The position numbers and the translations under genes were made by a program. Under the pieces are notes generated by a model. That model made no database searches. It saw nothing but the letters and a program-made list of their open reading frames with translations, and had not been told where the DNA came from. Positions 1 through 64,000 of a stretch of 64,000 nucleotides of DNA are shown here, piece by piece (positions within the stretch are counted from its first letter, which is position 1; every line of letters begins with the position of its first letter). The DNA lies in assembly GCA_963712115.1 (NCBI GenBank), contig CAVQGX010000011.1, positions 22,048 to 86,047 of the forward strand. Reading direction: 5' to 3'. The stretch is from an uncultured delta proteobacterium. GTDB lineage: Bacteria; Desulfobacterota; Syntrophobacteria; BM002.

Positions 1-420
1 AGAGACATAATCGAAAGTTGTGGCGGTGCCGAAATCCACAACAATAACACTGGTTTTATACTTCTCGTATGCGGCTACAGCATTGACGATCCGGTCGGCT
101 CCAATCTCTTTAGGATTGTCGTAATAAATCGGCATGCCAGTGCGGATTCCAGGTCCCACAATGAGCGGTTCAAGATCAAAGTATTTGTCGGCAAATTCTA
201 CCACAGTATTGAGCATTGGTGGCACGACACAAGAGGTCACCATGTGAGTTACGTCGCTAAATTGGACATTCTTGGCGGCAAACAGGTTGTTCATCAAAAT
301 GCCGTACTCATCGGCAGTCATATCCTGTTCTGTCCTTATGCGCCAATCAGTGATTAACTCAGAGCCGCGGTACAGGCCGAGGACCGTATTGGTGTTGCCG
401 ATGTCGATAGCCAGTAGCAT
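1..420 (-). CDS. coaX: Type III pantothenate kinase, 3' part outside window
   Basis: Manual translation from ATG at 420: [15 protein letters not shown]...[13 protein letters not shown]...[11 protein letters not shown]. These are the CoaX motifs (DxGNT, GADR, DFGTATT). Not in the ORF track. Confidence 0.93.
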
Positions 421-564
421 TGAGAGTGCTTTCCTTCACAGGCTGCTGCTAAAAACCAATCCTGACCAGTTTCGCACGGGTTAAATAAACCACGAAGACC
501 ACTTGTGGTGGAAGCTTGGCCGTATGCGTTGGCGAAAGATAATTCCCCTTTCGGCAAAAACCCA

Positions 565-1914
565 TCAGGACATAACCCGCCCAATGACAGCCGCAGTTTC
601 CTCAGCCAGTTGGACCACGCGATCTTGGTCCTTTCCTTCGATCATGACCCTTATCACAGGCTCGGTTCCAGAGGGCCTAATGAGGAGGCGACCCTCGTCG
701 CCGAGTTTCTCTTTGACCTGTTCCACAGTGCGGGTGATCTCGGGGAAATCCTCCAATGGCTTGCGCTCCTTAACCCGGACGTTCACCAGGTGCTGAGGAT
801 AGCGTTCCATGATAGAGGCCAGCTCAGAAAGGGGTTTGTCTTCAGCGAGCATTACCTCCAAGAGTTGCAGGGCGGAGAGGATGCCGTCGCCAGTGGTGTT
901 GTGGTCAAGAAAAATAATGTGGCCAGACTGTTCACCACCTAGATTGTAGTCTTCAGCTAACATTCTTTCCACTACATACCGGTCGCCAACCGCGGTCCGG
1001 ACTAGTTTGCCACCCATGGATTTGAGGGTGATTTCAAGTCCCATGTTGCTCATAACGGTGGTGACCAGAGTAGAGTGTTTAAGGGTTTGCTCCTTAAGCA
1101 TACGGGAAGCAAATATGGCCATTAACTGGTCACCGTCTACCACTGTTCCCTTTTCATCAACACAGATCAAACGGTCTGCGTCTCCGTCAAAGGCAATGCC
1201 CAGCTGAGCACCAGATTCCTTTACCAGCTCAGCCGTCACCTGGGGATAGACACTGCCGCAGTCTTCATTAATGTTGTAACCGTTAGGTTTTACTCCTGTC
1301 AGCACCAGATTGGCACCCAATTCCTCGAAGACAGCCGGCGCAACTTTGTAAGAGGCTCCGTTGGCACAGTCCATTGCTATTTTTATGCCGTCAAGAGTGA
1401 GATCCCTGGAAAAGGTGTTTTTCAGGAAAACCACGTAACGGCCCACGGCATCATCCACTCGGAAAGCCTTGCCCACTTCCTCTGCAGTGGGACGAAGATG
1501 ATCGATATCATTAGAGAAAATAAGCTCCTCGATTTTTTCCTCAATTGCATCGTCGAGTTTGAAACCGTCACGGGAGAAAAATTTGATGCCATTGTCTTGG
1601 AAGGGATTGTGGGAGGCAGATATGACTACACCAGCATCGGCTCGCATGCTGCTGGTGATAAAGGCGATTCCTGGCGTTGGCAGTGGGCCCACCAGGAGCA
1701 CATCCACTCCCATGGAACAAATACCGGAGGCGATTGCATTCTCGATCATGTAGCCAGAGAGTCGGGTATCCTTACCTATAACAATCTTGTGACGGCGCTT
1801 GTCATTTTTGAAGGCGTAAGCAACACCTCTTCCCAACTGCATAGCCATCTCGGTGGTCATAGGGTACACATTGGCTACGCCCCTCACCCCGTCGGTGCCG
1901 AAGATCTTACCCAT
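565..1914 (-). CDS. glmM: Phosphoglucosamine mutase
   Basis: [12 protein letters not shown] start, SASHNP active-site serine, FDGDADR, GGEQSGH and RPSGTEP motifs. Confidence 0.97.
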
Positions 1915-2028
1915 GGTGTGCCTCATGAGCGCAAAGCGCATGGCGCAGAGCGCATAGCAAAATATTAAATTATTTCAATATGTTGAAAATTATCTGCCGG
2001 AGAAATCGCCAATGCCAAGCGCGTTGCC

Positions 2029-2877
2029 CTAGGCGTTCATAATGGCGTCGATCATGTCTGCAATCTGACGGCAGGTAGTGACTTCATGGACCCGGACAAT
2101 GTGGGCTCCTTTAATGATGCCGGCGCAGACCGTAGCCCAGGAACCAGGCTCACGCTCAGTTACCTCCTTGTCCAGCACGGCACCAATAAATGATTTGCGC
2201 GAAGTCCCTAAAAGTATAGGCCGTCCGAGTGTCGCCAAGGAGTCCAGATGCTTAACAAGGAGTAAGTTGTGGCGTACAGTCTTGCCAAAACCAATGCCAG
2301 GATCAACGATGATCTGGTCTCGAGACACACCCGCCTCACAGGCAAATTGAATCCGTTCTTCAAGAAATCCTATTATTTCGGAGAGCAGCGATCCATAATG
2401 AGGCTCGAGCTGCATGGTGCGAGGGGATCCCTGCATGTGCATGAGAACGAGTGGGACCTGTGAGGTTGCAGCCAGTTGTACCAGTTCAGGGTCATAGCGG
2501 AGCCCGCTTATGTCATTGATCATTGTGGCACCTGCATCCAGGGCTGCTCTGGCAACTTGACCCTTACATGTATCAATTGATATGGGCAGAGAAGTGCGCT
2601 TGGCCAGTTCGCTCACAACCGGAATGACCCGCCGTAGCTCCTCTTCAATATCCACCGAATCGGAAAACGGCCTGGTTGATTCGCCGCCCACATCAAGGAC
2701 ATCCGCCCCATCAGAGGCAAGCAACTCCCCTTGTTTGATGGCCTGGTCTGTTTTGTAGAAGAGGCCGCCGTCAGAAAATGAGTCGGGAGTAACGTTAATC
2801 GTCCCCATGAGCAGGGTCCGTCCGCCCAACTCCAGTGTATGATCACCGCAGCGAATGGTGAAGCGCGCCCGGTTCAC
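2029..2877 (-). CDS. folP: Dihydropteroate synthase
   Basis: [26 protein letters not shown] and SRKSF motifs; follows ftsH. Confidence 0.97.
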
Positions 2878-4844
2878 GCCTGGGTCTCTCCGAGTTTGTC
2901 CTTGGGAAGGTCTCTTTCTTTGGCGGTAACGGGATCCCTCTTTTTCTCAGGTTCCGGTTGAGGCTGGCTGACCTTGCTTTTGCCGCGTTCCTCCGCAACC
3001 ACATCCTCAGCGGTCACAGTTCGGGTGAACTCTTGGCCGGGCTTGGTGGCCACTATGATGGCATCGATTTCTTTGCCGCCCAAGGTTTCCTTGTCGATTA
3101 GAGTCTCGGCGATTTTGTGGAGAAGGTCCTCGTGCTCCTGGAGAATTTTTTTGGCGGTATCATAGGCCTCTTCGACTATGCGGCGCACTTCCTCATCGAT
3201 TTTGATGGCAGTCTGCTCACTGTAGTCTCGATGCTGGGCAATCTCCCGACCAAGAAAGATAGCCTCCTCTTTCTGACCGAAAGCGATTGGCCCCAGAGAT
3301 TCACTCATGCCATAAACTGTAACCATTTTGCGGGCTATATTAGTGGCCTTGTCTATGTCATCACTGGCACCACTGGTGCGGTGATTGAAAGCGAGCTCTT
3401 CGGCAACCCTACCGCCCATGAGTTTGGCCAGGGTGTTTTTCATGTACTCTTGATCATAAGAGAGCCGATCTTCTATGGGCAGGGTCATTGTCACTCCCAG
3501 GGCGCGGCCCCGGGGGATGATACTTACTTTGTGGACCGGGTCTGTTCCAGGAAGAAATTTGGCCACCAGGGCGTGGCCCACCTCGTGGTAGGCGGTGTTG
3601 CGCTTTTCTTTTTCGCTCATTATCATGCTCTTGCGCTCGGTGCCCATGAGTACCTTGTCTTTGGCCTGGTCCAGGTCGACCATCTCCACCTGGTCTTTGT
3701 TCAGCCGAGCGGCGAGCAAGGCGGCCTCATTCACCAGGTTTTCCAGATCAGCTCCGGAAAAGCCCGGGGTGCCGCGGGCAACCACGCTGAGGTCTACATC
3801 AGAGGACAGAGGCGTTTGCCGCACATGAACTTTAAGTATGCCCTCTCTGCCCCTTATATCTGGCAGGGGAACCACTACCTGACGGTCGAAGCGGCCTGGA
3901 CGCAGCAGGGCAGGGTCGAGGACATCGGGGCGGTTCGTCGCAGAAATTAGAATGACACCATCGTTTGACTCAAAGCCGTCCATTTCCACCAGCAGCTGAT
4001 TCAACGTCTGTTCGCGTTCGTCGTGGCCACCTCCAAGGCCGGCCCCACGGTGTCTCCCCACAGCGTCAATCTCGTCAATGAAGATGATACAGGGGGCATG
4101 TTTTTTGCCCTGAACGAAGAGATCTCGGACCCGAGAAGCGCCAACGCCCACAAACATCTCAACAAAATCGGACCCACTAATATTGAAAAACGGCACTCCC
4201 GCCTCACCGGCAATAGCTCTAGCCAGTAGGGTTTTTCCAGTACCAGGAGCGCCAACGAGAAGTACACCTTTGGGTATTCGCCCCCCTAGTCTGGTGAATT
4301 TTTTTGGATCACGCAGGAATTCAATAACTTCTTCGAGTTCTTCTTTGGCCTCCTCAATGCCGGCCACATCCTCGAAGGTCACCTTGCGAGCTGAGTCTGA
4401 AATCAACCTTGCTCTGCTTTTGCCGAAGGACATAGCTTTGCCGCCACCGGCCTGCATTTGGCGCATGAAAAAGATCCATACGGCAATGAGAAGGAGCATG
4501 GGGAACCAGCTGATGAGGATAGTCATGAACCAAGGAGACTCTTCCACAGCTTTGGCGGAAATCTGTACTCCCTTGTCTCTTAGCTCCCGAATAAGGTTAG
4601 GATCATTGGGAACAAAAGTCCTAAATGAGGTTCCGTCTTTGTACTTGCCGTAAATGTCATTTCCCTGGATGGTTACCTGATTCACTTCACCGTCGGACAC
4701 GGCGGCGATGAACTCGCTATAGCTCGTTTCCTGCTTGCTTTGGCCAGGATGGTTGAACATGTTGAAGAGCAAGATCACCATCAAGCTGATAACCAGCCAG
4801 AGGGCTAGATTTTTGTAAAAAGGGCTCAATTGTTCTCTCCTCAA
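2874..4844 (-). CDS. ftsH: ATP-dependent zinc metalloprotease FtsH
   Basis: Two TM segments, Walker A GAPGTGKT, Walker [33 protein letters not shown] zinc motif. Confidence 0.98.
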
Positions 4845-4992
4845 ACTTGGAGGTCAAACCACCAATTTCCAGTTTGTACTACTAGCATACCAAATTAGTC
4901 ATTGCAAAGTAAATGTCAACGACGATACCGTTGGGCCTATAAGGGCTTAGACAACATAGTGACAATGCTCTCGACTTCTATTTTCACTCCCT

Positions 4993-5232
4993 TAGCCCGG
5001 ATATTTCATTAATTGCTGTCGGGAGACCACGAAGATGGGCGTGCCTGCCCGCCATGCGAGCAAGGCGAGGCGGGCGGGCCACCGGGCAACCGTCCCGCGG
5101 TATCGCGGGATTGGTCCCGAGGCGTACCTTAACGTTACGTCGCAGGGGTCGACACCCGAGGACGCACGGAAGGGCGGCCGTATCCGTGGTCGCAGTCACG
5201 CCAGGGTGTGAATTCATGAAATATCCTGGCTA
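4993..5232. mobile_element. MITE-like element, copy 1
   Basis: Terminal inverted repeats TAGCCCGGATATTTCATTAATT...AATTCATGAAATATCCTGGCTA; related copies at 35136 and 38150. Confidence 0.75.
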
Positions 5233-5245
5233 GGCCAATACAGCT

Positions 5246-5261
5246 TGCGAAAGACGTGCCA
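5246..5261 (-). promoter_or_regulatory. Possible sigma54 -24/-12 promoter upstream of the MITE and ftsH
   Basis: Minus strand reads TGGCAC-GTCTT-TCGCA. Confidence 0.4.
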
Positions 5262-5289
5262 GACCGGGCACCCGACCAGTAATGGCAAA

Positions 5290-5612
5290 GAGCAAGGAGC
5301 CAGGAGTCAGAATCCAGAATTCAGGAGAAAAGCTATCAAAATTGACTTCATCTGAGCTACCGCCTCTTTGAACCGCAGAATGTCGAACAAGGAATTTCGA
5401 ATATCGAAGTGATCACTTCATCATTCTGCGGTTCCTTGTTCTGCTGTTCGATATGCAGTACTTTGAACAATCTGTCGTCTGTCGTCTGTTCTCTGACCTC
5501 TCATCGCCGTCTCGCCGTTTCTCCGCTTCCCCGCGTCATCCTGCTGTGCCTAGTGCTTAGTCCCTAGTGCCTAGTTGAAACGGCTGCCCGCTGCCTGCTG
5601 TCAGCTGATAAC
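5290..5612. repeat. Mosaic of heptamer tandem repeats and hairpins
   Basis: AGGAGCC/AGGAGTC/AGAATCC units (shared with 22500 and 23836), TCTGTCG and TAGTGCC units. Confidence 0.75.
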
Positions 5613-5615
5613 TGC

Positions 5616-7016
5616 TTACTCCACTCCCTCCACATAGAGGAGTCGTAACAGCCGGTTAGTGTTTGCCGTTACTTTGACGCGATCGTCCAGCCGCAGGCCA
5701 ACAACCCAGATAATTTGTTCTCCGCTGCAAAGAATTGGGACCCTGCGACGATGGCTTCTCGGGATTTTGGCATCGATGAAGAATTTTTTGAGTTTTTTAC
5801 CACCACCCAGTCCCAGGGGGCGGAAGCGGTCTCCGGCCTTGCTAGACCTGAGCACCAGGGGAAAAGAGACCATGTCCAGGTCCATGAGGGCTTCGTTGGG
5901 ATGGCGACCAAACTCAGAAGCCAGATTCGTGGCAGCGTATTCCAGCACCATCCTGTGATTCAAGCGGGGAAGGGGGTAGGAGCCAGGTCCAGCCATTTCG
6001 TAATAGAAATCTTCAGGGGTCTGGTAGCGCAAGCCAATGGTCAACCAGCTATAATTCTTCTCTGCTCGAACCTCTCCCGGCAGGTCAATCTGGCTGTTGG
6101 CGGCAGCAGAGCGACACAGTCGCAAGAGAATTTCCGTGTGATGAAAACCAAAGTTTCTTAGGTCTCCCTTAACCTTTTCCACCACCCGACGGAGCAAGCG
6201 CTTTTGCATGGCAGGGTGAGTTTCTAGGAGCGGTCCAATGGGAAGACGAAGCCCGCCTTCCTCGCATTCAGCAGAATGTTGATCCAACCACTGACATAAT
6301 AGCGATTCCCAGAATTCCTCTTCCTCACGAAAGATATTGCTGGTCCGCAGTAAGGTGGCATTTAAATTGCTATTGAAATGTTGCTGTAGCCGTGGCAGCA
6401 ATTCCAGCCGTAATAAGTTGCGCTGGCACCACGGCTTCAAATTGGACTCATCTTGCCGGAAGGCAAGGCTCTGGTTTTCAAGATAGGACGTAATTTCGTA
6501 ACGGTGGCATTCTAGCAACGGTCGAATTACTCCGTTGTGGTTGCGGGGCGGCATGCCGGTAAGACCGCGCTGGCCTGCACCGCGAAAGATTCGGAGCAGG
6601 ATTTCTTCAGCCTGATCGTCAGCATTGTGGCCTAGGGCAAGCTTGCTGGCGCCTTCATTGGCCATAATCTGGTGCAGACATTGGTAGCGAAGCGCCCGGG
6701 CAGCCATTTGCAGTGAGCCACCATGCTCCTTTCGCCAGCTGTGGACATTTACTCGTTGCACCACAATCGGCAGCCCCAATTGGCGGGCAAGATCTTGGAC
6801 AAATTCGGCGTCATGGTCAGCTTCACTGCCACGAAGACCATGATGGACATGAGCTACCACCAGTTCGATACGGTAGGTCTGCCGCAGCTGATGGAGGATG
6901 TGACAGAGAGCTACCGAATCAGGGCCGCCAGATACGGCCACAAGCACGCGGTCTCCGGGCTGGAGCATACTGTAGGCTGCCAGAGTATTTTGCACCTTTT
7001 TAAGCAGCATGGACAC
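5616..7016 (-). CDS. tilS: tRNA(Ile)-lysidine synthase
   Basis: PP-loop SGGPDS, HHGLRG, GHNADDQAE, RNLLR and TilS C-terminal domain. Confidence 0.96.
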   Translation of the reverse strand: MSMLLKKVQNTLAAYSMLQPGDRVLVAVSGGPDSVALCHILHQLRQTYRIELVVAHVHHGLRGSEADHDAEFVQDLARQLGLPIVVQRVNVHSWRKEHGGSLQMAARALRYQCLHQIMANEGASKLALGHNADDQAEEILLRIFRGAGQRGLTGMPPRNHNGVIRPLLECHRYEITSYLENQSLAFRQDESNLKPWCQRNLLRLELLPRLQQHFNSNLNATLLRTSNIFREEEEFWESLLCQWLDQHSAECEEGGLRLPIGPLLETHPAMQKRLLRRVVEKVKGDLRNFGFHHTEILLRLCRSAAANSQIDLPGEVRAEKNYSWLTIGLRYQTPEDFYYEMAGPGSYPLPRLNHRMVLEYAATNLASEFGRHPNEALMDLDMVSFPLVLRSSKAGDRFRPLGLGGGKKLKKFFIDAKIPRSHRRRVPILCSGEQIIWVVGLRLDDRVKVTANTNRLLRLLYVEGVE

Positions 7017-7250
7017 CTTTGTTGTGGAGTATTGGATTGTTCCGACTAAACAATAATTATACGAGAGCAGTTAAACCCTGTCCAGTAGGGTACCAGGGAG
7101 ATTTAGAGTCAGCTGCATATCTATTGTAAATATATCAAGGATATGCTAATGAACTCCAAAGGCGAAGACACCCCCAAGCAGGTTTTGCTTTCAGTGCCAC
7201 CAGGCGGTGAGCTTCTTTCTACAATGGATGACAGACGGTAAATTCGGACT

Positions 7251-9416
7251 ATGCGACGTAAAAAGCTTGGTCAGATTCTAGTGGAAGCGGGATTGATCAG
7301 TGAAGATCAGCTGGTCTTAGCACTGGAAGAACAAAAAAAGGGAACAAAGAAACATCTGGGCAAGATCATCGTTGAGAATGAGTGGGCCAAGAATGAGGAC
7401 ATTTGCCAGGCCCTGTCCAAACAGCTCAACATACCGCATGTCAAACTGAAGGATCTGGATATACCGGACGAGGTCCTCGAGACTATTTCCCGAAAGCAGG
7501 CGAACAGAAGGCTCATCATTCCCTATGAAAAGACAGGAAGACGTCTGCGTATTGCCATGGCCAATCCACTGGATTACGGCACTATCAACGAGGTCAAGTT
7601 CAGAACGGGACTTGATGTGTCAGTAGCGGTTGCTGCCGAAGAGGATATCCGTGAGGCTATAGACGAAAAATACGGGGGTGATTTTGACTTTGATATGTTC
7701 GCCACCATGGTTCCCACCGAGGAGGTGGAAGTTCTCGCCGAGGAGCGAGAAGACAATGAATACGACGTAGACGAGCTCATCCGTCAGTCTGAAATAGCTC
7801 CCATAGTCAGGTTGACCAATGCGATTCTTGCCGACGCCATCAAACTGAGCGCCAGCGACATCCACATCGAGCCGCATGAAAAAGAGGTGTCTGTGCGCTA
7901 CCGCATCGATGGGATGATGAAAAATATCTTCAAGGTCGGCCTACCAGCTTTGGCCCCCCTCGTATCCAGAATCAAAATCATAGGTGATATGGACATTGCG
8001 GTTAAGCGGCGTCCACAGGACGGCCGTACCAAGCTTAAAGTCGGAAATAATCAATTTGACATGCGGATATCCACCCTGCCCACTATTTTTGGCGAGAAGG
8101 TGGTCATCCGTATACTAGACCAGTCCAAGGCCTTCATTGATCTTGAAGCACTTGGATTCAAATCTGACGACCTGTCAGTTTACACCTCCATGCTCACGAG
8201 ACCGCAAGGTATAGTCCTGGTCACAGGACCGACTGGGAGCGGCAAGAGCACAACCCTTTATGGATCTCTTAACCGCTTGAGATCAGAAGTGATAAACATC
8301 GTAACTGTAGAAGACCCGGTGGAGTATCAGCTGCCAGGTATCAGCCAGGTCCAGGTTAACGAAAGGGCAGGAATAACATTTGCCTCAGGACTGCGCTCCA
8401 TCCTCCGCCAGGACCCCAACGTGGTCATGGTGGGCGAGATCCGCGATGCGGAGACAGCAAAAATAGCTTTCCAGGCCGCCAACACCGGTCACTTGGTCTT
8501 AACAACCTTGCACACCAACGATGCCTCTTCGGCGGTGACTCGCCTGGTGGACTTGGGGGTCGACCCTTATGTGATCGCCTCATCGCTTCTTTGCGTGCTG
8601 GCACAGCGGCTGGTTAGGAAAAACTGTCCCCATTGCCTGGTGTCTGACAAGGTGGACAAACAGCTTCTCAGCAGATTGGGATTCTCCGATAAGAAAAACT
8701 TTGAAAATAAGATCAAGAAAGGTCAAGGGTGTGAAGCCTGTCAGTTTACAGGCTACATGGGGCGAATTGGAATCTACGAGGTCCTCAAGTCTGACGATGA
8801 ACTGAGGAAGCTTATTGTCAAAGGCGCCTCAGATACTGAGATTGCAGAGAATGCCAGAGAGCGAGGAATCGACGACATGTTCGGCGACTGCCGCGACAAG
8901 CTTCTTAAGGGAGTAACCTCGGTTGAAGAGTTAATGAGGGTGGCGCCGCCGCGCGAGACAAAAGGTTTTGAGGCCATAGTGGAGGAGACAGTTGCAGAAC
9001 CAACGGTAGATAAAGGTGTTAAGCCATCGAGGGGTAAGCTGCGGATTTTGGCGGTGGACGACGATCCTTTCATCCGCAAGATGCTGGAAAAGGTACTGAC
9101 TGAAGCCCAATACGATGTGGTGCTGGCCACGGATGGGGAGGAAGCCCTGGAAAAGGTTTATAGGGAGAGGCCCGATCTGATTATCTCCGATGTGGTGATG
9201 CCCAAACTTGATGGTCTTTCCCTGGTTAAAAAGCTTAAAGGTCACCTGCAGACCAGTATAGTACCGGTGATTCTTCTCACCTCTATGGACGAGGTAGAAA
9301 ATGAGGTGGAGGGCCTGGAGGCCGGCGCCGATGATTATATTCCCAAGCCCATTGTCGCCAATCTGCTGCTGGCGAGAATCAACCGGGTGCTAGCCATTTA
9401 CGGTCGGGAACAGTAG
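7251..9416 (+). CDS. PilB/GspE-family secretion ATPase with N-terminal MshEN motif and C-terminal receiver domain
   Basis: KKLGQILVEAGLISEDQLVLALEEQ (MshEN), ASDIHIEP, GPTGSGKST, LRQDPNVVMVGEIRD, two CxxC, then REC (VDDD, ISDVVMP, KP). Confidence 0.9.
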   Translation: MRRKKLGQILVEAGLISEDQLVLALEEQKKGTKKHLGKIIVENEWAKNEDICQALSKQLNIPHVKLKDLDIPDEVLETISRKQANRRLIIPYEKTGRRLRIAMANPLDYGTINEVKFRTGLDVSVAVAAEEDIREAIDEKYGGDFDFDMFATMVPTEEVEVLAEEREDNEYDVDELIRQSEIAPIVRLTNAILADAIKLSASDIHIEPHEKEVSVRYRIDGMMKNIFKVGLPALAPLVSRIKIIGDMDIAVKRRPQDGRTKLKVGNNQFDMRISTLPTIFGEKVVIRILDQSKAFIDLEALGFKSDDLSVYTSMLTRPQGIVLVTGPTGSGKSTTLYGSLNRLRSEVINIVTVEDPVEYQLPGISQVQVNERAGITFASGLRSILRQDPNVVMVGEIRDAETAKIAFQAANTGHLVLTTLHTNDASSAVTRLVDLGVDPYVIASSLLCVLAQRLVRKNCPHCLVSDKVDKQLLSRLGFSDKKNFENKIKKGQGCEACQFTGYMGRIGIYEVLKSDDELRKLIVKGASDTEIAENARERGIDDMFGDCRDKLLKGVTSVEELMRVAPPRETKGFEAIVEETVAEPTVDKGVKPSRGKLRILAVDDDPFIRKMLEKVLTEAQYDVVLATDGEEALEKVYRERPDLIISDVVMPKLDGLSLVKKLKGHLQTSIVPVILLTSMDEVENEVEGLEAGADDYIPKPIVANLLLARINRVLAIYGREQ

Positions 9417-9434
9417 GAGTGAGGAGTTTATTCC

Positions 9435-9971
9435 ATGCCAGATTTCCCAACCGGACCAGGGAAAAAAGTTCTTGAGCAGGTCCGCCGGGCTCAGCAAAAC
9501 CAACTCGCCCCAGACAGTTTAGATTCCCCCCAGCAAGAATATCTCACTTTCCGCCTCAATGAGGAATGGTACGGTTTGAGCGTGTATCAGCTGGTGGAGG
9601 TCTTGCCGACGCCCAAGATTACCAGGGTTCCCAGTGTTCCCAATCACATCCTCGGGGTCATGAATTTTAGGGGGGAAGTTCTATCGGCCATTGATTTGAA
9701 AAAGTTTTTCGGATTGCCCCAAAGCAAAGCAACCACGGATCCGGCTATAGTCGTGGTAGAACACGGTGAGAGGCAAACGGGTTTGCTGGTAGACGAGATT
9801 GGTGACCTAATAGGTCTGGCTCCAGAGGATTTGAGTGAGGAACCAATTACCACGGGTGAGTCACAGCGATTATTCTTTGAGGGGGCTGCCCACTGGGGCG
9901 AGATCCTCATAAGCATCATCAAGCTAGAAGGGATTTTTCAATCAGATGCTATGTACTCGCAGCGAGGATAA
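9435..9971 (+). CDS. cheW: CheW coupling protein
   Basis: YLTFRL..EWYGL, ITRVPSVP..ILGVMNFRGEV, GLLVD. Confidence 0.9.
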   Translation: MPDFPTGPGKKVLEQVRRAQQNQLAPDSLDSPQQEYLTFRLNEEWYGLSVYQLVEVLPTPKITRVPSVPNHILGVMNFRGEVLSAIDLKKFFGLPQSKATTDPAIVVVEHGERQTGLLVDEIGDLIGLAPEDLSEEPITTGESQRLFFEGAAHWGEILISIIKLEGIFQSDAMYSQRG

Positions 9972-9974
9972 ACC

Positions 9975-10391
9975 ATGGTAGGCACCGACGAGGCTTCTAC
10001 CCTGGCAATTCTCACCTTTTGGGTTGGTCCCTTCCTGTTAGGTGTGGAGGCCGATCAGATAGTCAGGTTGCCCAGTCCCCCCCGGCAAAAAGCACCGACT
10101 CTAGAAATTGGATTAGCTGATATTCTACCCATGCTGGATTTAAGGACAGCCTGCGGTCTGCCTCCAGCGCCAAGTGAAGATCAGCGGCAACTCCTGGTGA
10201 TAGATCAGGGTGGGGAACAGGTGGGATATAAAGTTGATAAGGTAGGCGATCTCATATCGGTTGACATCTCCAGACATGTTTGGAAGCTACCGCCTTTGCT
10301 TGAAATTCAGAAGCGATGGCAGCAACTTTGGGGTGTCTGCCAATGGAAGGATGAGTTGGTCCTGCTAGTGGATCTTCAGTATAAGTCCTAA
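9975..10391 (+). CDS. Divergent CheW-like protein
   Basis: LTFWVG, LPMLDLR, GYKVDKV, LVLLVD pattern; located in the che operon. Confidence 0.7.
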   Translation: MVGTDEASTLAILTFWVGPFLLGVEADQIVRLPSPPRQKAPTLEIGLADILPMLDLRTACGLPPAPSEDQRQLLVIDQGGEQVGYKVDKVGDLISVDISRHVWKLPPLLEIQKRWQQLWGVCQWKDELVLLVDLQYKS

Positions 10392-10418
10392 AAACGGTCA
10401 AGGAGGGATCTATTTCCC

Positions 10419-12584
10419 ATGAGTGGACTCAAGAAAAAGATCGTTTGGAACCAGGCTATGTTGTTTGTTTATGTTGTTCTAATCCTTGGACTGCCCTACC
10501 TCTGGCTCAGTGTCGACTTGGCAGATGGTCAGGTCCGCCCTTTTCTGGCTATTTACACTGTTGAAGCGGTCTTACTGCTTGGCCTCTTTATGCTTTTGCC
10601 ACTGCAGTACGGCCGACAACTCCTTTCACTCGAAAGAGCCATTTCTACTGGTGGTGAGTTGGATTTCCAGGAGACGGCCGCAACCCTACGGTTGGGTGCT
10701 AGATTGCCAGGAAGGTTGGCCTTGGCCCTCTTTGCGGCAGGATGTGGAATTTTTTTGCTGGGAACTCTGGCCATGAGGTTGATGGCTCATTTCAACCTGG
10801 CTCAGAGCCTCCAGAGCCTTCTGGCAGGACTGGTTATATGTTTGCTTTACTCTATTTTTAGCCTTTTTACAGCGGAGGCTATCACTATCCCGGCGATGGC
10901 AGAGATGATGAGCAGCTTGCCAGAACGGGTATCCCTGAGGGGCATGAGTCTTTCCCAGAAGCTTTGGGTCACTTGTGGTTCGCTGGTTCTCATCGCCGTT
11001 CTTTTCGTGAGTTCAATCAGCTATGTGGAAAGCAAAAAAGCCCTGGAAAGTCAGGCAATGGAAGCTCAGCGTGTCAAGCTTGACCTGGTTTCCAGCACCC
11101 AAGACTGGAAAAATTTAGCAGACCACAAAAAAATAGAGAGGCTTGAGGAGGTACTGGAAAAGTTGAAACTTGGTGGTTCCACTTCGGCCTATTTGCTTGC
11201 TGGCAATGGATCCTTAATTGCCAGCCACCCGCGGGGATCGAATCCGGTACTGCCGGAGGGGCTAATAAGCGAATTGGCGCGGACGCCTTTCGGCACCTAT
11301 GTGGAAAAACTTCAGGGCAGGATCTACGCCTTCCAGAGGGTAGAAGGCTTGAACGGTTTTTTGGTAAGCGAAGCAGACAGCAGTGGATTCTTCTCTCCCT
11401 TGCGAAATGTTTTCTGGATGACCAGCCTCGCCTCCTTGATCATACTCATTATTGGATTTTACCTTGCCTATATTCTTTCCGGTAATTTTACCAAGCCTCT
11501 AAGCAAATTGGGGAGGTATGCCAGAAAGATTTCAGAGGGAGAGATCTCCGAGAAAGTCGCCCTCGCATCCGGCGATGAAGTGGGAATGCTAGCTGATGCC
11601 TTCGACTCGATGCACCAGAACTTCACCTTGCTGGCCGGACAGGCACAGAAAATCGCCGACGGAGATTTTAGCCAACGGGTGATCTTCCCAGGCCCCTTCG
11701 GCAAGGCAATCAACGCCATGGTGAACAATCTTCGGGAGATGACCGGGCAGAGTCAGGCGGCAGCTTCGCGCATTGGCAGCTCCTCCAGCGAGATTGTCTC
11801 GGCAGCTCAGCAGCAGGCGAGTGGAGCGGCTCAACAAGCAGCTTCGGTGAGTGAAACCACCGCAACCATGGAGGAACTCAGCACAACTGCCCGGCAGATT
11901 GCCGAAAACAGCAACGCCGTAACCGCAGTGGCTGAAGAGACCCTGAAGAGCGCCGAAGAAGGACAGGATTTCATGGAAGAGAGTACCAAAAGCATGGTCC
12001 TGATGCGGAGTAAAACCGAAGAAAGTGCCGAGAAAATTCTCAGACTTGGTCAAAAAAGCCAGCAAATTGGTGAAATTATTGATATCATTAATGAAATAGC
12101 TATAGAAACCAAAATGCTCTCCCTCAATGCGGCCATTGAAGCGGCAAAAGCAGGGGAGGCGGGGAAAGGTTTCTCAGTGGTGGCCGGAGAGATCCGCCGC
12201 CTAGCCGAAGATGTGGTGAAATCTACGGGTACCATCCGGGATGTGCTCCTGGAGATCCAATCGGCCGCAAATGCTTCGGTGCTTGCAGCTGAGGAGAACG
12301 TCAAGGGAGTTGAGGAAGGGGAAGTACGGTTGAACAAGGTGCGGGACGCATTGGAAAACATTATTGCCATGGCTGAACAAACTGCGGAGTCGGCGAGGCA
12401 GATCTCTGTGGCCACAAACCAACAGAAAGAGGCGAGCGAACAGGTGGTAAACACCATGAGGGAAATCTCTAAGGTGGCACAGCAAACCGCGGCAGCCTCA
12501 AAGAACACTATCTCCTCGGCTAGCGATCTCAACCGGCTTGCAGAGGAACTCCGATCAAGGGTAAGTGAGTTTAAGATTGAGTAA
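10419..12584 (+). CDS. Methyl-accepting chemotaxis protein
   Basis: Several N-terminal TM segments, Cache-like region, HAMP, and signalling hairpin LSLNAAIEAAKAGEAGKGFSVVAGEIRRLAE. Confidence 0.93.
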   Translation: MSGLKKKIVWNQAMLFVYVVLILGLPYLWLSVDLADGQVRPFLAIYTVEAVLLLGLFMLLPLQYGRQLLSLERAISTGGELDFQETAATLRLGARLPGRLALALFAAGCGIFLLGTLAMRLMAHFNLAQSLQSLLAGLVICLLYSIFSLFTAEAITIPAMAEMMSSLPERVSLRGMSLSQKLWVTCGSLVLIAVLFVSSISYVESKKALESQAMEAQRVKLDLVSSTQDWKNLADHKKIERLEEVLEKLKLGGSTSAYLLAGNGSLIASHPRGSNPVLPEGLISELARTPFGTYVEKLQGRIYAFQRVEGLNGFLVSEADSSGFFSPLRNVFWMTSLASLIILIIGFYLAYILSGNFTKPLSKLGRYARKISEGEISEKVALASGDEVGMLADAFDSMHQNFTLLAGQAQKIADGDFSQRVIFPGPFGKAINAMVNNLREMTGQSQAAASRIGSSSSEIVSAAQQQASGAAQQAASVSETTATMEELSTTARQIAENSNAVTAVAEETLKSAEEGQDFMEESTKSMVLMRSKTEESAEKILRLGQKSQQIGEIIDIINEIAIETKMLSLNAAIEAAKAGEAGKGFSVVAGEIRRLAEDVVKSTGTIRDVLLEIQSAANASVLAAEENVKGVEEGEVRLNKVRDALENIIAMAEQTAESARQISVATNQQKEASEQVVNTMREISKVAQQTAAASKNTISSASDLNRLAEELRSRVSEFKIE

Positions 12585-12682
12585 ATGGTTAAAATGTACA
12601 AAAATGCGCTAAAATGTCTAAAACTGTTCAAATAATTAGAGATTATATTTTTTCTGACTACAACGGAACAATGAGCTAGTCA

Positions 12683-12707
12683 GTAGGGCGGGGTTGCCCC
12701 CCGCCCG
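12683..12707 (+). repeat. REP-like GTAG hairpin
   Basis: GTAG-GGCGGGG-TTG-CCCCCGCCC; single copy in this window. Confidence 0.35.
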
Positions 12708-12747
12708 ATAAGTTCGGCGTCAACCGACAACGGACGGCATTGGGTCC

Positions 12748-15363
12748 ATGAATGAAGATAACGATCTGTTTTTGACCTTAAAAGATGATTATCGGGAAGC
12801 ACTCGAGCAGTTCAATGATGCTTTGCTGCGGTTGGAGACAAATCCAGAAGATCATGATTCGCTGGAAAGAGCAAGCCGTCAGCTGCACAACATTAAAGGA
12901 TTCGCCAATCGGCTGAGGGCGCCCACGCTTGGCCAACTGGCCCACATATTTGAAGACGTCTTGGTGGCAATAGATGCGGGCCGCTTACCCTTCGATGAAT
13001 CTCTCGCCAACCTTTTCTTTGATGGAATAGATCTGTTTGTTCACTACCTAAGAAGCAGAGAAGTGGATCCCGGCAAGGTGGCCGAGCTGGTTGAGGAAGT
13101 GGAGCCTCTGCTCTTCACTGCCATCAAAGAAATCGAAGAGGAAACTGCCCCCGAGGACATGGAAGCGCTCCTACCAGATTTTATTGCCGCTGCTCGCGAC
13201 AATGTGGAGGCCATTAACCTTGGCCTGGCAGTTCTGGAGAAAGAGCCAGCAAACAGTGAGATCTTGCAAGAAGTCTACAGAAACGCCCATAGTCTCAAAG
13301 GTTCGGCCATGACTATGGGATTTGAGCGGATGGGAAAGCTGGCTCACCACATGGAGGACGTGCTTCGGGCCCTGCAAAAGAACCAATTGCCAGTAACAAC
13401 AGAAGCGTGCGACGCCCTGTACGAGACCAATGATGCCCTTACGGTAATGTTCGATACCCTTGCGGCCAGCAAAAGGATCAGAGTTGACGCGGAGAGCACC
13501 ATGGCGCGGCTTGCCAATTTACTGCCTGAGCTTCAGCCTGCAGAAGGCGCCAGGGTGGCAGAGGTGGTTAGACCCATTACTGACCCGACACCAGTCAGTG
13601 AGACCAGCGTCTCGACCATGGATACTGTTAGGGTGACGACAGCAAAATTGGATGAACTTGTGAACCTGGCAGCCGAGGCGGCTGTGGCTCACCTACACCT
13701 TTCAAGCGAAATTGACAAGCTAATGCAAATCCGAGATAGGTGGCAACAGCTGCGACTTCACGAATACGGTGCTCTTCAACTGGCTGAGCCAGCTAGAGAA
13801 ACGGGTTTAGTAAAAAAACTCTTTAAACTTGGAGACTCCCTGGAGGAAATGGGCCGTCGGTTGCAGGATGCCGCAGAAAATGCCGGTCGTCACATTGAAA
13901 CCTTGCAGCATCGCAGCATGGAGATTCGCATGTTGCCTCTGGCCTTGGTTTTGAATACTTTACCCAGGGCAGTGCGTGATCTGAGCCGGCAATTCGGCAA
14001 AAAGGTTGCATTTACCGTAAAGGGAGAACAGACAACTATCGACAAACGCATCCTCGAGCAAATAGGCGATCCTCTGATTCATCTGCTGCGCAACGCCCTG
14101 GACCACGGGCTGGAGACGCCCAGTGCCAGACGAAACGCTGGTAAGCCAGAGATCGGAACAATCAGACTGGAGGCAAAGCAAGAAGGAGCCAAAGTACTTG
14201 TCATCCTGGAAGACGACGGTCGGGGCATTGATTCCCAACTCCTGAAAAAAGCGGCCTTAGACAAGGGTCTGGTGGATGAAAAGGAGGTTGCAGGTTGGAC
14301 CGAGGCTCAGCTTCTTGAGCTTGTCTTTTTCCCAGGCCTGAGCACAAGTGGCCTGGTCACTGATATCTCTGGGCGTGGAGTGGGGATGGATGTGGTACGT
14401 GCCAATGTGGAACGGCTAAAAGGTCAGGTGGAGGTCGCTTCGGAACTGGGCAAAGGGACTACTTTTACCATATCCTTACCCCTTACCCTGGCAACAGTCC
14501 ATGCACTCATGGTTAAGTGCGCGGGTGAAGTCCTGGCCGTTCCCGCTTTCTCTGTGGCCAAGACCTTTCAAGTCCCTTTGCAGGAGATCAAGTCTATCCA
14601 GGGACGGCAGGCAGTGGTGCATCAGGAAGAGATTCTGCCGGTGCGAAGTCTTGCCGCCACTTTGGGCTGGAAAGAAAGGAATGGCGGTCCGTTGAAGGAA
14701 GGCAAGGCTCTGATCGTAATCCTTCAAGCTGGAGAGCGCAAGGTAGGCTTCCTTGTCGAGGATATATTGGGGGAGCTCGAGATTGTCAGCAAAGACCTGG
14801 GGACCCATCTCAGGAAAGTAGACTATGTGGCAGGTGCCACCATTCTTGGTTCTGGTGAGGTGGCTATTATTTTAGATGTACCCCAGCTGTTGTGGGGCGG
14901 GCATGCTGAAGTAAGAACGAAGGAGGGGGTAGCGGCAGAGGAGGTCAGCTCGACACTTGGCCAGTTGATCTTGGTGGTAGAAGATCAGGTGGTGACCCGG
15001 CAGATGGAAAAAAGCATCTTGGAAGCGGCCGGCTATCAAGTGGTCACTGCGGAGAACGGTCTGGATGCACTGAACAGATTGGGGCAACAGGACTTTGACC
15101 TGGTGCTTACAGATGTCCTAATGCCGAAAATGGACGGTTTTACTCTCACCAGGAAAATTCGCTCCAATGAAAAAACCAAGGATTTACCAGTGGTGGTTGT
15201 GACCTCAATGGAGAGTGAGGAGGACAAGAGACGGGGTCTGGAGGCTGGTGCCAACGCCTATCTAATCAAAAGCAGCTTTGATCAGAAACATTTGATTGAA
15301 ACCATAGAGACCTTGCTGGGGAAAGGCAGTAAGCAGTTATCTAGATTAGGCACTAGGGACTAA
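12748..15363 (+). CDS. cheA: Hybrid CheA kinase with two Hpt domains, HATPase, CheW and REC
   Basis: HNIKG and HSLKG Hpt motifs, HLLRNALDHG, DDGRGID, SGRGVGMDVV, C-terminal REC. Confidence 0.93.
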   Translation: MNEDNDLFLTLKDDYREALEQFNDALLRLETNPEDHDSLERASRQLHNIKGFANRLRAPTLGQLAHIFEDVLVAIDAGRLPFDESLANLFFDGIDLFVHYLRSREVDPGKVAELVEEVEPLLFTAIKEIEEETAPEDMEALLPDFIAAARDNVEAINLGLAVLEKEPANSEILQEVYRNAHSLKGSAMTMGFERMGKLAHHMEDVLRALQKNQLPVTTEACDALYETNDALTVMFDTLAASKRIRVDAESTMARLANLLPELQPAEGARVAEVVRPITDPTPVSETSVSTMDTVRVTTAKLDELVNLAAEAAVAHLHLSSEIDKLMQIRDRWQQLRLHEYGALQLAEPARETGLVKKLFKLGDSLEEMGRRLQDAAENAGRHIETLQHRSMEIRMLPLALVLNTLPRAVRDLSRQFGKKVAFTVKGEQTTIDKRILEQIGDPLIHLLRNALDHGLETPSARRNAGKPEIGTIRLEAKQEGAKVLVILEDDGRGIDSQLLKKAALDKGLVDEKEVAGWTEAQLLELVFFPGLSTSGLVTDISGRGVGMDVVRANVERLKGQVEVASELGKGTTFTISLPLTLATVHALMVKCAGEVLAVPAFSVAKTFQVPLQEIKSIQGRQAVVHQEEILPVRSLAATLGWKERNGGPLKEGKALIVILQAGERKVGFLVEDILGELEIVSKDLGTHLRKVDYVAGATILGSGEVAIILDVPQLLWGGHAEVRTKEGVAAEEVSSTLGQLILVVEDQVVTRQMEKSILEAAGYQVVTAENGLDALNRLGQQDFDLVLTDVLMPKMDGFTLTRKIRSNEKTKDLPVVVVTSMESEEDKRRGLEAGANAYLIKSSFDQKHLIETIETLLGKGSKQLSRLGTRD

Positions 15364-15524
15364 GCACTACAACTCGGAACGGGGAACGTGGAATCGCAGA
15401 AACAAAGACAAAACTTACTGGGACTCGCTTTGTCGAAACATTCCGAATTCTGCGTTCCGAATTCCGCGTTCTCATCCTTGGTGCCTAGTCAAAAATACCG
15501 CTAACCCCTTAGCCAAACGACAAC

Positions 15525-16652
15525 ATGACAGCTGAACGGGACAATCGAAATATGAAGGATACCGAGGGCCGCGAGCCGATTCGGGTACTTATTGTAGATG
15601 ATGTGAAAAGCGCCCGGGATCTGCTCGAAGAAATCCTGACCACTGACCCACGATTTCAGGTGGTGGGAGCAGTAGGGGATGGATTGGAGGCCGTGGCCAC
15701 TGCTTTGAAAATGAGGCCCGATCTAGTTACCATGGACATCCGACTTCCCGGGATTGACGGTTTTCAGGCAGTGGAGCGGATTTTGGCTGTATTCCCGGTT
15801 CCCATTGTAATGATCACCGCCTCTATGGGTAAGCAGGAGGAGAAGCTCTTTCGCGCCATTACGGCCGGTGCACTGGACGTCCTCGACAAGCAGGAGCTCT
15901 ACTTATGGCGTACTCGGCCGGAGATTAGGAATAGCTTCCTAAGAAGATTGCGCATCCTGGCTTCCACCAGGGTAAAGCGGGTGCCGGGATTCATTTCTAC
16001 TGAGTGTGAACCACTTCTTACTTTCCGCCGCCCCCAGAGAAGACCAGCAGAGTCTCCTCTGGTGGTGGCAATCGCAGCTTCCACAGGAGGGCCAACCGCA
16101 CTTGTAAAGGTTTTGAGGGGCATTTCCCCTCAGGTAAGTGCCGCCTTCCTTGTTGTTCAGCATATGAGCAGAGGATTTCTGGAAGGGTTGGTCCGCTGGC
16201 TAGATAACGAAGTGGAACTTGAGGTGAAGAAGGCCCAGGAAGGAGATGCGCTTGAGGCTGGAGTAGTTCTGGTAGCCCCTGGGGATCAACATATGATGGT
16301 CACCGAGGTGGATACTGTGCGCCTTAACAGATCCCTGCCGATTAATGGCCACCGACCGTCGGCTGAGGTGCTCTTTGATTCAGTAGCCAGCAATTATGGG
16401 AAGCGAGGGGCTGGCGTCATCCTCACCGGCATGGGGTCCGACGGGGCGGAGGGGCTGAAAAGTCTCCGACTTTGTGGTGGACACACAATAGCCCAAGATG
16501 AACAGACCAGTATAATCTTCGGGATGCCCAGGGCGGCAATTGAACTAGATGCAGCTGAGATCGTTCTCCCGCTGGATGAGATTGGATCTCAGATTATGAA
16601 GTGGATTTCTGAGCAGGAAGATAGAAAAAACTGTACTAAATTGCCCCTGTGA
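15525..16652 (+). CDS. cheB: Chemotaxis methylesterase CheB (REC plus esterase)
   Basis: ASTGGP, VQHM, ILTGMGSDG and AQDE motifs; start may instead be 15552. Confidence 0.94.
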   Translation: MTAERDNRNMKDTEGREPIRVLIVDDVKSARDLLEEILTTDPRFQVVGAVGDGLEAVATALKMRPDLVTMDIRLPGIDGFQAVERILAVFPVPIVMITASMGKQEEKLFRAITAGALDVLDKQELYLWRTRPEIRNSFLRRLRILASTRVKRVPGFISTECEPLLTFRRPQRRPAESPLVVAIAASTGGPTALVKVLRGISPQVSAAFLVVQHMSRGFLEGLVRWLDNEVELEVKKAQEGDALEAGVVLVAPGDQHMMVTEVDTVRLNRSLPINGHRPSAEVLFDSVASNYGKRGAGVILTGMGSDGAEGLKSLRLCGGHTIAQDEQTSIIFGMPRAAIELDAAEIVLPLDEIGSQIMKWISEQEDRKNCTKLPL

Positions 16653-16788
16653 AGGTTGGCATAAACAGTGACGAAACCTACCCGGTGACATTCTTGCCCT
16701 GGGGAATTCAGCTTTGCTGGCCCGCCTAAGGCGGGATTCCATAGGGCGGGCTCATTTCACCGGGGTTTGCATTTTAGGTGTCCAATTC

Positions 16789-18279
16789 ATGGATCAAGGC
16801 AGATCATCAAATAAAATTGCGGAATTAAAACTGAGTGAGAATGAGTTCCGCAGCTTTCGCGATCTAATTGCAGGGAGATCCGGAATTTATTTTGATCCCG
16901 GCAAGCAGGAATCGCTGAAGGATAATCTGCTGCAGAGAATGGCAGATTGTGGCCTCAGTACTTTTGCCGACTATTTCAATCTCCTGTCGTCCCCGGACGG
17001 GACCAAAGAATTCGATCATTTGCTCAACTTGATAACAATCCCGGAAACTTATTTCTTCCGTGACCGAGGACAGTTCAGAGCTCTTGAACGCTTTGTGATT
17101 CCAGAGATAGTTAAAAAGAAAACTTATCCGGGAACATCACTGCGAATCTGGAGCGCTGGCTGTTCCACCGGCGAGGAGCCTTACACCATTGCCATGATTT
17201 TGGCGGCAGGAACGGTGGGTAGGCCAATCCAGATTCTAGCCACCGATGTGAGTCAGCATGCCCTGAAGGCGGCTCGTGAAGGAGTCTATACTGACCGTTC
17301 TGTCCGCGACATACCGCAAGAGTATCTAAACCGCTTTTTCACTAAAAAAGGGGATCAGTACTTACTGGATGAATCCATCAAGCAAATGGTGGAGTTTCGT
17401 TACTTTAATCTGGTAAGCGAGCCCTATCCACTAAGGGAGATGTCTGGCTGGGACATAATTTTTTGCCGCAATGTAACTATATATTTCCAAACTGAGGCCA
17501 CCAGGAAAGTGATACACAATTTCTATCTGAGTTTGCGCGAGGGTGGCTACCTTTTTGCCGGCTACTCAGAGAGCTTGCGCTATATCACCGATGAGTTTAA
17601 TACAGTGCAGATGGAAGGGGCTTTTTTTTATCAGAAAGGGGTACCGCAGAAAACGGTCAGGAAAAAAGCCAGAAAAATCAGAGGTCGGCGGGCAAGTACA
17701 GCCGGCATTACCAGGGGAAAAAAGCCGAAGGCTGGCGCAGGTTTAAACTCGGATGAGATAGAGCAGATCTGCGCCAAGGCAAAGGAACTCCTAGAGATGG
17801 GACAACCTGAACGAGCCAGTGAAATGTTGAATCCTTATCTGAGCGAGGCAACCGCTCCCGAAAGTGTTGTTCTGCTTCAGGCAGAAATTGCCCTCAACCG
17901 GGGCGAATTGGACAAAGCGGTGCAGCTGTGTGAAAGGCTGGTTCAGAGAGAGCCGCTATCTATTGCCGGCCACTACCTGCTGGGGATCATTTATCGAACA
18001 TGGGAAGATGAAGCCAGAGCCATAGAGGAGTTCAGAAAGGTATTGTACCTTGAACCGGAGCATGCCCTGGCCCGGTTCAACCTGGGAGAGCTCTACAGCC
18101 AGGTGGGACAATTTGATGAGGCAAGAGTTGAATATGCAAACGTGGTGCGGCTGTTGAAAGAAATGCCGAAATCGCTGGATGAGAGGTTTGCCGGGGGCTT
18201 TTCTTCGGCTCTACTCATCGACACTTGCTTGAGTAAGATCAAGGCCCTGGAGGCTGGGCCACTAGGCACTAGGGACTAA
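16789..18279 (+). CDS. cheR: CheR methyltransferase with C-terminal TPRs
   Basis: ETYFFRD, WSAGCSTGEEPY, IFCRNV, followed by TPR-like helices. Confidence 0.93.
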   Translation: MDQGRSSNKIAELKLSENEFRSFRDLIAGRSGIYFDPGKQESLKDNLLQRMADCGLSTFADYFNLLSSPDGTKEFDHLLNLITIPETYFFRDRGQFRALERFVIPEIVKKKTYPGTSLRIWSAGCSTGEEPYTIAMILAAGTVGRPIQILATDVSQHALKAAREGVYTDRSVRDIPQEYLNRFFTKKGDQYLLDESIKQMVEFRYFNLVSEPYPLREMSGWDIIFCRNVTIYFQTEATRKVIHNFYLSLREGGYLFAGYSESLRYITDEFNTVQMEGAFFYQKGVPQKTVRKKARKIRGRRASTAGITRGKKPKAGAGLNSDEIEQICAKAKELLEMGQPERASEMLNPYLSEATAPESVVLLQAEIALNRGELDKAVQLCERLVQREPLSIAGHYLLGIIYRTWEDEARAIEEFRKVLYLEPEHALARFNLGELYSQVGQFDEARVEYANVVRLLKEMPKSLDERFAGGFSSALLIDTCLSKIKALEAGPLGTRD

Positions 18280-18569
18280 TCACTCGGCACCAGCGCTTCG
18301 CTTTCGTTGAGCTGCGCGTCATTTGCCTTCGGCGTCATTAGGTCATTACGCTCCGCTGTCATTTGTTGTAAGAGGTAGGGATCAAGGGTCAGAGGGCAGA
18401 TTGCGGATAAGAGATGTGGGAAATGAGATTTGGGATAAAGGGATTTGAGATATTCGACACTCGATGCTCGATGACGATTTACCCTTTACTGCTTACCGTT
18501 TACCGCTCACGGCTGACTACTTAATCATACAGCTCATGCCTTGAGCCCCAGAACCAAGAGGTTCTTTAA

Positions 18570-19175
18570 ATGGAACTGGCAGGTTGGATTAAAGACTTGA
18601 CCGTCTGGGTAATTCACTGGTCCCAAACCCCCTATGGGGGACTGGCCCTTTTTGTGTTAGCTTTTTGCGAGTCGTCTTTTTTCCCTATTCCTCCGGACGC
18701 TCTTCTTATTGCCCTGTGTATGGCCAATCCGCCTGGGTCCTTTTGGTACGCGGCGATCTGCAGCCTAGGGTCTGTTCTCGGGGGCATCTTAGGCTACGGC
18801 CTGGGCCGTTTCGGTGGTCGCCCCTTACTCGAGCGCTGGGTTTCAGCCGAGCGTGTTCAATTAGTACAACGTTACTATCAGCGTTGGGATGTATGGGCTG
18901 TAGCTGTGGCAGGGTTCACCCCCATTCCTTACAAGGTATTTACTATAAGTGCCGGCGCGTTTTTCCTTAATATAATCCGTTTCATCATTGCATCACTTTT
19001 GAGTCGCAGTGCCAGATTTTTCCTGGTGGCTGGGCTTTTTTACTTCTTTGGTCCCACCATAAAACAGTTTATCCTCCGCTATTTCAATATCCTCAGCATT
19101 GTTTTTATAGTTCTGTTAATCCTGGGATTCTGGTTCATCAAAGTAAGTTCAAAACGGGCGATGCGGAATTCCTAA
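18570..19175 (+). CDS. YqaA/DedA (VTT domain) membrane protein
   Basis: ESSFFPIPPD and GFTPIPYKVF motifs. Confidence 0.9.
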   Translation: MELAGWIKDLTVWVIHWSQTPYGGLALFVLAFCESSFFPIPPDALLIALCMANPPGSFWYAAICSLGSVLGGILGYGLGRFGGRPLLERWVSAERVQLVQRYYQRWDVWAVAVAGFTPIPYKVFTISAGAFFLNIIRFIIASLLSRSARFFLVAGLFYFFGPTIKQFILRYFNILSIVFIVLLILGFWFIKVSSKRAMRNS

Positions 19176-19371
19176 GCGCAGAAGCGGCAGCGGAGCAACA
19201 AACCTTGGTGATTTTGCTCTTACATGGCTGTGTGCTGCATCATCCCGTCACCGCGTCTATGGCAACACGCAGGGGGGCTGGACTATTGCTGCAGAAAAGG
19301 ATTAAAATTTATAGTTAGCAAAAAACACATCCTATCCCCTATCTTGAAATTGTTGACATAGAGGCGAGTCT

Positions 19372-21502
19372 TTGACCACCAAACGATTACTTATAGGCCT
19401 TCCTATCATCGTCGTCCTCTTCCTTCTGCAGTCCTACTTCTGGGTGCCAACCTATGAAGAGCAGACCCGGGGTAACCCGGAGCGTCTGGAAGAATATGTG
19501 GCTGCCTCGATCGGTGACGCTCAGTTGCTTAATCCCACCCTATCAGCAGACAGTGCCAGCAGCGAGATCAATGGACTGGTCTTTGAGGGGTTGCTTGACT
19601 ATGATGAAAATCTGAACTTTCGACCCCGTCTGGCAACCAGCTGGGAAATATACGAAGAGGCTTACTTCTACCTGAATGAGGAGGCAGCAGTTCCTGGTCT
19701 CGAGAGGACAGATGCTAAGGGTATTGCGCGGCTGATCAATCAGGCCAGGAGAGTGCGCTCTCAGAGCCAGGATTCGTTTTCACAATCTTTGTCCAATATA
19801 GAAAAAGTTGAAATTCTGTCGCCGCAGCAGTTTCAGAGTCAGGTTTTGGAAACCGGACGGGATGGTAATAAAGTCAAGGTGCGATTAGGCATATCGGCGC
19901 CAGCGAGAATCAAGCTGACCCTGCAACGTGTTGATCAGGATCTGTTTAATAACCTGGCAAAACTCTTAGGACCAGGGTACTTTCCATCCTTTCGGGCCGA
20001 GCGCTATATTGAGGTTGAGCCGGCGGAATTCAATGCCAAAAAGAAGGAATACACCAGATCCTACCTGCCCGCCACGGAACACAATCCTGTCATAATTTTC
20101 CATCTTCGACCCGGAGTCAAGTTTCAAGACGGACACCCCTTTAATGCCGAAGATGTGAAGTTCACCTATGACACCATCATGGACCCGGCCAATATCTCAC
20201 CGCGTCTGCCAGATTATGAGCCAATTAAAACGCTGGAAGTCTTGGATCCCCTTACCCTTCGCGTCATTTATAAACGTTTGTACTCACCCGCTTTGGGTAC
20301 CTGGATGATGGGGATTTTGCCGGAACACTTGTTAAATGAAAAAACCCTACGTGAGGAGGCCCGGCGACGGGGTATGGATGGCGAAAGCATGTCAATTAGG
20401 CAGAGTCATTTTAACCGTAATCCCGCTAGGCTGCGGGCCTTTTGCCTTCCGTGAGTGGAAATCCGATCAATACATCCTGCTGGATCGTTTTGAAGAATAC
20501 TGGGAAGGTCCGCCAAACTACCATAAATATACCTATCGCATTGTGCCTGACATGTTGACTCAAGAGATGGAATTCTACGCGGGCACAGTTGATAGCTATG
20601 GAGTGCAGCCTCATCAGGTTCACCGCCTCAAAGATGATCCAAGGTATCAGAGTTTTTCCGGCTTGAGCTTTGGTTACACCTACATCGGTTACAATCTGCG
20701 CCGAGAACCCTTCGATGATGTTAGGGTCCGAAAGGCGCTGGGCATGGCCGTAGATGTGGATAAAATAATCCGTTATGTTCTCTATGGACAAGGGGAGCGG
20801 ATCACCGGCCCATTTCCAAAACAGACTGACTTCTATAACCATGGCATCCAGCCTCTTCCCTACAATCCTGAGAGCGCCTTGCGGTTGTTGGCCGAAGCTG
20901 GCTGGAAGCCAAACAAACAAGGATGGTTGGAGAAAAACGGTAAGCGCTTGGAGTTTACCTTGATCACCAACCAGGGCAACAACATACGCAAAGCCATCCT
21001 CTCAATTGTACAGGACTCCTGGCGCAAGATCGGAGTAGATGTGCGAACCGATTTGCTTGAATGGGCTGTATTCATCCAAGAGCGGGTGAACAAGTTGGAC
21101 TTTGATGCCCTGGTTCTGGGATGGTCAATGGGGATCGAGCCGGACCTCTACCAGATCTGGCACTCGAGCCAGATCGGCCCTTATCAGCTCAACTTCGTTG
21201 GGTTTTCCAACAGGGAGGCGGATGAGTTGATCATCAAGATCAGGCAGGAGTACGACCGTGAGCGGCAGATTGTCTACTGTCAGAGGCTGCATGAAATTAT
21301 CGCGGAAGAGCAGCCCTACACCTTTCTCTACGTGGGAAAGTGGACGGCCCTTCTGGACAAACGAATCGTTATCATGGTGAGGGACAAGGAAGGGCAGGTA
21401 GGTTACGAGAAGATCAAGCCTACCAAGACGGGTAATTACACTTTCTATTTCAACAAATGGATCAAACTGCCCGAAGTCCCAAACTTTGCAGCGGAGGGTT
21501 GA
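19372..21502 (+). pseudogene. Peptide ABC transporter substrate-binding protein (family 5), split by a 1-bp frameshift near 20422
   Basis: ORFs 19372..20454 and 20336..21502 join as RNP-LGCGPF if one C is removed from AATCCCGCTAGGC; could be a sequencing error. Confidence 0.8.
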
Positions 21503-21505
21503 TTG

Positions 21506-22465
21506 ATGTTAGCATTTTTGGGCCGCAGCCTGGTGCAGAAGACCGTCACTCTTTTCTTTGTCTCGGTAATTTCCTTTGCAGTCGTACATTTAGCCCCAGG
21601 TGAACCCAGTCAGGTGGATCCTTTGAATCCCAAGTTCACCAAGGAGGTGGTAGAGCGGTTTCGCCAGCAGTTCCACCTGGACAAGCCTCTTTACCAGCAG
21701 TACCTCCTGTTTTACCGCGATCTGTTCACCGGCAAAAGCACCTCGTGGAAAGACGGTCGTTCCGTACTGGCCAAGATCTACGAGCGTTTCCTTAACAGCC
21801 TGCCCCTTTTTATTGTCGGCACCTTGATTACCTGGACACTATCGTTTCCGGTGGGAATTCAAGCAGCCATAAAGCGAGGGGGCAAATACGATCGTATGAC
21901 AACCTTTTTGGCCTACCTGCTCATATCCATACCGGGATTTTTCTTCGCCTATATACTTATAATTTTTGTGGTAAATACCTTCCATGTCCCGGTCATTGGC
22001 ATGCGCACCTTTGGCCTCAGTGGGGCCGGACTTGCCACCAGGATGATGGACAGAGTCTGGCATCTGCTCCTCCCTTCCATTTTGGGGGCGACCGGAGGCA
22101 TAGCCGTGCTCTCCCGTTACGTGCGCAACCAGATGCTCGAAGTGGAGGGCGAGGATTACGTTCGAACAGCCAGGGCCAAAGGGCTTCCCGAGGAACAAGT
22201 TCATTACAAGCACGCTCTGCGAAACGCTCTGCTGCCTTTTGTCACCATGTTCGGGTTGGTTTTGCCTGGACTCATCGGTGGATCGGTAATCATCGAGTCA
22301 ATATTTTCCTGGCCTGGAATTGGGCGCATGGCCTATGAGGCTATTCTTGCCCGGGATTATCCATTGATTATCACGGTGAACTTCATTTCGGCGATCTTGG
22401 TGCTCGCGGGCACTTTCTTTTCCGACCTGCTCTATATGGTGGTGGATCCGAGGATTAAGCTGTGA
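21506..22465 (+). CDS. Peptide ABC permease (OppB/DppB-like)
   Basis: HLAPG, DYVRTARAKGL, KHALRNA, IESIFSWPGIG. Confidence 0.93.
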   Translation: MLAFLGRSLVQKTVTLFFVSVISFAVVHLAPGEPSQVDPLNPKFTKEVVERFRQQFHLDKPLYQQYLLFYRDLFTGKSTSWKDGRSVLAKIYERFLNSLPLFIVGTLITWTLSFPVGIQAAIKRGGKYDRMTTFLAYLLISIPGFFFAYILIIFVVNTFHVPVIGMRTFGLSGAGLATRMMDRVWHLLLPSILGATGGIAVLSRYVRNQMLEVEGEDYVRTARAKGLPEEQVHYKHALRNALLPFVTMFGLVLPGLIGGSVIIESIFSWPGIGRMAYEAILARDYPLIITVNFISAILVLAGTFFSDLLYMVVDPRIKL

Positions 22466-22615
22466 GAGGCATAGGGCATAGAGCATGGGGCGTAGAGTAA
22501 GGAGCCAGGAGCCAGAATTCAGGAGAAAAAAACAAAGAAAATAATACTTTATTCTACTGGCTACTAACTAATAACTAGTAACAAATAACGTATAACGTGC
22601 AAGGCTAGGTGAAAC

Positions 22616-23773
22616 GTGCAGTATTCGGCTTCTGAACATACCTTCGCAGTTGAAACACTGGAGCTACCGCCGCAGCGGACCAGACTGCAGGAATTCTGGG
22701 CTCAGCTTAGCAAGAACCGACTCGCCTTGATAGGGCTGGCCATCTTCCTTCTCTTCTTTGTGGTTGCAGTAGCCGGCTCGCTTCTTACCTACGGCACATC
22801 TCCGAAACTGGATCCTAGCCTGGTAAGACTCCAGGAAAAGCTGCGACCACCCCTATCTGCACCGAACCTGGAGTCATTGCTCCCTGAGGAGGTACCACCT
22901 TTGGGTGTCTATTTGCTGGGTACCGATGAACTCGGACGGGATGTGTTCGCCCGCATGCTACAGGGAGCCAAGGTATCTCTTGAGGTGGGGTTCGTGGCAG
23001 TGGGAATCGCCGTGCTTATCGGGGTGATCCTGGGCGGCCTATCTGGCTACTATGGCGATAGTCCCATTAGAGTGGGGCAAGTGCTCATTGTAATCTTAGC
23101 GGTTTTGGCGCTGGTGAAGTGGGGTAAGTCGCTTGGAGGCTTTCTTATAACCCTCGCCCTTGCCGTCATTGCCATCGCAGCCGCCTCGGTGCTGCTGCGC
23201 CACAAGAAGTCGCGAGGGCCGCTGCCTCTGTTACATGCCCAACTCTTGTCAGTGGATATGCTAATTACCAGTCTCATAGACATTATGCTCTGTTTCCCCA
23301 GTTTCTTCCTGATCCTGACCGTTGTGGCATTGCTACCAGCAAGCACGATCAACATTATGATAGTGATCGGCCTTACCAGCTGGATGGGAGCGGCGCGTTT
23401 TGTCAGGGCCGAGTTTCTTTCTCTGCGAGAGCAGGATTTCGTCACTGCAGCCAGGGCTCTGGGGGTTTCGGACTGGCGGATCATTTTTCGCCACATGATG
23501 CCCAATGCCATTGCTCCAGTACTGGTTTCAGCCACAATCGGCATCGCCATGGCAATCCTGACCGAAGCTGGTCTGAGCTTCCTCGGCTTTGGAGTGCCAC
23601 CGCCGGATGCCACCTGGGGCAACATTCTCTCCGATGGCAGGTACTACCTTTTTGACGCACCCTGGCTCACCATAATACCAGGTGTGGCTATTCTGGTGGT
23701 GGTGCTGTCCTTTAATCTATTTGGTGAAGGGATGCGGGATATTCTCAATCCCAAGTTGAGGGAAAGACACTAG
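22616..23773 (+). CDS. Peptide ABC permease (OppC/DppC-like)
   Basis: LGTDELGRDVFAR, DFVTAARALG, EAGLSFLGFG. Confidence 0.93.
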   Translation: MQYSASEHTFAVETLELPPQRTRLQEFWAQLSKNRLALIGLAIFLLFFVVAVAGSLLTYGTSPKLDPSLVRLQEKLRPPLSAPNLESLLPEEVPPLGVYLLGTDELGRDVFARMLQGAKVSLEVGFVAVGIAVLIGVILGGLSGYYGDSPIRVGQVLIVILAVLALVKWGKSLGGFLITLALAVIAIAAASVLLRHKKSRGPLPLLHAQLLSVDMLITSLIDIMLCFPSFFLILTVVALLPASTINIMIVIGLTSWMGAARFVRAEFLSLREQDFVTAARALGVSDWRIIFRHMMPNAIAPVLVSATIGIAMAILTEAGLSFLGFGVPPPDATWGNILSDGRYYLFDAPWLTIIPGVAILVVVLSFNLFGEGMRDILNPKLRERH

Positions 23774-23952
23774 GATTTCGGATTGTGGATTGTGGATTGT
23801 GGATTGCGGATTGAGAAGGCATGGAGCACAGAGTGAGGAGTCAGGAGTCAGAATCCATAATTCAGGAGAAAAGCAATCAAGATTGAATTCCTCTCAACTA
23901 CTGACTGCTGACTACTTCTGCGTGGTGCCTAGTGAGTAGTTCCTAGTGCCTT
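23774..23952. repeat. Heptamer repeat mosaic
   Basis: GGATTGT-type units x6, a module shared with 5296-5360, and TAGTGCC-type units. Confidence 0.75.
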
Positions 23953-23991
23953 GTGATAAGTGGGTACTGCCCACCCAAACGAGCAAAGACA

Positions 23992-24987
23992 ATGACATCT
24001 GAGCCTCTATTAATCGTTGATGATCTAAAGGTTTATTTCGACACCGACCTGGGTGTGGCAAAGGCGGTGGACGGGGTGAGTTACCAGGTGCGGCGAGGGG
24101 AGACAGTTTGCCTGGTGGGAGAGTCAGGCTGCGGCAAAACGGTTTCAGCCCTCAGCATACTTGGCCTGCTTCCCCAGCCACCTGCGCGGATCGCTGGAGG
24201 GGAAGTGTTGTTTAAGGGAAGAAATCTCCTGGAATTGGGTGAAGAGGATTTACAAAGGGTCCGGGGTCGGGAGATATCCATGGTCTTCCAGGAACCGATG
24301 ACTTCACTTAACCCGGTGTTTACCGTTGGGCACCAGATTGAGGAAGTGATTACCACCCACGAGGGTGCGAGCCACAAAGAGGCCGAGAAAAGGATCCTCA
24401 AATTACTCCACGATGTGGGCATTCCCTCTCCCGAAGAACGCATCCACGACTACCCTCATAATCTCAGCGGCGGGCAGCGGCAGAGGGTGATGATCGCTAT
24501 GGCTCTGGCCTGTGGTCCCGATTTAATCATTGCAGACGAGCCCACCACGGCCCTGGATGTGACCATTCAGGCCCAGATACTCAACCTCTTCCGTGAACTC
24601 CAAGAAAAAAAGGGGATGGCCATCTTGCAGATAACCCATGACCTCAGCGTGGTTGCCGGCATGGCCGATCGGATCTATGTGATGTATGCGGGGATTGTGG
24701 TGGAAGAGGGCTCAGTGTGGCAAATATTCCGCGACCCTTCTCATCCTTATACTATGGGATTGCTGGAATCATTGCCAGGTCGGAGGGAAAAGGGCCAAGA
24801 ACTGGCCACTATTCCGGGGGCAGTTCCTGATCCCACTAGAAAACCTGCGGGTTGCCCATTCCATCCTCGCTGTACCTATGTCCAAGAAGACTGCCGAAGC
24901 CAATTCCCGGAGATGTATAATTTTGGCGACAATCATTTGGCCAGATGTCCAATTATTCATGCAGAGCGCAGAGCGCATAGCGCATAG
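23992..24987 (+). CDS. Peptide ABC ATP-binding protein (OppD-like)
   Basis: [31 protein letters not shown]. Confidence 0.94.
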
Positions 24988-25066
24988 CGTAATGAGATAT
25001 GAGATGTGGGATTTAAGATCGTCTCGACTGAGATCTCACATCCCACATCAGCGAGACTCTAGTTAG

Positions 25067-26068
25067 ATGAGCAGAGAGAGCACAGCAAATAACAACGTGA
25101 TTTTGAAAGTTCAGGGGCTGAAAAAGTATTTCCCTGTGCAGCGGGGTTTTTTGCAGCGAGTGGTTGGCTGGATTAAGGCCGTTGACGGGGTGGATTTGGA
25201 AATGCTTGCGGGCAAAACACTAGGCCTGGTGGGTGAGAGCGGCTGCGGCAAGTCTACTCTGGCCAGACTTATTCTCAAGCTGATCGAGCCGGATAAAGGA
25301 AAGATTCTCTTCAAGGGTGAAGATATTAGTGAGCTTTCTCGGGCTGAGATGAAACCCTATCGTGGCATGATGCAGATCATCTTCCAGGATCCCTTTGGCT
25401 CTCTCAATCCCAGAATGACAGTGGGTCAATCAATTGAGGAAGGTCTGCGCAGCACCAACAAGGGAGGACGCGGGCAGCGCCAAGCCCGTGTAGCTGAACT
25501 GCTGGAGATGGTGGGAATCCCAGCCTGGGCAGCCCAGCGCTATCCGCACGAATTCAGCGGCGGTCAAAGACAACGCATCGGAATCGCCAGGGCACTGAGC
25601 GTGGAGCCAGAGTTGATCATTTGCGACGAACCGGTCTCAGCTCTGGATGTCTCGATTCAGGCCCAGATTTTAAATCTCCTCCAGGATTTAAGGAAAAGAT
25701 TGGGTCTTAGTTACCTCTTCATCGCCCATGACTTGAATGTGGTGGAGTATGTCAGCGACACCGTTGCCATCATGTATCTGGGTCATGTCATGGAGTATGG
25801 TCCTGCAGAGCAAGTTTATAGTCAGCATCTCCATCCCTACTCCTCAGCCCTGTTGGAAGCGGCGCCGGTGCCAGAGCCGTCGGCCAAGCTTTCTTGGACA
25901 CCGCTGGCCGGTGACGTACCAAGTCCCTTCAATCCCCCACCGGGGTGCAAATTCCAAAATCGCTGCCCCCTGGTCGAGGATCGCTGCAAGAGAGAGGAGA
26001 TTGAGTTATATGAGGTAGATGGCAGCGACAACCATTTTGTTCGCTGTTGGAAGGTGCTAGCCCGCTAA
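25067..26068 (+). CDS. Peptide ABC ATP-binding protein (OppF-like)
   Basis: GESGCGKS, FSGGQRQR, DEPVSALD. Confidence 0.94.
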   Translation: MSRESTANNNVILKVQGLKKYFPVQRGFLQRVVGWIKAVDGVDLEMLAGKTLGLVGESGCGKSTLARLILKLIEPDKGKILFKGEDISELSRAEMKPYRGMMQIIFQDPFGSLNPRMTVGQSIEEGLRSTNKGGRGQRQARVAELLEMVGIPAWAAQRYPHEFSGGQRQRIGIARALSVEPELIICDEPVSALDVSIQAQILNLLQDLRKRLGLSYLFIAHDLNVVEYVSDTVAIMYLGHVMEYGPAEQVYSQHLHPYSSALLEAAPVPEPSAKLSWTPLAGDVPSPFNPPPGCKFQNRCPLVEDRCKREEIELYEVDGSDNHFVRCWKVLAR

Positions 26069-26324
26069 CCGCAAAGCGCGAAGCGCTTTGCGCACGAGAC
26101 GGGCAAGTCGGGAGGTCTGGCGAGACGGGGGAATAAACTCTCCAACTCGTCTCGCCCGACCTCGCGTCTCGCAGAGGACTGCTCTTGGCGCTTTGCTCAT
26201 TTGATCTTGGCAGCGAAATATGCTACCTAGGGGCTCACCCGCATAATTGCGGTCTTCAACCGAGAACCAAGTAGGTTGCGAGGAATTTTTCCTCTAAATT
26301 TTAGGCATTTTAGGCATTTGACAT

Positions 26325-27695
26325 ATGAATACAAGCGAGAGCACCCCATATACACCGGAGGAACCCCCCCAGCGCCGGATCTACTCGGTCAGTGAGCTAA
26401 CCAGGGAGATACGAATGCTACTGGAGGATCACTTCCCCTTCCTCTGGGTAGAGGGAGAGATCTCCAACTTCAGGGTGCCTTCATCGGGGCACTACTATTT
26501 CGTAGTTAAAGACGGAGAAAGTCAAATACGGTGTGTCATGTTCCGCTCCCAGCACCGGTGGCTTCGCTTTCTGCCCGAGGACGGCCTAAATGTACTATGT
26601 CAGGCCAGGGTTAGTGTCTACGAGCCGCGGGGTGAATACCAACTATTGGTGGATGCTATGGAGCCCCGGGGTGTGGGGGCGCTGCAACTTGCCTATGAGC
26701 AGCTGAAGGGTCGATTGGAAGCAGAAGGGTTATTCGACCCTGAGCACAAGAAACCAATTCCCTTTCTCACCCAACGTCTAGGTGTGGTTACCTCCGCCAC
26801 GGGTGCTGCCATCCGAGACATAATCAGGGTGGTCAGGGAGAGATACAGCAACCTGGAAATTTACCTCTATCCTGCCAAGGTTCAGGGTGAAGGTGCTGCA
26901 ACTGAGATCGCTAAGGGAATAGATACATTTAATAATGAGTTTCCCGTAGACGTTTTGATAGTAGGCCGGGGCGGTGGATCTTGGGAGGACCTATGGGCTT
27001 TCAATGAGGAAGTTGTAGTCCGCGCTATTTTTCGCTCGCACATCCCGGTCATTTCCGCAGTGGGTCACGAAATTGATGTAACCCTGGCGGATTTAGTGGC
27101 AGACGTGCGCGCACCGACACCCTCGGCTGCAGCGGAAATGGTGGCCCAACATAAGGAAGCTCTGGAAACGCTCGTGGCTAACTTATATCAGCGGTTGGCA
27201 GGGCGCCTTCGTCAGATAGTGAACCTAGCCGGCGAACGTTTGGACAGCAGGAAAAAACGGCTGCGCCATCCCGCCGCGCGGTTGGCTGATCTTAGGTTGC
27301 GCCTGGACGAGCAGGCCCAACGGTTGGAGTTTGCCGTGCGCCAGAGAGTGCGCTCAGAAAGTCAAATATTTTTGAGGGTGAAAGACAATTTGCTCCACCT
27401 CAGCCCAAGCCGAAGGATCGTTGAGGCGCAGGGATTGTTGGACCAGTATTGGCACCGCCTTGAGCTTTTCGTCGGACAGATTTTGCAGAAAAAACATCAG
27501 ATGTTGGAGCGGAACTTGACCCAATTGGATGGCCTGAGTCCACTGGGGATACTAGCCCGTGGCTACTCCATTACTACTACCTGGCCGAAGGGGGCGGTGA
27601 TTCGCTCGACTAGGCAGGTGAGGGAGGATGACACTGTTAAAGTCCGCTTGCACGAGGGCTCATTGCGTTGCAATGTTGTGCGGGTAGAGGAGTGA
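26325..27695 (+). CDS. xseA: Exodeoxyribonuclease VII large subunit
   Basis: WVEGEISN, SGHYYF, RGGGS, GHEID, RAPTPSAAAE. Confidence 0.96.
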   Translation: MNTSESTPYTPEEPPQRRIYSVSELTREIRMLLEDHFPFLWVEGEISNFRVPSSGHYYFVVKDGESQIRCVMFRSQHRWLRFLPEDGLNVLCQARVSVYEPRGEYQLLVDAMEPRGVGALQLAYEQLKGRLEAEGLFDPEHKKPIPFLTQRLGVVTSATGAAIRDIIRVVRERYSNLEIYLYPAKVQGEGAATEIAKGIDTFNNEFPVDVLIVGRGGGSWEDLWAFNEEVVVRAIFRSHIPVISAVGHEIDVTLADLVADVRAPTPSAAAEMVAQHKEALETLVANLYQRLAGRLRQIVNLAGERLDSRKKRLRHPAARLADLRLRLDEQAQRLEFAVRQRVRSESQIFLRVKDNLLHLSPSRRIVEAQGLLDQYWHRLELFVGQILQKKHQMLERNLTQLDGLSPLGILARGYSITTTWPKGAVIRSTRQVREDDTVKVRLHEGSLRCNVVRVEE

Positions 27696-27756
27696 GCAAG
27701 TAACCACAGAGGCCAAAAAGGTCAGAAAGTCATTCAGCAATCAAAGAATCTTCTTT

Positions 27757-28656
27757 GTGGGTTTTGCTGTTCAACCAGGAGCGGTAATATTGAGAAGAAC
27801 ACTCTTGAGTATGTCTATTTCCCTGATCTTAATAGTAGCAGCAACGCCTGTCCCGGGGGCCACTGAACTGATCCTTCGCACTGGACCCGTTGCCCAGGGT
27901 GAAGTGGTGCAGATTCACCTAACTGGGCTGAAGGACGGCTCCAAGGTGAAGGGCTCGTGGCAGGGACAGCCCCTTGAGTTTTTTGAGGTAGAAGAGGAAG
28001 AGTACAGATCTTTGTTGGGTATAGATTTTAGGCTGACTCCCGGGACCTATCCCTTGGAGGTGCAAGTCTCCACCCCGGGTAATAGTCAGTCCACTTATCG
28101 CACTAGCATAGAAGTTGAGAAAAAAGAATTTGGTGAACAAAGCTTAAACCTACCGGAGAAAATGGTAACCCTGGATCCGGACACGCTCAAACGGGTTAGA
28201 AAAGAATCCGCTGAGTTTAAGAAACTATGGGACATACATACGCCCAAGCGTTACTGGCATGGCAATTTTGTCCGGCCGGTGCCGGGGAAACTCTCTACAC
28301 CTTTCGGACTCGGGAGAATCCTCAACGGAGAACCAAGAAGCCCTCACTCAGGCGTAGACTTGCGCGCTAATTTGAGTGAACCGGTGAGGGCAGCCAATCA
28401 CGGCCGAATCGTCTTGGTGGGAGATTTTTTCTTCCACGGGAAGGCGGTGGTCATCGATCACGGTTGGGGTTTGTACACTATGTATTTTCACCTTTCCAAG
28501 GCAAATGTTTCTAAAGGTGATTTGGTGGGGAAAAGTTATGTCATTGGTCTTGCTGGCTCCACCGGACGAGCCACTGGCCCCCATTTACACTGGGGCGTCC
28601 GGTTGGGAGGAGCAAGGGTAGATCCCTTCGCCCTTATGCGGGTGACAACCGAGTGA
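27757..28656 (+). CDS. M23-family metallopeptidase (exported)
   Basis: HSGVD and TGPHLH motifs, signal-like N-terminus; start uncertain. Confidence 0.9.
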   Translation: MGFAVQPGAVILRRTLLSMSISLILIVAATPVPGATELILRTGPVAQGEVVQIHLTGLKDGSKVKGSWQGQPLEFFEVEEEEYRSLLGIDFRLTPGTYPLEVQVSTPGNSQSTYRTSIEVEKKEFGEQSLNLPEKMVTLDPDTLKRVRKESAEFKKLWDIHTPKRYWHGNFVRPVPGKLSTPFGLGRILNGEPRSPHSGVDLRANLSEPVRAANHGRIVLVGDFFFHGKAVVIDHGWGLYTMYFHLSKANVSKGDLVGKSYVIGLAGSTGRATGPHLHWGVRLGGARVDPFALMRVTTE

Positions 28657-28665
28657 GAGGAAAAC

Positions 28666-28908
28666 GTGGCAAGGAAGAAAGAGAAATTTGAAGAGGCTCT
28701 GCAAAAGCTCGAGGCGATTGTCGCTAAGATGGAGGAGGGAGATCTTCCTCTGGAGGAAGCACTTAAAGAATTTGAGGAAGGGGTGAGGCTGGCAAAATTC
28801 TGCACCGGCAAACTGGACGAGGCAGAGCGCAAGGTGGAGAAACTCATTCGTGACCAAGCTGGCAAAATACAAACCACTCCATTCAGTGAGGAGGGAGATG
28901 ACTCCTGA
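28666..28908 (+). CDS. xseB: Exodeoxyribonuclease VII small subunit
   Basis: FEEALQKLEAIVAKMEEGDLPLEEALKEFEEG. Confidence 0.95.
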   Translation: MARKKEKFEEALQKLEAIVAKMEEGDLPLEEALKEFEEGVRLAKFCTGKLDEAERKVEKLIRDQAGKIQTTPFSEEGDDS

Positions 28909-29791
28909 CTTCGACCTAAAGCAATATCTGGAGAGGTATCGCTTAATAGTTGAAAAGGCTTTAGAGACTGCCCTGCCAGAGAATGAGGGGCCAGAAGCCA
29001 GAGTTGTCGAAGCTATGCGCTATAGCCTTTTTGCCGGCGGCAAACGGCTCCGTCCTATCCTTTGTCTGGCCGCGGCCGAAGCAGTGGGTGATGAAATTGA
29101 GGCTGCCATGCCTGCAGCCTGCGCCCTGGAAATGATACATACCTATTCGCTTATTCACGACGATCTGCCTGCCATGGATGACGACGACCTGCGGCGTGGT
29201 AAACCCACAAGCCACGTGGTTTTTGGAGAAGCCATAGCTATTCTTGCCGGAGACGGTTTACTCACCGAGGCTTTTGTGCTTCTCAGTGATTATCCCACCT
29301 TGCTGCCGGAAAAGGCTCTACAGCTGATTGGCGTCATTGCCAGGGCGGCAAGCTACCGTGGAATGGTGGGTGGTCAAGTGGTGGATATGCTCTCACAGAA
29401 CAAGCCGGCCGATCTCGAAACTGTGCAGCAGATGCACAGTCGCAAAACTGCCGCCCTCATTTCAGCAGCGGCTGAATCGGGAGCGCTGGCTGGTGGAGGC
29501 ACCGATGACCAGGTGGAGGCACTGGCTAGATATGGCAGAGCTATTGGGCTAGCCTTTCAGATAGCAGATGATATTCTGGATATTGAGGGCCATACTGAGG
29601 TTCTCGGCAAGACAGCAGGTTCCGATGTGGCCAGGGGCAAGGTAACCTACCCTGCGGCGGTGGGCTTGGAAGGCTCGCGAGAAGCGGCTCGAGAGCTGGT
29701 AAACTATGCCTTGGCTGCCCTGGAGAGATTTGATCACAGGGCTGAGCCTTTGCGCGCACTGGCAAGGTATATAATTACGAGGAAGAAATGA
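28898..29791 (+). CDS. ispA: Farnesyl/geranyl diphosphate synthase
   Basis: [31 protein letters not shown]; xseB-ispA-dxs synteny. Confidence 0.93.
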
Positions 29792-31779
29792 CAGACGACT
29801 CTTTGCGCCCTGAGCTGAGAGGAAGGAGTGTTAGCTTGAGTAAGGAAACGAGCAAAGAAATTTCTAACTCGGAGGAGCAGAAAGAATCGCTCCTGTCTGG
29901 TATTGACGGCCCGCAAAATCTCAAGTCTTTATCAATCGAAGAGCTCTATCAGCTGGCCGAGGAGATCAGGGACGAGATCGTATGCACTGTCTCTCAAACC
30001 GGAGGGCACTTGGCTCCGAACCTCGGGGCGGTGGAACTGACTCTGGCCCTACATTACGTCTTTGATGCACCCGATGATGTGATTATCTGGGATGTGGGGC
30101 ACCAGGCTTATGCCCATAAACTGATTACCGGTAGAAGAGAGCAGTTCCACACCATTAGAACACATGGAGGAATCAGCGGTTTTCCCAAGCGAAGCGAGAG
30201 CCCATACGATGCCTTTGGTGTTGGCCATGCCAGTACCTCTATTTCAGCGGCCCTGGGTTTTGCCTCAGGCAAACATATTAAAGGAGACAAAAACAGGGTA
30301 ATCGCCGTTATTGGCGACGGTTCCATGACCGGGGGTATGGCCTTCGAGGGACTGAACCAGGCTGGCCATTTGGAGCGCGACCTCATAGTGGTCTTGAACG
30401 ACAATGAGATGTCTATCGCTCCCAATGTTGGCGCTCTTTCATCCTTCTTGAGCCGCAAGAAGACCAGCAAGCTGGCGGTGCGTATTAGGAAGGATGTGAG
30501 GAGTGTGCTCACCAGTATCCCTGGAATTGGTGACGACATTGTGCAGCTGGCAAAAAGGGGCGAGGACTCACTAATGAGTTTTTTTACTCCAGGCATGCTT
30601 TTTGAGGCCCTGAAATTCGAGTATATCGGCCCAATAAGAGGGCATCGGTTGGAACGTCTCATCGAAGCCTTCACCAACGCCAAGAACCTCAGAGGGCCGG
30701 TACTGGTGCACGCCTTGACCACCAAGGGTAAGGGCTACAGGCCTGCGGAATGTGATCCTTCCAAATTTCACGGTCTGGGAAGATTTGAAGTGAGTACGGG
30801 CGAACCCATAAACAAGCCGGAGGCGCCTTCATATACGAAGATATTTGGACAGACCATGGTGAGGTTGGCCGAGGAGGACGAGAAAATAGTTGCCATCACA
30901 GCTGCCATGCCCGAGGGCACCGGTTTGAGTCAATTCGCCGCTCTCTATCCGGAACGTTTTTTTGATGTGGGAATTTGCGAGCAGCATGCGTTGACCTTTG
31001 CTGCCGGATTAGCTCTGGAGGGGTTTAAACCTGTGGCAGCCATCTACAGCACCTTTTTGCAGCGGGCCTATGACCAGGTGGTTCATGATATATGTCTGCA
31101 AAATCTGCCTGTCACCATTGTTATGGATCGAGGAGGATTGGTGGGCGAGGACGGTCCCACTCATCACGGCGTTTTCGACCTCTCCTATCTTCGCCAAGTC
31201 CCAAACATGGTGTTAATGGCTCCTGCTGATGAGAATGAGCTGCAGAGAATGTTGAAAACGGCTCTGGAACATGATGGCCCAGCAGCTCTACGTTACCCGC
31301 GCGGCGAGGCTCAGGGCGTGCCCCTGGATTCTGAAATTCGGTCTATGGACATCGGCAAAGGGAAGCTCTTGCGTGAAGGCGATGAACTGGCCATCCTGGC
31401 CATAGGTAACAGGGTGTGGCCAGCGGTTGAGGCGGCCAAGGAACTGGAGAAAGAGGGTGTGCGGGCAGCGGTTGTCAACTGTCGTTTTGTGAAACCGCTG
31501 GACAAGGAGCTCATTCTGGAGACGGCTCAACAGAGCAATCGTGTTCTCACCGTGGAGGAAAACGTTCTGCAGGGAGGCTTCGGCAGTGCAGTGCTCGAAC
31601 TTTTGGCCGAAGAGGGCTTGACTGGAATCAGGGTTGTTCGTCTGGGCATTGGTGATCAGTTCATCGAGCACGCTTCTCAAGAGGTACAGCGGTCCATCTG
31701 CTCCATTGATACTCGGGCAATTGTCAAGGCGGCCCGTGTTATGGTTGCAGGGGATAGCGTCCAAAAAGTGGCGTCTTAA
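29788..31779 (+). CDS. dxs: 1-deoxy-D-xylulose-5-phosphate synthase
   Basis: [27 protein letters not shown]; true start may be slightly downstream. Confidence 0.96.
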
Positions 31780-31961
31780 GTTTAGCAGTCAGCTTTCAGC
31801 TTCCAGCCTTCAGCACGGAGAGATTTTGGGTTCTTCAGAAATTTGCTTGGAAGCAAAAAAAGAGAGTTGGATTGGCTAGGAGGAGCTATCCGCCCCGAGT
31901 GGCACTTTGGCAAAGACGGCTTAAAGGGTTTGATTCATTTTAAGCTGGGGACCAATAGCTG

Positions 31962-32705
31962 ATGGCTGGTCGCTCACGTCTAGACGTCTTGCTGGTGGAA
32001 AGAGGGTTGGCTGAAAGCCGCCACCGTGCTGTAGCATTGATTCTTGCAGGCAAGGTGCAAGTTGACGGCTACCAGGCTTCAAAGGCGGGTCAACGTGTGG
32101 CGGCAGACGCAAAAGTTGAGCTTCTCGATCAGGACGAGACCTACGTTAGCCGCGGTGGTTTCAAGTTAGCCTCAGCCTTGGACAGTTTTTCAATGGAAGT
32201 GGCCCATTTGGTGGTCATGGACGTGGGCGCGTCCACTGGTGGGTTCACCGATTGCCTCTTGCAGCGGGGGGCGAAAAAAGTCTATGCAATCGATGTAGGC
32301 TACGGCCAGCTGGCATGGCAGCTTCGCCAGGATCCGCGGGTGGTTACAGTGGAGCGGTGCAATGTGCGCTACCTGACCAGTAAGCAAGTTTCAGAGCTCG
32401 TAGATCTGGCAGTTATTGACACCTCTTTCATTTCCCTTACAAAAGTCATTCCAAGAGTTCTCGAGTTTGTCAAAGGGGGCGGGCAGCTGCTGGCTCTCAT
32501 CAAGCCTCAATTCGAGGTGGGACGTGGCCAGGTGGGTAAAGGTGGCGTAGTGCGGGATCTGGAGCTACATCGACAGGTCGTTAGAAAGATAGAGCAATTC
32601 TGTCAGGGTCAGGGGATGGAGGTTCGAGGGGTGAAGGAATCGAGCTTGCTTGGCCCCAAAGGAAATCGTGAATTCTTCATTTTCGCGGTGAAATCCGAGA
32701 GATGA
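31962..32705 (+). CDS. tlyA: TlyA rRNA (cytidine-2'-O)-methyltransferase
   Basis: S4 domain, YVSRGGFKL, DVGASTGGFTD, KPQFE. Confidence 0.94.
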   Translation: MAGRSRLDVLLVERGLAESRHRAVALILAGKVQVDGYQASKAGQRVAADAKVELLDQDETYVSRGGFKLASALDSFSMEVAHLVVMDVGASTGGFTDCLLQRGAKKVYAIDVGYGQLAWQLRQDPRVVTVERCNVRYLTSKQVSELVDLAVIDTSFISLTKVIPRVLEFVKGGGQLLALIKPQFEVGRGQVGKGGVVRDLELHRQVVRKIEQFCQGQGMEVRGVKESSLLGPKGNREFFIFAVKSER

Positions 32706-33172
32706 AAATCCAATTAATTTTCGTGGGCAAAACCCGCGAGCCTTACCTGAGACAAGGTGTAGACGACTTCCTAGCCCGCTTGCGTCGGTATCTACCGGTG
32801 GAGGTTAAAACTGTACGTTCCGAGAGGCTGGCTCGAGAAAGTCAGGCAGCACGAGTAGTCTCCCTGGAGAGCGAGAGGGTGGCGGCTGCCGTCCCCAGCC
32901 AGTCCCATCTGGTAGTTCTGGATCGGTTGGGGAGACAGTTGAGCTCGGTATCCCTGGCTCAGTGGTGGAAAAGATTAGAGAGCGAGGGCTGCCGTAAACT
33001 GTGTTTTGCTGTAGGGGGGGTTCTTGGATTTACCGATGAGCTGAGGAGTCAGGCCCAGACCCTGCTTTCCCTTTCAAAAATGACCTTCACCCATGAAATG
33101 AGCAGGCTAATTCTCTTGGAACAACTTTACCGGGCCTGCACGATCATGCGAGGGGAGAAGTACCACAAGTAG
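32702..33172 (+). CDS. rlmH: 23S rRNA pseudouridine-1915 N3-methyltransferase
   Basis: SLSKMTFTHEMSRLILLEQLYRA...GEKYHK. Confidence 0.94.
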   Translation: MKIQLIFVGKTREPYLRQGVDDFLARLRRYLPVEVKTVRSERLARESQAARVVSLESERVAAAVPSQSHLVVLDRLGRQLSSVSLAQWWKRLESEGCRKLCFAVGGVLGFTDELRSQAQTLLSLSKMTFTHEMSRLILLEQLYRACTIMRGEKYHK

Positions 33173-33177
33173 CCTGT

Positions 33178-33399
33178 TTATACGGACTCAACCGCCTTTA
33201 CTTCAGGCACTAATTGCTTAACGATGCGCTCCACCCCTTGCTTTAGAGTCATTTGAGACATAGGACAACCACCACAGGCGCCGGTCAGCCTCACTTTCAC
33301 TATGCCGTTTTCTTCCACTTCTACTAGCTCGATGTCGCCACCGTCACGTTGAAGAGCAGGCCGAATCTTATCTAAGGCCTGTTCGATTTGTTCCCTCAT
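33178..33399 (-). CDS. NifU/NfuA-type Fe-S carrier
   Basis: [23 protein letters not shown]. Confidence 0.92.
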
Positions 33400-33753
33400 A
33401 CTATCCTCCTAATTGGAATATGAAAAATGTAAAGGAACTATAACCACTGGTGATGTAGAATGCAACCGCCTATTTTCAGCTATTGTTTGAACTGTAGATT
33501 GACCACTCAATCTGCGGCTTTCAATGAGCAGCGGACTGAGATATTATGAAGGGCCACAGATTAGAGGCCAGAGGGCAGCAGGAAGATTGCAGCTGACAGC
33601 GGGCAGAGGAAAGAGGACAGAAGACAGATCATACTTGAAATTTTGAACTTGGAGCTAGGCCCCATGCCCTAGGCTCTATGCCTACCGCAATCCGCAATTA
33701 CCAGAGTGCTTAATTGTTTGCAGTTGTTAAAAGACTCGGTATTATTGACAATA

Positions 33754-33769
33754 CGGCATGCACTTTGCT
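33754..33769 (+). promoter_or_regulatory. Possible sigma54 promoter
   Basis: CGGCAT-GCACT-TTGCT, 31 bp upstream of the ATG at 33801. Confidence 0.45.
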
Positions 33770-33800
33770 TCTTTGAGCTTCGACACTTAAGAGGAATCTT

Positions 33801-35138
33801 ATGAAAGAGCAGCTAATACAGAAAATCAGAGATCATAGAGCGGTTGTTGGGATCGTGGGACTCGGTTATGTGGGGCTTCCCCTGATGCTGCGTTTTGCCG
33901 AAGTGGGGTTTCCCACGCTGGGCTTCGACATAGATAAAACTAAAGTGGAAAAGCTCAAAAAGGGTGAAAGCTATATCGGCCACATCCCCTCGGCAACCAT
34001 TGTCCAGAGGAGTATGGAGGAGGTTCAAATTGCAGAGGGGAAAACCGTGCCTCTTTTCGATGCCACAAATGACTACAGCCGTGCTTCAGAAACGGATGTT
34101 CTGATTCTCTGCGTTCCTACCCCGCTCAACAGAAACCGCGAACCCGATTTATCTTATGTGCGCAACACGGTAAATTCACTTCTGCCCCAGTTGCGTCGTG
34201 GCCAGATAATAAGCCTCGAGAGTACCACTTATCCTGGCACAACTGAGGAGGAAGTCCGATCCAGAATTGAAGAGTGCGGTTTTGTTGTCGGCAAGGACAT
34301 TTTTCTGGTCTATTCCCCAGAACGGGAGGATCCAGGAAACCCCTTATACAATACCCAGAACATCCCAAAGGTATGTGGGGGATCGACAACTGATTGCTCA
34401 GAAGTCGGCCGGGCCCTGTACGGCGAGGTGGTGACTCAGGTGGTGCCGTTGTCCTCCACCCGGGCAGCGGAGTTGACCAAGCTCCTGGAAAACATCTATC
34501 GCGCAGTGAACATTGGGCTGGTAAATGAACTCAAAGTCGTAGCGGACCGCATGGGAATTGACATCCGCGAGGTTATTGACGCTGCTGCCACAAAGCCTTT
34601 CGGCTTCACCCCATTTTATCCGGGGCCGGGATTGGGAGGACACTGTATTCCCATTGACCCTTTTTACCTAACCTGGAAGGCAAGGGAGTACGGAATCAAC
34701 ACTCGCTTCATCGAACTGGCCGGGGAGGTCAACGCTGCCATGCCCCAATGGGTGGTGGGCAAGGTGACGGACGCCTTGAATGAAAAGGGTAGATCGGTCA
34801 AGGGAGCAAAGATCCTGGTGCTGGGTCTTGCCTACAAGAAGAATGTCGACGATCCCCGGGAGTCTCCGGCCATGGAGATCATGGAAATCCTCAGGAGCAA
34901 AGGTGCTGAATTGAGCTACAGCGATCCCCATGTCCCGGTGTTCCCCTCCATGCGAAGACACAGATTCGATTTGAAATCCGAAGAATTAACCCCTGCATTG
35001 CTCAAAAAGGTTGACTGTGTTCTTTTGGTTACCGACCATGACGGCTTCCCCTACGACCTCATCGGTGCTCATGCCGACCTAATCGTGGACACCCGAGGAG
35101 TGTACAGAAGTGGTGAGGCTAATGTGGTCAAGGCCTAA
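33801..35138 (+). CDS. UDP-sugar (UDP-GlcNAc-type) 6-dehydrogenase, WbpA-like
   Basis: [42 protein letters not shown]. Confidence 0.9.
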
Positions 35139-35391
35139 CCCGGATATCTCGTGAATTCACGCCCTGGCGTGACTGCGACCACTTCAGGATCTCAGATTTC
35201 AGATTTTAGATTTCAGATTGAAGGGTGTCTGGTACAAACTGATTATTTGAGTAAAACAAGAATGCAAGTTTAACTTCCACCGCCTGCTTTGTCTTACTCG
35301 GTTTTGGGCAATCTCAAATCCGCAATCGTCGATCCGGTGGCACGCCCATCTTCGCGGTCTCGCGAGAGCAATTCATGAAATATCCGGGTTA
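35136..35391. mobile_element. MITE-like element, copy 2 (different interior)
   Basis: TAACCCGGATATCTCGTGAATT...AATTCATGAAATATCCGGGTTA; about 50 bp at each end match copy 1. Confidence 0.72.
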
Positions 35392-35670
35392 AGAATTTAA
35401 TATCACCCGCGGTCCCCACCAATTATTCAACCCCAGGGTTACCCACCTCAGAATTTCCAGGAACAAGTTATAATTTTATGCCTATCTGAAATTCCCTGAA
35501 AGGAGGGAAAATGCATAAATCCTCCCACTTGTGGGACGGATTTTGCATATTTAAGCCGAATACTTCATGAGTCCGCCTAAGGCGGACCAGGGATATGGCC
35601 GTCCTGCTTTGCGGACTATTAATTGGGCATCGCAATTATGGTGCCCCATCTCACGAGATAGAAGAAGATC

Positions 35671-36900
35671 ATGACGGCGCAGCGTTACAGAGTGATATTT
35701 GAGGGAGAAATCCTCGACGGACTGCAAGTTGAGGAGGTGAAAAGAGGCCTGTCCACTCTTTTTAAAGCCAGTGAGGCTAAAATCGAGCGGTTTTTTTCAG
35801 GCAAGCGCTTAGCGGTAAAAAAGGATGTGGATTATGAGACAGCAATGAAATACTTGAAAGCCTTTGAGAGGGCAGGAGCCGTATGTAGGGTGGAAGCATT
35901 GGGGACTCATGCTGGCCTGGAACAGCCCCTCATGATGGAAAAAGAGAAAGAAGAGCCGAGGCAGCAGGACCTTATGATCTGTCCTAAATGCCAGTTTGAA
36001 CAGGAGGAATCTGAGGAGTGTGTTCGCTGCGGTATCATTGTGAGTAAGTTTTATCAAAGACCTCATGCACTGGAGGCTGAGGCAGAGTCAGGTGGTCCTG
36101 AGGCAGACCTCGTTGCTTTCATAGGCGATAATGCCCATAAATATATTTCAAAATTCATGAAGTTTAATCAGGGTGGTGCCGATAGTTTCGCCTTCACCTG
36201 GCACTGGCCTGCCTTCTTCTTCGGACCTGTGTGGCTGTGGTACAGAAAACTTAATAGATGGGCTTGGCTTGCGCTTGTTTTGGATTTGATCCCTGTCGTC
36301 GATGGTATTGCTAAAATTACTTTTGCTTTAACGGGCAATTACATCTACTACAAACACTGTAAGAGTAAGATCAAAGAGTTGAGGAGGTCAAAGCCGTCCT
36401 CAGATCTATCCGCAAGTTTGGCTCTTAATGGAGGAGTAAATCGGCTGGCTGTTAGCTTTTCAACAGTTTTAATTATCCTGGCTTTGGCTGGAGCCGCATT
36501 ATATGCTTACAACAGTATGACTGGAGAAAAAACCATTGGCAAAATATCCTTTTACACAGATTATGATCAAGGACTTGATCAAGCCTTCGAATCCGGCAAA
36601 CCTGTTATGCTTGTTTTTTCTGCTTCTTGGTGTGGTTCATGTAAACAAATGATCAAAAATGTATTTTCCCATGACGATGTAGCATATGCATCAAAGCAGC
36701 TAGTTAACATATATGTGGATGTAGATAAAGCTAACAGACAATTAATCAACGCATATGAAGTCAAATATGTACCATCAGTATTTTTTCTTGATTATAGCGG
36801 AGAAACAATAATACAAGTCGCCGACAGAAGGTCGCCCGATGATTTCATTGAAAATATGGACTACATGGTTCGAGTACACACTTACAACCAGCAAAACTAG
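35671..36900 (+). CDS. Membrane protein: N-terminal domain, Zn ribbon, DUF2628-like region and thioredoxin domain
   Basis: CPKC..CVRC, WHWPAFFFGPVWLWYRK, FSASWCGSCKQM. Confidence 0.75.
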   Translation: MTAQRYRVIFEGEILDGLQVEEVKRGLSTLFKASEAKIERFFSGKRLAVKKDVDYETAMKYLKAFERAGAVCRVEALGTHAGLEQPLMMEKEKEEPRQQDLMICPKCQFEQEESEECVRCGIIVSKFYQRPHALEAEAESGGPEADLVAFIGDNAHKYISKFMKFNQGGADSFAFTWHWPAFFFGPVWLWYRKLNRWAWLALVLDLIPVVDGIAKITFALTGNYIYYKHCKSKIKELRRSKPSSDLSASLALNGGVNRLAVSFSTVLIILALAGAALYAYNSMTGEKTIGKISFYTDYDQGLDQAFESGKPVMLVFSASWCGSCKQMIKNVFSHDDVAYASKQLVNIYVDVDKANRQLINAYEVKYVPSVFFLDYSGETIIQVADRRSPDDFIENMDYMVRVHTYNQQN

Positions 36901-37175
36901 CAGGAATCAAAATCATCTCTACAGATTGCAGATTTAACATCGTAGATTGATGATTGCGGATTGCGGAATGAAAAAGAAAATCATACCTATATTGCTAGCA
37001 TTTGCGATCTTGTTTGTTTTACTCACGCTAATAAACCCAGGATTTCGAGAAAAAATACACGTCGTAATAGACTACCTAAGCAACTGGTTGGGAATAGACT
37101 GGGGATCGATCCGAGGTTGGCGAAGCGCTAAATTATTGCTTTGCCAGGACTGCTTCGCCATATATCTGTAGTGAT

Positions 37176-37191
37176 GGGCATAAACATTGCA
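37176..37191 (+). promoter_or_regulatory. Possible sigma54 promoter
   Basis: GGGCAT-AAACA-TTGCA upstream of the bactofilin gene. Confidence 0.4.
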
Positions 37192-37244
37192 TTTTAAACT
37201 GTTTGCAACCCAATAAATAATCTTAACCCAAACAAGGATCAACA

Positions 37245-37688
37245 ATGTTGCAGACAGCAAAGGAAAAAACGGTGGAACAAAATAATAAGCGGGCCAAAGG
37301 CAAAATTTTCAGAAGTCCATTCAAAATGGTAGAGACTACTATCATTTCTGACAGCAGTAATTTCCAGGGTAATATCGAAACAGAGGGTACCCTCATTGTG
37401 CATGGTTCGGTGACAGGAATGATAAGGTGCGGCTCCCTGGAAATTCTGCAAGAAGGCGATGTGGATGCGAATGTGGAAGCCGAAAACGTGAGCGTGGCAG
37501 GAAAATTCCAAGGAGAAATGATCTGCAATGGCAGGTTAAACATTTTGAGCACAGGAACAGTAATAGGCGAGATAGCTTATGGGAGGCTATCCATAGAATC
37601 AGGGGGACAATTGGCTGGCAACCTTACCAGGTCCAAATCAAAAGACACCACAGTGCTCCCCCTGTACCAGGAGATTAATCAATCCTAA
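37245..37688 (+). CDS. Bactofilin (polymer-forming cytoskeletal protein)
   Basis: TIISDSSNFQGNIETEGTLIVHGSVTG repeats ending LSIESGGQLAG. Confidence 0.88.
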   Translation: MLQTAKEKTVEQNNKRAKGKIFRSPFKMVETTIISDSSNFQGNIETEGTLIVHGSVTGMIRCGSLEILQEGDVDANVEAENVSVAGKFQGEMICNGRLNILSTGTVIGEIAYGRLSIESGGQLAGNLTRSKSKDTTVLPLYQEINQS

Positions 37689-37963
37689 ACATACCCACCT
37701 CGGCGGCACAGCGACTTCGTTGCAAGGGCTTTGTCTTTTCGTTTTTCCTGAGCCTGTCTCGACCTGTATTTAAAAATTACCCAAACATGCATTTTTGGAT
37801 ACGGCACTAGCTTCAATTGACCAATTGAACCACTCTATCTGGATGGTATTATTTATTTAACTGTCTGATAAAACATTAAAAAATGTCAATTTTATAGATG
37901 TGGCATGTTTTTTCCATTATTTGCAAAACCGTCTTTCAACAAATAGTCAAAGGAGGAAGTCTA

Positions 37964-38152
37964 ATGAGACGCATAACCTTACTTCTGTTTCAGCTCTTCT
38001 TAGCCCTGTTTGCTGGATACGCAGTAGTATACGATGTACCTAACGAGTATCTGGTTGTTCCGCTACTATGTTTGGTCTGCATGTTCTTCCTCGGAAGGCA
38101 TCCAGACTCGTCCCCAAAGCGGAGCCAACAAAAATTGGCGCTTGATGTTTAA
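37964..38152 (+). CDS. Small two-TM hypothetical protein
   Basis: AGGAGG RBS, hydrophobic helices; stop codon supplied by MITE copy 3. Confidence 0.55.
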   Translation: MRRITLLLFQLFLALFAGYAVVYDVPNEYLVVPLLCLVCMFFLGRHPDSSPKRSQQKLALDV

Positions 38153-38379
38153 CCCGGATGTTTCATTAATGGCCTACAGCGACCACGGATATGGCCGTCC
38201 TTCCGGGCGTCCTCGGGCGTCGGACCCTGCGACGTACCGTTCAGGTGCGCCTCGAATCCAATCCCGCGTTACCGCGGGACGGTTGCCCGGTGGCCCGCCC
38301 GCCTCGCCTTGCTTGCATGGCGGGCAGGCACAACCATCTTCGTGGTCGCGCCACGGCAATTCATCAAACATCCGGGTTA
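38150..38379. mobile_element. MITE-like element, copy 3 (reverse orientation to copy 1)
   Basis: TAACCCGGATGTTTCATTAAT...AATTCATCAAACATCCGGGTTA; interior aligns with the reverse complement of 4993-5232. Confidence 0.78.
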
Positions 38380-38440
38380 GCCTATTTTCGGCACCCTTTT
38401 TGATGGCCTCCGAACGCTTCACCGAATCAGGGTATGAATC

Positions 38441-38791
38441 ATGATTTACGAGAGAGATAGACGCAGATTTGAGCGAATAGAGGTCAAATGGCCTACAACT
38501 GTTATCACCTCCGACGGTGAATTTACAGGAGAAACCAAGAGTCTCAGTCAGGTTGGAGCATCTTTTTACTGTCGGGAGTTGCCACCCATAGGGCAAGAAT
38601 TTCGCTTGGAAATCCAACCTCCCAGCCATCAGCCCATCCTGGTATCAGCTAAATCGATATGGGCGATGGAACAAGTGCCTCTAGAGAATTACAGTCTTTT
38701 CATAGTGGGTGCAGAATTTGAATACATATCGGAAGCAGACGTTCAGTTCATAGGCAAGGTGATTGCGCAGCAAGAAGGAAAGGGGGGGTGA
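38441..38791 (+). CDS. PilZ-domain protein
   Basis: RRRFER (RxxxR) and SLSQVGA (D/NxSxxG variant). Confidence 0.8.
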   Translation: MIYERDRRRFERIEVKWPTTVITSDGEFTGETKSLSQVGASFYCRELPPIGQEFRLEIQPPSHQPILVSAKSIWAMEQVPLENYSLFIVGAEFEYISEADVQFIGKVIAQQEGKGG

Positions 38792-38849
38792 GAGCGAACC
38801 TTAACAGGTAAATGCGGCTTAGGTAAAGGCTCTCGGGATCTCGATGGCT

Positions 38850-39056
38850 CTAGAGCCTGCCCCAGGCAACGTAGTTCCTTAAATTGTCCTCCAGCGGGTT
38901 GTCGAGGACGCGAACCTCAGCCGGCTCTCGAAAGGAAAACTCAAGCTGTCGTGCAGGCACAGGAACGGAAAACAGCTCTATGGTGTTTTTTGTCATCCTG
39001 ATTTTAATGGACACAGTGTCAATAGTTATGGGCTTCAAATCCGTCATAGTTTTCAA
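38850..39056 (-). CDS. Small hypothetical protein
   Basis: 68-aa ORF directly downstream of 39069..39302 with AAGGGA RBS. Confidence 0.5.
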   Translation of the reverse strand: MKTMTDLKPITIDTVSIKIRMTKNTIELFSVPVPARQLEFSFREPAEVRVLDNPLEDNLRNYVAWGRL

Positions 39057-39068
39057 ATCCAGCGTCCC

Positions 39069-39302
39069 TTACTGAAGGTTCACCTCGCCTGAAGGAAAGA
39101 TTTTGAGGTGCCAAGACCTACCACAGCCATAGCGACATGTGATGTAGACGGGTAAGATCTTTCCTTCCTGGCAGTTAAAGGATGCTTCACCGACATTGCA
39201 TTCCAAACCACACTTTTGACAGAAATAGGCGTAGCCATCTGCATAGCGAGGGTCTTCTTTCCGCTCAAAAAAACTACTTATAGCAGTAATATTATCTGCC
39301 AT
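39069..39302 (-). CDS. Small Cys-rich hypothetical protein
   Basis: CQKC and CRYGC motifs; sigma54-like promoter upstream. Confidence 0.55.
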   Translation of the reverse strand: MADNITAISSFFERKEDPRYADGYAYFCQKCGLECNVGEASFNCQEGKILPVYITCRYGCGRSWHLKIFPSGEVNLQ

Positions 39303-39354
39303 AGTTCTTGCCCCCGGCCGAAATGCGCATCTTTGCTCTTCATTACCTCAAACA

Positions 39355-39370
39355 TGCAACAGCGATGCCA
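39355..39370 (-). promoter_or_regulatory. Sigma54-type promoter
   Basis: Minus strand reads TGGCAT-CGCTG-TTGCA. Confidence 0.55.
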
Positions 39371-39732
39371 TTCTGATCGCAAAGAGCATAGCGCATGGCG
39401 CATAGCGAAAAGGCATGGAGCATTGGGCAGGGAGTAAAGCGACACGGGACTTTCAGCCAGCAGCGGGCAACTGGCAGCTGGCAGGAAAAAGATATCCTAC
39501 ACGCAGAACCATTGCCAGATCTTGCGAGCTGGCTGCTGTCAGCTGCAAGCTGACTCCTAGCTCTATGCTCCATGCTTATTTGGATTCTTTCCTAAACACA
39601 GAGATTGAGCAGTTTCTCTATTGACAATCGTTTTGCCACCCTTAAAATTGCCTGTAATCCATGGGTCTAGACCGTTTCGAGTTACTGGTAACAAAAGGCT
39701 CAATCTGCAAAGCAAAAGAGGGAGATTTAATT

Positions 39733-40278
39733 ATGCGAAAAACAGCTATTTATGGTCTCGTCACAATTTGTCTGATGGTCTTGCTGGATATGTCGACATG
39801 GGCAGGATGGGACCCGGCTCGGGAGCAGAAAGAAAAGGAGCTTGTCGAGGAAACCATTGTCAAGTTCAAGCAAGCCGACTCCAGTATGAAAGTGTTTTTT
39901 GATAAGGCTTACGGTTATGTTGTCTTCCCATCAATCGGCAAAGGTGGCTTTATCGTTGGTGGTGGTCACGGGGATGGATGGGTCTATGAAAAAGGAAGAC
40001 ATATTGGCCGTGCCACCGTGACGGAACTAACGGTGGGCGCTCAGATTGGCGGTCAGTCCTTCAGCGAAATAATCTTCTTTGCAGATAAGTCAACCTTAGA
40101 TGATTTCAAGAGGGGAAATTGGGAACTCGACGCTCAGGCATCGGTAATCCTGGTGAAGTCAGGGGCTTCTAAAGACGCAAGCTACGACCATGGAGTGGCT
40201 GTTTTCACTATGCCCAAGAGCGGCTTAATGGCAGAAGCTACTGTGGGCGGTCAGAAGTTCCAGTACATTGCCAAATAG
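39733..40278 (+). CDS. Ysc84/SYLF-like lipid-binding exported protein
   Basis: Signal peptide, VFPSIGKGGFIVGG, GAQIGGQ, GLMAEATVGGQKF. Confidence 0.85.
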   Translation: MRKTAIYGLVTICLMVLLDMSTWAGWDPAREQKEKELVEETIVKFKQADSSMKVFFDKAYGYVVFPSIGKGGFIVGGGHGDGWVYEKGRHIGRATVTELTVGAQIGGQSFSEIIFFADKSTLDDFKRGNWELDAQASVILVKSGASKDASYDHGVAVFTMPKSGLMAEATVGGQKFQYIAK

Positions 40279-40563
40279 GACGACTCTCTAGCTCCATAAC
40301 CCCCTTATCAGACAACTTCTCCTCTTTTTCCCACCGACAATTGTGTTAGGCCCAAGGGAGCAACATAGGTCGGTGGGGTTTTCTTATAGTAGACTTAAAG
40401 GGTTAGGTGTTGACTTTCACTGAGCTCTCGTGGTTTATTCACTGGCGGGCTTTAGTCATAACCGAAGCGTTAAGGCGACACATAAACTGAGACAAGAGTA
40501 AACACCGGGCTCTAGAGATTTCTCAAAAGTCTAGGTGACTCAGGATGAGAAGGGATTTCATCT

Positions 40564-40917
40564 ATGTCTAAACAGTCGGACAGACGTGACTACCCCAGGG
40601 CTGATGTTAAATGGCCAGTTACTTTAATCACCCCTGAGGCCCAAATTGAAGGAGAGATAGAGAATTTCACCCCCAAGGGGTTATTTGTCTCCTGCGCTGA
40701 AGTGCCGCCTTCGGAGGGCATCTTAAGACTAGTCATTAAAGTGCCCGGCCGTCCGACCATGAATGTTGCTGGCAAGGTTATTTGGTCGACGATTATTGAT
40801 ACCACTGAGAGTGGAGCAAGGTTAGGCGTGGGTATACAATTCACAGAGATCTCCAAAAGTGACTTAAAGGTCCTCCACGAAGCCGCGACTGAGTACCACC
40901 GAGATGAAGAAGGGTGA
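40564..40917 (+). CDS. PilZ-domain protein
   Basis: RRDYPR, NFTPKG, GVGIQF; paralog of 38441. Confidence 0.82.
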   Translation: MSKQSDRRDYPRADVKWPVTLITPEAQIEGEIENFTPKGLFVSCAEVPPSEGILRLVIKVPGRPTMNVAGKVIWSTIIDTTESGARLGVGIQFTEISKSDLKVLHEAATEYHRDEEG

Positions 40918-41094
40918 GGGCAAGCAAGGACTCACTGATTCATTCCAATCAGAGACCAGCGAGCACACACAATAAGTATTTTACTTGCTCCTTTCAGCCT
41001 CCTCTTCCCCGCCTTCGGTATCATGCCGGGCCAGTGGGTGATTTTTTGCAAAGAACCGGGGAGACAGAGACTATCGATCGACTGTTTTTGTACT

Positions 41095-41110
41095 TGGCAC
41101 TTTGTTTGCA
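41095..41110 (+). promoter_or_regulatory. Consensus sigma54 promoter
   Basis: TGGCAC-TTTGT-TTGCA. Confidence 0.6.
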
Positions 41111-41120
41111 TGGAAAAGCA

Positions 41121-41208
41121 AGCGAGCATTTTGCTCCAATAATGTTCCCTCCCTTTTCTCTGTCCCCCATCGGCCTTAGTGTGGTTGAGCCGATGGGGGG
41201 TTTTTTTT
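41121..41208 (+). ncRNA. Candidate ~90-nt sRNA
   Basis: Lies between the sigma54 motif and a strong terminator; no ORF; CU-rich single-stranded stretch. Confidence 0.4.
41165..41208 (+). terminator. Intrinsic terminator
   Basis: CCCCCATCGGC...GCCGATGGGGG followed by T8. Confidence 0.8.
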
Positions 41209-41281
41209 GACTCACTCAACTATTTGACTAGTTGACCACTTTGCGATTAGAATCCCAGCGAAATTTTGTTTTGGAGTAAGA

Positions 41282-42187
41282 ATGAGCGAGAAGCTGGTAG
41301 AGCATATTGGTAATCTTAGAAAGAGTTTAAAGGCGATCATCCTTGCCCACAACTACCAGCGGCCGGAAGTGCAGGATATTGCTGATTTTACCGGGGACTC
41401 CCTGGAGTTGAGTCGCAAGGCAGCGGGGACCGATGCTGAGGTGATTGTTTTTTGCGGAGTCCATTTCATGGCTGAAACCGCTAAGATTCTTTCACCGGAG
41501 AAGACTGTGCTGCTGCCTGACGAGGAAGCCGGTTGTCCCATGGCGGATATGATCACTCTAGAGCAATTGGAGGAGGAGAAGGCCAAGTATCCCGGGGTCC
41601 AGGTAGTCTGCTATGTGAATTCCAGTGCTGCGGTAAAGGCGGGCTCAGACATCTGCTGCACCTCTGCCAACGCGGTACAAGTTGTGAAAACCGTGGAAAA
41701 AAACCGGCCGATTCTTTTCGTTCCGGACCAATACCTCGGTCACTACGCCATGGGCAGGACAGGCAGACAAATGCATCTCTGGCCCGGATATTGTCCCACC
41801 CATGTGAAAATAGGGGTTGCGGATGTGAGAAGACAAAAGGCCCGCCACCCTGGGTCCAAGGTTGTGGTTCATCCCGAGTGTCGGCCCGATGTGATCGACG
41901 AAGCGGATGAGGCTCTCAGCACCAGTGGTATAATTCGCTATGCAAGATCATACCAGGGTAATACTCTAATTGTTGGTACTGAGACCGGGATTCTCCACCG
42001 ATTAAGAAAAGAAAATCCTGCAGTTGAGTATGTCCCGGTAACCGAGCGCTCCGTCTGCCCCAACATGAAGCGCATTACCTTGGAAAAAGTCCTCTGGTCC
42101 ATGGAGGAGATGCAACCTAAAATAGAGATTCCGGAGCTTATAAGACAGCGGGCCTTGGCAGCGGTGGAAAGGATGCTGGAGCTATAG
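41282..42187 (+). CDS. nadA: Quinolinate synthase
   Basis: LAHNYQ, GDSLEL, FCGVHFMAE, AGCPMA, HPEC, CPNMK. Confidence 0.97.
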   Translation: MSEKLVEHIGNLRKSLKAIILAHNYQRPEVQDIADFTGDSLELSRKAAGTDAEVIVFCGVHFMAETAKILSPEKTVLLPDEEAGCPMADMITLEQLEEEKAKYPGVQVVCYVNSSAAVKAGSDICCTSANAVQVVKTVEKNRPILFVPDQYLGHYAMGRTGRQMHLWPGYCPTHVKIGVADVRRQKARHPGSKVVVHPECRPDVIDEADEALSTSGIIRYARSYQGNTLIVGTETGILHRLRKENPAVEYVPVTERSVCPNMKRITLEKVLWSMEEMQPKIEIPELIRQRALAAVERMLEL

Positions 42188-42275
42188 AGCGCGGCAAGCG
42201 GCGGGCAGGTTTAATAGGTTCCCGAGATAAACTTAACAAACCCCAGACGAGCGAACTCACCTTTGGAAAGGGGAC

Positions 42276-43139
42276 ATGATTGTCGTCTACACCTCCGATC
42301 TTCATGGAAACAAGGAGCTGTATTCAGAACTGTTTGAACTGGCCGAAGAGAGAGGGGCCCAAGCTGTTATCATTGGGGGCGACATGCTTCCCATGCAGGG
42401 CTCTTTTCAATACTCCCTTCTAGAGCAAAAGGATTTCATTTTTTCTTATCTAGGCCCCAAACTTAGAGGGTTTCTCTCCAAAGCTCCGCAAGCCACCATC
42501 TATGCTATGCTTGGCAACGATGACTGGGGTGCGAGTAATACCCACCTTAAAAATTTAGAAGGACAGGGTATACTGCGGCTAATTCATGGTCAAAAGCATG
42601 CGCTCGGGGATCGTTACGACTTGATCGGTTATGCTCACGTGCCACCTACACCTTTCATCATAAAGGATGGTGAACGGAGAGATTTGCAGACAGATTCTAC
42701 TGAACAGCAACGTTGCACTGCTTGCTGCAGCCAGGGAGAGCAAATCATTGTAGTTGATCCGCGGCAGTACTTTGTCCGGATGAAATCCATCGAGGAAGAA
42801 CTGGAAGAGCTGCCAGGGGTCCGGGAGTCTCACAGTGCAGTTTATGTTATGCACTGTCCGCCATTCAGCACCAATCTCGACAGGCTCTTTGACGGCCGGT
42901 GGATTGGAAGCCGTGCTATAAGGTTGTTTATCGAAAACCACCAGCCCTATTTGACCCTGCACGGTCATATTCATGAGTCATCAGAGATAAGCGGGAGATA
43001 CTGGGATCGGATCGGAAAGAGCATCTGCATCAATCCTGGGCAGTCCACTGAGGAGCTTTACGCTGTTGTCTTTGAACTCGAAGATGTATCCACCACCTTG
43101 GAACACACAGTTTTTGGACGAATGGCGGACGACGCATAG
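42276..43139 (+). CDS. Calcineurin-like metallophosphoesterase
   Basis: SDLHG, GGD, GNDD, HCPP, HGHIHE. Confidence 0.88.
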   Translation: MIVVYTSDLHGNKELYSELFELAEERGAQAVIIGGDMLPMQGSFQYSLLEQKDFIFSYLGPKLRGFLSKAPQATIYAMLGNDDWGASNTHLKNLEGQGILRLIHGQKHALGDRYDLIGYAHVPPTPFIIKDGERRDLQTDSTEQQRCTACCSQGEQIIVVDPRQYFVRMKSIEEELEELPGVRESHSAVYVMHCPPFSTNLDRLFDGRWIGSRAIRLFIENHQPYLTLHGHIHESSEISGRYWDRIGKSICINPGQSTEELYAVVFELEDVSTTLEHTVFGRMADDA

Positions 43140-43337
43140 CGCCAGGATTACTGGGCACTAAGCAGTAGGCACTAGGCACCATTTCATTTCATAACGCTCA
43201 TTTCTCAACTCCTATTGCGCATTGCAGGACATGGGTAATGAGGTATTTGGTCAAAATGAGAAATGCGAAATGGAAAATGTGAAATGACAAATGTACCGGC
43301 TGCTCCCTGGTCAACCTAAGTTACAAGTAACTGTCTT

Positions 43338-43808
43338 ATGTCACTGCCAAAGTCAGGAAAAGAACTGTTAAGTCCCAATTATTGGTGGCAGGAGTTCTGC
43401 CGGCAGCTCAAAGAGTTGCGCGGTAAGCCCCATGAGATATCCTTGGGCATGGCCATCGGGGTTTTTATCGCCATCACTCCTACCATTCCTTTTCATACAG
43501 TGCTGGCCGTATCCCTGGCAGCACTCCTGCGAGGTAGCAAGCTGGCTGCGGCCTTAGGAGTCTGGGTGAGCAATCCCCTAACCATCCCTTTTTTCTACTA
43601 TGGGAGTTATCGCCTGGGAAGATTTGTTTTAGGGTATCCGCAGCTACCCCTGCCTGCTGACTACTCGTTGATTTCACTGATGAAACTGGGTAAGCATGTG
43701 ACGGTGGCAATGTTGCATGGCGGTGTGCTTCTGGGAATTTTGCCAGGCCTGTTGGCTTATTTTCTGACCTACAAATTCACCAGTTCCCCTCGTTTTCAGG
43801 GGAAATAA
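43338..43808 (+). CDS. DUF2062-family membrane protein
   Basis: PHEISLGMAIGVF, WVSNPLT. Confidence 0.8.
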   Translation: MSLPKSGKELLSPNYWWQEFCRQLKELRGKPHEISLGMAIGVFIAITPTIPFHTVLAVSLAALLRGSKLAAALGVWVSNPLTIPFFYYGSYRLGRFVLGYPQLPLPADYSLISLMKLGKHVTVAMLHGGVLLGILPGLLAYFLTYKFTSSPRFQGK

Positions 43809-43923
43809 CAGTACTCAATTCAGCACGCCTGGGGGTGTTAGGAATATTTCCATTCCCTTTGAGCAATAGGTATATTTTGCCTTCAGGGTTTTTATTTGAG
43901 CAGTAAACCTGAGCAGTTATAAA

Positions 43924-44787
43924 ATGATTTCCCCCAAACAAGCACTGAGGATTCTTGGCAGAAGGCCTACTAAAGGATTGGGACAGCATTTTCTCATCCA
44001 TCAGGCAACTGCGGAAAAAATAGCCGCCGCAATTCGTCCGGGGCCAGGTGATGTGGTGGTGGAAATCGGGGCGGGACTGGGGGCTCTGACTTTGCCGCTG
44101 AGCAGGAGTGGTGCGCTGTTGATCGCGGTCGAGATCGATGCAGAGCTGGTAAAATTTTTACGCAACGAGTTCGAGGAGAAGAGCAATGGCAAGGGGGTGA
44201 AAATAGAGTGTATGGATATACTGGAGCTGGATCTCATCGGTCTACATGAGCAGTTCCAGAGGAAAATGAAAATCATTGGCAACTTGCCTTATAACATAAG
44301 TAGCTCCGTTCTGTTCAAATTAATGGAAGCTGCAGATTGCCTCAAAGAGGCGGTTCTCATGCTGCAAGATGAGGTGGCAGAGAGAGTTCTTGCAGGTCCA
44401 GGCAATAAGAATTATGGAATTCTCTCGGTCATGGCCGCCTACCACAGTGAGCGCAGACGGGTTATGCGGGTCAAACCATCCCAGTTCTATCCCCCACCTA
44501 AAGTGGATTCCCAGGTCATAAGTCTGTGGTTTCGGGACTGTCCGCTAGCACCCCAGGTGGAACCATTCTGGCTGGTGCAAACAGTGAAGGCGGCTTTCTC
44601 TCACAGGCGAAAGACGCTGAGGAATAGTTTGTTGGCGAGCAAGTTTGGCAATCTGACCCCAGATTTCGTCAGTACAGCCTTGGAAGAGGCTTCAATTGAA
44701 CCGCGCCGGCGGCCAGAGAGTCTCACTCTCGAGGAATTTTTGCGACTGGCAGACGCATTGAAAGGGGTAACGGACAAAACTGGTTGA
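43924..44787 (+). CDS. rsmA: 16S rRNA m6(2)A1518/1519 dimethyltransferase
   Basis: LGQHFL, EIGAGLG, GNLPYNIS, FYPPPKVDS. Confidence 0.96.
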   Translation: MISPKQALRILGRRPTKGLGQHFLIHQATAEKIAAAIRPGPGDVVVEIGAGLGALTLPLSRSGALLIAVEIDAELVKFLRNEFEEKSNGKGVKIECMDILELDLIGLHEQFQRKMKIIGNLPYNISSSVLFKLMEAADCLKEAVLMLQDEVAERVLAGPGNKNYGILSVMAAYHSERRRVMRVKPSQFYPPPKVDSQVISLWFRDCPLAPQVEPFWLVQTVKAAFSHRRKTLRNSLLASKFGNLTPDFVSTALEEASIEPRRRPESLTLEEFLRLADALKGVTDKTG

Positions 44788-44844
44788 CGAAGAAAAACAG
44801 ACATGATAACAGTTACTAGTTCAAGTAATAATATAATCCGCTTG

Positions 44845-44970
44845 GATCCATTTGGTGGACTGAGACGGTAGCGAGCCAGTTGATCAGGCCGACGCAAGCG
44901 CGCGGTTAAACAGCGCAGCCCAATCCGGAGAGTGGTGAAGCCTTCTGGACGGTCGTCTTGGAGGCTTTTT
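44845..44970 (+). promoter_or_regulatory. Probable pan RNA motif leader
   Basis: Two hairpins with AGA bulges (ACTG-AGA..CAGT; TCCGG-AGA..CTGGA) then a T run, directly upstream of panD. Confidence 0.6.
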
Positions 44971-45042
44971 GCATGGCTGCCTACCGTGTAGAAGTTCAGT
45001 GGATGGAGATTGCATTCTCAAAGGCACGGAGGTGATGTGGTC

Positions 45043-45408
45043 ATGCAACGCATTTTCCTGAAAGCCAAGATTCATCGGGCACGGGTTACGGCCACCAGAT
45101 TGGACTACGAAGGCAGTTTAAGTATCGACCGGAGTCTAATGAGCGAAGTAGACATTGCCCCGCACGAACAGGTGGGAGTGTACAACCTGGCAAACGGCGA
45201 AAGGTTTGATACTTATGCCATTGCCGCTCCAGAGGAATCAGGAGAAGTCAGCCTCAACGGTGCGGCTGCCCGTAAGGGGCAACCGGGTGATCTAATTATT
45301 ATTGCTACCTACGCTCTGCTGGATGAAGAGGAATTAGCAACCCACCAGCCCAAGGTCATTTCGGTGGATGAAAAAAATCGACCTCGGCCAGGTGGTGGGG
45401 CTAAATAA
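45043..45408 (+). CDS. panD: Aspartate 1-decarboxylase
   Basis: KAKIHRA, YEG-S cleavage site, RFDTY, LNGAAAR. Confidence 0.96.
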   Translation: MQRIFLKAKIHRARVTATRLDYEGSLSIDRSLMSEVDIAPHEQVGVYNLANGERFDTYAIAAPEESGEVSLNGAAARKGQPGDLIIIATYALLDEEELATHQPKVISVDEKNRPRPGGGAK

Positions 45409-45411
45409 TAC

Positions 45412-46260
45412 ATGAGCATGTTCAAGTGGTTTAAAGCCCAGATTCGTGGCTACTTTTTGGCCGGTCTCCTCGTCATCGTCCCGCTGGGCGTCACCGTGGT
45501 TGTGATCACAGCTATTCTCAGGCTGATTGATCGGTTGCTCATCATAATCCCCCCGAAGTTTCACCCCCATACCTATTTAACCTTCAAAATTCCCGGTCTC
45601 GGGCTTGTCCTTGCCATTGTTCTTATAATGATCACCGGAATTTTAGTGAAGAACTACATTGGGCGTCGGGTGGTGGGCTTCGGTGAATACATCCTCTCCG
45701 GTATTCCTCTAGTGCGACCGGTATACGTGGCGGTCAAACAGGTCATCCAGGCAATGTTCGGCGACACGCCTTATGCTTTTAAGCGGGCTATACTAGTTGA
45801 GTATCCCCGCAAGGGCGTATGGGCTATTGCCTTTGTAACCGGAAAAACTTATAAGGAAATCGTTGAAAAGACCAAGAAGAAAACGATTAACGTTTTCTTG
45901 CCCACCACACCTAATCCTACATCAGGGTTCTATTTGGTTATTCCTGAAGAAGACACCATCCCGCTGGATATTAGTGTTGAAGATGCCTTCAAACTGCTGA
46001 TCTCCGGTGGCGTTGTTGAACCAGGAGGAAATATGCCCCAATTTCTATTCGGCAGGAAGCAACGCAATGCAAGAATGCAGCAGATGCTGGCGCAAAGCGG
46101 ACAGCTTGAAACCTCTGCCGCAGGTTCAGGGCAATGTGGTGACCAGTCTGAAGAGGCTGAGAAAATGAGTCGACCATCTGCGGACAAGTCCAGTCAACCC
46201 GCTGGCAACAGGAGGACAGGAGCCAGCAGTGAAGGGGAGACAGATTTGCCGGAAAGTTAA
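45412..46260 (+). CDS. DUF502-family membrane protein with a low-complexity tail
   Basis: FLAGLLVIVP, VEYPRKG, FLPTTPNPTSGF. Confidence 0.88.
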   Translation: MSMFKWFKAQIRGYFLAGLLVIVPLGVTVVVITAILRLIDRLLIIIPPKFHPHTYLTFKIPGLGLVLAIVLIMITGILVKNYIGRRVVGFGEYILSGIPLVRPVYVAVKQVIQAMFGDTPYAFKRAILVEYPRKGVWAIAFVTGKTYKEIVEKTKKKTINVFLPTTPNPTSGFYLVIPEEDTIPLDISVEDAFKLLISGGVVEPGGNMPQFLFGRKQRNARMQQMLAQSGQLETSAAGSGQCGDQSEEAEKMSRPSADKSSQPAGNRRTGASSEGETDLPES

Positions 46261-46356
46261 GCTTGACTAAAAAGCCAAACAAGCAGGCTTTAAACTAAAG
46301 ATTCAGCTGAAGAATATGAGCTCAGGGCTTAAAGTTAAAATAAGGAGGCTTATTCA

Positions 46357-47526
46357 ATGTCTACAACCAACTACCTTTTCACTTCTGAGTCGGTTGCGGA
46401 AGGACACCCGGACAAGGTAGCCGACAAAATTTCTGATGGAATCCTGGACGCCATCATGGCTGAGGACAAGCAGTGCCGTGTGGCTTGCGAAACACTGGTG
46501 ACCACAGGGATGGCCATAATTGCTGGCGAAATTACCACAACCTGTTGGGTTGACATGCCGCAGATCGTCAGGGACACAATCAGGGAGATCGGTTACAACA
46601 ATTCCGGGATGGGATTCGATTGGGAAACCTGCGCGGTGATGACTTCCATTGACAAGCAATCGCCGGATATCTCCCAGGGAGTAACTGCGGGTGAGGGTCT
46701 CTATGAAGAGCAGGGGGCTGGAGACCAGGGGCTCATGTTCGGCTATGCCTGCAGCGAGACCCCGGTTCTCATGCCCATGCCAATCTACTATGCCCACCGG
46801 GTAACCCGACGGCTGGCGGAGGCTCGTAAGAGCGGTGTTTTGGACTTCCTTCGCCCGGACGGTAAATCACAGGTGACAGTGGAATACGAAAACGGCACAC
46901 CCAGGCGAGTTCACACCGTAGTTGTAGCGGCTCAACATGTTCCCCAAGTGAAGTACGATACCCTCCGGGAGGGGATCCTTGAGGAGGTTATCCGCAAGGC
47001 CATACCAGAGGATATGCTTGATGATCAGACCAAGTATTTTATCAATGCCACAGGCCGGTTTGTAATCGGTGGCCCCATGGGAGACTGTGGTCTTACAGGC
47101 CGCAAGATAATCGTGGACACTTACGGTGGCCAGGGGAGCCACGGCGGTGGCTGTTTTTCCGGCAAGGATCCTTCCAAGGTGGACCGGAGCGGCTCTTACA
47201 TGGCTCGCTACGTGGCCAAGAATATTGTTGCCGCCGGACTGGCAGAAAAGTGTGAGGTTCAGGTTGCTTACTGCATTGGTGTGGCTGAGCCCGTGAGTTT
47301 GATGATTGACACCTTCGGTACCGGTAAGATTCCTCCGGACCGAATTGCGGAAATAGTACGGGACACTTTCAGCTTCAAGCCGGCTGAGATGATAAGACAT
47401 CTCAGACTGCTAAGACCCATCTTTAAAAAGACGGCCTGCTACGGGCACTTTGGCCGCAATGATCCTGATTTTACCTGGGAGTACACTGACAAGGTGGACG
47501 ATCTTAGGGAGAAGGCGGGGATCTGA
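46357..47526 (+). CDS. metK: S-adenosylmethionine synthetase
   Basis: [27 protein letters not shown]. Confidence 0.98.
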
Positions 47527-47595
47527 GGCATAGAGCATAGCGCAAGCCGAAAATCTGAAAGTACTAAGACTCTGCGTGTTTTCCAGGAGGACTAG

Positions 47596-48858
<1,263 letters not shown>

Positions 48859-49023
48859 CGCCTATTACATCTCACATTTAGCATTTATCATTCAGAATTT
48901 ATCATTAAGAAAGCCATTCTCATTATTGTGATCTTTCAATGTGCAATGAAAAATGCACAATGAGAGATGTGAAATGGGCCCTTGCACTCAGTGCTATGCT
49001 ATTAGGTAGGTGGGAGTGAGGAC

Positions 49024-50235
49024 ATGAACACTCGGGCGACATTGGTACAGGTGTTCCTTTTATCTCTAACCTTGGTGCTTGCTGCAGCATGCGCACCCTC
49101 GCGGGTGGCCGCACCGGTTGCTGATCAAGAAGAAGCTCTTAGGGTAGTTGATCCGCTTTCGGTACCGCTGGAAAGAGACGACCTGGCGCGAAATCTATTG
49201 GAAGAAGCGATTAATAATAGCCTGAGCTACTACGAGAGGCTTTCCGAGGAGACAACATTCAAGTTCGGCTCCGAGGAAGTTCAAGTGGGGCGCGTCAAGA
49301 GATCTTTACGCACCTTTCTTTCTTTACTGAGTGAAACTAGCTCCTGGGCGGAACTGGCAGACAGAGTTAGAGAGAACTTTGTTATTTATCGGTCCGTCGG
49401 CCGGAACGCTGAGCAGGAGGTTCTATTCACTGGATACTTCGAGCCCACCATCCAAGGCAGCCTTAATCCGGACGAGCACTACCGTTATCCCATTTATGGT
49501 GTTCCCGATGATCTTGTCAATATCGATTTGGGACTCTTCAAAGACGAGTACCGGGGGGTGAAGCTGGTTGGACGCTCAGAGGGAAAACGGGTGGTTCCCT
49601 ACTACAAAAGAGATGAAATCGATTTCTACGGCAAGTTGGCTGGGAAGGGTTATGAGTTAGTGTGGGTGGCTGATCCAGTGGAACGCTTTTTTCTCCGGAT
49701 TCAAGGATCCGGGCGCATACGATTATTGAATGGAGAGTCTATTCGACTGGGATATGCTGCCAAGAATGGATGGCCATGGCGGCCTATCGGAAGAGTGATG
49801 ATCGAAGAAGGGCTCATACCAAAAGAGGCCATGTCCATGCAGGCCATTCGCCGCTATCTGAAGCAAAATCCTGAGGAAATGTCTGATATTTTTTCTTACG
49901 ATCCGAGCTATGTATTTTTTCAAACCGAAAAGGGGGGTCCTTTCGGCAACATAGCTGTGCCGCTAACGCCCGGGCGATCAATCGCCACCGACTCATATAT
50001 TTTTCCCAAAGGAGCGCTCGCTTTTATTGAATGTCAGAAGCCGGTTTTTGCCAAGGATGGCGTTATTCTGGGATGGGCTCCTTTCGGCCGTTATGTGCTT
50101 AATCAGGATACCGGGGGCGCCATACGTGGACCAGGACGGGTGGACCTGTTCTGGGGCAACGGCCCCTTCAGCCGCATTGCCGCCGGGCACCTCAAACACC
50201 CCGGTGCCCTGTATTTTCTACTCCTCAAGGAGTAA
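49024..50235 (+). CDS. mltA: Membrane-bound lytic murein transglycosylase A (lipoprotein)
   Basis: Lipobox AAAC, FTGYFEP, IQGSG, QDTGGAIRG..RVDLFWG. Confidence 0.92.
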   Translation: MNTRATLVQVFLLSLTLVLAAACAPSRVAAPVADQEEALRVVDPLSVPLERDDLARNLLEEAINNSLSYYERLSEETTFKFGSEEVQVGRVKRSLRTFLSLLSETSSWAELADRVRENFVIYRSVGRNAEQEVLFTGYFEPTIQGSLNPDEHYRYPIYGVPDDLVNIDLGLFKDEYRGVKLVGRSEGKRVVPYYKRDEIDFYGKLAGKGYELVWVADPVERFFLRIQGSGRIRLLNGESIRLGYAAKNGWPWRPIGRVMIEEGLIPKEAMSMQAIRRYLKQNPEEMSDIFSYDPSYVFFQTEKGGPFGNIAVPLTPGRSIATDSYIFPKGALAFIECQKPVFAKDGVILGWAPFGRYVLNQDTGGAIRGPGRVDLFWGNGPFSRIAAGHLKHPGALYFLLLKE

Positions 50236-50261
50236 GATGGCATAGCGCATAGAGTAAGATG

Positions 50262-50404
50262 GTTAAATAGTAGATTAGTGAAATCGTTACAACCGTAGTA
50301 ATCGTTCAAATCGTTGAAGCCGTCCACCACCGAGGTCAGAAGTCGGAGATCAGAGATCAGCTTTACCCCGACCTCCGACATCTGATCTCTGACCTCTGAG
50401 TTCT
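50262..50404. repeat. Composite repeat; inverted copy at 52661-52831
   Basis: 73-bp self-hairpin block matches the reverse complement of 52661-52734 with one mismatch and one indel; AATCGTT units also shared. Confidence 0.85.
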
Positions 50405-50432
50405 TTCCGCTGACAGCTTCCTGCTCTAATGT

Positions 50433-50756
50433 CTACTCTTCTTCCCCGTGATCGGTGGCAAATTTATCTGCCTCAACCACAGTCTGGATTATGAACTGGT
50501 TTATTACCCTTATCTCGTCGAATATTCTTGAAAGTTCCAGGAGCTTATCTAATTCGCCTGCTCTTATCACGGAAAACAACTCCTTCTGCACGAGACGGAA
50601 ACGGTCTATCAGCGCTGCCTCTCGCTGCTTTAGCTCGAGCAAGAACTCCTCTGGTAATAGCATTTCTTGATACCTTGATTCTAAGGCTAGGTAGGTTTCG
50701 CGGTAGTTATGGGCAAGTGTTTTGAGATGCTCGGCAAATGGGGGAAGATCATTCAT
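50433..50756 (-). CDS. Hypothetical helical protein
   Basis: GGAG RBS, 107 aa, amphipathic helical composition. Confidence 0.65.
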   Translation of the reverse strand: MNDLPPFAEHLKTLAHNYRETYLALESRYQEMLLPEEFLLELKQREAALIDRFRLVQKELFSVIRAGELDKLLELSRIFDEIRVINQFIIQTVVEADKFATDHGEEE

Positions 50757-51181
50757 AAAAAGCACTCCTGTCTGGTGGTCTTGGGCTGGAGGGCACAGTT
50801 GGCTAGATTGTAAATGGTATATGATCGGCGGCCAAGTAGTTTTTTGCCCTTGAATTTCTCCTTTTGCAATGCCATAATTAGCGAAGTTGCACAATTAATA
50901 TCATTTTTTCTTTCCGGGTATCTTTGCCTTAAACCGTAGTTGTCGGACGCGATTTCAGCTTTCTTCTATCCTTTTACCCGTGGCTCGTTTGGACATTGCC
51001 GGTAACTGAAAAGTGGACGGCTGTTTGCGATCAGTTTTGCTCAAAAAACGGCAATGGTCGGAGCAACCTCCGACTGCGACCCGGCGCGCAGCAAGATGCG
51101 GCAAATATAACCAGTTTGCCAAACTGGGAGTTAGTTTATCTTGTCAATATAGGGGTTAGCCCCTGAAGGTCAACAGAGGAA

Positions 51182-52582
51182 ATGCAGAAAACGGTAAACA
51201 TAGTTGTCTCAGAGCGGATCAGAGTGCCCTCCGCAGCTCTGCCACCGATGCTTAAAAAGAAGCTCACCGAAAGGCTTGTTTTTATCAATCCAGAATATGA
51301 GTTTCGCCAGAGTCGCGGGGAGTGGCTGGGTAGCATACCCCCACAGATTCACTGTATGTATGAACAAAGACGCAATTACTTCATACCAAGAGGGTTCCTT
51401 AATCAGTTGCTGGATCTCTGCCAGAATTTTGGGGTCACTTACCGATTGATTGACCGACAACGTGAGCTTGAACCGGTTGAGTTCCAATTCCACGGGGTGC
51501 TGAAAGATTATCAGGAACTGGCCTATGAGGAGATGATAACTAGAGATCACGGCACCTTGGTTGGTGGTGCCAAGAGCGGGAAGACAGTCATCGCCCTCTA
51601 TCTTATATCCCAGCGTCAACAGCCAACAATGATTGTTGTGCCCAATGTTTCTCTGCTGGGCCACTGGAAGGAAAAGCTTGTTCGTTTCCTCAAGGTGTCA
51701 CCGGAGGAAGTGGGTATTATAGGCGAGGGCAAGTTTGAGGTGGGTCCCCGGGTTTCGGTGGCACATGTAAGCGCTCTTTACCGCCGGGTACGTGAGGTGC
51801 GCGACAAAGTGGGGCATCTGGTGGTAGACGAGTGCCACCGTACGCCTTCACGTACTTTCACCCAGGTGGTTAGTAACTTTGACTGCCATTTTTTATTGGG
51901 GTTATCTTCTACCAATCAGCGGCGAGACAGACTCGCCCGGCTCATTTACTATTATGTGGGTGACATTCTTCATCAAATTGACGCTCGCAAAGCAACAGAA
52001 ATAAGAGCAATATTCCAGGCCGATGTAGTAGTTCGCCAAACCGACTTCGAGTATCCCTACGAGAGCAGTGATGACTATCCTGCCATGCTTAAGGCCCTGG
52101 CCAAGGACCCGGAGCGCAACCGGCTCATCGTGGATGACGTCTCCCGTGAAATGAGCGAGGGCGCTGGTGCCCCACTGCTGGTCTTGACCCAAGATGAAGA
52201 TCAGGACAACACCTTGAAGGATATGCTGGACAAGGAGGGGGTCTCGAGCGTATCACTAGACCCTGAAGTTGTTGGTAAAGGAGAAAAAAGGTTAGACGAA
52301 CAGCTAAAGAGTAAGAAAATCCAGGTGGTGTTGGCCAACCGTCAATTCTTTCAGAAGATGATTTCTGAGACAAAATTCGAAGCTCTGTTTCTTACTACTC
52401 CCCTCAATTTCAGAGGCCGGACAATAGGTTGGTTTCAGGGGATGTTGAGGCGCAATGATGGCCAGCCGTTGATTAAGGTATACGATTATGTAGACAGTAA
52501 AATAAGCATCCTTGATAATTTCTTCCGCATGCGCAGTTATGCTTACGGACTGCGGCTACCAAGAGCTGCTCCCCCAAGGTAA
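51182..52582 (+). CDS. Superfamily II DEAD/DEAH-like helicase with degenerate motifs
   Basis: Q-motif LKDYQ, KSGKT, DECH, GLSST, KVYDYVD. Confidence 0.85.
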   Translation: MQKTVNIVVSERIRVPSAALPPMLKKKLTERLVFINPEYEFRQSRGEWLGSIPPQIHCMYEQRRNYFIPRGFLNQLLDLCQNFGVTYRLIDRQRELEPVEFQFHGVLKDYQELAYEEMITRDHGTLVGGAKSGKTVIALYLISQRQQPTMIVVPNVSLLGHWKEKLVRFLKVSPEEVGIIGEGKFEVGPRVSVAHVSALYRRVREVRDKVGHLVVDECHRTPSRTFTQVVSNFDCHFLLGLSSTNQRRDRLARLIYYYVGDILHQIDARKATEIRAIFQADVVVRQTDFEYPYESSDDYPAMLKALAKDPERNRLIVDDVSREMSEGAGAPLLVLTQDEDQDNTLKDMLDKEGVSSVSLDPEVVGKGEKRLDEQLKSKKIQVVLANRQFFQKMISETKFEALFLTTPLNFRGRTIGWFQGMLRRNDGQPLIKVYDYVDSKISILDNFFRMRSYAYGLRLPRAAPPR

Positions 52583-52660
52583 ACCACCCACCGATCCATG
52601 GCATATAAACTATTCTTTCCCAGCTATTCTGTCACTAGAATGCAGGGGCTAGCAGCAGGC

Positions 52661-52831
52661 AGAACTCAGAGGTCAGAGATCAGATGTCGGAGGTCGTGGG
52701 TAAAGCTGATCTCTGATCTCTGACTTCTGACCTCTGCGATGGACGACTTCAACGATTTGAATGATTTCAACGCCTTTAACGATTTCCGCAAATTAAACGG
52801 TTGTAACGATTTGCCTAATAGACTGTTTAAC
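52661..52831. repeat. Composite repeat; inverted partner of 50262-50404
   Basis: TCAGAGG/TCTCTGA heptamer hairpin plus AACGATTT units. Confidence 0.85.
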
Positions 52832-52880
52832 AAACTGACCCCAAGCGCCTAGCGCTTTTCCATGATAGCGAGTAGAGTCG

Positions 52881-53660
52881 GTGAGCAGGTTACGGGTCGC
52901 TATTGGCGAACAATTAAGAAGCTGTCCCCAAGTGGTTACCCTCGGTGCACGCTCCCAAATAGGAGATTACACAGAGAAGGAACTCGAACTGCTCCGCACT
53001 GCAGACATCATTTTTTTCCCAACATCCAGATTTGTAGATCTTTTTGCTACCCTCGGAAAGTTAACGTTTCCAACCATTAACTGCTATCGTTTGCGAGGGG
53101 AGAGGCTGAAGCAAGTAGCCTTGTTCCGCATGCTTAACGTGCCTTATCCACGTACGCGTGTCTATTATGGTTATAAGCAGAAGCAAAAGATCCTTGAGGA
53201 CTTTGCTTTTCCACTCATTGCAAAAAAACCCCGTGGTTCAGAGGTTGGGAGAGATGTTTTTCTCATAAAAGACAGTGATAAATTGGAGCGGTACAATAGG
53301 AAAGTTAATCCAGCTTACATTCAAGAGCACGTCCAGCCGGAGATAGAATTGCGGGTAGTTGTTATCAACTACGAAAAGGTGTTCGGATCTTACCGGAGGA
53401 TAGTCGGTGGCGACTTCAGGGGAAATTCAGTCCATGCCGGAGCATGGCAGACAAAAGACATGCCCGGGGAGGCAATTACCCTGGGGAAAAACATTGCTCG
53501 GCAAGGCGGTCTCTCCGATGTGAGGGTGGAGATGATCTTCGATGGTAGCCAATTCCAGGTTCTTGAACTGAACTTCCAATATGACGAAATGGGGGATGTT
53601 TACCCCGGGCAGGAACGGTTCAAGACGATCATGGAGATGATTGAGCGGGGAGAGCTCTAG
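52881..53660 (+). CDS. RimK-like ATP-grasp protein
   Basis: VPYPRT, FPLIAKKPRGS..GRDVFLI, YIQE, FRGN, VLELN. Confidence 0.8.
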   Translation: MSRLRVAIGEQLRSCPQVVTLGARSQIGDYTEKELELLRTADIIFFPTSRFVDLFATLGKLTFPTINCYRLRGERLKQVALFRMLNVPYPRTRVYYGYKQKQKILEDFAFPLIAKKPRGSEVGRDVFLIKDSDKLERYNRKVNPAYIQEHVQPEIELRVVVINYEKVFGSYRRIVGGDFRGNSVHAGAWQTKDMPGEAITLGKNIARQGGLSDVRVEMIFDGSQFQVLELNFQYDEMGDVYPGQERFKTIMEMIERGEL

Positions 53661-54010
53661 TGCTAGCGCAGAGCGCTCCGCGCTTTGCGCGCGAGAAGGG
53701 CCCTTCGACAGGCTCAGGGTAAACTCGTCGGGAGGTCTAGCGAGACGGGGATTATGAGAAAGCTGAAAGCAAGCAGCTGTCAGCGGGCTGGGAATAGTCA
53801 CAGGGCTTCGCCGTCAGTCGGTTACGGTGTCATTCATAGTCATTTAGCCACTAGGGGTGGCCGTCATTACGCTTCGCTGTCATTAGTTGTCATATTAGAT
53901 CCCTCTGTGGGGAAAACGAATAACCATAAATGACGCCGTAGGCAAATGACCATAAATGACGATCGATTAGCCCTAATGACGCCATGCGCCTTGCGCCAGG
54001 CGAAATAACA

Positions 54011-54040
54011 TTGACAGTTCAGAGCGCGCCTCGCTATAAT
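54011..54040 (+). promoter_or_regulatory. Consensus sigma70 promoter of tRNA-Leu
   Basis: TTGACA-N18-TATAAT, 15 bp before the tRNA 5' end. Confidence 0.8.
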
Positions 54041-54055
54041 CACACCACCTAAATG

Positions 54056-54094
54056 GCCGGAGTGGTGAAACTGGTAGACGCGCTGGACTCAAAA
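54056..54094 (+). pseudogene. 5' half of tRNA-Leu(CAA), truncated after the anticodon loop (probable att junction)
   Basis: GCCGGAG TG GTGAAACTGGTAGAC GCG CTGGA CTCAAAA; no TCCAG, variable arm or T arm follows. Confidence 0.85.
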
Positions 54095-54115
54095 ACCAAA
54101 ACAGAGTAAAACGAT

Positions 54116-54160
54116 AAAGCCAGTGATTTCAGTTAATAATTTGATTTCACTGGCTTTTCT
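54116..54160 (+). terminator. Terminator-like hairpin after the tRNA half
   Basis: AAAGCCAGTGA...TCACTGGCTTTTCT. Confidence 0.6.
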
Positions 54161-54214
54161 TATGTCCAAATAAGTTGGGAAATGTTAGGTAAAATTAGGA
54201 TTTTTTTGACCTCG

Positions 54215-54236
54215 CGGGCAAAGTCACGGGCAAAGT
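54215..54236. repeat. Arm-type-site-like direct repeat
   Basis: CGGGCAAAGT x2 with a 12-bp period, about 120 bp from the tRNA junction. Confidence 0.55.
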
Positions 54237-54271
54237 GGGAACTCGGAGCATTGCTATGAAAGTAAAAATCC

Positions 54272-54354
54272 GCCCCGCTGCCGATGTCTTGACAACCCAC
54301 AAGATCATGTGGTGGAGTAAATTCTATCAAAGTGTGGAGTATGTAATTCACATT
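54272..54354. repeat. Right half of the 167-bp island unit (copy A, degenerate)
   Basis: CAAGAT box at the same spacing from AAAGTGTGG as in copy E; ends GTATG-TAATTCACATT. Confidence 0.6.
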
Positions 54355-54507
54355 TTAGCCAGACCAAGCCATAGTGGTGACCTAGGTGTGGGTCAGTATT
54401 TAGTTGAAAACTAGATACCTCCTAGGGGTCAGGCCAACTCTTAGCAGTTTTAGGGACGGCTGGTGTGGGGCCACACCCTCTGCGCTGGCCGTCCCTTTTC
54501 TTTGTCA

Positions 54508-54861
54508 TTAGTGTGCAGGCACTTCAAGCCTAACGTTATGCATCCACTTGTGTTGGTTGGGGTCATAGACGGAGCCTTCAAACATCATTTTTCCCGCAGC
54601 GGGCTTTTCGTACATTTTGCCCTGAAGCATGAACCCACGGTTGTCTATGACATTGACTTGTTGGGCTTCATTGTTGAGGCGGGCATGGTAGCAAAGTGCT
54701 TCAAAGTACCTATCGCAATCTTTGGGGGTTTTGCAATGGTATCTAGCTCTTGGGTCTGGCCTACAGTAGCGGGGATTCGTTGACTCGTTATAGACGTGTG
54801 TGCGTGTACAGGTGACAAAAAGGAACGGCAGGACGGCAAGAAAGGGCATAAGTTTTTTCAT
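54508..54861 (-). CDS. Hypothetical lipoprotein
   Basis: GGAGGG RBS, MKKL signal with lipobox-like FVTC, hairpin terminator at about 54452-54500. Confidence 0.7.
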   Translation of the reverse strand: MKKLMPFLAVLPFLFVTCTRTHVYNESTNPRYCRPDPRARYHCKTPKDCDRYFEALCYHARLNNEAQQVNVIDNRGFMLQGKMYEKPAAGKMMFEGSVYDPNQHKWMHNVRLEVPAH

Positions 54862-55009
54862 AAGAACCCTCCTTGGTGGGCAATGAATGCAGGAACTTAA
54901 TTTACTATAGCACAAGTGCGGTGAATTATGGGTGTGTGTAATTTAGGTGAGGGGGTTTGTGAACATAGAAAGGAGGTTTTGAGGATGCAAGAACAACGTA
55001 ACAGAAAAG

Positions 55010-55037
55010 AAATAAAAAGCAGAGCCGAAGCTCCGAC
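55010..55037 (-). terminator. Terminator after the 6S-like RNA
   Basis: Minus strand GGAGC-TTCG-GCTCT then a T-rich run. Confidence 0.55.
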
Positions 55038-55042
55038 AAAAG

Positions 55043-55220
55043 AACCCCTGCGGAGGTGGTGCTGGCAGACTGTCTTGAACCCTTCGTAACTAGATGAGGT
55101 CCCTGTTGGTCCTTTAGGCGCTTCGGGTTAACCGATGCGGCACACCGTTCCAAGGAAGGGTCCCCGTTTGTAAGTGTTGATTCAGAAAATATCTACCAAT
55201 CATCAAGACCGCAGGGGAAC
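55043..55220 (-). ncRNA. ssrS: 6S RNA homolog
   Basis: About 178 nt; closing stem CCCCTGCGG/CCGCAGGGG, CTGAATCAACAC..GGGTTCAAG around a central bubble, GGTGTGC..GCCTAAA terminal arm, paralleling E. coli 6S motifs (recalled, not searched). Confidence 0.78.
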
Positions 55221-55389
55221 CGAATCATAATAGAAAGTAGAATACCTTACCCTGTTCTTAACTATACTCTTATATAAATAAGATTACAGTAGCGATTCGG
55301 ATCCCGTCAATACGAAAAACCACCATTTCATAGATTAATCGGCTGGCTCAAAACGAGAAGTGCGGAATGTAGATTACATCACTTAATTT

Positions 55390-56739
55390 GGTTCTTCTCC
55401 CAATTAGTTGAAGAAAGCTTGATAGATTTTCAGCGTAAAGTAGCGTAAGTCATGATATCCGTAGGCTTTACGTTTGATGACTTTGATTTTGTTATTCACC
55501 CCTTCCAGCTTTCCGGTGTGGATAGGATAATCACAGTGATTGAGGATGCCGTATCGATATCGTTCTAGCATCCGGGCAAAGCCTGTCACCGATGGGTTAT
55601 TTAAGGACCGGGCCAGTTCGCACCAGTGATCAAGAGCCTTGCTAGCCCATGTCTTTGATCGATAGGTCCATATGTGTTTGAGTTTTTCCTTAAGAATCAT
55701 CACCGTATTGATGACTTCGTTTAACTCCAGCAGCTCTTTGAGTTGCTGTCGATGATTTCTGCGTCGCACGTTTTTGCGGTTTTTAAGCAGCAGGTACCTT
55801 GCACCTTTATAGACAGCCTTGTCCTGTTCGGAGGCCTTACGATATTCGCTGATTCTGACCTTATCGATAATCAGGTTAAAATTGGCCACGACGTGGAACA
55901 GATCGAAGACGATTTTAGCCTGAGGCAGTTTTTTTTAACGGCTTTGATATACGGGTCCCACATATCCATGACGATTGCCTCAATGGCTTTGCGCTGCTTG
56001 ACAGTCAACTTATTGAAAAACCTCTCCAGAGTTTTGGCCTTGCGCTCTTTGCCGACAAAGACCACGCGGCCACTCAGATAGTCCAGGACGACAGTCAAGT
56101 AGCGCTGACCTTTTCGGATGGAGATCTCGTCCACAGCCAAAAGGCGAAGCCCCTGGTAGTCGAGTTGACCATAATCGCGTTGCAAATAAAACTTGTCGAT
56201 GGCTTTAACCGTTTTCCAATTCAGGCCCAGGTGTCGAGCCACCTCGGATACGGTCATAAACTGGCACAGCTGATAGACATAAAGGGCCAATCGATTTGTC
56301 ATCCGAAGATAAGGGTGAAACAGCTCTAAATCCTCGATATGGATGCCTTGACAGTGAGCACAAAACACCTTGCGATATTGACAGGTGAGCCACAGCCGAG
56401 CACTGGCAAGGTGCAGATCCCGAACTTTGCGCCGACTCCAGCTGTGAACACCGCAAGCCCGCTTGCCGCATCCATGGCAGATGGGCTGAAAGCGCTTGTC
56501 CGGCTGTACCTGGATGTGAGCCTCGGTAGCCTCGGGTGTAACCGCCTGATTGACAATTTTGATTCGACGAAAAGGAAAATAAGCTGCTATAGTGGGCAAG
56601 GACATCGCAGGCCTCCTTTGTATAGGGTTTGTCTTGGTCGTTAAACCATATACTTCTAGGAGTTACCGGATGTCCATTCTGTTTTGATGAACCAGCCCAC
56701 TTTTACCTACTTTATATACAACTAATTGGGAGAAGAACC
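55390..56739 (-). mobile_element. ISL3-family insertion sequence
   Basis: 21-bp perfect IRs GGTTCTTCTCCCAATTAGTTG; 8-bp TSD CTTAATTT at 55382-55389 and 56740-56747. Confidence 0.95.
55404..56605 (-). pseudogene. ISL3 transposase, frameshifted in an A8 run near 55930
   Basis: Zn finger CHGC/CAHC, AVDE, MDMW, then VFDLFHV and LEGVNNKIK..KR.AYG in the other frame. Confidence 0.88.
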
Positions 56740-57156
56740 CTTAATTTACACTTCCCTAAGATTTGCTCAGGCACAAGATGTTGAGAAGAAAAAAGCGGAG
56801 CCAAGGACTCCGCATTTTCTAAGTTTAAACCAAGATATTGTAGCTTGGTCTTAAGAGGAAAAGTGGGGATTAAAGTATGTAATTCACACTCCAGGGGCCA
56901 TTCTGAACTTCAGATAATCACGCTTACCCTATGCTGATGAAGACGCAGAGCAACTTGATGACCTTATATTCATAGATACACGTGTGCTGCACAAATTGAC
57001 TACTGCAGTAATTGATGGTGACTTATCTGTCGAAGAAGCAAAAGAATTACTATTTAGGAAGGGTGGAGTAGAATTTGATAGTACCGATTCAACCTATTGA
57101 CTCTTCTCATTTCATTGCGTCTAGCCCGCTCCTGGTAAACTGCACCTAGTAGTTAT

Positions 57157-57522
57157 TCAGACAGAAGTATTTGGCATGCTAGTCGTTCTGACGTGTTCGC
57201 CTGTTATGGTTGAGTCTGTCTCAATGCTTGAGACAACAGATACTACGATAACCAGGTTGTCACCAATTCTGATAACGTCACCATCTTCCAGCCGAACTGA
57301 TTCCACTCTTAGTCCGTTGACAATTGTTCCGTTCTTGCTTCCCTTGTCGGTGACAACTAATTTTTTCCCTTCTTTAGTGAAGCATGAATGGTGGCGGGAG
57401 ACGCTACTATCTCTGAGCACAATGTCATTTTCACGATCACGACCAACCGCCAGCGTGCGCTCATCCTGTGGAATGTACTCCTTCATTGTGAGGTTTTGGA
57501 ACTTCACTTCTAAGCGATACAT
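57157..57522 (-). CDS. Stand-alone FHA-domain protein
   Basis: VGR..ND, VSRHH, SKNGT.VNG, DGDVIRIG. Confidence 0.9.
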   Translation of the reverse strand: MYRLEVKFQNLTMKEYIPQDERTLAVGRDRENDIVLRDSSVSRHHSCFTKEGKKLVVTDKGSKNGTIVNGLRVESVRLEDGDVIRIGDNLVIVVSVVSSIETDSTITGEHVRTTSMPNTSV

Positions 57523-57689
57523 ACGGCACCCCCCATAGATTTGACCCATTGAACTTGCGAGGGGTATTCCAGTCTGCTCCGGCAGGAAGTAAACTGTAGG
57601 ACAGGAAAACAAAGCCCCTCGGTACGCCCAACAGAAGCCATCAGGGACCACAAACACGATACCATTTCAACTTTGGCTGCGCCAATCCG

Positions 57690-57935
57690 CTAGAATCGGA
57701 AAGGACCCTTCTTAGATCGCCATCGAGGTGTGAAAATAATTTGTTGCCCAGACGGCGGTGCAGTTCGCGAAGAAAATGAAAATGTATTTTCCACAGAAAC
57801 AAAGTTGGAATTGCAGCTGCTACAGAAATAATGTCTACTTAGTGGTATCATGCGCATCCATAAATTTCGCCTCATACGAACATCTGGTATGCTTTTGCAT
57901 TGAGGACAGGCTTCCCCGATAGTAAAGTTTGCCAT
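57690..57935 (-). CDS. Small Zn-ribbon protein
   Basis: CPQC...CSSC, AGGGG RBS. Confidence 0.6.
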   Translation of the reverse strand: MANFTIGEACPQCKSIPDVRMRRNLWMRMIPLSRHYFCSSCNSNFVSVENTFSFSSRTAPPSGQQIIFTPRWRSKKGPFRF

Positions 57936-58712
57936 TTTTGCACCCCTTGCCCTTATTTCTAAAAATGCGAAATAAGGTTAACAGCTCTGACCACGATATC
58001 CTAACACAACACTAGGAATAGCAAAAATCATGCTAAAGTGATGCTAATAAATAATATGGGTCATGACTAGAACAGCAATGGTAAATCGTGCTAAAAGTAG
58101 TCATGACGCGGAAAAACAAGTATGCAAAAGGTGCGAAACTTTCTGAGAGGAAATTTCGAGAGCTTATCAAGCTCTTCTCTGTCGATTTGGACGCCTCTCA
58201 GATTGCTAAAGTCACCGGACTCAACCGCAATACAGTCAACCGTTACCTCAAGGAAATTCGAAAGAGGATCGCTCAGCACTGTGAAGAACAATCACCCTTT
58301 TCTGGCGAAGTTGAGGTTGACGAGTCCTATTTCGGTGCCCGCCGCTTCAAAGGCCGAAGAGGCCGCGGGGCGGGTGGTAAAACGATTGTATTTGGCATTT
58401 TCCAACGAAATGGTAAAGTCTACACGGAAATTGTTCCTGACTGTAGAAGCAAGACCCTTCAGGCAGTTATCAGAGGCCGTGTGAGTGCTGATAGCGTTAT
58501 CCATTCCGATTACTGGCGTGGCTACAACGGCCTCGTTGACTTGGGTTACAAAAAACATTTTCGGGTTCAACATGCCACTGATCAGTTCGTTCAGGGCAAA
58601 TCTCATATCAACGGAATCGAAAGCTTTTGGGGTTATGCAAAAACTAGACTCTCTAAGTTCAGGGGTATGAGTAAATCCACCTTTTATCTGCACTTAAAGG
58701 AGTGCGAGTTTA

Positions 58713-59831
58713 TATATAGCGTCTTAAATAATTGCGCATAATCGACGCAAGGTTTCGTTGGGTTCGCGCCAGGACTCGAACTGATCGAATACGGTCTGCA
58801 CCAGATCATCCAAGAGGGGGAAGTAACGATTATGGGTGCGGAGCCGGCGCGTCAGCTTCCACACTCGTTCAATGGCGTTCAGTTCCGGGCTATAGGGAGG
58901 CAGAAAGTCCAGTCGGAGATGTTTACGATGTTTCTTCAGCCACGGCTGCAGAAGTTTGGCACGATGCCAGCGGGCATTATCCAAAACGACAACCATCTTG
59001 CGGCCCTTGCGGCGACGGCGCACCAGTTGTTGTAAGAAAGAAAGGAATGTCTCCGCATTGAACTTCTCAGCGCGACCGGTGGTCAGACGTCCGTCTGCCG
59101 TACAAACTGCACCAAATACTCCAACGTTTTTCCGTGTAGGTGCATGCAAAACCACAGGATCTACATCCTCTGGAGGTACCCACATTGTACAGCGCGAACC
59201 GTGTTGCTGGAAATGGCATTCGTCTTCGAACCACAGGTCAACGTCGTCTCTTCTGGCCAGGCGGCTGAGTTTTTTTATAATTTCGTTGCGCATGCGGATC
59301 GGCTTTGGCAATGAGGGGGCGCGGCTTGCGCCGGCGGAATCCCAACTGGTGGAACATGCGCTGGCATTGACGTAGCTTGAGCTCCACCCCGTAGATCTGA
59401 GCTAAGTGATGACTGAGAAGCTTTCCGTCCCACAGGTTCTGAGTATAACCAAACTCAAAAGGCGAACGGCGAAGATCTTTGCCAACGTCTTGAAACAGAG
59501 CTTCGCTCAGCACTGGTGGACGTCCACAACGGGGAACCTCCTCAAGTCCTGCAAAACCGCTCTGCTCAAAACGGCGCACCCAGTACTGAATCGTGCGTCG
59601 ACTGCGCCCGAAGAGCTCTGCCACCTCGGAACAACTGAAGCCGCTGCAGACCAAAAGTATGCCATGCAGGCGATGGTCATATCGCGACTCCTCGGATCGC
59701 AGAATTTCATCTTGTACTGCCAGTCGAATGATCTCTGCATCTTTGATCTCAAGCTTGCGCATGGCCCCCTCCTTCCGGTATCTACTATACCAGAAGGCAG
59801 TATTATGCGCAATTAGTTATGACGCTATATA
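58713..59831 (-). mobile_element. IS630-family insertion sequence
   Basis: 30-bp IRs with 2 mismatches (TATATAGCGTC..AATTGCGCATAAT); TA duplication. Confidence 0.94.
58724..59762 (-). CDS. IS630 transposase, two ORFs joined by a probable -1 frameshift
   Basis: HTH ORF 59238..59762 and DDE ORF (FEDE, LDNA, LPPYSPELNAIE); A7 slippery run at about 59271-59277. Confidence 0.88.
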
Positions 59832-60067
59832 TAGATTCAACCATAGAGGTGAAAATCTCTCGGCAATCCTACTTAAGATGTGCAGAAAGTACCCGCTGTT
59901 CTAGTCATGACCCAATAATATTTATCATTAGTAAAAATAATAAAGAAGTCTTCACAGTACAATACTACCTTTGATTCCTTACAACCACGGAGAGAGTGAG
60001 GCAGGCAGTACGGGGGGGTGATTGGATATAAGATCAAGTAATCTAAACTCGCCTCGACCAAGGCAAA

Positions 60068-60234
60068 AGTTTAGATTACATCCCTTAATTCACACTCTGC
60101 TGAGATTTGCTCAGGCACAAGATGTTGACAACAAAAAAGCGGAGCCAAGAACTCCGCATCTTCTTAGTTTAAACCAAGATATTGTAGTTTGGTCTCAAGA
60201 TGAAAAGTGTGGATTAAATTATGTAATCAAACTT
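60068..60234. repeat. 167-bp island unit, copy E (intact)
   Basis: AGTTTAGATTA-CATCCCT-TAATTCACACT, 109 bp, AGTGTGGATTA-AATTATG-TAATCAAACTT. Confidence 0.88.
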
Positions 60235-60356
60235 TCAGCAGGCCGTTGAGGACTTTAGATCAAAATGTTACGGCATAGGCAAAGAAAAAAGTAGAGTCAG
60301 CTATGACTCTACCTTCGCGGAGAGTTTGTCTCAAAACCGCCTCACTACAGCAAGAA

Positions 60357-60884
60357 TCACTTGGAAGGAACGGTATAGGTTGCAGTGCCATCAATGACGG
60401 CGTCGCCTTTGGTTTCATCCTTGGTGTAGGGCGTGACGTACTTGCCAATGAAGGAGGACTTGCCCGTAATTCCCTCAAAGCGACCAGTCCCTTTTATGTA
60501 TTTACCCTCGCCCTTTATTGTGCGCATCTTTTCACCGGGAGCCAACGTCAAAGTGCCTGTATACTCAAGTATCGATGTGGAACCGTCCTCATAGAGAATG
60601 TCACTGTACCCATGAAACGAGCCTTGATCTTTGATATTATCAGGCGTACCCCGGGTGAGATAGGCTGCGGTTTCGCCATTTTCAAAGATAATCACACCTC
60701 TCCTCTCATACAGGACGAGCACGTGGTTTTCCACGTCCGGAACAGCAATCCATTCCACCCTAGTCAGGGGGGCGCAGATTTTATACTTCACAGTGTCTGC
60801 CTCGGCCTGTGTGGCAGGCAACAAAAGCAAAGCTGCGATGAGCAGAATGCCTATGATTCCCCAATTCCTTTTGATTGTAGTCAT
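60357..60884 (-). CDS. Exported beta-rich hypothetical protein
   Basis: GGGAGG RBS, signal peptide ending AEA, GTGRFEG.TG motif reminiscent of AOC/dirigent-like barrels. Confidence 0.7.
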   Translation of the reverse strand: MTTIKRNWGIIGILLIAALLLLPATQAEADTVKYKICAPLTRVEWIAVPDVENHVLVLYERRGVIIFENGETAAYLTRGTPDNIKDQGSFHGYSDILYEDGSTSILEYTGTLTLAPGEKMRTIKGEGKYIKGTGRFEGITGKSSFIGKYVTPYTKDETKGDAVIDGTATYTVPSK

Positions 60885-61256
60885 GACTGTTCCCTCCCCT
60901 AGTTTCACAGTTAATGATCCACGTTACGGAGTAGCTTTTTCTAGCCAAGGTGGTTTGGCTTTTCAGACGCAAACCAAAATACGAAAGCCTCCAAAGAGCA
61001 TGAGAACCCGTTGGAGATCTCATATCGGCATCTTCTGTAACGCCCTCCACATGACTTTCTCCAGAAGTCAGAAGACAGTGCCTGCGATGGGTGCGTTGAT
61101 AGTCTGGGCAGAAGAGGATAGAACTAAAGGTATGGTCTCTTGAGGATTCGTTGGAAAAGGATATCGAGCTAATTTCAGATTAGGTTACATGGGGGGTTGT
61201 GTCAAGAAAAACCGCAATACCAAAATGGTGTGCTCAGCCACAAAGGGAAAGGGTCA

Positions 61257-61348
61257 AGTATAGATTACATCCCTTAATTCACACTTTTCTGAAATTCAAT
61301 CTGGCACAAGATGCTGAGAGTATAAACAAGCGAAGCCGAAGCCCCGCT
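61257..61348. repeat. Left half of the 167-bp island unit (copy G)
   Basis: AGTATAGATTA-CATCCCT-TAATTCACACT, GGCACAAGATGCTGA, diverged central hairpin. Confidence 0.8.
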
Positions 61349-61403
61349 AATGTTCTTTGAAAAATGAATAGTAGCGTAGCAATCAGGGATAAGTATATCC
61401 AGC

Positions 61404-62003
61404 TTACCTACCGCTCATAATTTCCCACTGCCTTTCAATTTCAGCAGCCTGCGCTTCTGTCACTAAGACTCTTTCTCCATCTATTGGGCGGGTGCGCACA
61501 TAAATGAAATTCGCACAATCAGGGCATTTCTTTTTGCGACCTGGCTTCTTTTCAAGAGCGGAGGAGCAATAAGGACAGACCGCATCAACGAAGCCGATCT
61601 CTTTCAATCCGAGGTCACTCGGTCTTGCCACGTCAATAGGATTTCCATTTTTGCCCCAGACTATATTCTCTGCTGTAATCTCAACTAGGCAGTCGTAATG
61701 TGTTCCAATGTCACGAATTTCTCGGACTTCTACTTCAACAGTTTTGCCGGAGTCTAGAAGGGGTGCAACTTTTGAGGCAACATGTCTGGATAAGTAACCC
61801 AGCGGTTGTTTTTTCCGGTTACAGACCTTTATGGCATTTCCGTCAACTGGGTTACTTGGCTCTCTCATTAATTTCAAGACTTCACCGCTTTTGCAATTTC
61901 TAATCAGTTTCTGTCTATGCTTACCGAATAAACCAGGATTTCTTCGATTTACGCCTTTTATATATGTGATAATAGAGTTTTCAGGAGAACCAGCATAGAC
62001 CAT
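61404..62003 (-). CDS. HIRAN-domain protein with C-terminal Zn ribbon
   Basis: IKGV, LMREPSNPVDGNAIKV, LGYLSR; CPYC..CPDC. Confidence 0.85.
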   Translation of the reverse strand: MVYAGSPENSIITYIKGVNRRNPGLFGKHRQKLIRNCKSGEVLKLMREPSNPVDGNAIKVCNRKKQPLGYLSRHVASKVAPLLDSGKTVEVEVREIRDIGTHYDCLVEITAENIVWGKNGNPIDVARPSDLGLKEIGFVDAVCPYCSSALEKKPGRKKKCPDCANFIYVRTRPIDGERVLVTEAQAAEIERQWEIMSGR

Positions 62004-62295
62004 GATTAACCCCCCATCTTTTGGGTGGACTTATCGTGGCAGACCAGCGCAGAACGAAAAGATTGTCTCTCGTGGATGAGTAATAGGAGGAACTTGAACT
62101 TTTTTCAAGATACGACAACAAAGAGGGCTGTGTCAAATGAGGGGCAGTGTTGAGGGCAGCTAAGCAGGAAGTGAGTTAGGACTAAGAAATCTTGACTATA
62201 TAGAAATAAATAGTTACCTATTAATACCTTATGTTTGACATGTAATATTCCCTGTAGTATTTTTAGTGAAAAAAGTATGAAAGGAGGTAAGATTG

Positions 62296-62694
62296 ATGAG
62301 AGAAATCGATTTCGCAATAACAATAAACCTGACGCTGAGCCTCGAAGGGGAATCAGCCACAGTATCGGTTAAACATGTGGATCTAAAACCTGCCATGATT
62401 GCCCTTCCAGTAAAAGTAAGTGCTGGACAACTTGAGTCCATCGAAAAGAAGAAAACTTACCATCAGATTATTGCAGAGGTAGCTAAAGAGTTTATTAGTA
62501 AGACCGGTAAGGAGGTTTTCACTGCCGCAAACCTTTACCACTTAGCCAGAGATAAATATCCCCATATTAAGAGAAGCACCTTCAGTAACCGCGTAATGGC
62601 AGCGGCCCCAGATCATCCTTCTTACAAGCACCTGTCTGGAACAAAGGATTTTTTGAGTTTCCTAGGTGAGGGCAAATATTCATTGAAACAGTGA
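62296..62694 (+). CDS. Hypothetical, probably winged-helix DNA-binding protein, upstream of the integrase
   Basis: AGGAGG RBS; helix-helix-helix then LGEGKYSL wing-like end. Confidence 0.6.
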   Translation: MREIDFAITINLTLSLEGESATVSVKHVDLKPAMIALPVKVSAGQLESIEKKKTYHQIIAEVAKEFISKTGKEVFTAANLYHLARDKYPHIKRSTFSNRVMAAAPDHPSYKHLSGTKDFLSFLGEGKYSLKQ

Positions 62695-62709
62695 AAGGAG
62701 GTGAATTAG

Positions 62710-63957
62710 ATGGCAATCTTAGCAGAATGCCCTATCTGCCACAATAAACAGGCGACTAGAAACAAGGTCTGCAAGTGTGGTGAAAACTTGGATAAGGCTA
62801 AGAGCTCCAGGAGGGTAAGGTATTGGATTCAGTACCGTTTACCCAATGGCAAACAGAAAAAAGAATCCTTGGCAAAATTCAAAGATCTGAATGAATACAG
62901 CATAGATGATGTCAGGAAAGCAGAAGCACAACGTACTGTGCAGAAAACCGAAGGTCGAATTGAGGAAATGTTCAAGTACAAGAAAGAGTCCACTTGGACG
63001 TTCAGCCAGTTAGCTGGGTGGTGGTTTCAACAGGATAGCGTTAAAGTCCGTTCTGATTACAGCAGGTTGAAGATAGCCTTCAATAAATTCAATGAGGTTT
63101 TTGGAGATAGGCTTATTCGGGAGGTGAAACTGAGCGAGTTGAGAAACTACCAGATTCAAAGGCTTCAAGAGGGCCAGGCGAAAAGTACTACAGACCATGA
63201 AACTCACAGCGCAGCCAAGGCAGCGATCAAGGCTGCATGGTATGACAACGAGGTTTCTGCTGAAACGTGGAAAAGCTGGCAGAATTTCAAAAAGTTGATT
63301 AGCGGAAAGAAAGCAAGAAAACAGTATGCTAGGTCACGGGTGTTAGGGATCGAAGAATATTGCAGGCTGATAGCTGACCTACCCCGCCACTTGAAGGCAC
63401 TGGTTGACCTGAACCTTTTCACTGGCATGAGAAAATCAGAACTCGTACCGGATAGGACTAACGGAGATCCCACAACTGGGCTAACCTGGAAGCAAATCGA
63501 CTCTCAGAGCGGTAAAATCACTCTCACAGACACCAAGACAGGCATACCGCGAGATATTCCCATTACAGGGCAATTAGAGTCCATCCTAAAGGCAATTCCC
63601 CGAACAATTGGCACAGATAACGTGCTTACTTATAGGGGAAAGCCATTTAGTAACATTAGAACCGGACTGAAAGAGGCTTGTAAATCGGCGGGGATAACCT
63701 AAGGTAAAAAGGTTGAAGGTGGGTTTGTCTTTGGTGATCTGAGAAGGACAGCTAAAACCTTGATGGCAAGGGCCGGTGTGGACAAGGCATACCGCGACGC
63801 TATTCTCGGTCACGAGTCACAGGATATGGACAGGCACTACTTACACCCGGATTTCGAGAAAGACCTCCGGGCAGCAATGGTGAAATATCATAGCTGGCTT
63901 ACAGAGGAAATTGCCAATGTTACCCATTTGGTTACCCAAGACGCAAATTCGGCATAA
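62710..63957 (+). pseudogene. Phage-type tyrosine integrase with an in-frame TAA at 63700-63702
   Basis: N-terminal CxxC/CxC, TGMRKSE, KT, then GIT*GKKVEGGFVFGDLRRT, ILGH and catalytic RHY in the same frame. Confidence 0.9.
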
Positions 63958-63986
63958 AAAAAGGTTAACCCTACCTGAGCTAACCT
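63919..63986 (-). other. att-like end: GTTACCCA x2 and a minus-strand terminator
   Basis: Repeats at 63919 and 63931 (12-bp period); minus strand AGGTTAGC..GTTAACCT-T run. Confidence 0.5.
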
Positions 63987-64000
63987 ATCGTTTTTACTTG

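What the first reader, a model, noticed from the sequence alone, without database searches (positions are those of the whole stretch)
54272..61348. Integron-like cassette array punctuated by foldable 167-bp double dif-like sites
Seen: two full units (55366-56890 minus ISL3; 60068-60234), half units at 54272-54354 and 61257-61348, and lone sites near 54918 and 60039. Each full unit has two inverted 11-7-11 palindromic sites exactly 109 bp apart (for example AGTGTGAATTA-AGGGATG-TAATCTAAACT). The spacers keep ATG on one side but vary inside, so a folded single strand pairs both arms and CAT/ATG and leaves a small mismatched bubble. Unrelated cargo lies between the units: lipoprotein, 6S RNA, FHA, Zn ribbon and a secreted protein. 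All intact cargo is on the minus strand, facing away from an integrase. Knowledge: integron attC and CTX-phage attP recombine as folded strands with ~3-bp homology, and the arms resemble dif arms (recalled Vibrio XerC arm AGTGCGTATTA). There is no GTTRRRY/RYYYAAC and no IntI. Inference: an undescribed cassette capture/shuffling system run by XerCD or another tyrosine recombinase.
Basis: partly seen in the sequence, partly recalled or inferred. Interest (0 to 1): 0.88.

Follow-up and report, generated by a model that had tools for sequence, protein, structure and literature searches.

The report
Gene-cassette arrays with dif-like sites
An uncultured sediment bacterium carries about 150 copies of a 29-base recombination site that strings unrelated genes into one-directional arrays, apparently a gene-shuffling system distinct from classical integrons and probably run by a small recombinase that sits between the same sites.

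Summary
The repeats are real and far above chance. The genome holds about 148 sites of 11-7-11 geometry. There are two spacer classes: T1 (CATCCCT, 96 sites) and T2 (CATACTT, 50 sites). The inner arm is conserved and the outer arm varies.

Sites cluster: 109 of 116 gaps are 7 kb or less. Arrays are polar: 105 of 109 neighbouring pairs agree in direction, and cargo ORFs run 113 to 29 on one strand.

Flanks reassort at the sites. In 17 site pairs only the outer side is shared, in 35 only the inner side, and in 3 both. This points to site-specific recombination shuffling modules.

It is not the genome's classical integron, which lies elsewhere with ordinary attC sites. The folded-strand idea is not supported, because outer arms of partner sites do not covary. 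The integrase beside the array is not the system's enzyme.

A 278-aa Xer-like tyrosine recombinase family was found only in the clade that has the sites, among the 41 genomes searched. In several genomes and metagenome contigs it sits as T1-gene-T2, a 1.09-kb element. The 111- and 167-bp units look like its gene-less derivatives.

XerCD remains a rival, because two closed genomes have sites but only XerC and XerD. I found no description in print. No enzyme has been tested, so the mechanism is inferred.

The parts
54326..54354 (-). Degenerate T2-type end (one arm carries a deletion). It marks the distal end of the array.
   Evidence: Read. Below the PWM threshold. Similarity to the unit's right end is also seen as a 'goes back' joint.
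54508..54915 (-). Cargo ORF of 135 aa with no Pfam family.
55041..55220 (-). 6S-RNA-like cargo gene, with a terminator-like hairpin at 55035-55020.
   Evidence: RF00013 32.7 bits (below gathering 46.4), E 8.8e-4, full model length. Hairpin. Four sister copies lie within about 150-200 bp of T1 sites elsewhere.
55366..55389 (+). T1 site of unit C, left part (AATGTAGATTA-CATCACT-TAATTT), cut by the ISL3 insertion.
55390..56739 (-). ISL3-family insertion sequence with a frameshifted transposase, sitting inside the T1 inner arm. The 8-bp duplication is CTTAATTT.
   Evidence: Inverted repeat I3. Pfam DDE_Tnp_ISL3. The same insertion point is seen in the T1 site at C5:20496.
56748..56890 (+). Rest of unit C: end of the T1 inner arm, 109-bp interior with a terminator hairpin (56813-56795, minus strand), and the inverted T2 site at 56862-56890.
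   Evidence: (family D1, 90% identical to unit E).
57157..57657 (-). Cargo gene encoding an FHA-domain protein.
   Evidence: Pfam FHA, 1.8e-20.
58057..59914 (+). IS1595-family element interrupted by an IS630-like element (58706-59838). This is an insertion into the cargo segment, not part of the system.
   Evidence: Inverted repeats I4 and I1. Pfam DDE_Tnp_IS1595 and DDE_3. Metagenome contigs lack the inner IS.
60068..60234 (+). Intact long unit E: T1 site 60068-60096, interior with an intrinsic terminator on the cargo strand (60157-60139), and inverted T2 site 60206-60234 (spacer CATAATT).
60357..60908 (-). Cargo ORF of 183 aa with no Pfam family. The 5' region at 60975-61250 is conserved in 9 other genus genomes.
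61257..61348 (+). Lone T1 site (61257-61285) with its conserved inner flank and a hairpin (61348-61329, minus strand).
   Evidence: (family D2).
62710..63954 (+). Tyrosine integrase of about 415 aa with an N-terminal zinc ribbon, broken by one TAA codon. It looks like an island integrase and is not part of the cassette system.
54040..54095 (+). 5' half of a tRNA-Leu-like gene, truncated after the anticodon loop. It marks the left border of the island that carries the array.
   Evidence: Read. No tRNA called. The left flank is syntenic across the genus, and the fragment itself matches G002, G016 and G007 at 87-92%.

Best explanation
The sites are double-stranded core sites for a tyrosine recombinase. 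Each has an 11-bp variable outer arm, a 7-bp spacer and an 11-bp conserved inner arm, followed by about 32 conserved bases on the inner side. They form a lineage-specific gene-cassette system.

There are two spacer classes that should not recombine with each other. T1 has CATCCCT and T2 has CATACTT.

In the direction of the cargo genes an array reads: gene, optional T2, a short linker that often holds an intrinsic terminator, inverted T1, next gene.

Inferred steps:
1. T1 x T1 recombination between direct repeats excises a cassette as a circle, and the reverse reaction integrates it.
2. Paired T1 x T1 and T2 x T2 events swap a segment between two molecules, as in recombinase-mediated cassette exchange.
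3. The crossover lies at the junction of outer arm and spacer.

The most likely enzyme is a 278-aa Xer-like recombinase. Its gene sits between T1 and T2 as a 1.09-kb element. The 111- and 167-bp units are gene-less derivatives of that element.

Shown: the sites, their polarity, reassortment at the sites, and the clade-restricted recombinase embedded in the sites.

Inferred: the enzyme assignment, circular intermediates and cassette exchange.
For: Sites and arrays:
- 148 sites score 19 or more: 96 T1 and 50 T2.
- Conservation covers the site plus about 32 nt on the inner side only.
- 109 of 116 gaps between sites are 7 kb or less, with a median of 1394 bp.
- 105 of 109 neighbouring pairs have a consistent direction. 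ORFs of 80 aa or more run 113 against 29 with respect to T1 orientation.
- All 20 units found pair one T1 with one T2.
- Terminator hairpins lie in the units on the cargo strand.

Recombination at the sites:
- 147 sites were compared pairwise and 114 pairs were flagged. In 17 only the outer flank was shared at 80% or more, in 35 only the inner flank, in 3 both, and in 59 neither at that level.
- Alignments place the switch between outer-arm position 10 or 11 and the inner arm.
- One pair, C3:116808 (T1) and C28:12324 (T2), shares the outer arm and flank but differs from spacer position 4 onward.
- The same cassettes occur in another species with different neighbours. A GATase cassette is 88% identical and a FabH-like cassette 91% identical between G002 and G000.
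- Cargo is diverse.

Recombinase:
- The P0002 family was found in 6 of 17 other genus genomes plus G000, and in 1 of 1 genome of the sister genus. It was found in 0 of 22 genomes of 16 other genera. The sites are in 17 of 17 and 1 of 1, and in 0 of 103 other genomes of the class.
- In G006:C123 the order is T1, 133 nt, gene, 66 nt, inverted T2. G005:C209 has both sites and G005:C536 has the T2.
- Metagenome contigs L190 and L193 have T2 at +66 and L192 has T1 at -163.
- A second subfamily has the same architecture with a different inner arm, CTGC[AT]ATGGAGC, at -177 and +98 in 5 loci: L208, L213, L219, L226 and L239.
- 4260 homologues have E of 1e-10 or better, many on contigs of 1.0-1.2 kb.
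- The catalytic R, K, H-x-x-R, H and Y positions are invariant in 14 sequences.
Against: - G000's own copy of the small recombinase (C3:1094-1927) has no PWM-detectable T site within C3:1-3427. It belongs to a subgroup whose flanks keep only arm-like and spacer-like remnants (my reading).
- The closed genomes G002 and G013 lack this recombinase. They have only XerC- and XerD-like genes yet carry 22 and 7 sites, including well-preserved arrays.
- The recombinase was found in only 7 of 18 genus genomes. G009 has 56 sites and none was found. These are fragmented MAGs, so absence is not shown.
- Only 8 of 42 metagenome loci with enough flank showed an inverted repeat of 17 of 22 or better around the gene.
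- The gene could be just another passenger inserted into a unit, as the IS elements are.
- No excision circle or junction was seen. Laying contigs of four public runs gave only short-sided joints.
- Inverted sites cannot excise the segment they flank, so movement of single inner segments needs a two-step exchange that has not been observed.
Confidence: 0.55

Rival explanations
1. The system resembles Acinetobacter dif modules and is run by the host XerC/XerD. In this reading the T sites are extra Xer sites, with the conserved inner arm bound by XerD and the loose outer arm by XerC. XerC makes the first exchange next to the outer arm. Modules move by cointegration and resolution, or by excision of pairs. 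The small recombinase is only cargo.
For: - The closed genomes G002 and G013 carry T sites and arrays. Their only tyrosine recombinases are XerD-like (about 298 aa) and XerC-like (about 356 aa).
- No serine recombinase was found in 5 of 5 genomes tested.
- The host dif site (TAGTCTGATAA-TGTATA-TTATGTAAACT) gave one hit at 3 mismatches or fewer in 13 of 17 genus genomes and two in 2 more, where the second has a different central region. Its right arm scores in the top 6e-5 of genomic 11-mers under the outer-arm PWM, and in the top 5e-4 under the inner-arm PWM.
- Spacer classes acting as compatibility groups, and crossovers within the sites, match what is reported for pdif sites (passages of PMC13141974).
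Against: - The spacer is 7 bp, not 6.
- The left (XerC-type) arm of dif resembles neither T arm (fractions 0.08 and 0.24). Both T arms look alike, which suggests one protein binding both.
- The sites are confined to one genus and its sister, although the same dif sequence also occurs in genera without T sites.
- A clade-matched recombinase sits inside the sites.
Confidence: 0.27
2. The sites form an inversion system, like a shufflon or a set of invertons. The recombinase inverts segments between inverted T1 and T2 sites. This would switch terminators or promoters in the 111- and 167-bp units and so control neighbouring genes.
For: - Units are short segments bounded by inverted sites and contain an orientation-dependent terminator.
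- The recombinase gene lies inside such a segment.
- The site design, with a 7-bp spacer, one conserved arm and one variable arm, recalls the sfx sites of the R64 shufflon and the hix sites of Hin. This comparison is recalled and was not checked here.
Against: - Orientation is almost fixed: 105 of 109 neighbouring pairs agree, and T2 lies on the 3' side of the gene.
- The two ends always carry different spacers (20 of 20 units), which should hinder T1 x T2 exchange.
- Cargo genes are complete and unrelated, not alternative gene ends.
- Inversion does not explain flanks that reassort between loci.
Confidence: 0.08
3. The units are ordinary MITEs, or the arrays are IntI attC clusters. In this reading the units are non-autonomous transposons that happen to accumulate in islands, or the sites are unusual attC sites of the genome's integron.
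For: - Units have inverted ends of about 60 bp, and a longer partner element exists.
- About half of the 22 sites in the closed genome G002 are dispersed singly.
- The genome has a true IntI (487 bits against TIGR02249).
Against: - No target-site duplication was found: 0 of 18 units for k = 2 to 8. No empty palindromic targets were found.
- Sites cluster and are polar.
- Lone T1 sites outnumber units.
- Some site pairs share only the outer flank (17 pairs).
- IntI has its own classical attC sites at C27:1-2100.
- T sites occur in genomes without IntI.
- Partner outer arms do not covary.
Confidence: 0.05

Closest known systems
Acinetobacter dif modules (pdif sites, XerC/XerD)
   Same: Both have many dif-like double-stranded sites that bound small gene modules. 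Modules reassort with crossovers inside the sites. Spacer identity defines which sites can recombine. Some segments are bounded by inversely oriented sites, and directly repeated sites bound excisable pairs (passages of PMC13141974; abstract of PMC11705084).
   Different: Here the spacer is 7 bp rather than 6, and both arms resemble one dif arm. About 150 sites lie on the chromosome rather than on Rep_3 plasmids. Arrays are strongly polar, with the site 3' of each gene and built-in terminators. About 32 bp of inner flank is conserved. A dedicated small recombinase lies inside the sites. The host is an uncultured Desulfobacterota genus.
Integrons (IntI, attC, attI)
   Same: Both have arrays of short, mostly single-gene, co-oriented cassettes of unrelated function with a repeat at the 3' end of each gene. 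Arrays can lack a nearby recombinase, as CALIN clusters do. Insertion sequences target the repeat.
   Different: There is no IntI and no attC core motifs. I found no evidence of a folded single-strand substrate. No attI or common promoter was identified. The genome's true integron is a separate locus.
Simple tyrosine recombinase systems (Cre/lox type) and recombinase-mediated cassette exchange
   Same: Both use a small recombinase without an arm-binding domain and a palindromic core site next to its gene. The two heterospecific spacer classes resemble the engineered lox-variant pairs used for cassette exchange. This comparison is recalled knowledge.
   Different: Here the heterospecific pair is natural and amplified to about 150 copies, and it organises chromosomal cargo. 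The geometry is 11-7-11 rather than 13-8-13.
R64 shufflon (Rci and sfx sites)
   Same: Both have an asymmetric site with a 7-bp spacer, one conserved arm and one variable arm, in many copies within one locus (recalled, not checked here).
   Different: A shufflon inverts segments that encode alternative ends of one gene. Here the cargo genes are complete and unrelated, orientation is fixed, and flanks reassort between loci.
CTX-phage attP and IMEX arrays at dif
   Different: The arrays are not at dif, which lies at C43:75937. Outer arms of a unit do not pair, and most sites stand alone.

Membership tests
Integron | An IntI integron integrase is adjacent to the array, with an attI site. | tested here: not met
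   IntI (TIGR02249, 487 bits) lies at C27:2350-3303 with its own cassettes. None lies next to the T arrays. G002 and G013 have T sites but no IntI.
Integron | attC sites have RYYYAAC and GTTRRRY cores and fold so that both boxes pair. | tested here: not met
   These cores are not seen in the T sites (my reading). Partner outer arms match at 3.70 of 7 positions, against 3.71 for shuffled partners. Most sites have no inverted partner.
Integron | Cassettes are co-oriented, with the repeat 3' of the ORF. | tested here: met
   ORFs run 113 to 29, and 105 of 109 neighbouring pairs are consistent.
dif modules (Acinetobacter) | A 28-bp site made of a XerC arm, a 6-bp spacer and a XerD arm. | tested here: not met
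   The spacer is 7 bp in all sites. The left arm of dif does not fit either T arm, while the right arm fits both.
dif modules (Acinetobacter) | Modules reassort by crossovers inside the sites, governed by spacer identity. | tested here: met
   Two spacer classes exist, and units always pair T1 with T2.
dif modules (Acinetobacter) | Recombination depends on XerC/XerD. | not testable with these tools
   The evidence is indirect. XerC and XerD are the only site-specific recombinases found in G002 and G013.
dif modules (Acinetobacter) | The modules are carried on Rep_3/OrfX plasmids. | tested here: not met
   Arrays lie on contigs of up to 358 kb and in the closed 3.2-Mb chromosome of G002.
MITE | A target-site duplication flanks each copy. 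| tested here: not met
   0 of 18 units for k = 2 to 8. There are no empty palindromic targets.
MITE | Terminal inverted repeats are shared with an autonomous element. | tested here: met
   T1-recombinase-T2 elements are present in G006, G005 and metagenome contigs. The enzyme is a tyrosine recombinase, not a DDE transposase.
REP/BIME with RAYT | A Y1 (RAYT) transposase gene is flanked by its repeats. | tested here: not met
   G000 has four Y1_Tnp hits. Three are IS200-type genes, one of which lies inside an array segment of C48. The only longer-type hit (C20:238180) is on a contig with no T site.
Shufflon | Inverted sites flank alternative 3' segments of a single gene. | tested here: not met
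   Cargo consists of complete, unrelated genes. Orientation is fixed.
IMEX (Xer-exploiting integrative elements) | The element is integrated at the chromosomal dif site. | tested here: not met
   dif is at C43:75937. No T site lies on contig C43.

The most novel reading that the evidence does not exclude
This would be a third kind of bacterial gene-cassette platform, beside integrons and dif modules. A self-encoded, Cre-like small tyrosine recombinase uses two natural heterospecific double-stranded sites. With them it captures, excises and exchanges single-gene cassettes in polar chromosomal arrays. Each cassette ends in its own terminator. The recombinase gene travels as a module of the system, and cassettes can even be RNA genes such as the 6S-like RNA.
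Probability: 0.5. Interest if true: 0.88.

Novelty: new variant of a known kind. Interest (0 to 1): 0.8.

Why it matters
Integrons are the textbook device by which bacteria stockpile and shuffle single genes. dif modules are a second device, known almost only from Acinetobacter plasmids.

This system does a similar job on the chromosomes of abundant sediment sulfate-reducer relatives. It uses a different site and probably a different, very small recombinase. That would show that cassette platforms evolved more than once.

It also gives a tractable natural case of heterospecific-site cassette exchange. A 278-aa recombinase with 29-bp sites in two orthogonal classes could be useful for genome engineering.

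It raises the same open question as integrons: how a gene acquires its site. Here the sites are simpler to analyse.

Tried and rejected
Readings tested and rejected:
- IntI/attC: rejected.
- The array-adjacent 411/415-aa integrase as the system's enzyme: rejected on its distribution across genomes.
- RAYT/REP: rejected.
- Serine recombinases: none found in 5 genomes.
- TA-target transposition and target-site duplication: rejected.

Empty-site comparison. At C33:108420, relatives G005, G015 and G009 lack a block of about 2 kb. Its borders are not at T sites, so this locus gave no clean insertion footprint. The C37 locus returned only scattered repeat hits and was not pursued.

Public runs. The best holders had only 0.26-0.37 of the sampled words, and all were Logan contigs. 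Laying four of them gave very high summed depth on the units, with flanks diverging at the outer arm. The joints at T sites had sides of only 20-25 letters, so nothing can be said about excision.

Inverted-repeat screen around distant homologues: 8 of 42 loci were positive at 17 of 22 or better.

Synteny of G000's recombinase locus with G018. Only about 1.04 kb around the gene is shared, and the right border of homology runs about 17-36 nt past the site-like motif I had guessed. I therefore make no claim about that subgroup's ends.

Literature. Five searches found dif modules only in Acinetobacter and no description of these arrays. I saw listings and abstract starts for those searches, passages of PMC13141974, and the outline and abstract of PMC11705084.

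Full report
**What is in the window.** Between 54.3 and 61.3 kb lie two 167-bp units and one lone site of the same family.
- Unit E (60068-60234) has a 29-bp site, AGTTTAGATTA-CATCCCT-TAATTCACACT. It is followed by 109 bp and an inverted partner whose spacer reads CATAATT.
- Unit C (55366-56890) is the same structure, split by a frameshifted ISL3 element with an 8-bp duplication.
- A strong lone site with its conserved flank lies at 61257-61348.
- A decayed end lies at about 54326-54354.
- The window is G000:C11:22048-86047 and ends at the contig end.

**More than chance, and genome-wide.**
- ATTA-N7-TAAT occurs 169 times, against 43-96 for other spacings.
- A weight matrix built from 90 core matches finds 146 sites scoring 20 or more and only 167 scoring 10 or more.
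- Of 148 sites scoring 19 or more, 96 carry the spacer CATCCCT (T1) and 50 carry CATACTT (T2).
- The inner arm is nearly invariant. The outer arm keeps only A.TkTr.ATTA.
- Conservation continues for about 32 nt beyond the inner arm and stops at the outer arm.
- Arm pairs exist only at 7-bp spacing: 45 cases, against 0-1 at other spacings.
- T1 and T2 face each other at 82 or 138-139 bp start to start, giving 111- or 167-bp units. All 20 units found pair one T1 with one T2.

**Arrays.**
- Sites cluster: 109 of 116 gaps are 7 kb or less, with a median of 1394 bp.
- Within an array all T1 sites point one way and all T2 sites the other. This holds for 105 of 109 neighbouring pairs. ORFs of 80 aa or more lie 113 to 29 on the strand opposite to T1.
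- In the direction of the genes an array reads: gene, optional T2, linker, inverted T1, next gene.
- The long linker holds an intrinsic-terminator hairpin with its T-run on the cargo strand.
- Cargo is diverse. It includes response regulators, PilZ, OmpA, PKD, GNAT, GATase, SMR, an aminotransferase, a FabH-like protein, LysM, FHA, caspase-TPR, NlpC/P60 and a cyclase-TPR protein.

**Recombination at the sites.**
- I compared the flanks of 147 sites pairwise, and 114 pairs were flagged. In 17 only the outer flank was shared at 80% or more. In 35 only the inner flank was shared, in 3 both, and in 59 neither at that level.
- Alignments show identity running through one arm and ending before the other arm.
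- A 1263-bp segment is 99.6% identical between C3 and C4. Its homology ends in the T2 site on one side and in the T1 site on the other.
- One pair shares the outer arm and flank but has a T1 spacer in one copy and a T2 spacer in the other. This places that crossover between the outer arm and spacer position 4.
- Between species, the same GATase and FabH-like cassettes sit in arrays with different neighbours.
- The orthologue of the window's left flank in the closed genome G002 matches through the tRNA-Leu fragment. No T site was listed near that place in G002. Array position is therefore probably not conserved.

**What it is not.**
- Not the genome's integron. A bona fide IntI lies at C27 next to classical attC cassettes.
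- Not a folded-strand substrate. Outer arms of partner sites match at 3.70 of 7 positions, against 3.71 +/- 0.24 for shuffled partners, and most sites have no partner.
- Not an ordinary MITE. There are no target duplications (0 of 18) and no empty targets.
- Not a REP/RAYT family.
- The broken integrase beside the window's array belongs to a family found in 3 of 17 genus genomes and in four genera without the sites. With the truncated tRNA-Leu at 54040-54095, it looks like the integrase of the island that carries this array.

**Which recombinase?** There are two candidates.

*1. XerC/XerD.*
- The closed genomes G002 and G013 have T sites, and G002 has arrays. Their only tyrosine recombinases are XerC- and XerD-like.
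- No serine recombinases were found.
- The host dif site is conserved across the family, with one hit in most genomes and a second, differently spaced hit in G002 and G016. Its right arm fits both T arms (top 6e-5 and 5e-4 of genomic 11-mers). Its left arm fits neither.

*2. A 278-aa Xer-like recombinase (P0002, G000:C3:1094-1927).*
- Its family was found only in the clade that has the sites. That is 6 of 17 other genus genomes plus G000, 1 of 1 in the sister genus, and 0 of 22 elsewhere. The sites are in 17 of 17, 1 of 1 and 0 of 103.
- In G006 the gene is bracketed as T1, 133 nt, gene, 66 nt, inverted T2, a span of 1090 bp. G005 has two such loci.
- Metagenome contigs with 67-70% identical genes have T2 at +66 or T1 at -163.
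- A more distant subfamily shows the same architecture in five loci, with a different inner arm (CTGC[AT]ATGGAGC); most of these sites keep the ATTA-CAT core.
- The T1-proximal flank of the units matches the leader of the recombinase gene. The units therefore read as gene-less derivatives.
- Homologues are very common in metagenomes, often on contigs of about 1.1 kb.

*Points against the second candidate.*
- G000's own copy has no intact T site nearby.
- G002 and G013 lack the gene.
- Only 8 of 42 distant loci show a clear flanking inverted repeat.

I weigh the small recombinase at about 0.55 and XerCD at about 0.27.

**Mechanism (inferred).**
- Direct T1 repeats allow excision of a cassette as a circle, and its reintegration.
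- The two spacer classes should not cross-react. A segment flanked by T1 and T2 keeps its orientation, and it can be swapped by two matched exchanges with another molecule.
- This is the same logic that passages of PMC13141974 describe for replacing single dif modules through a cointegrate.
- A shufflon- or inverton-like inversion role is a minor rival. The fixed polarity argues against it.

**Comparison and novelty.** The nearest known system is the Acinetobacter dif-module system. The array layout is integron-like. The enzyme and site logic is Cre/lox-like. Five literature searches found no description of this system. I rate it a new variant of a known kind, of high interest. Biochemistry and read-level evidence are still missing.

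Noticed in passing
window 55041-55220 (-); also G000:C44:13967-14144, C18:1992-2171, C46:149003-149182, C4:57-236: There are five full-length, sub-threshold 6S-RNA-like copies (30-40 bits against gathering 46.4). Those on C11, C18 and C46 lie within about 150 bp of a T1 site, and the C44 copy about 1 kb from one. The canonical 6S gene is at C2:41852 (81 bits). The same element lies in a G002 array. A 6S-like RNA seems to travel as a cassette.
   Followed up: partly
G000:C27:1-3303: A classical integron is present. IntI scores 487 bits against TIGR02249. At least four cassettes are separated by attC sites of about 120 bp of the usual TAAC...GTTA type, and the array runs off the contig start.
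   Followed up: partly
window 54040-54095: The 5' half of a tRNA-Leu-like gene ends after the anticodon loop at the island border. ARAGORN calls no tRNA in the window. The fragment matches G002, G016 and G007 at 87-92%, but I did not read what follows there.
   Followed up: partly
G000:C11:77413 and C5:20496; C36:19664, C41:2011, C42:18344, C48:12565: Insertion sequences seem to target T1 sites. ISL3 sits at the identical position in the T1 inner arm at two loci with different outer flanks. An IS110-family element abuts the T1 inner arm in three to four copies, which recalls the IS1111-type elements that target attC.
   Followed up: partly
window 60975-61250: About 250 bp next to the T1 outer arm, upstream of the cargo gene, is 70-95% conserved in nine other genus genomes. 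Where I cross-checked positions (G007, G011, G005) it lies beside a T1 site. The cargo gene itself has only weak relatives there. The stretch contains a TTGACA-17-TAATCT promoter-like motif by my reading.
   Followed up: partly
window 50279-50430 and 52650-52790: Another palindromic repeat of about 130 bp is present in dozens of copies in this genome and across the genus. It is unrelated to the T sites.
   Followed up: no
G000:C49:23172; G002:C1:280948; G016:C48:5156: A second dif-like site has the same arms as dif but the central region TTAATC. In G002 it lies 8.6 kb from dif. It may be the scar of an element integrated at dif.
   Followed up: no
G000:C12:21536-21704 and at least 10 other places: A 169-173-bp element is 99% identical in 11 or more copies. 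It lies inside some cassettes and looks like a recently active MITE of another family.
   Followed up: no
window 58057-59914: An IS1595-family element is interrupted by an IS630-like element (58706-59838). Contigs of three public runs join 58710 to 59832, so the outer IS also exists without the inner one.
   Followed up: partly
G000:C33:108200-108380 (L146:1800-1880); G010:C10: Tandem palindromic motifs of about 35 bp (TTACCCAAAA...GGGTAA) lie upstream of a conserved gene. Their number varies between species. They look like operator sites.
   Followed up: no
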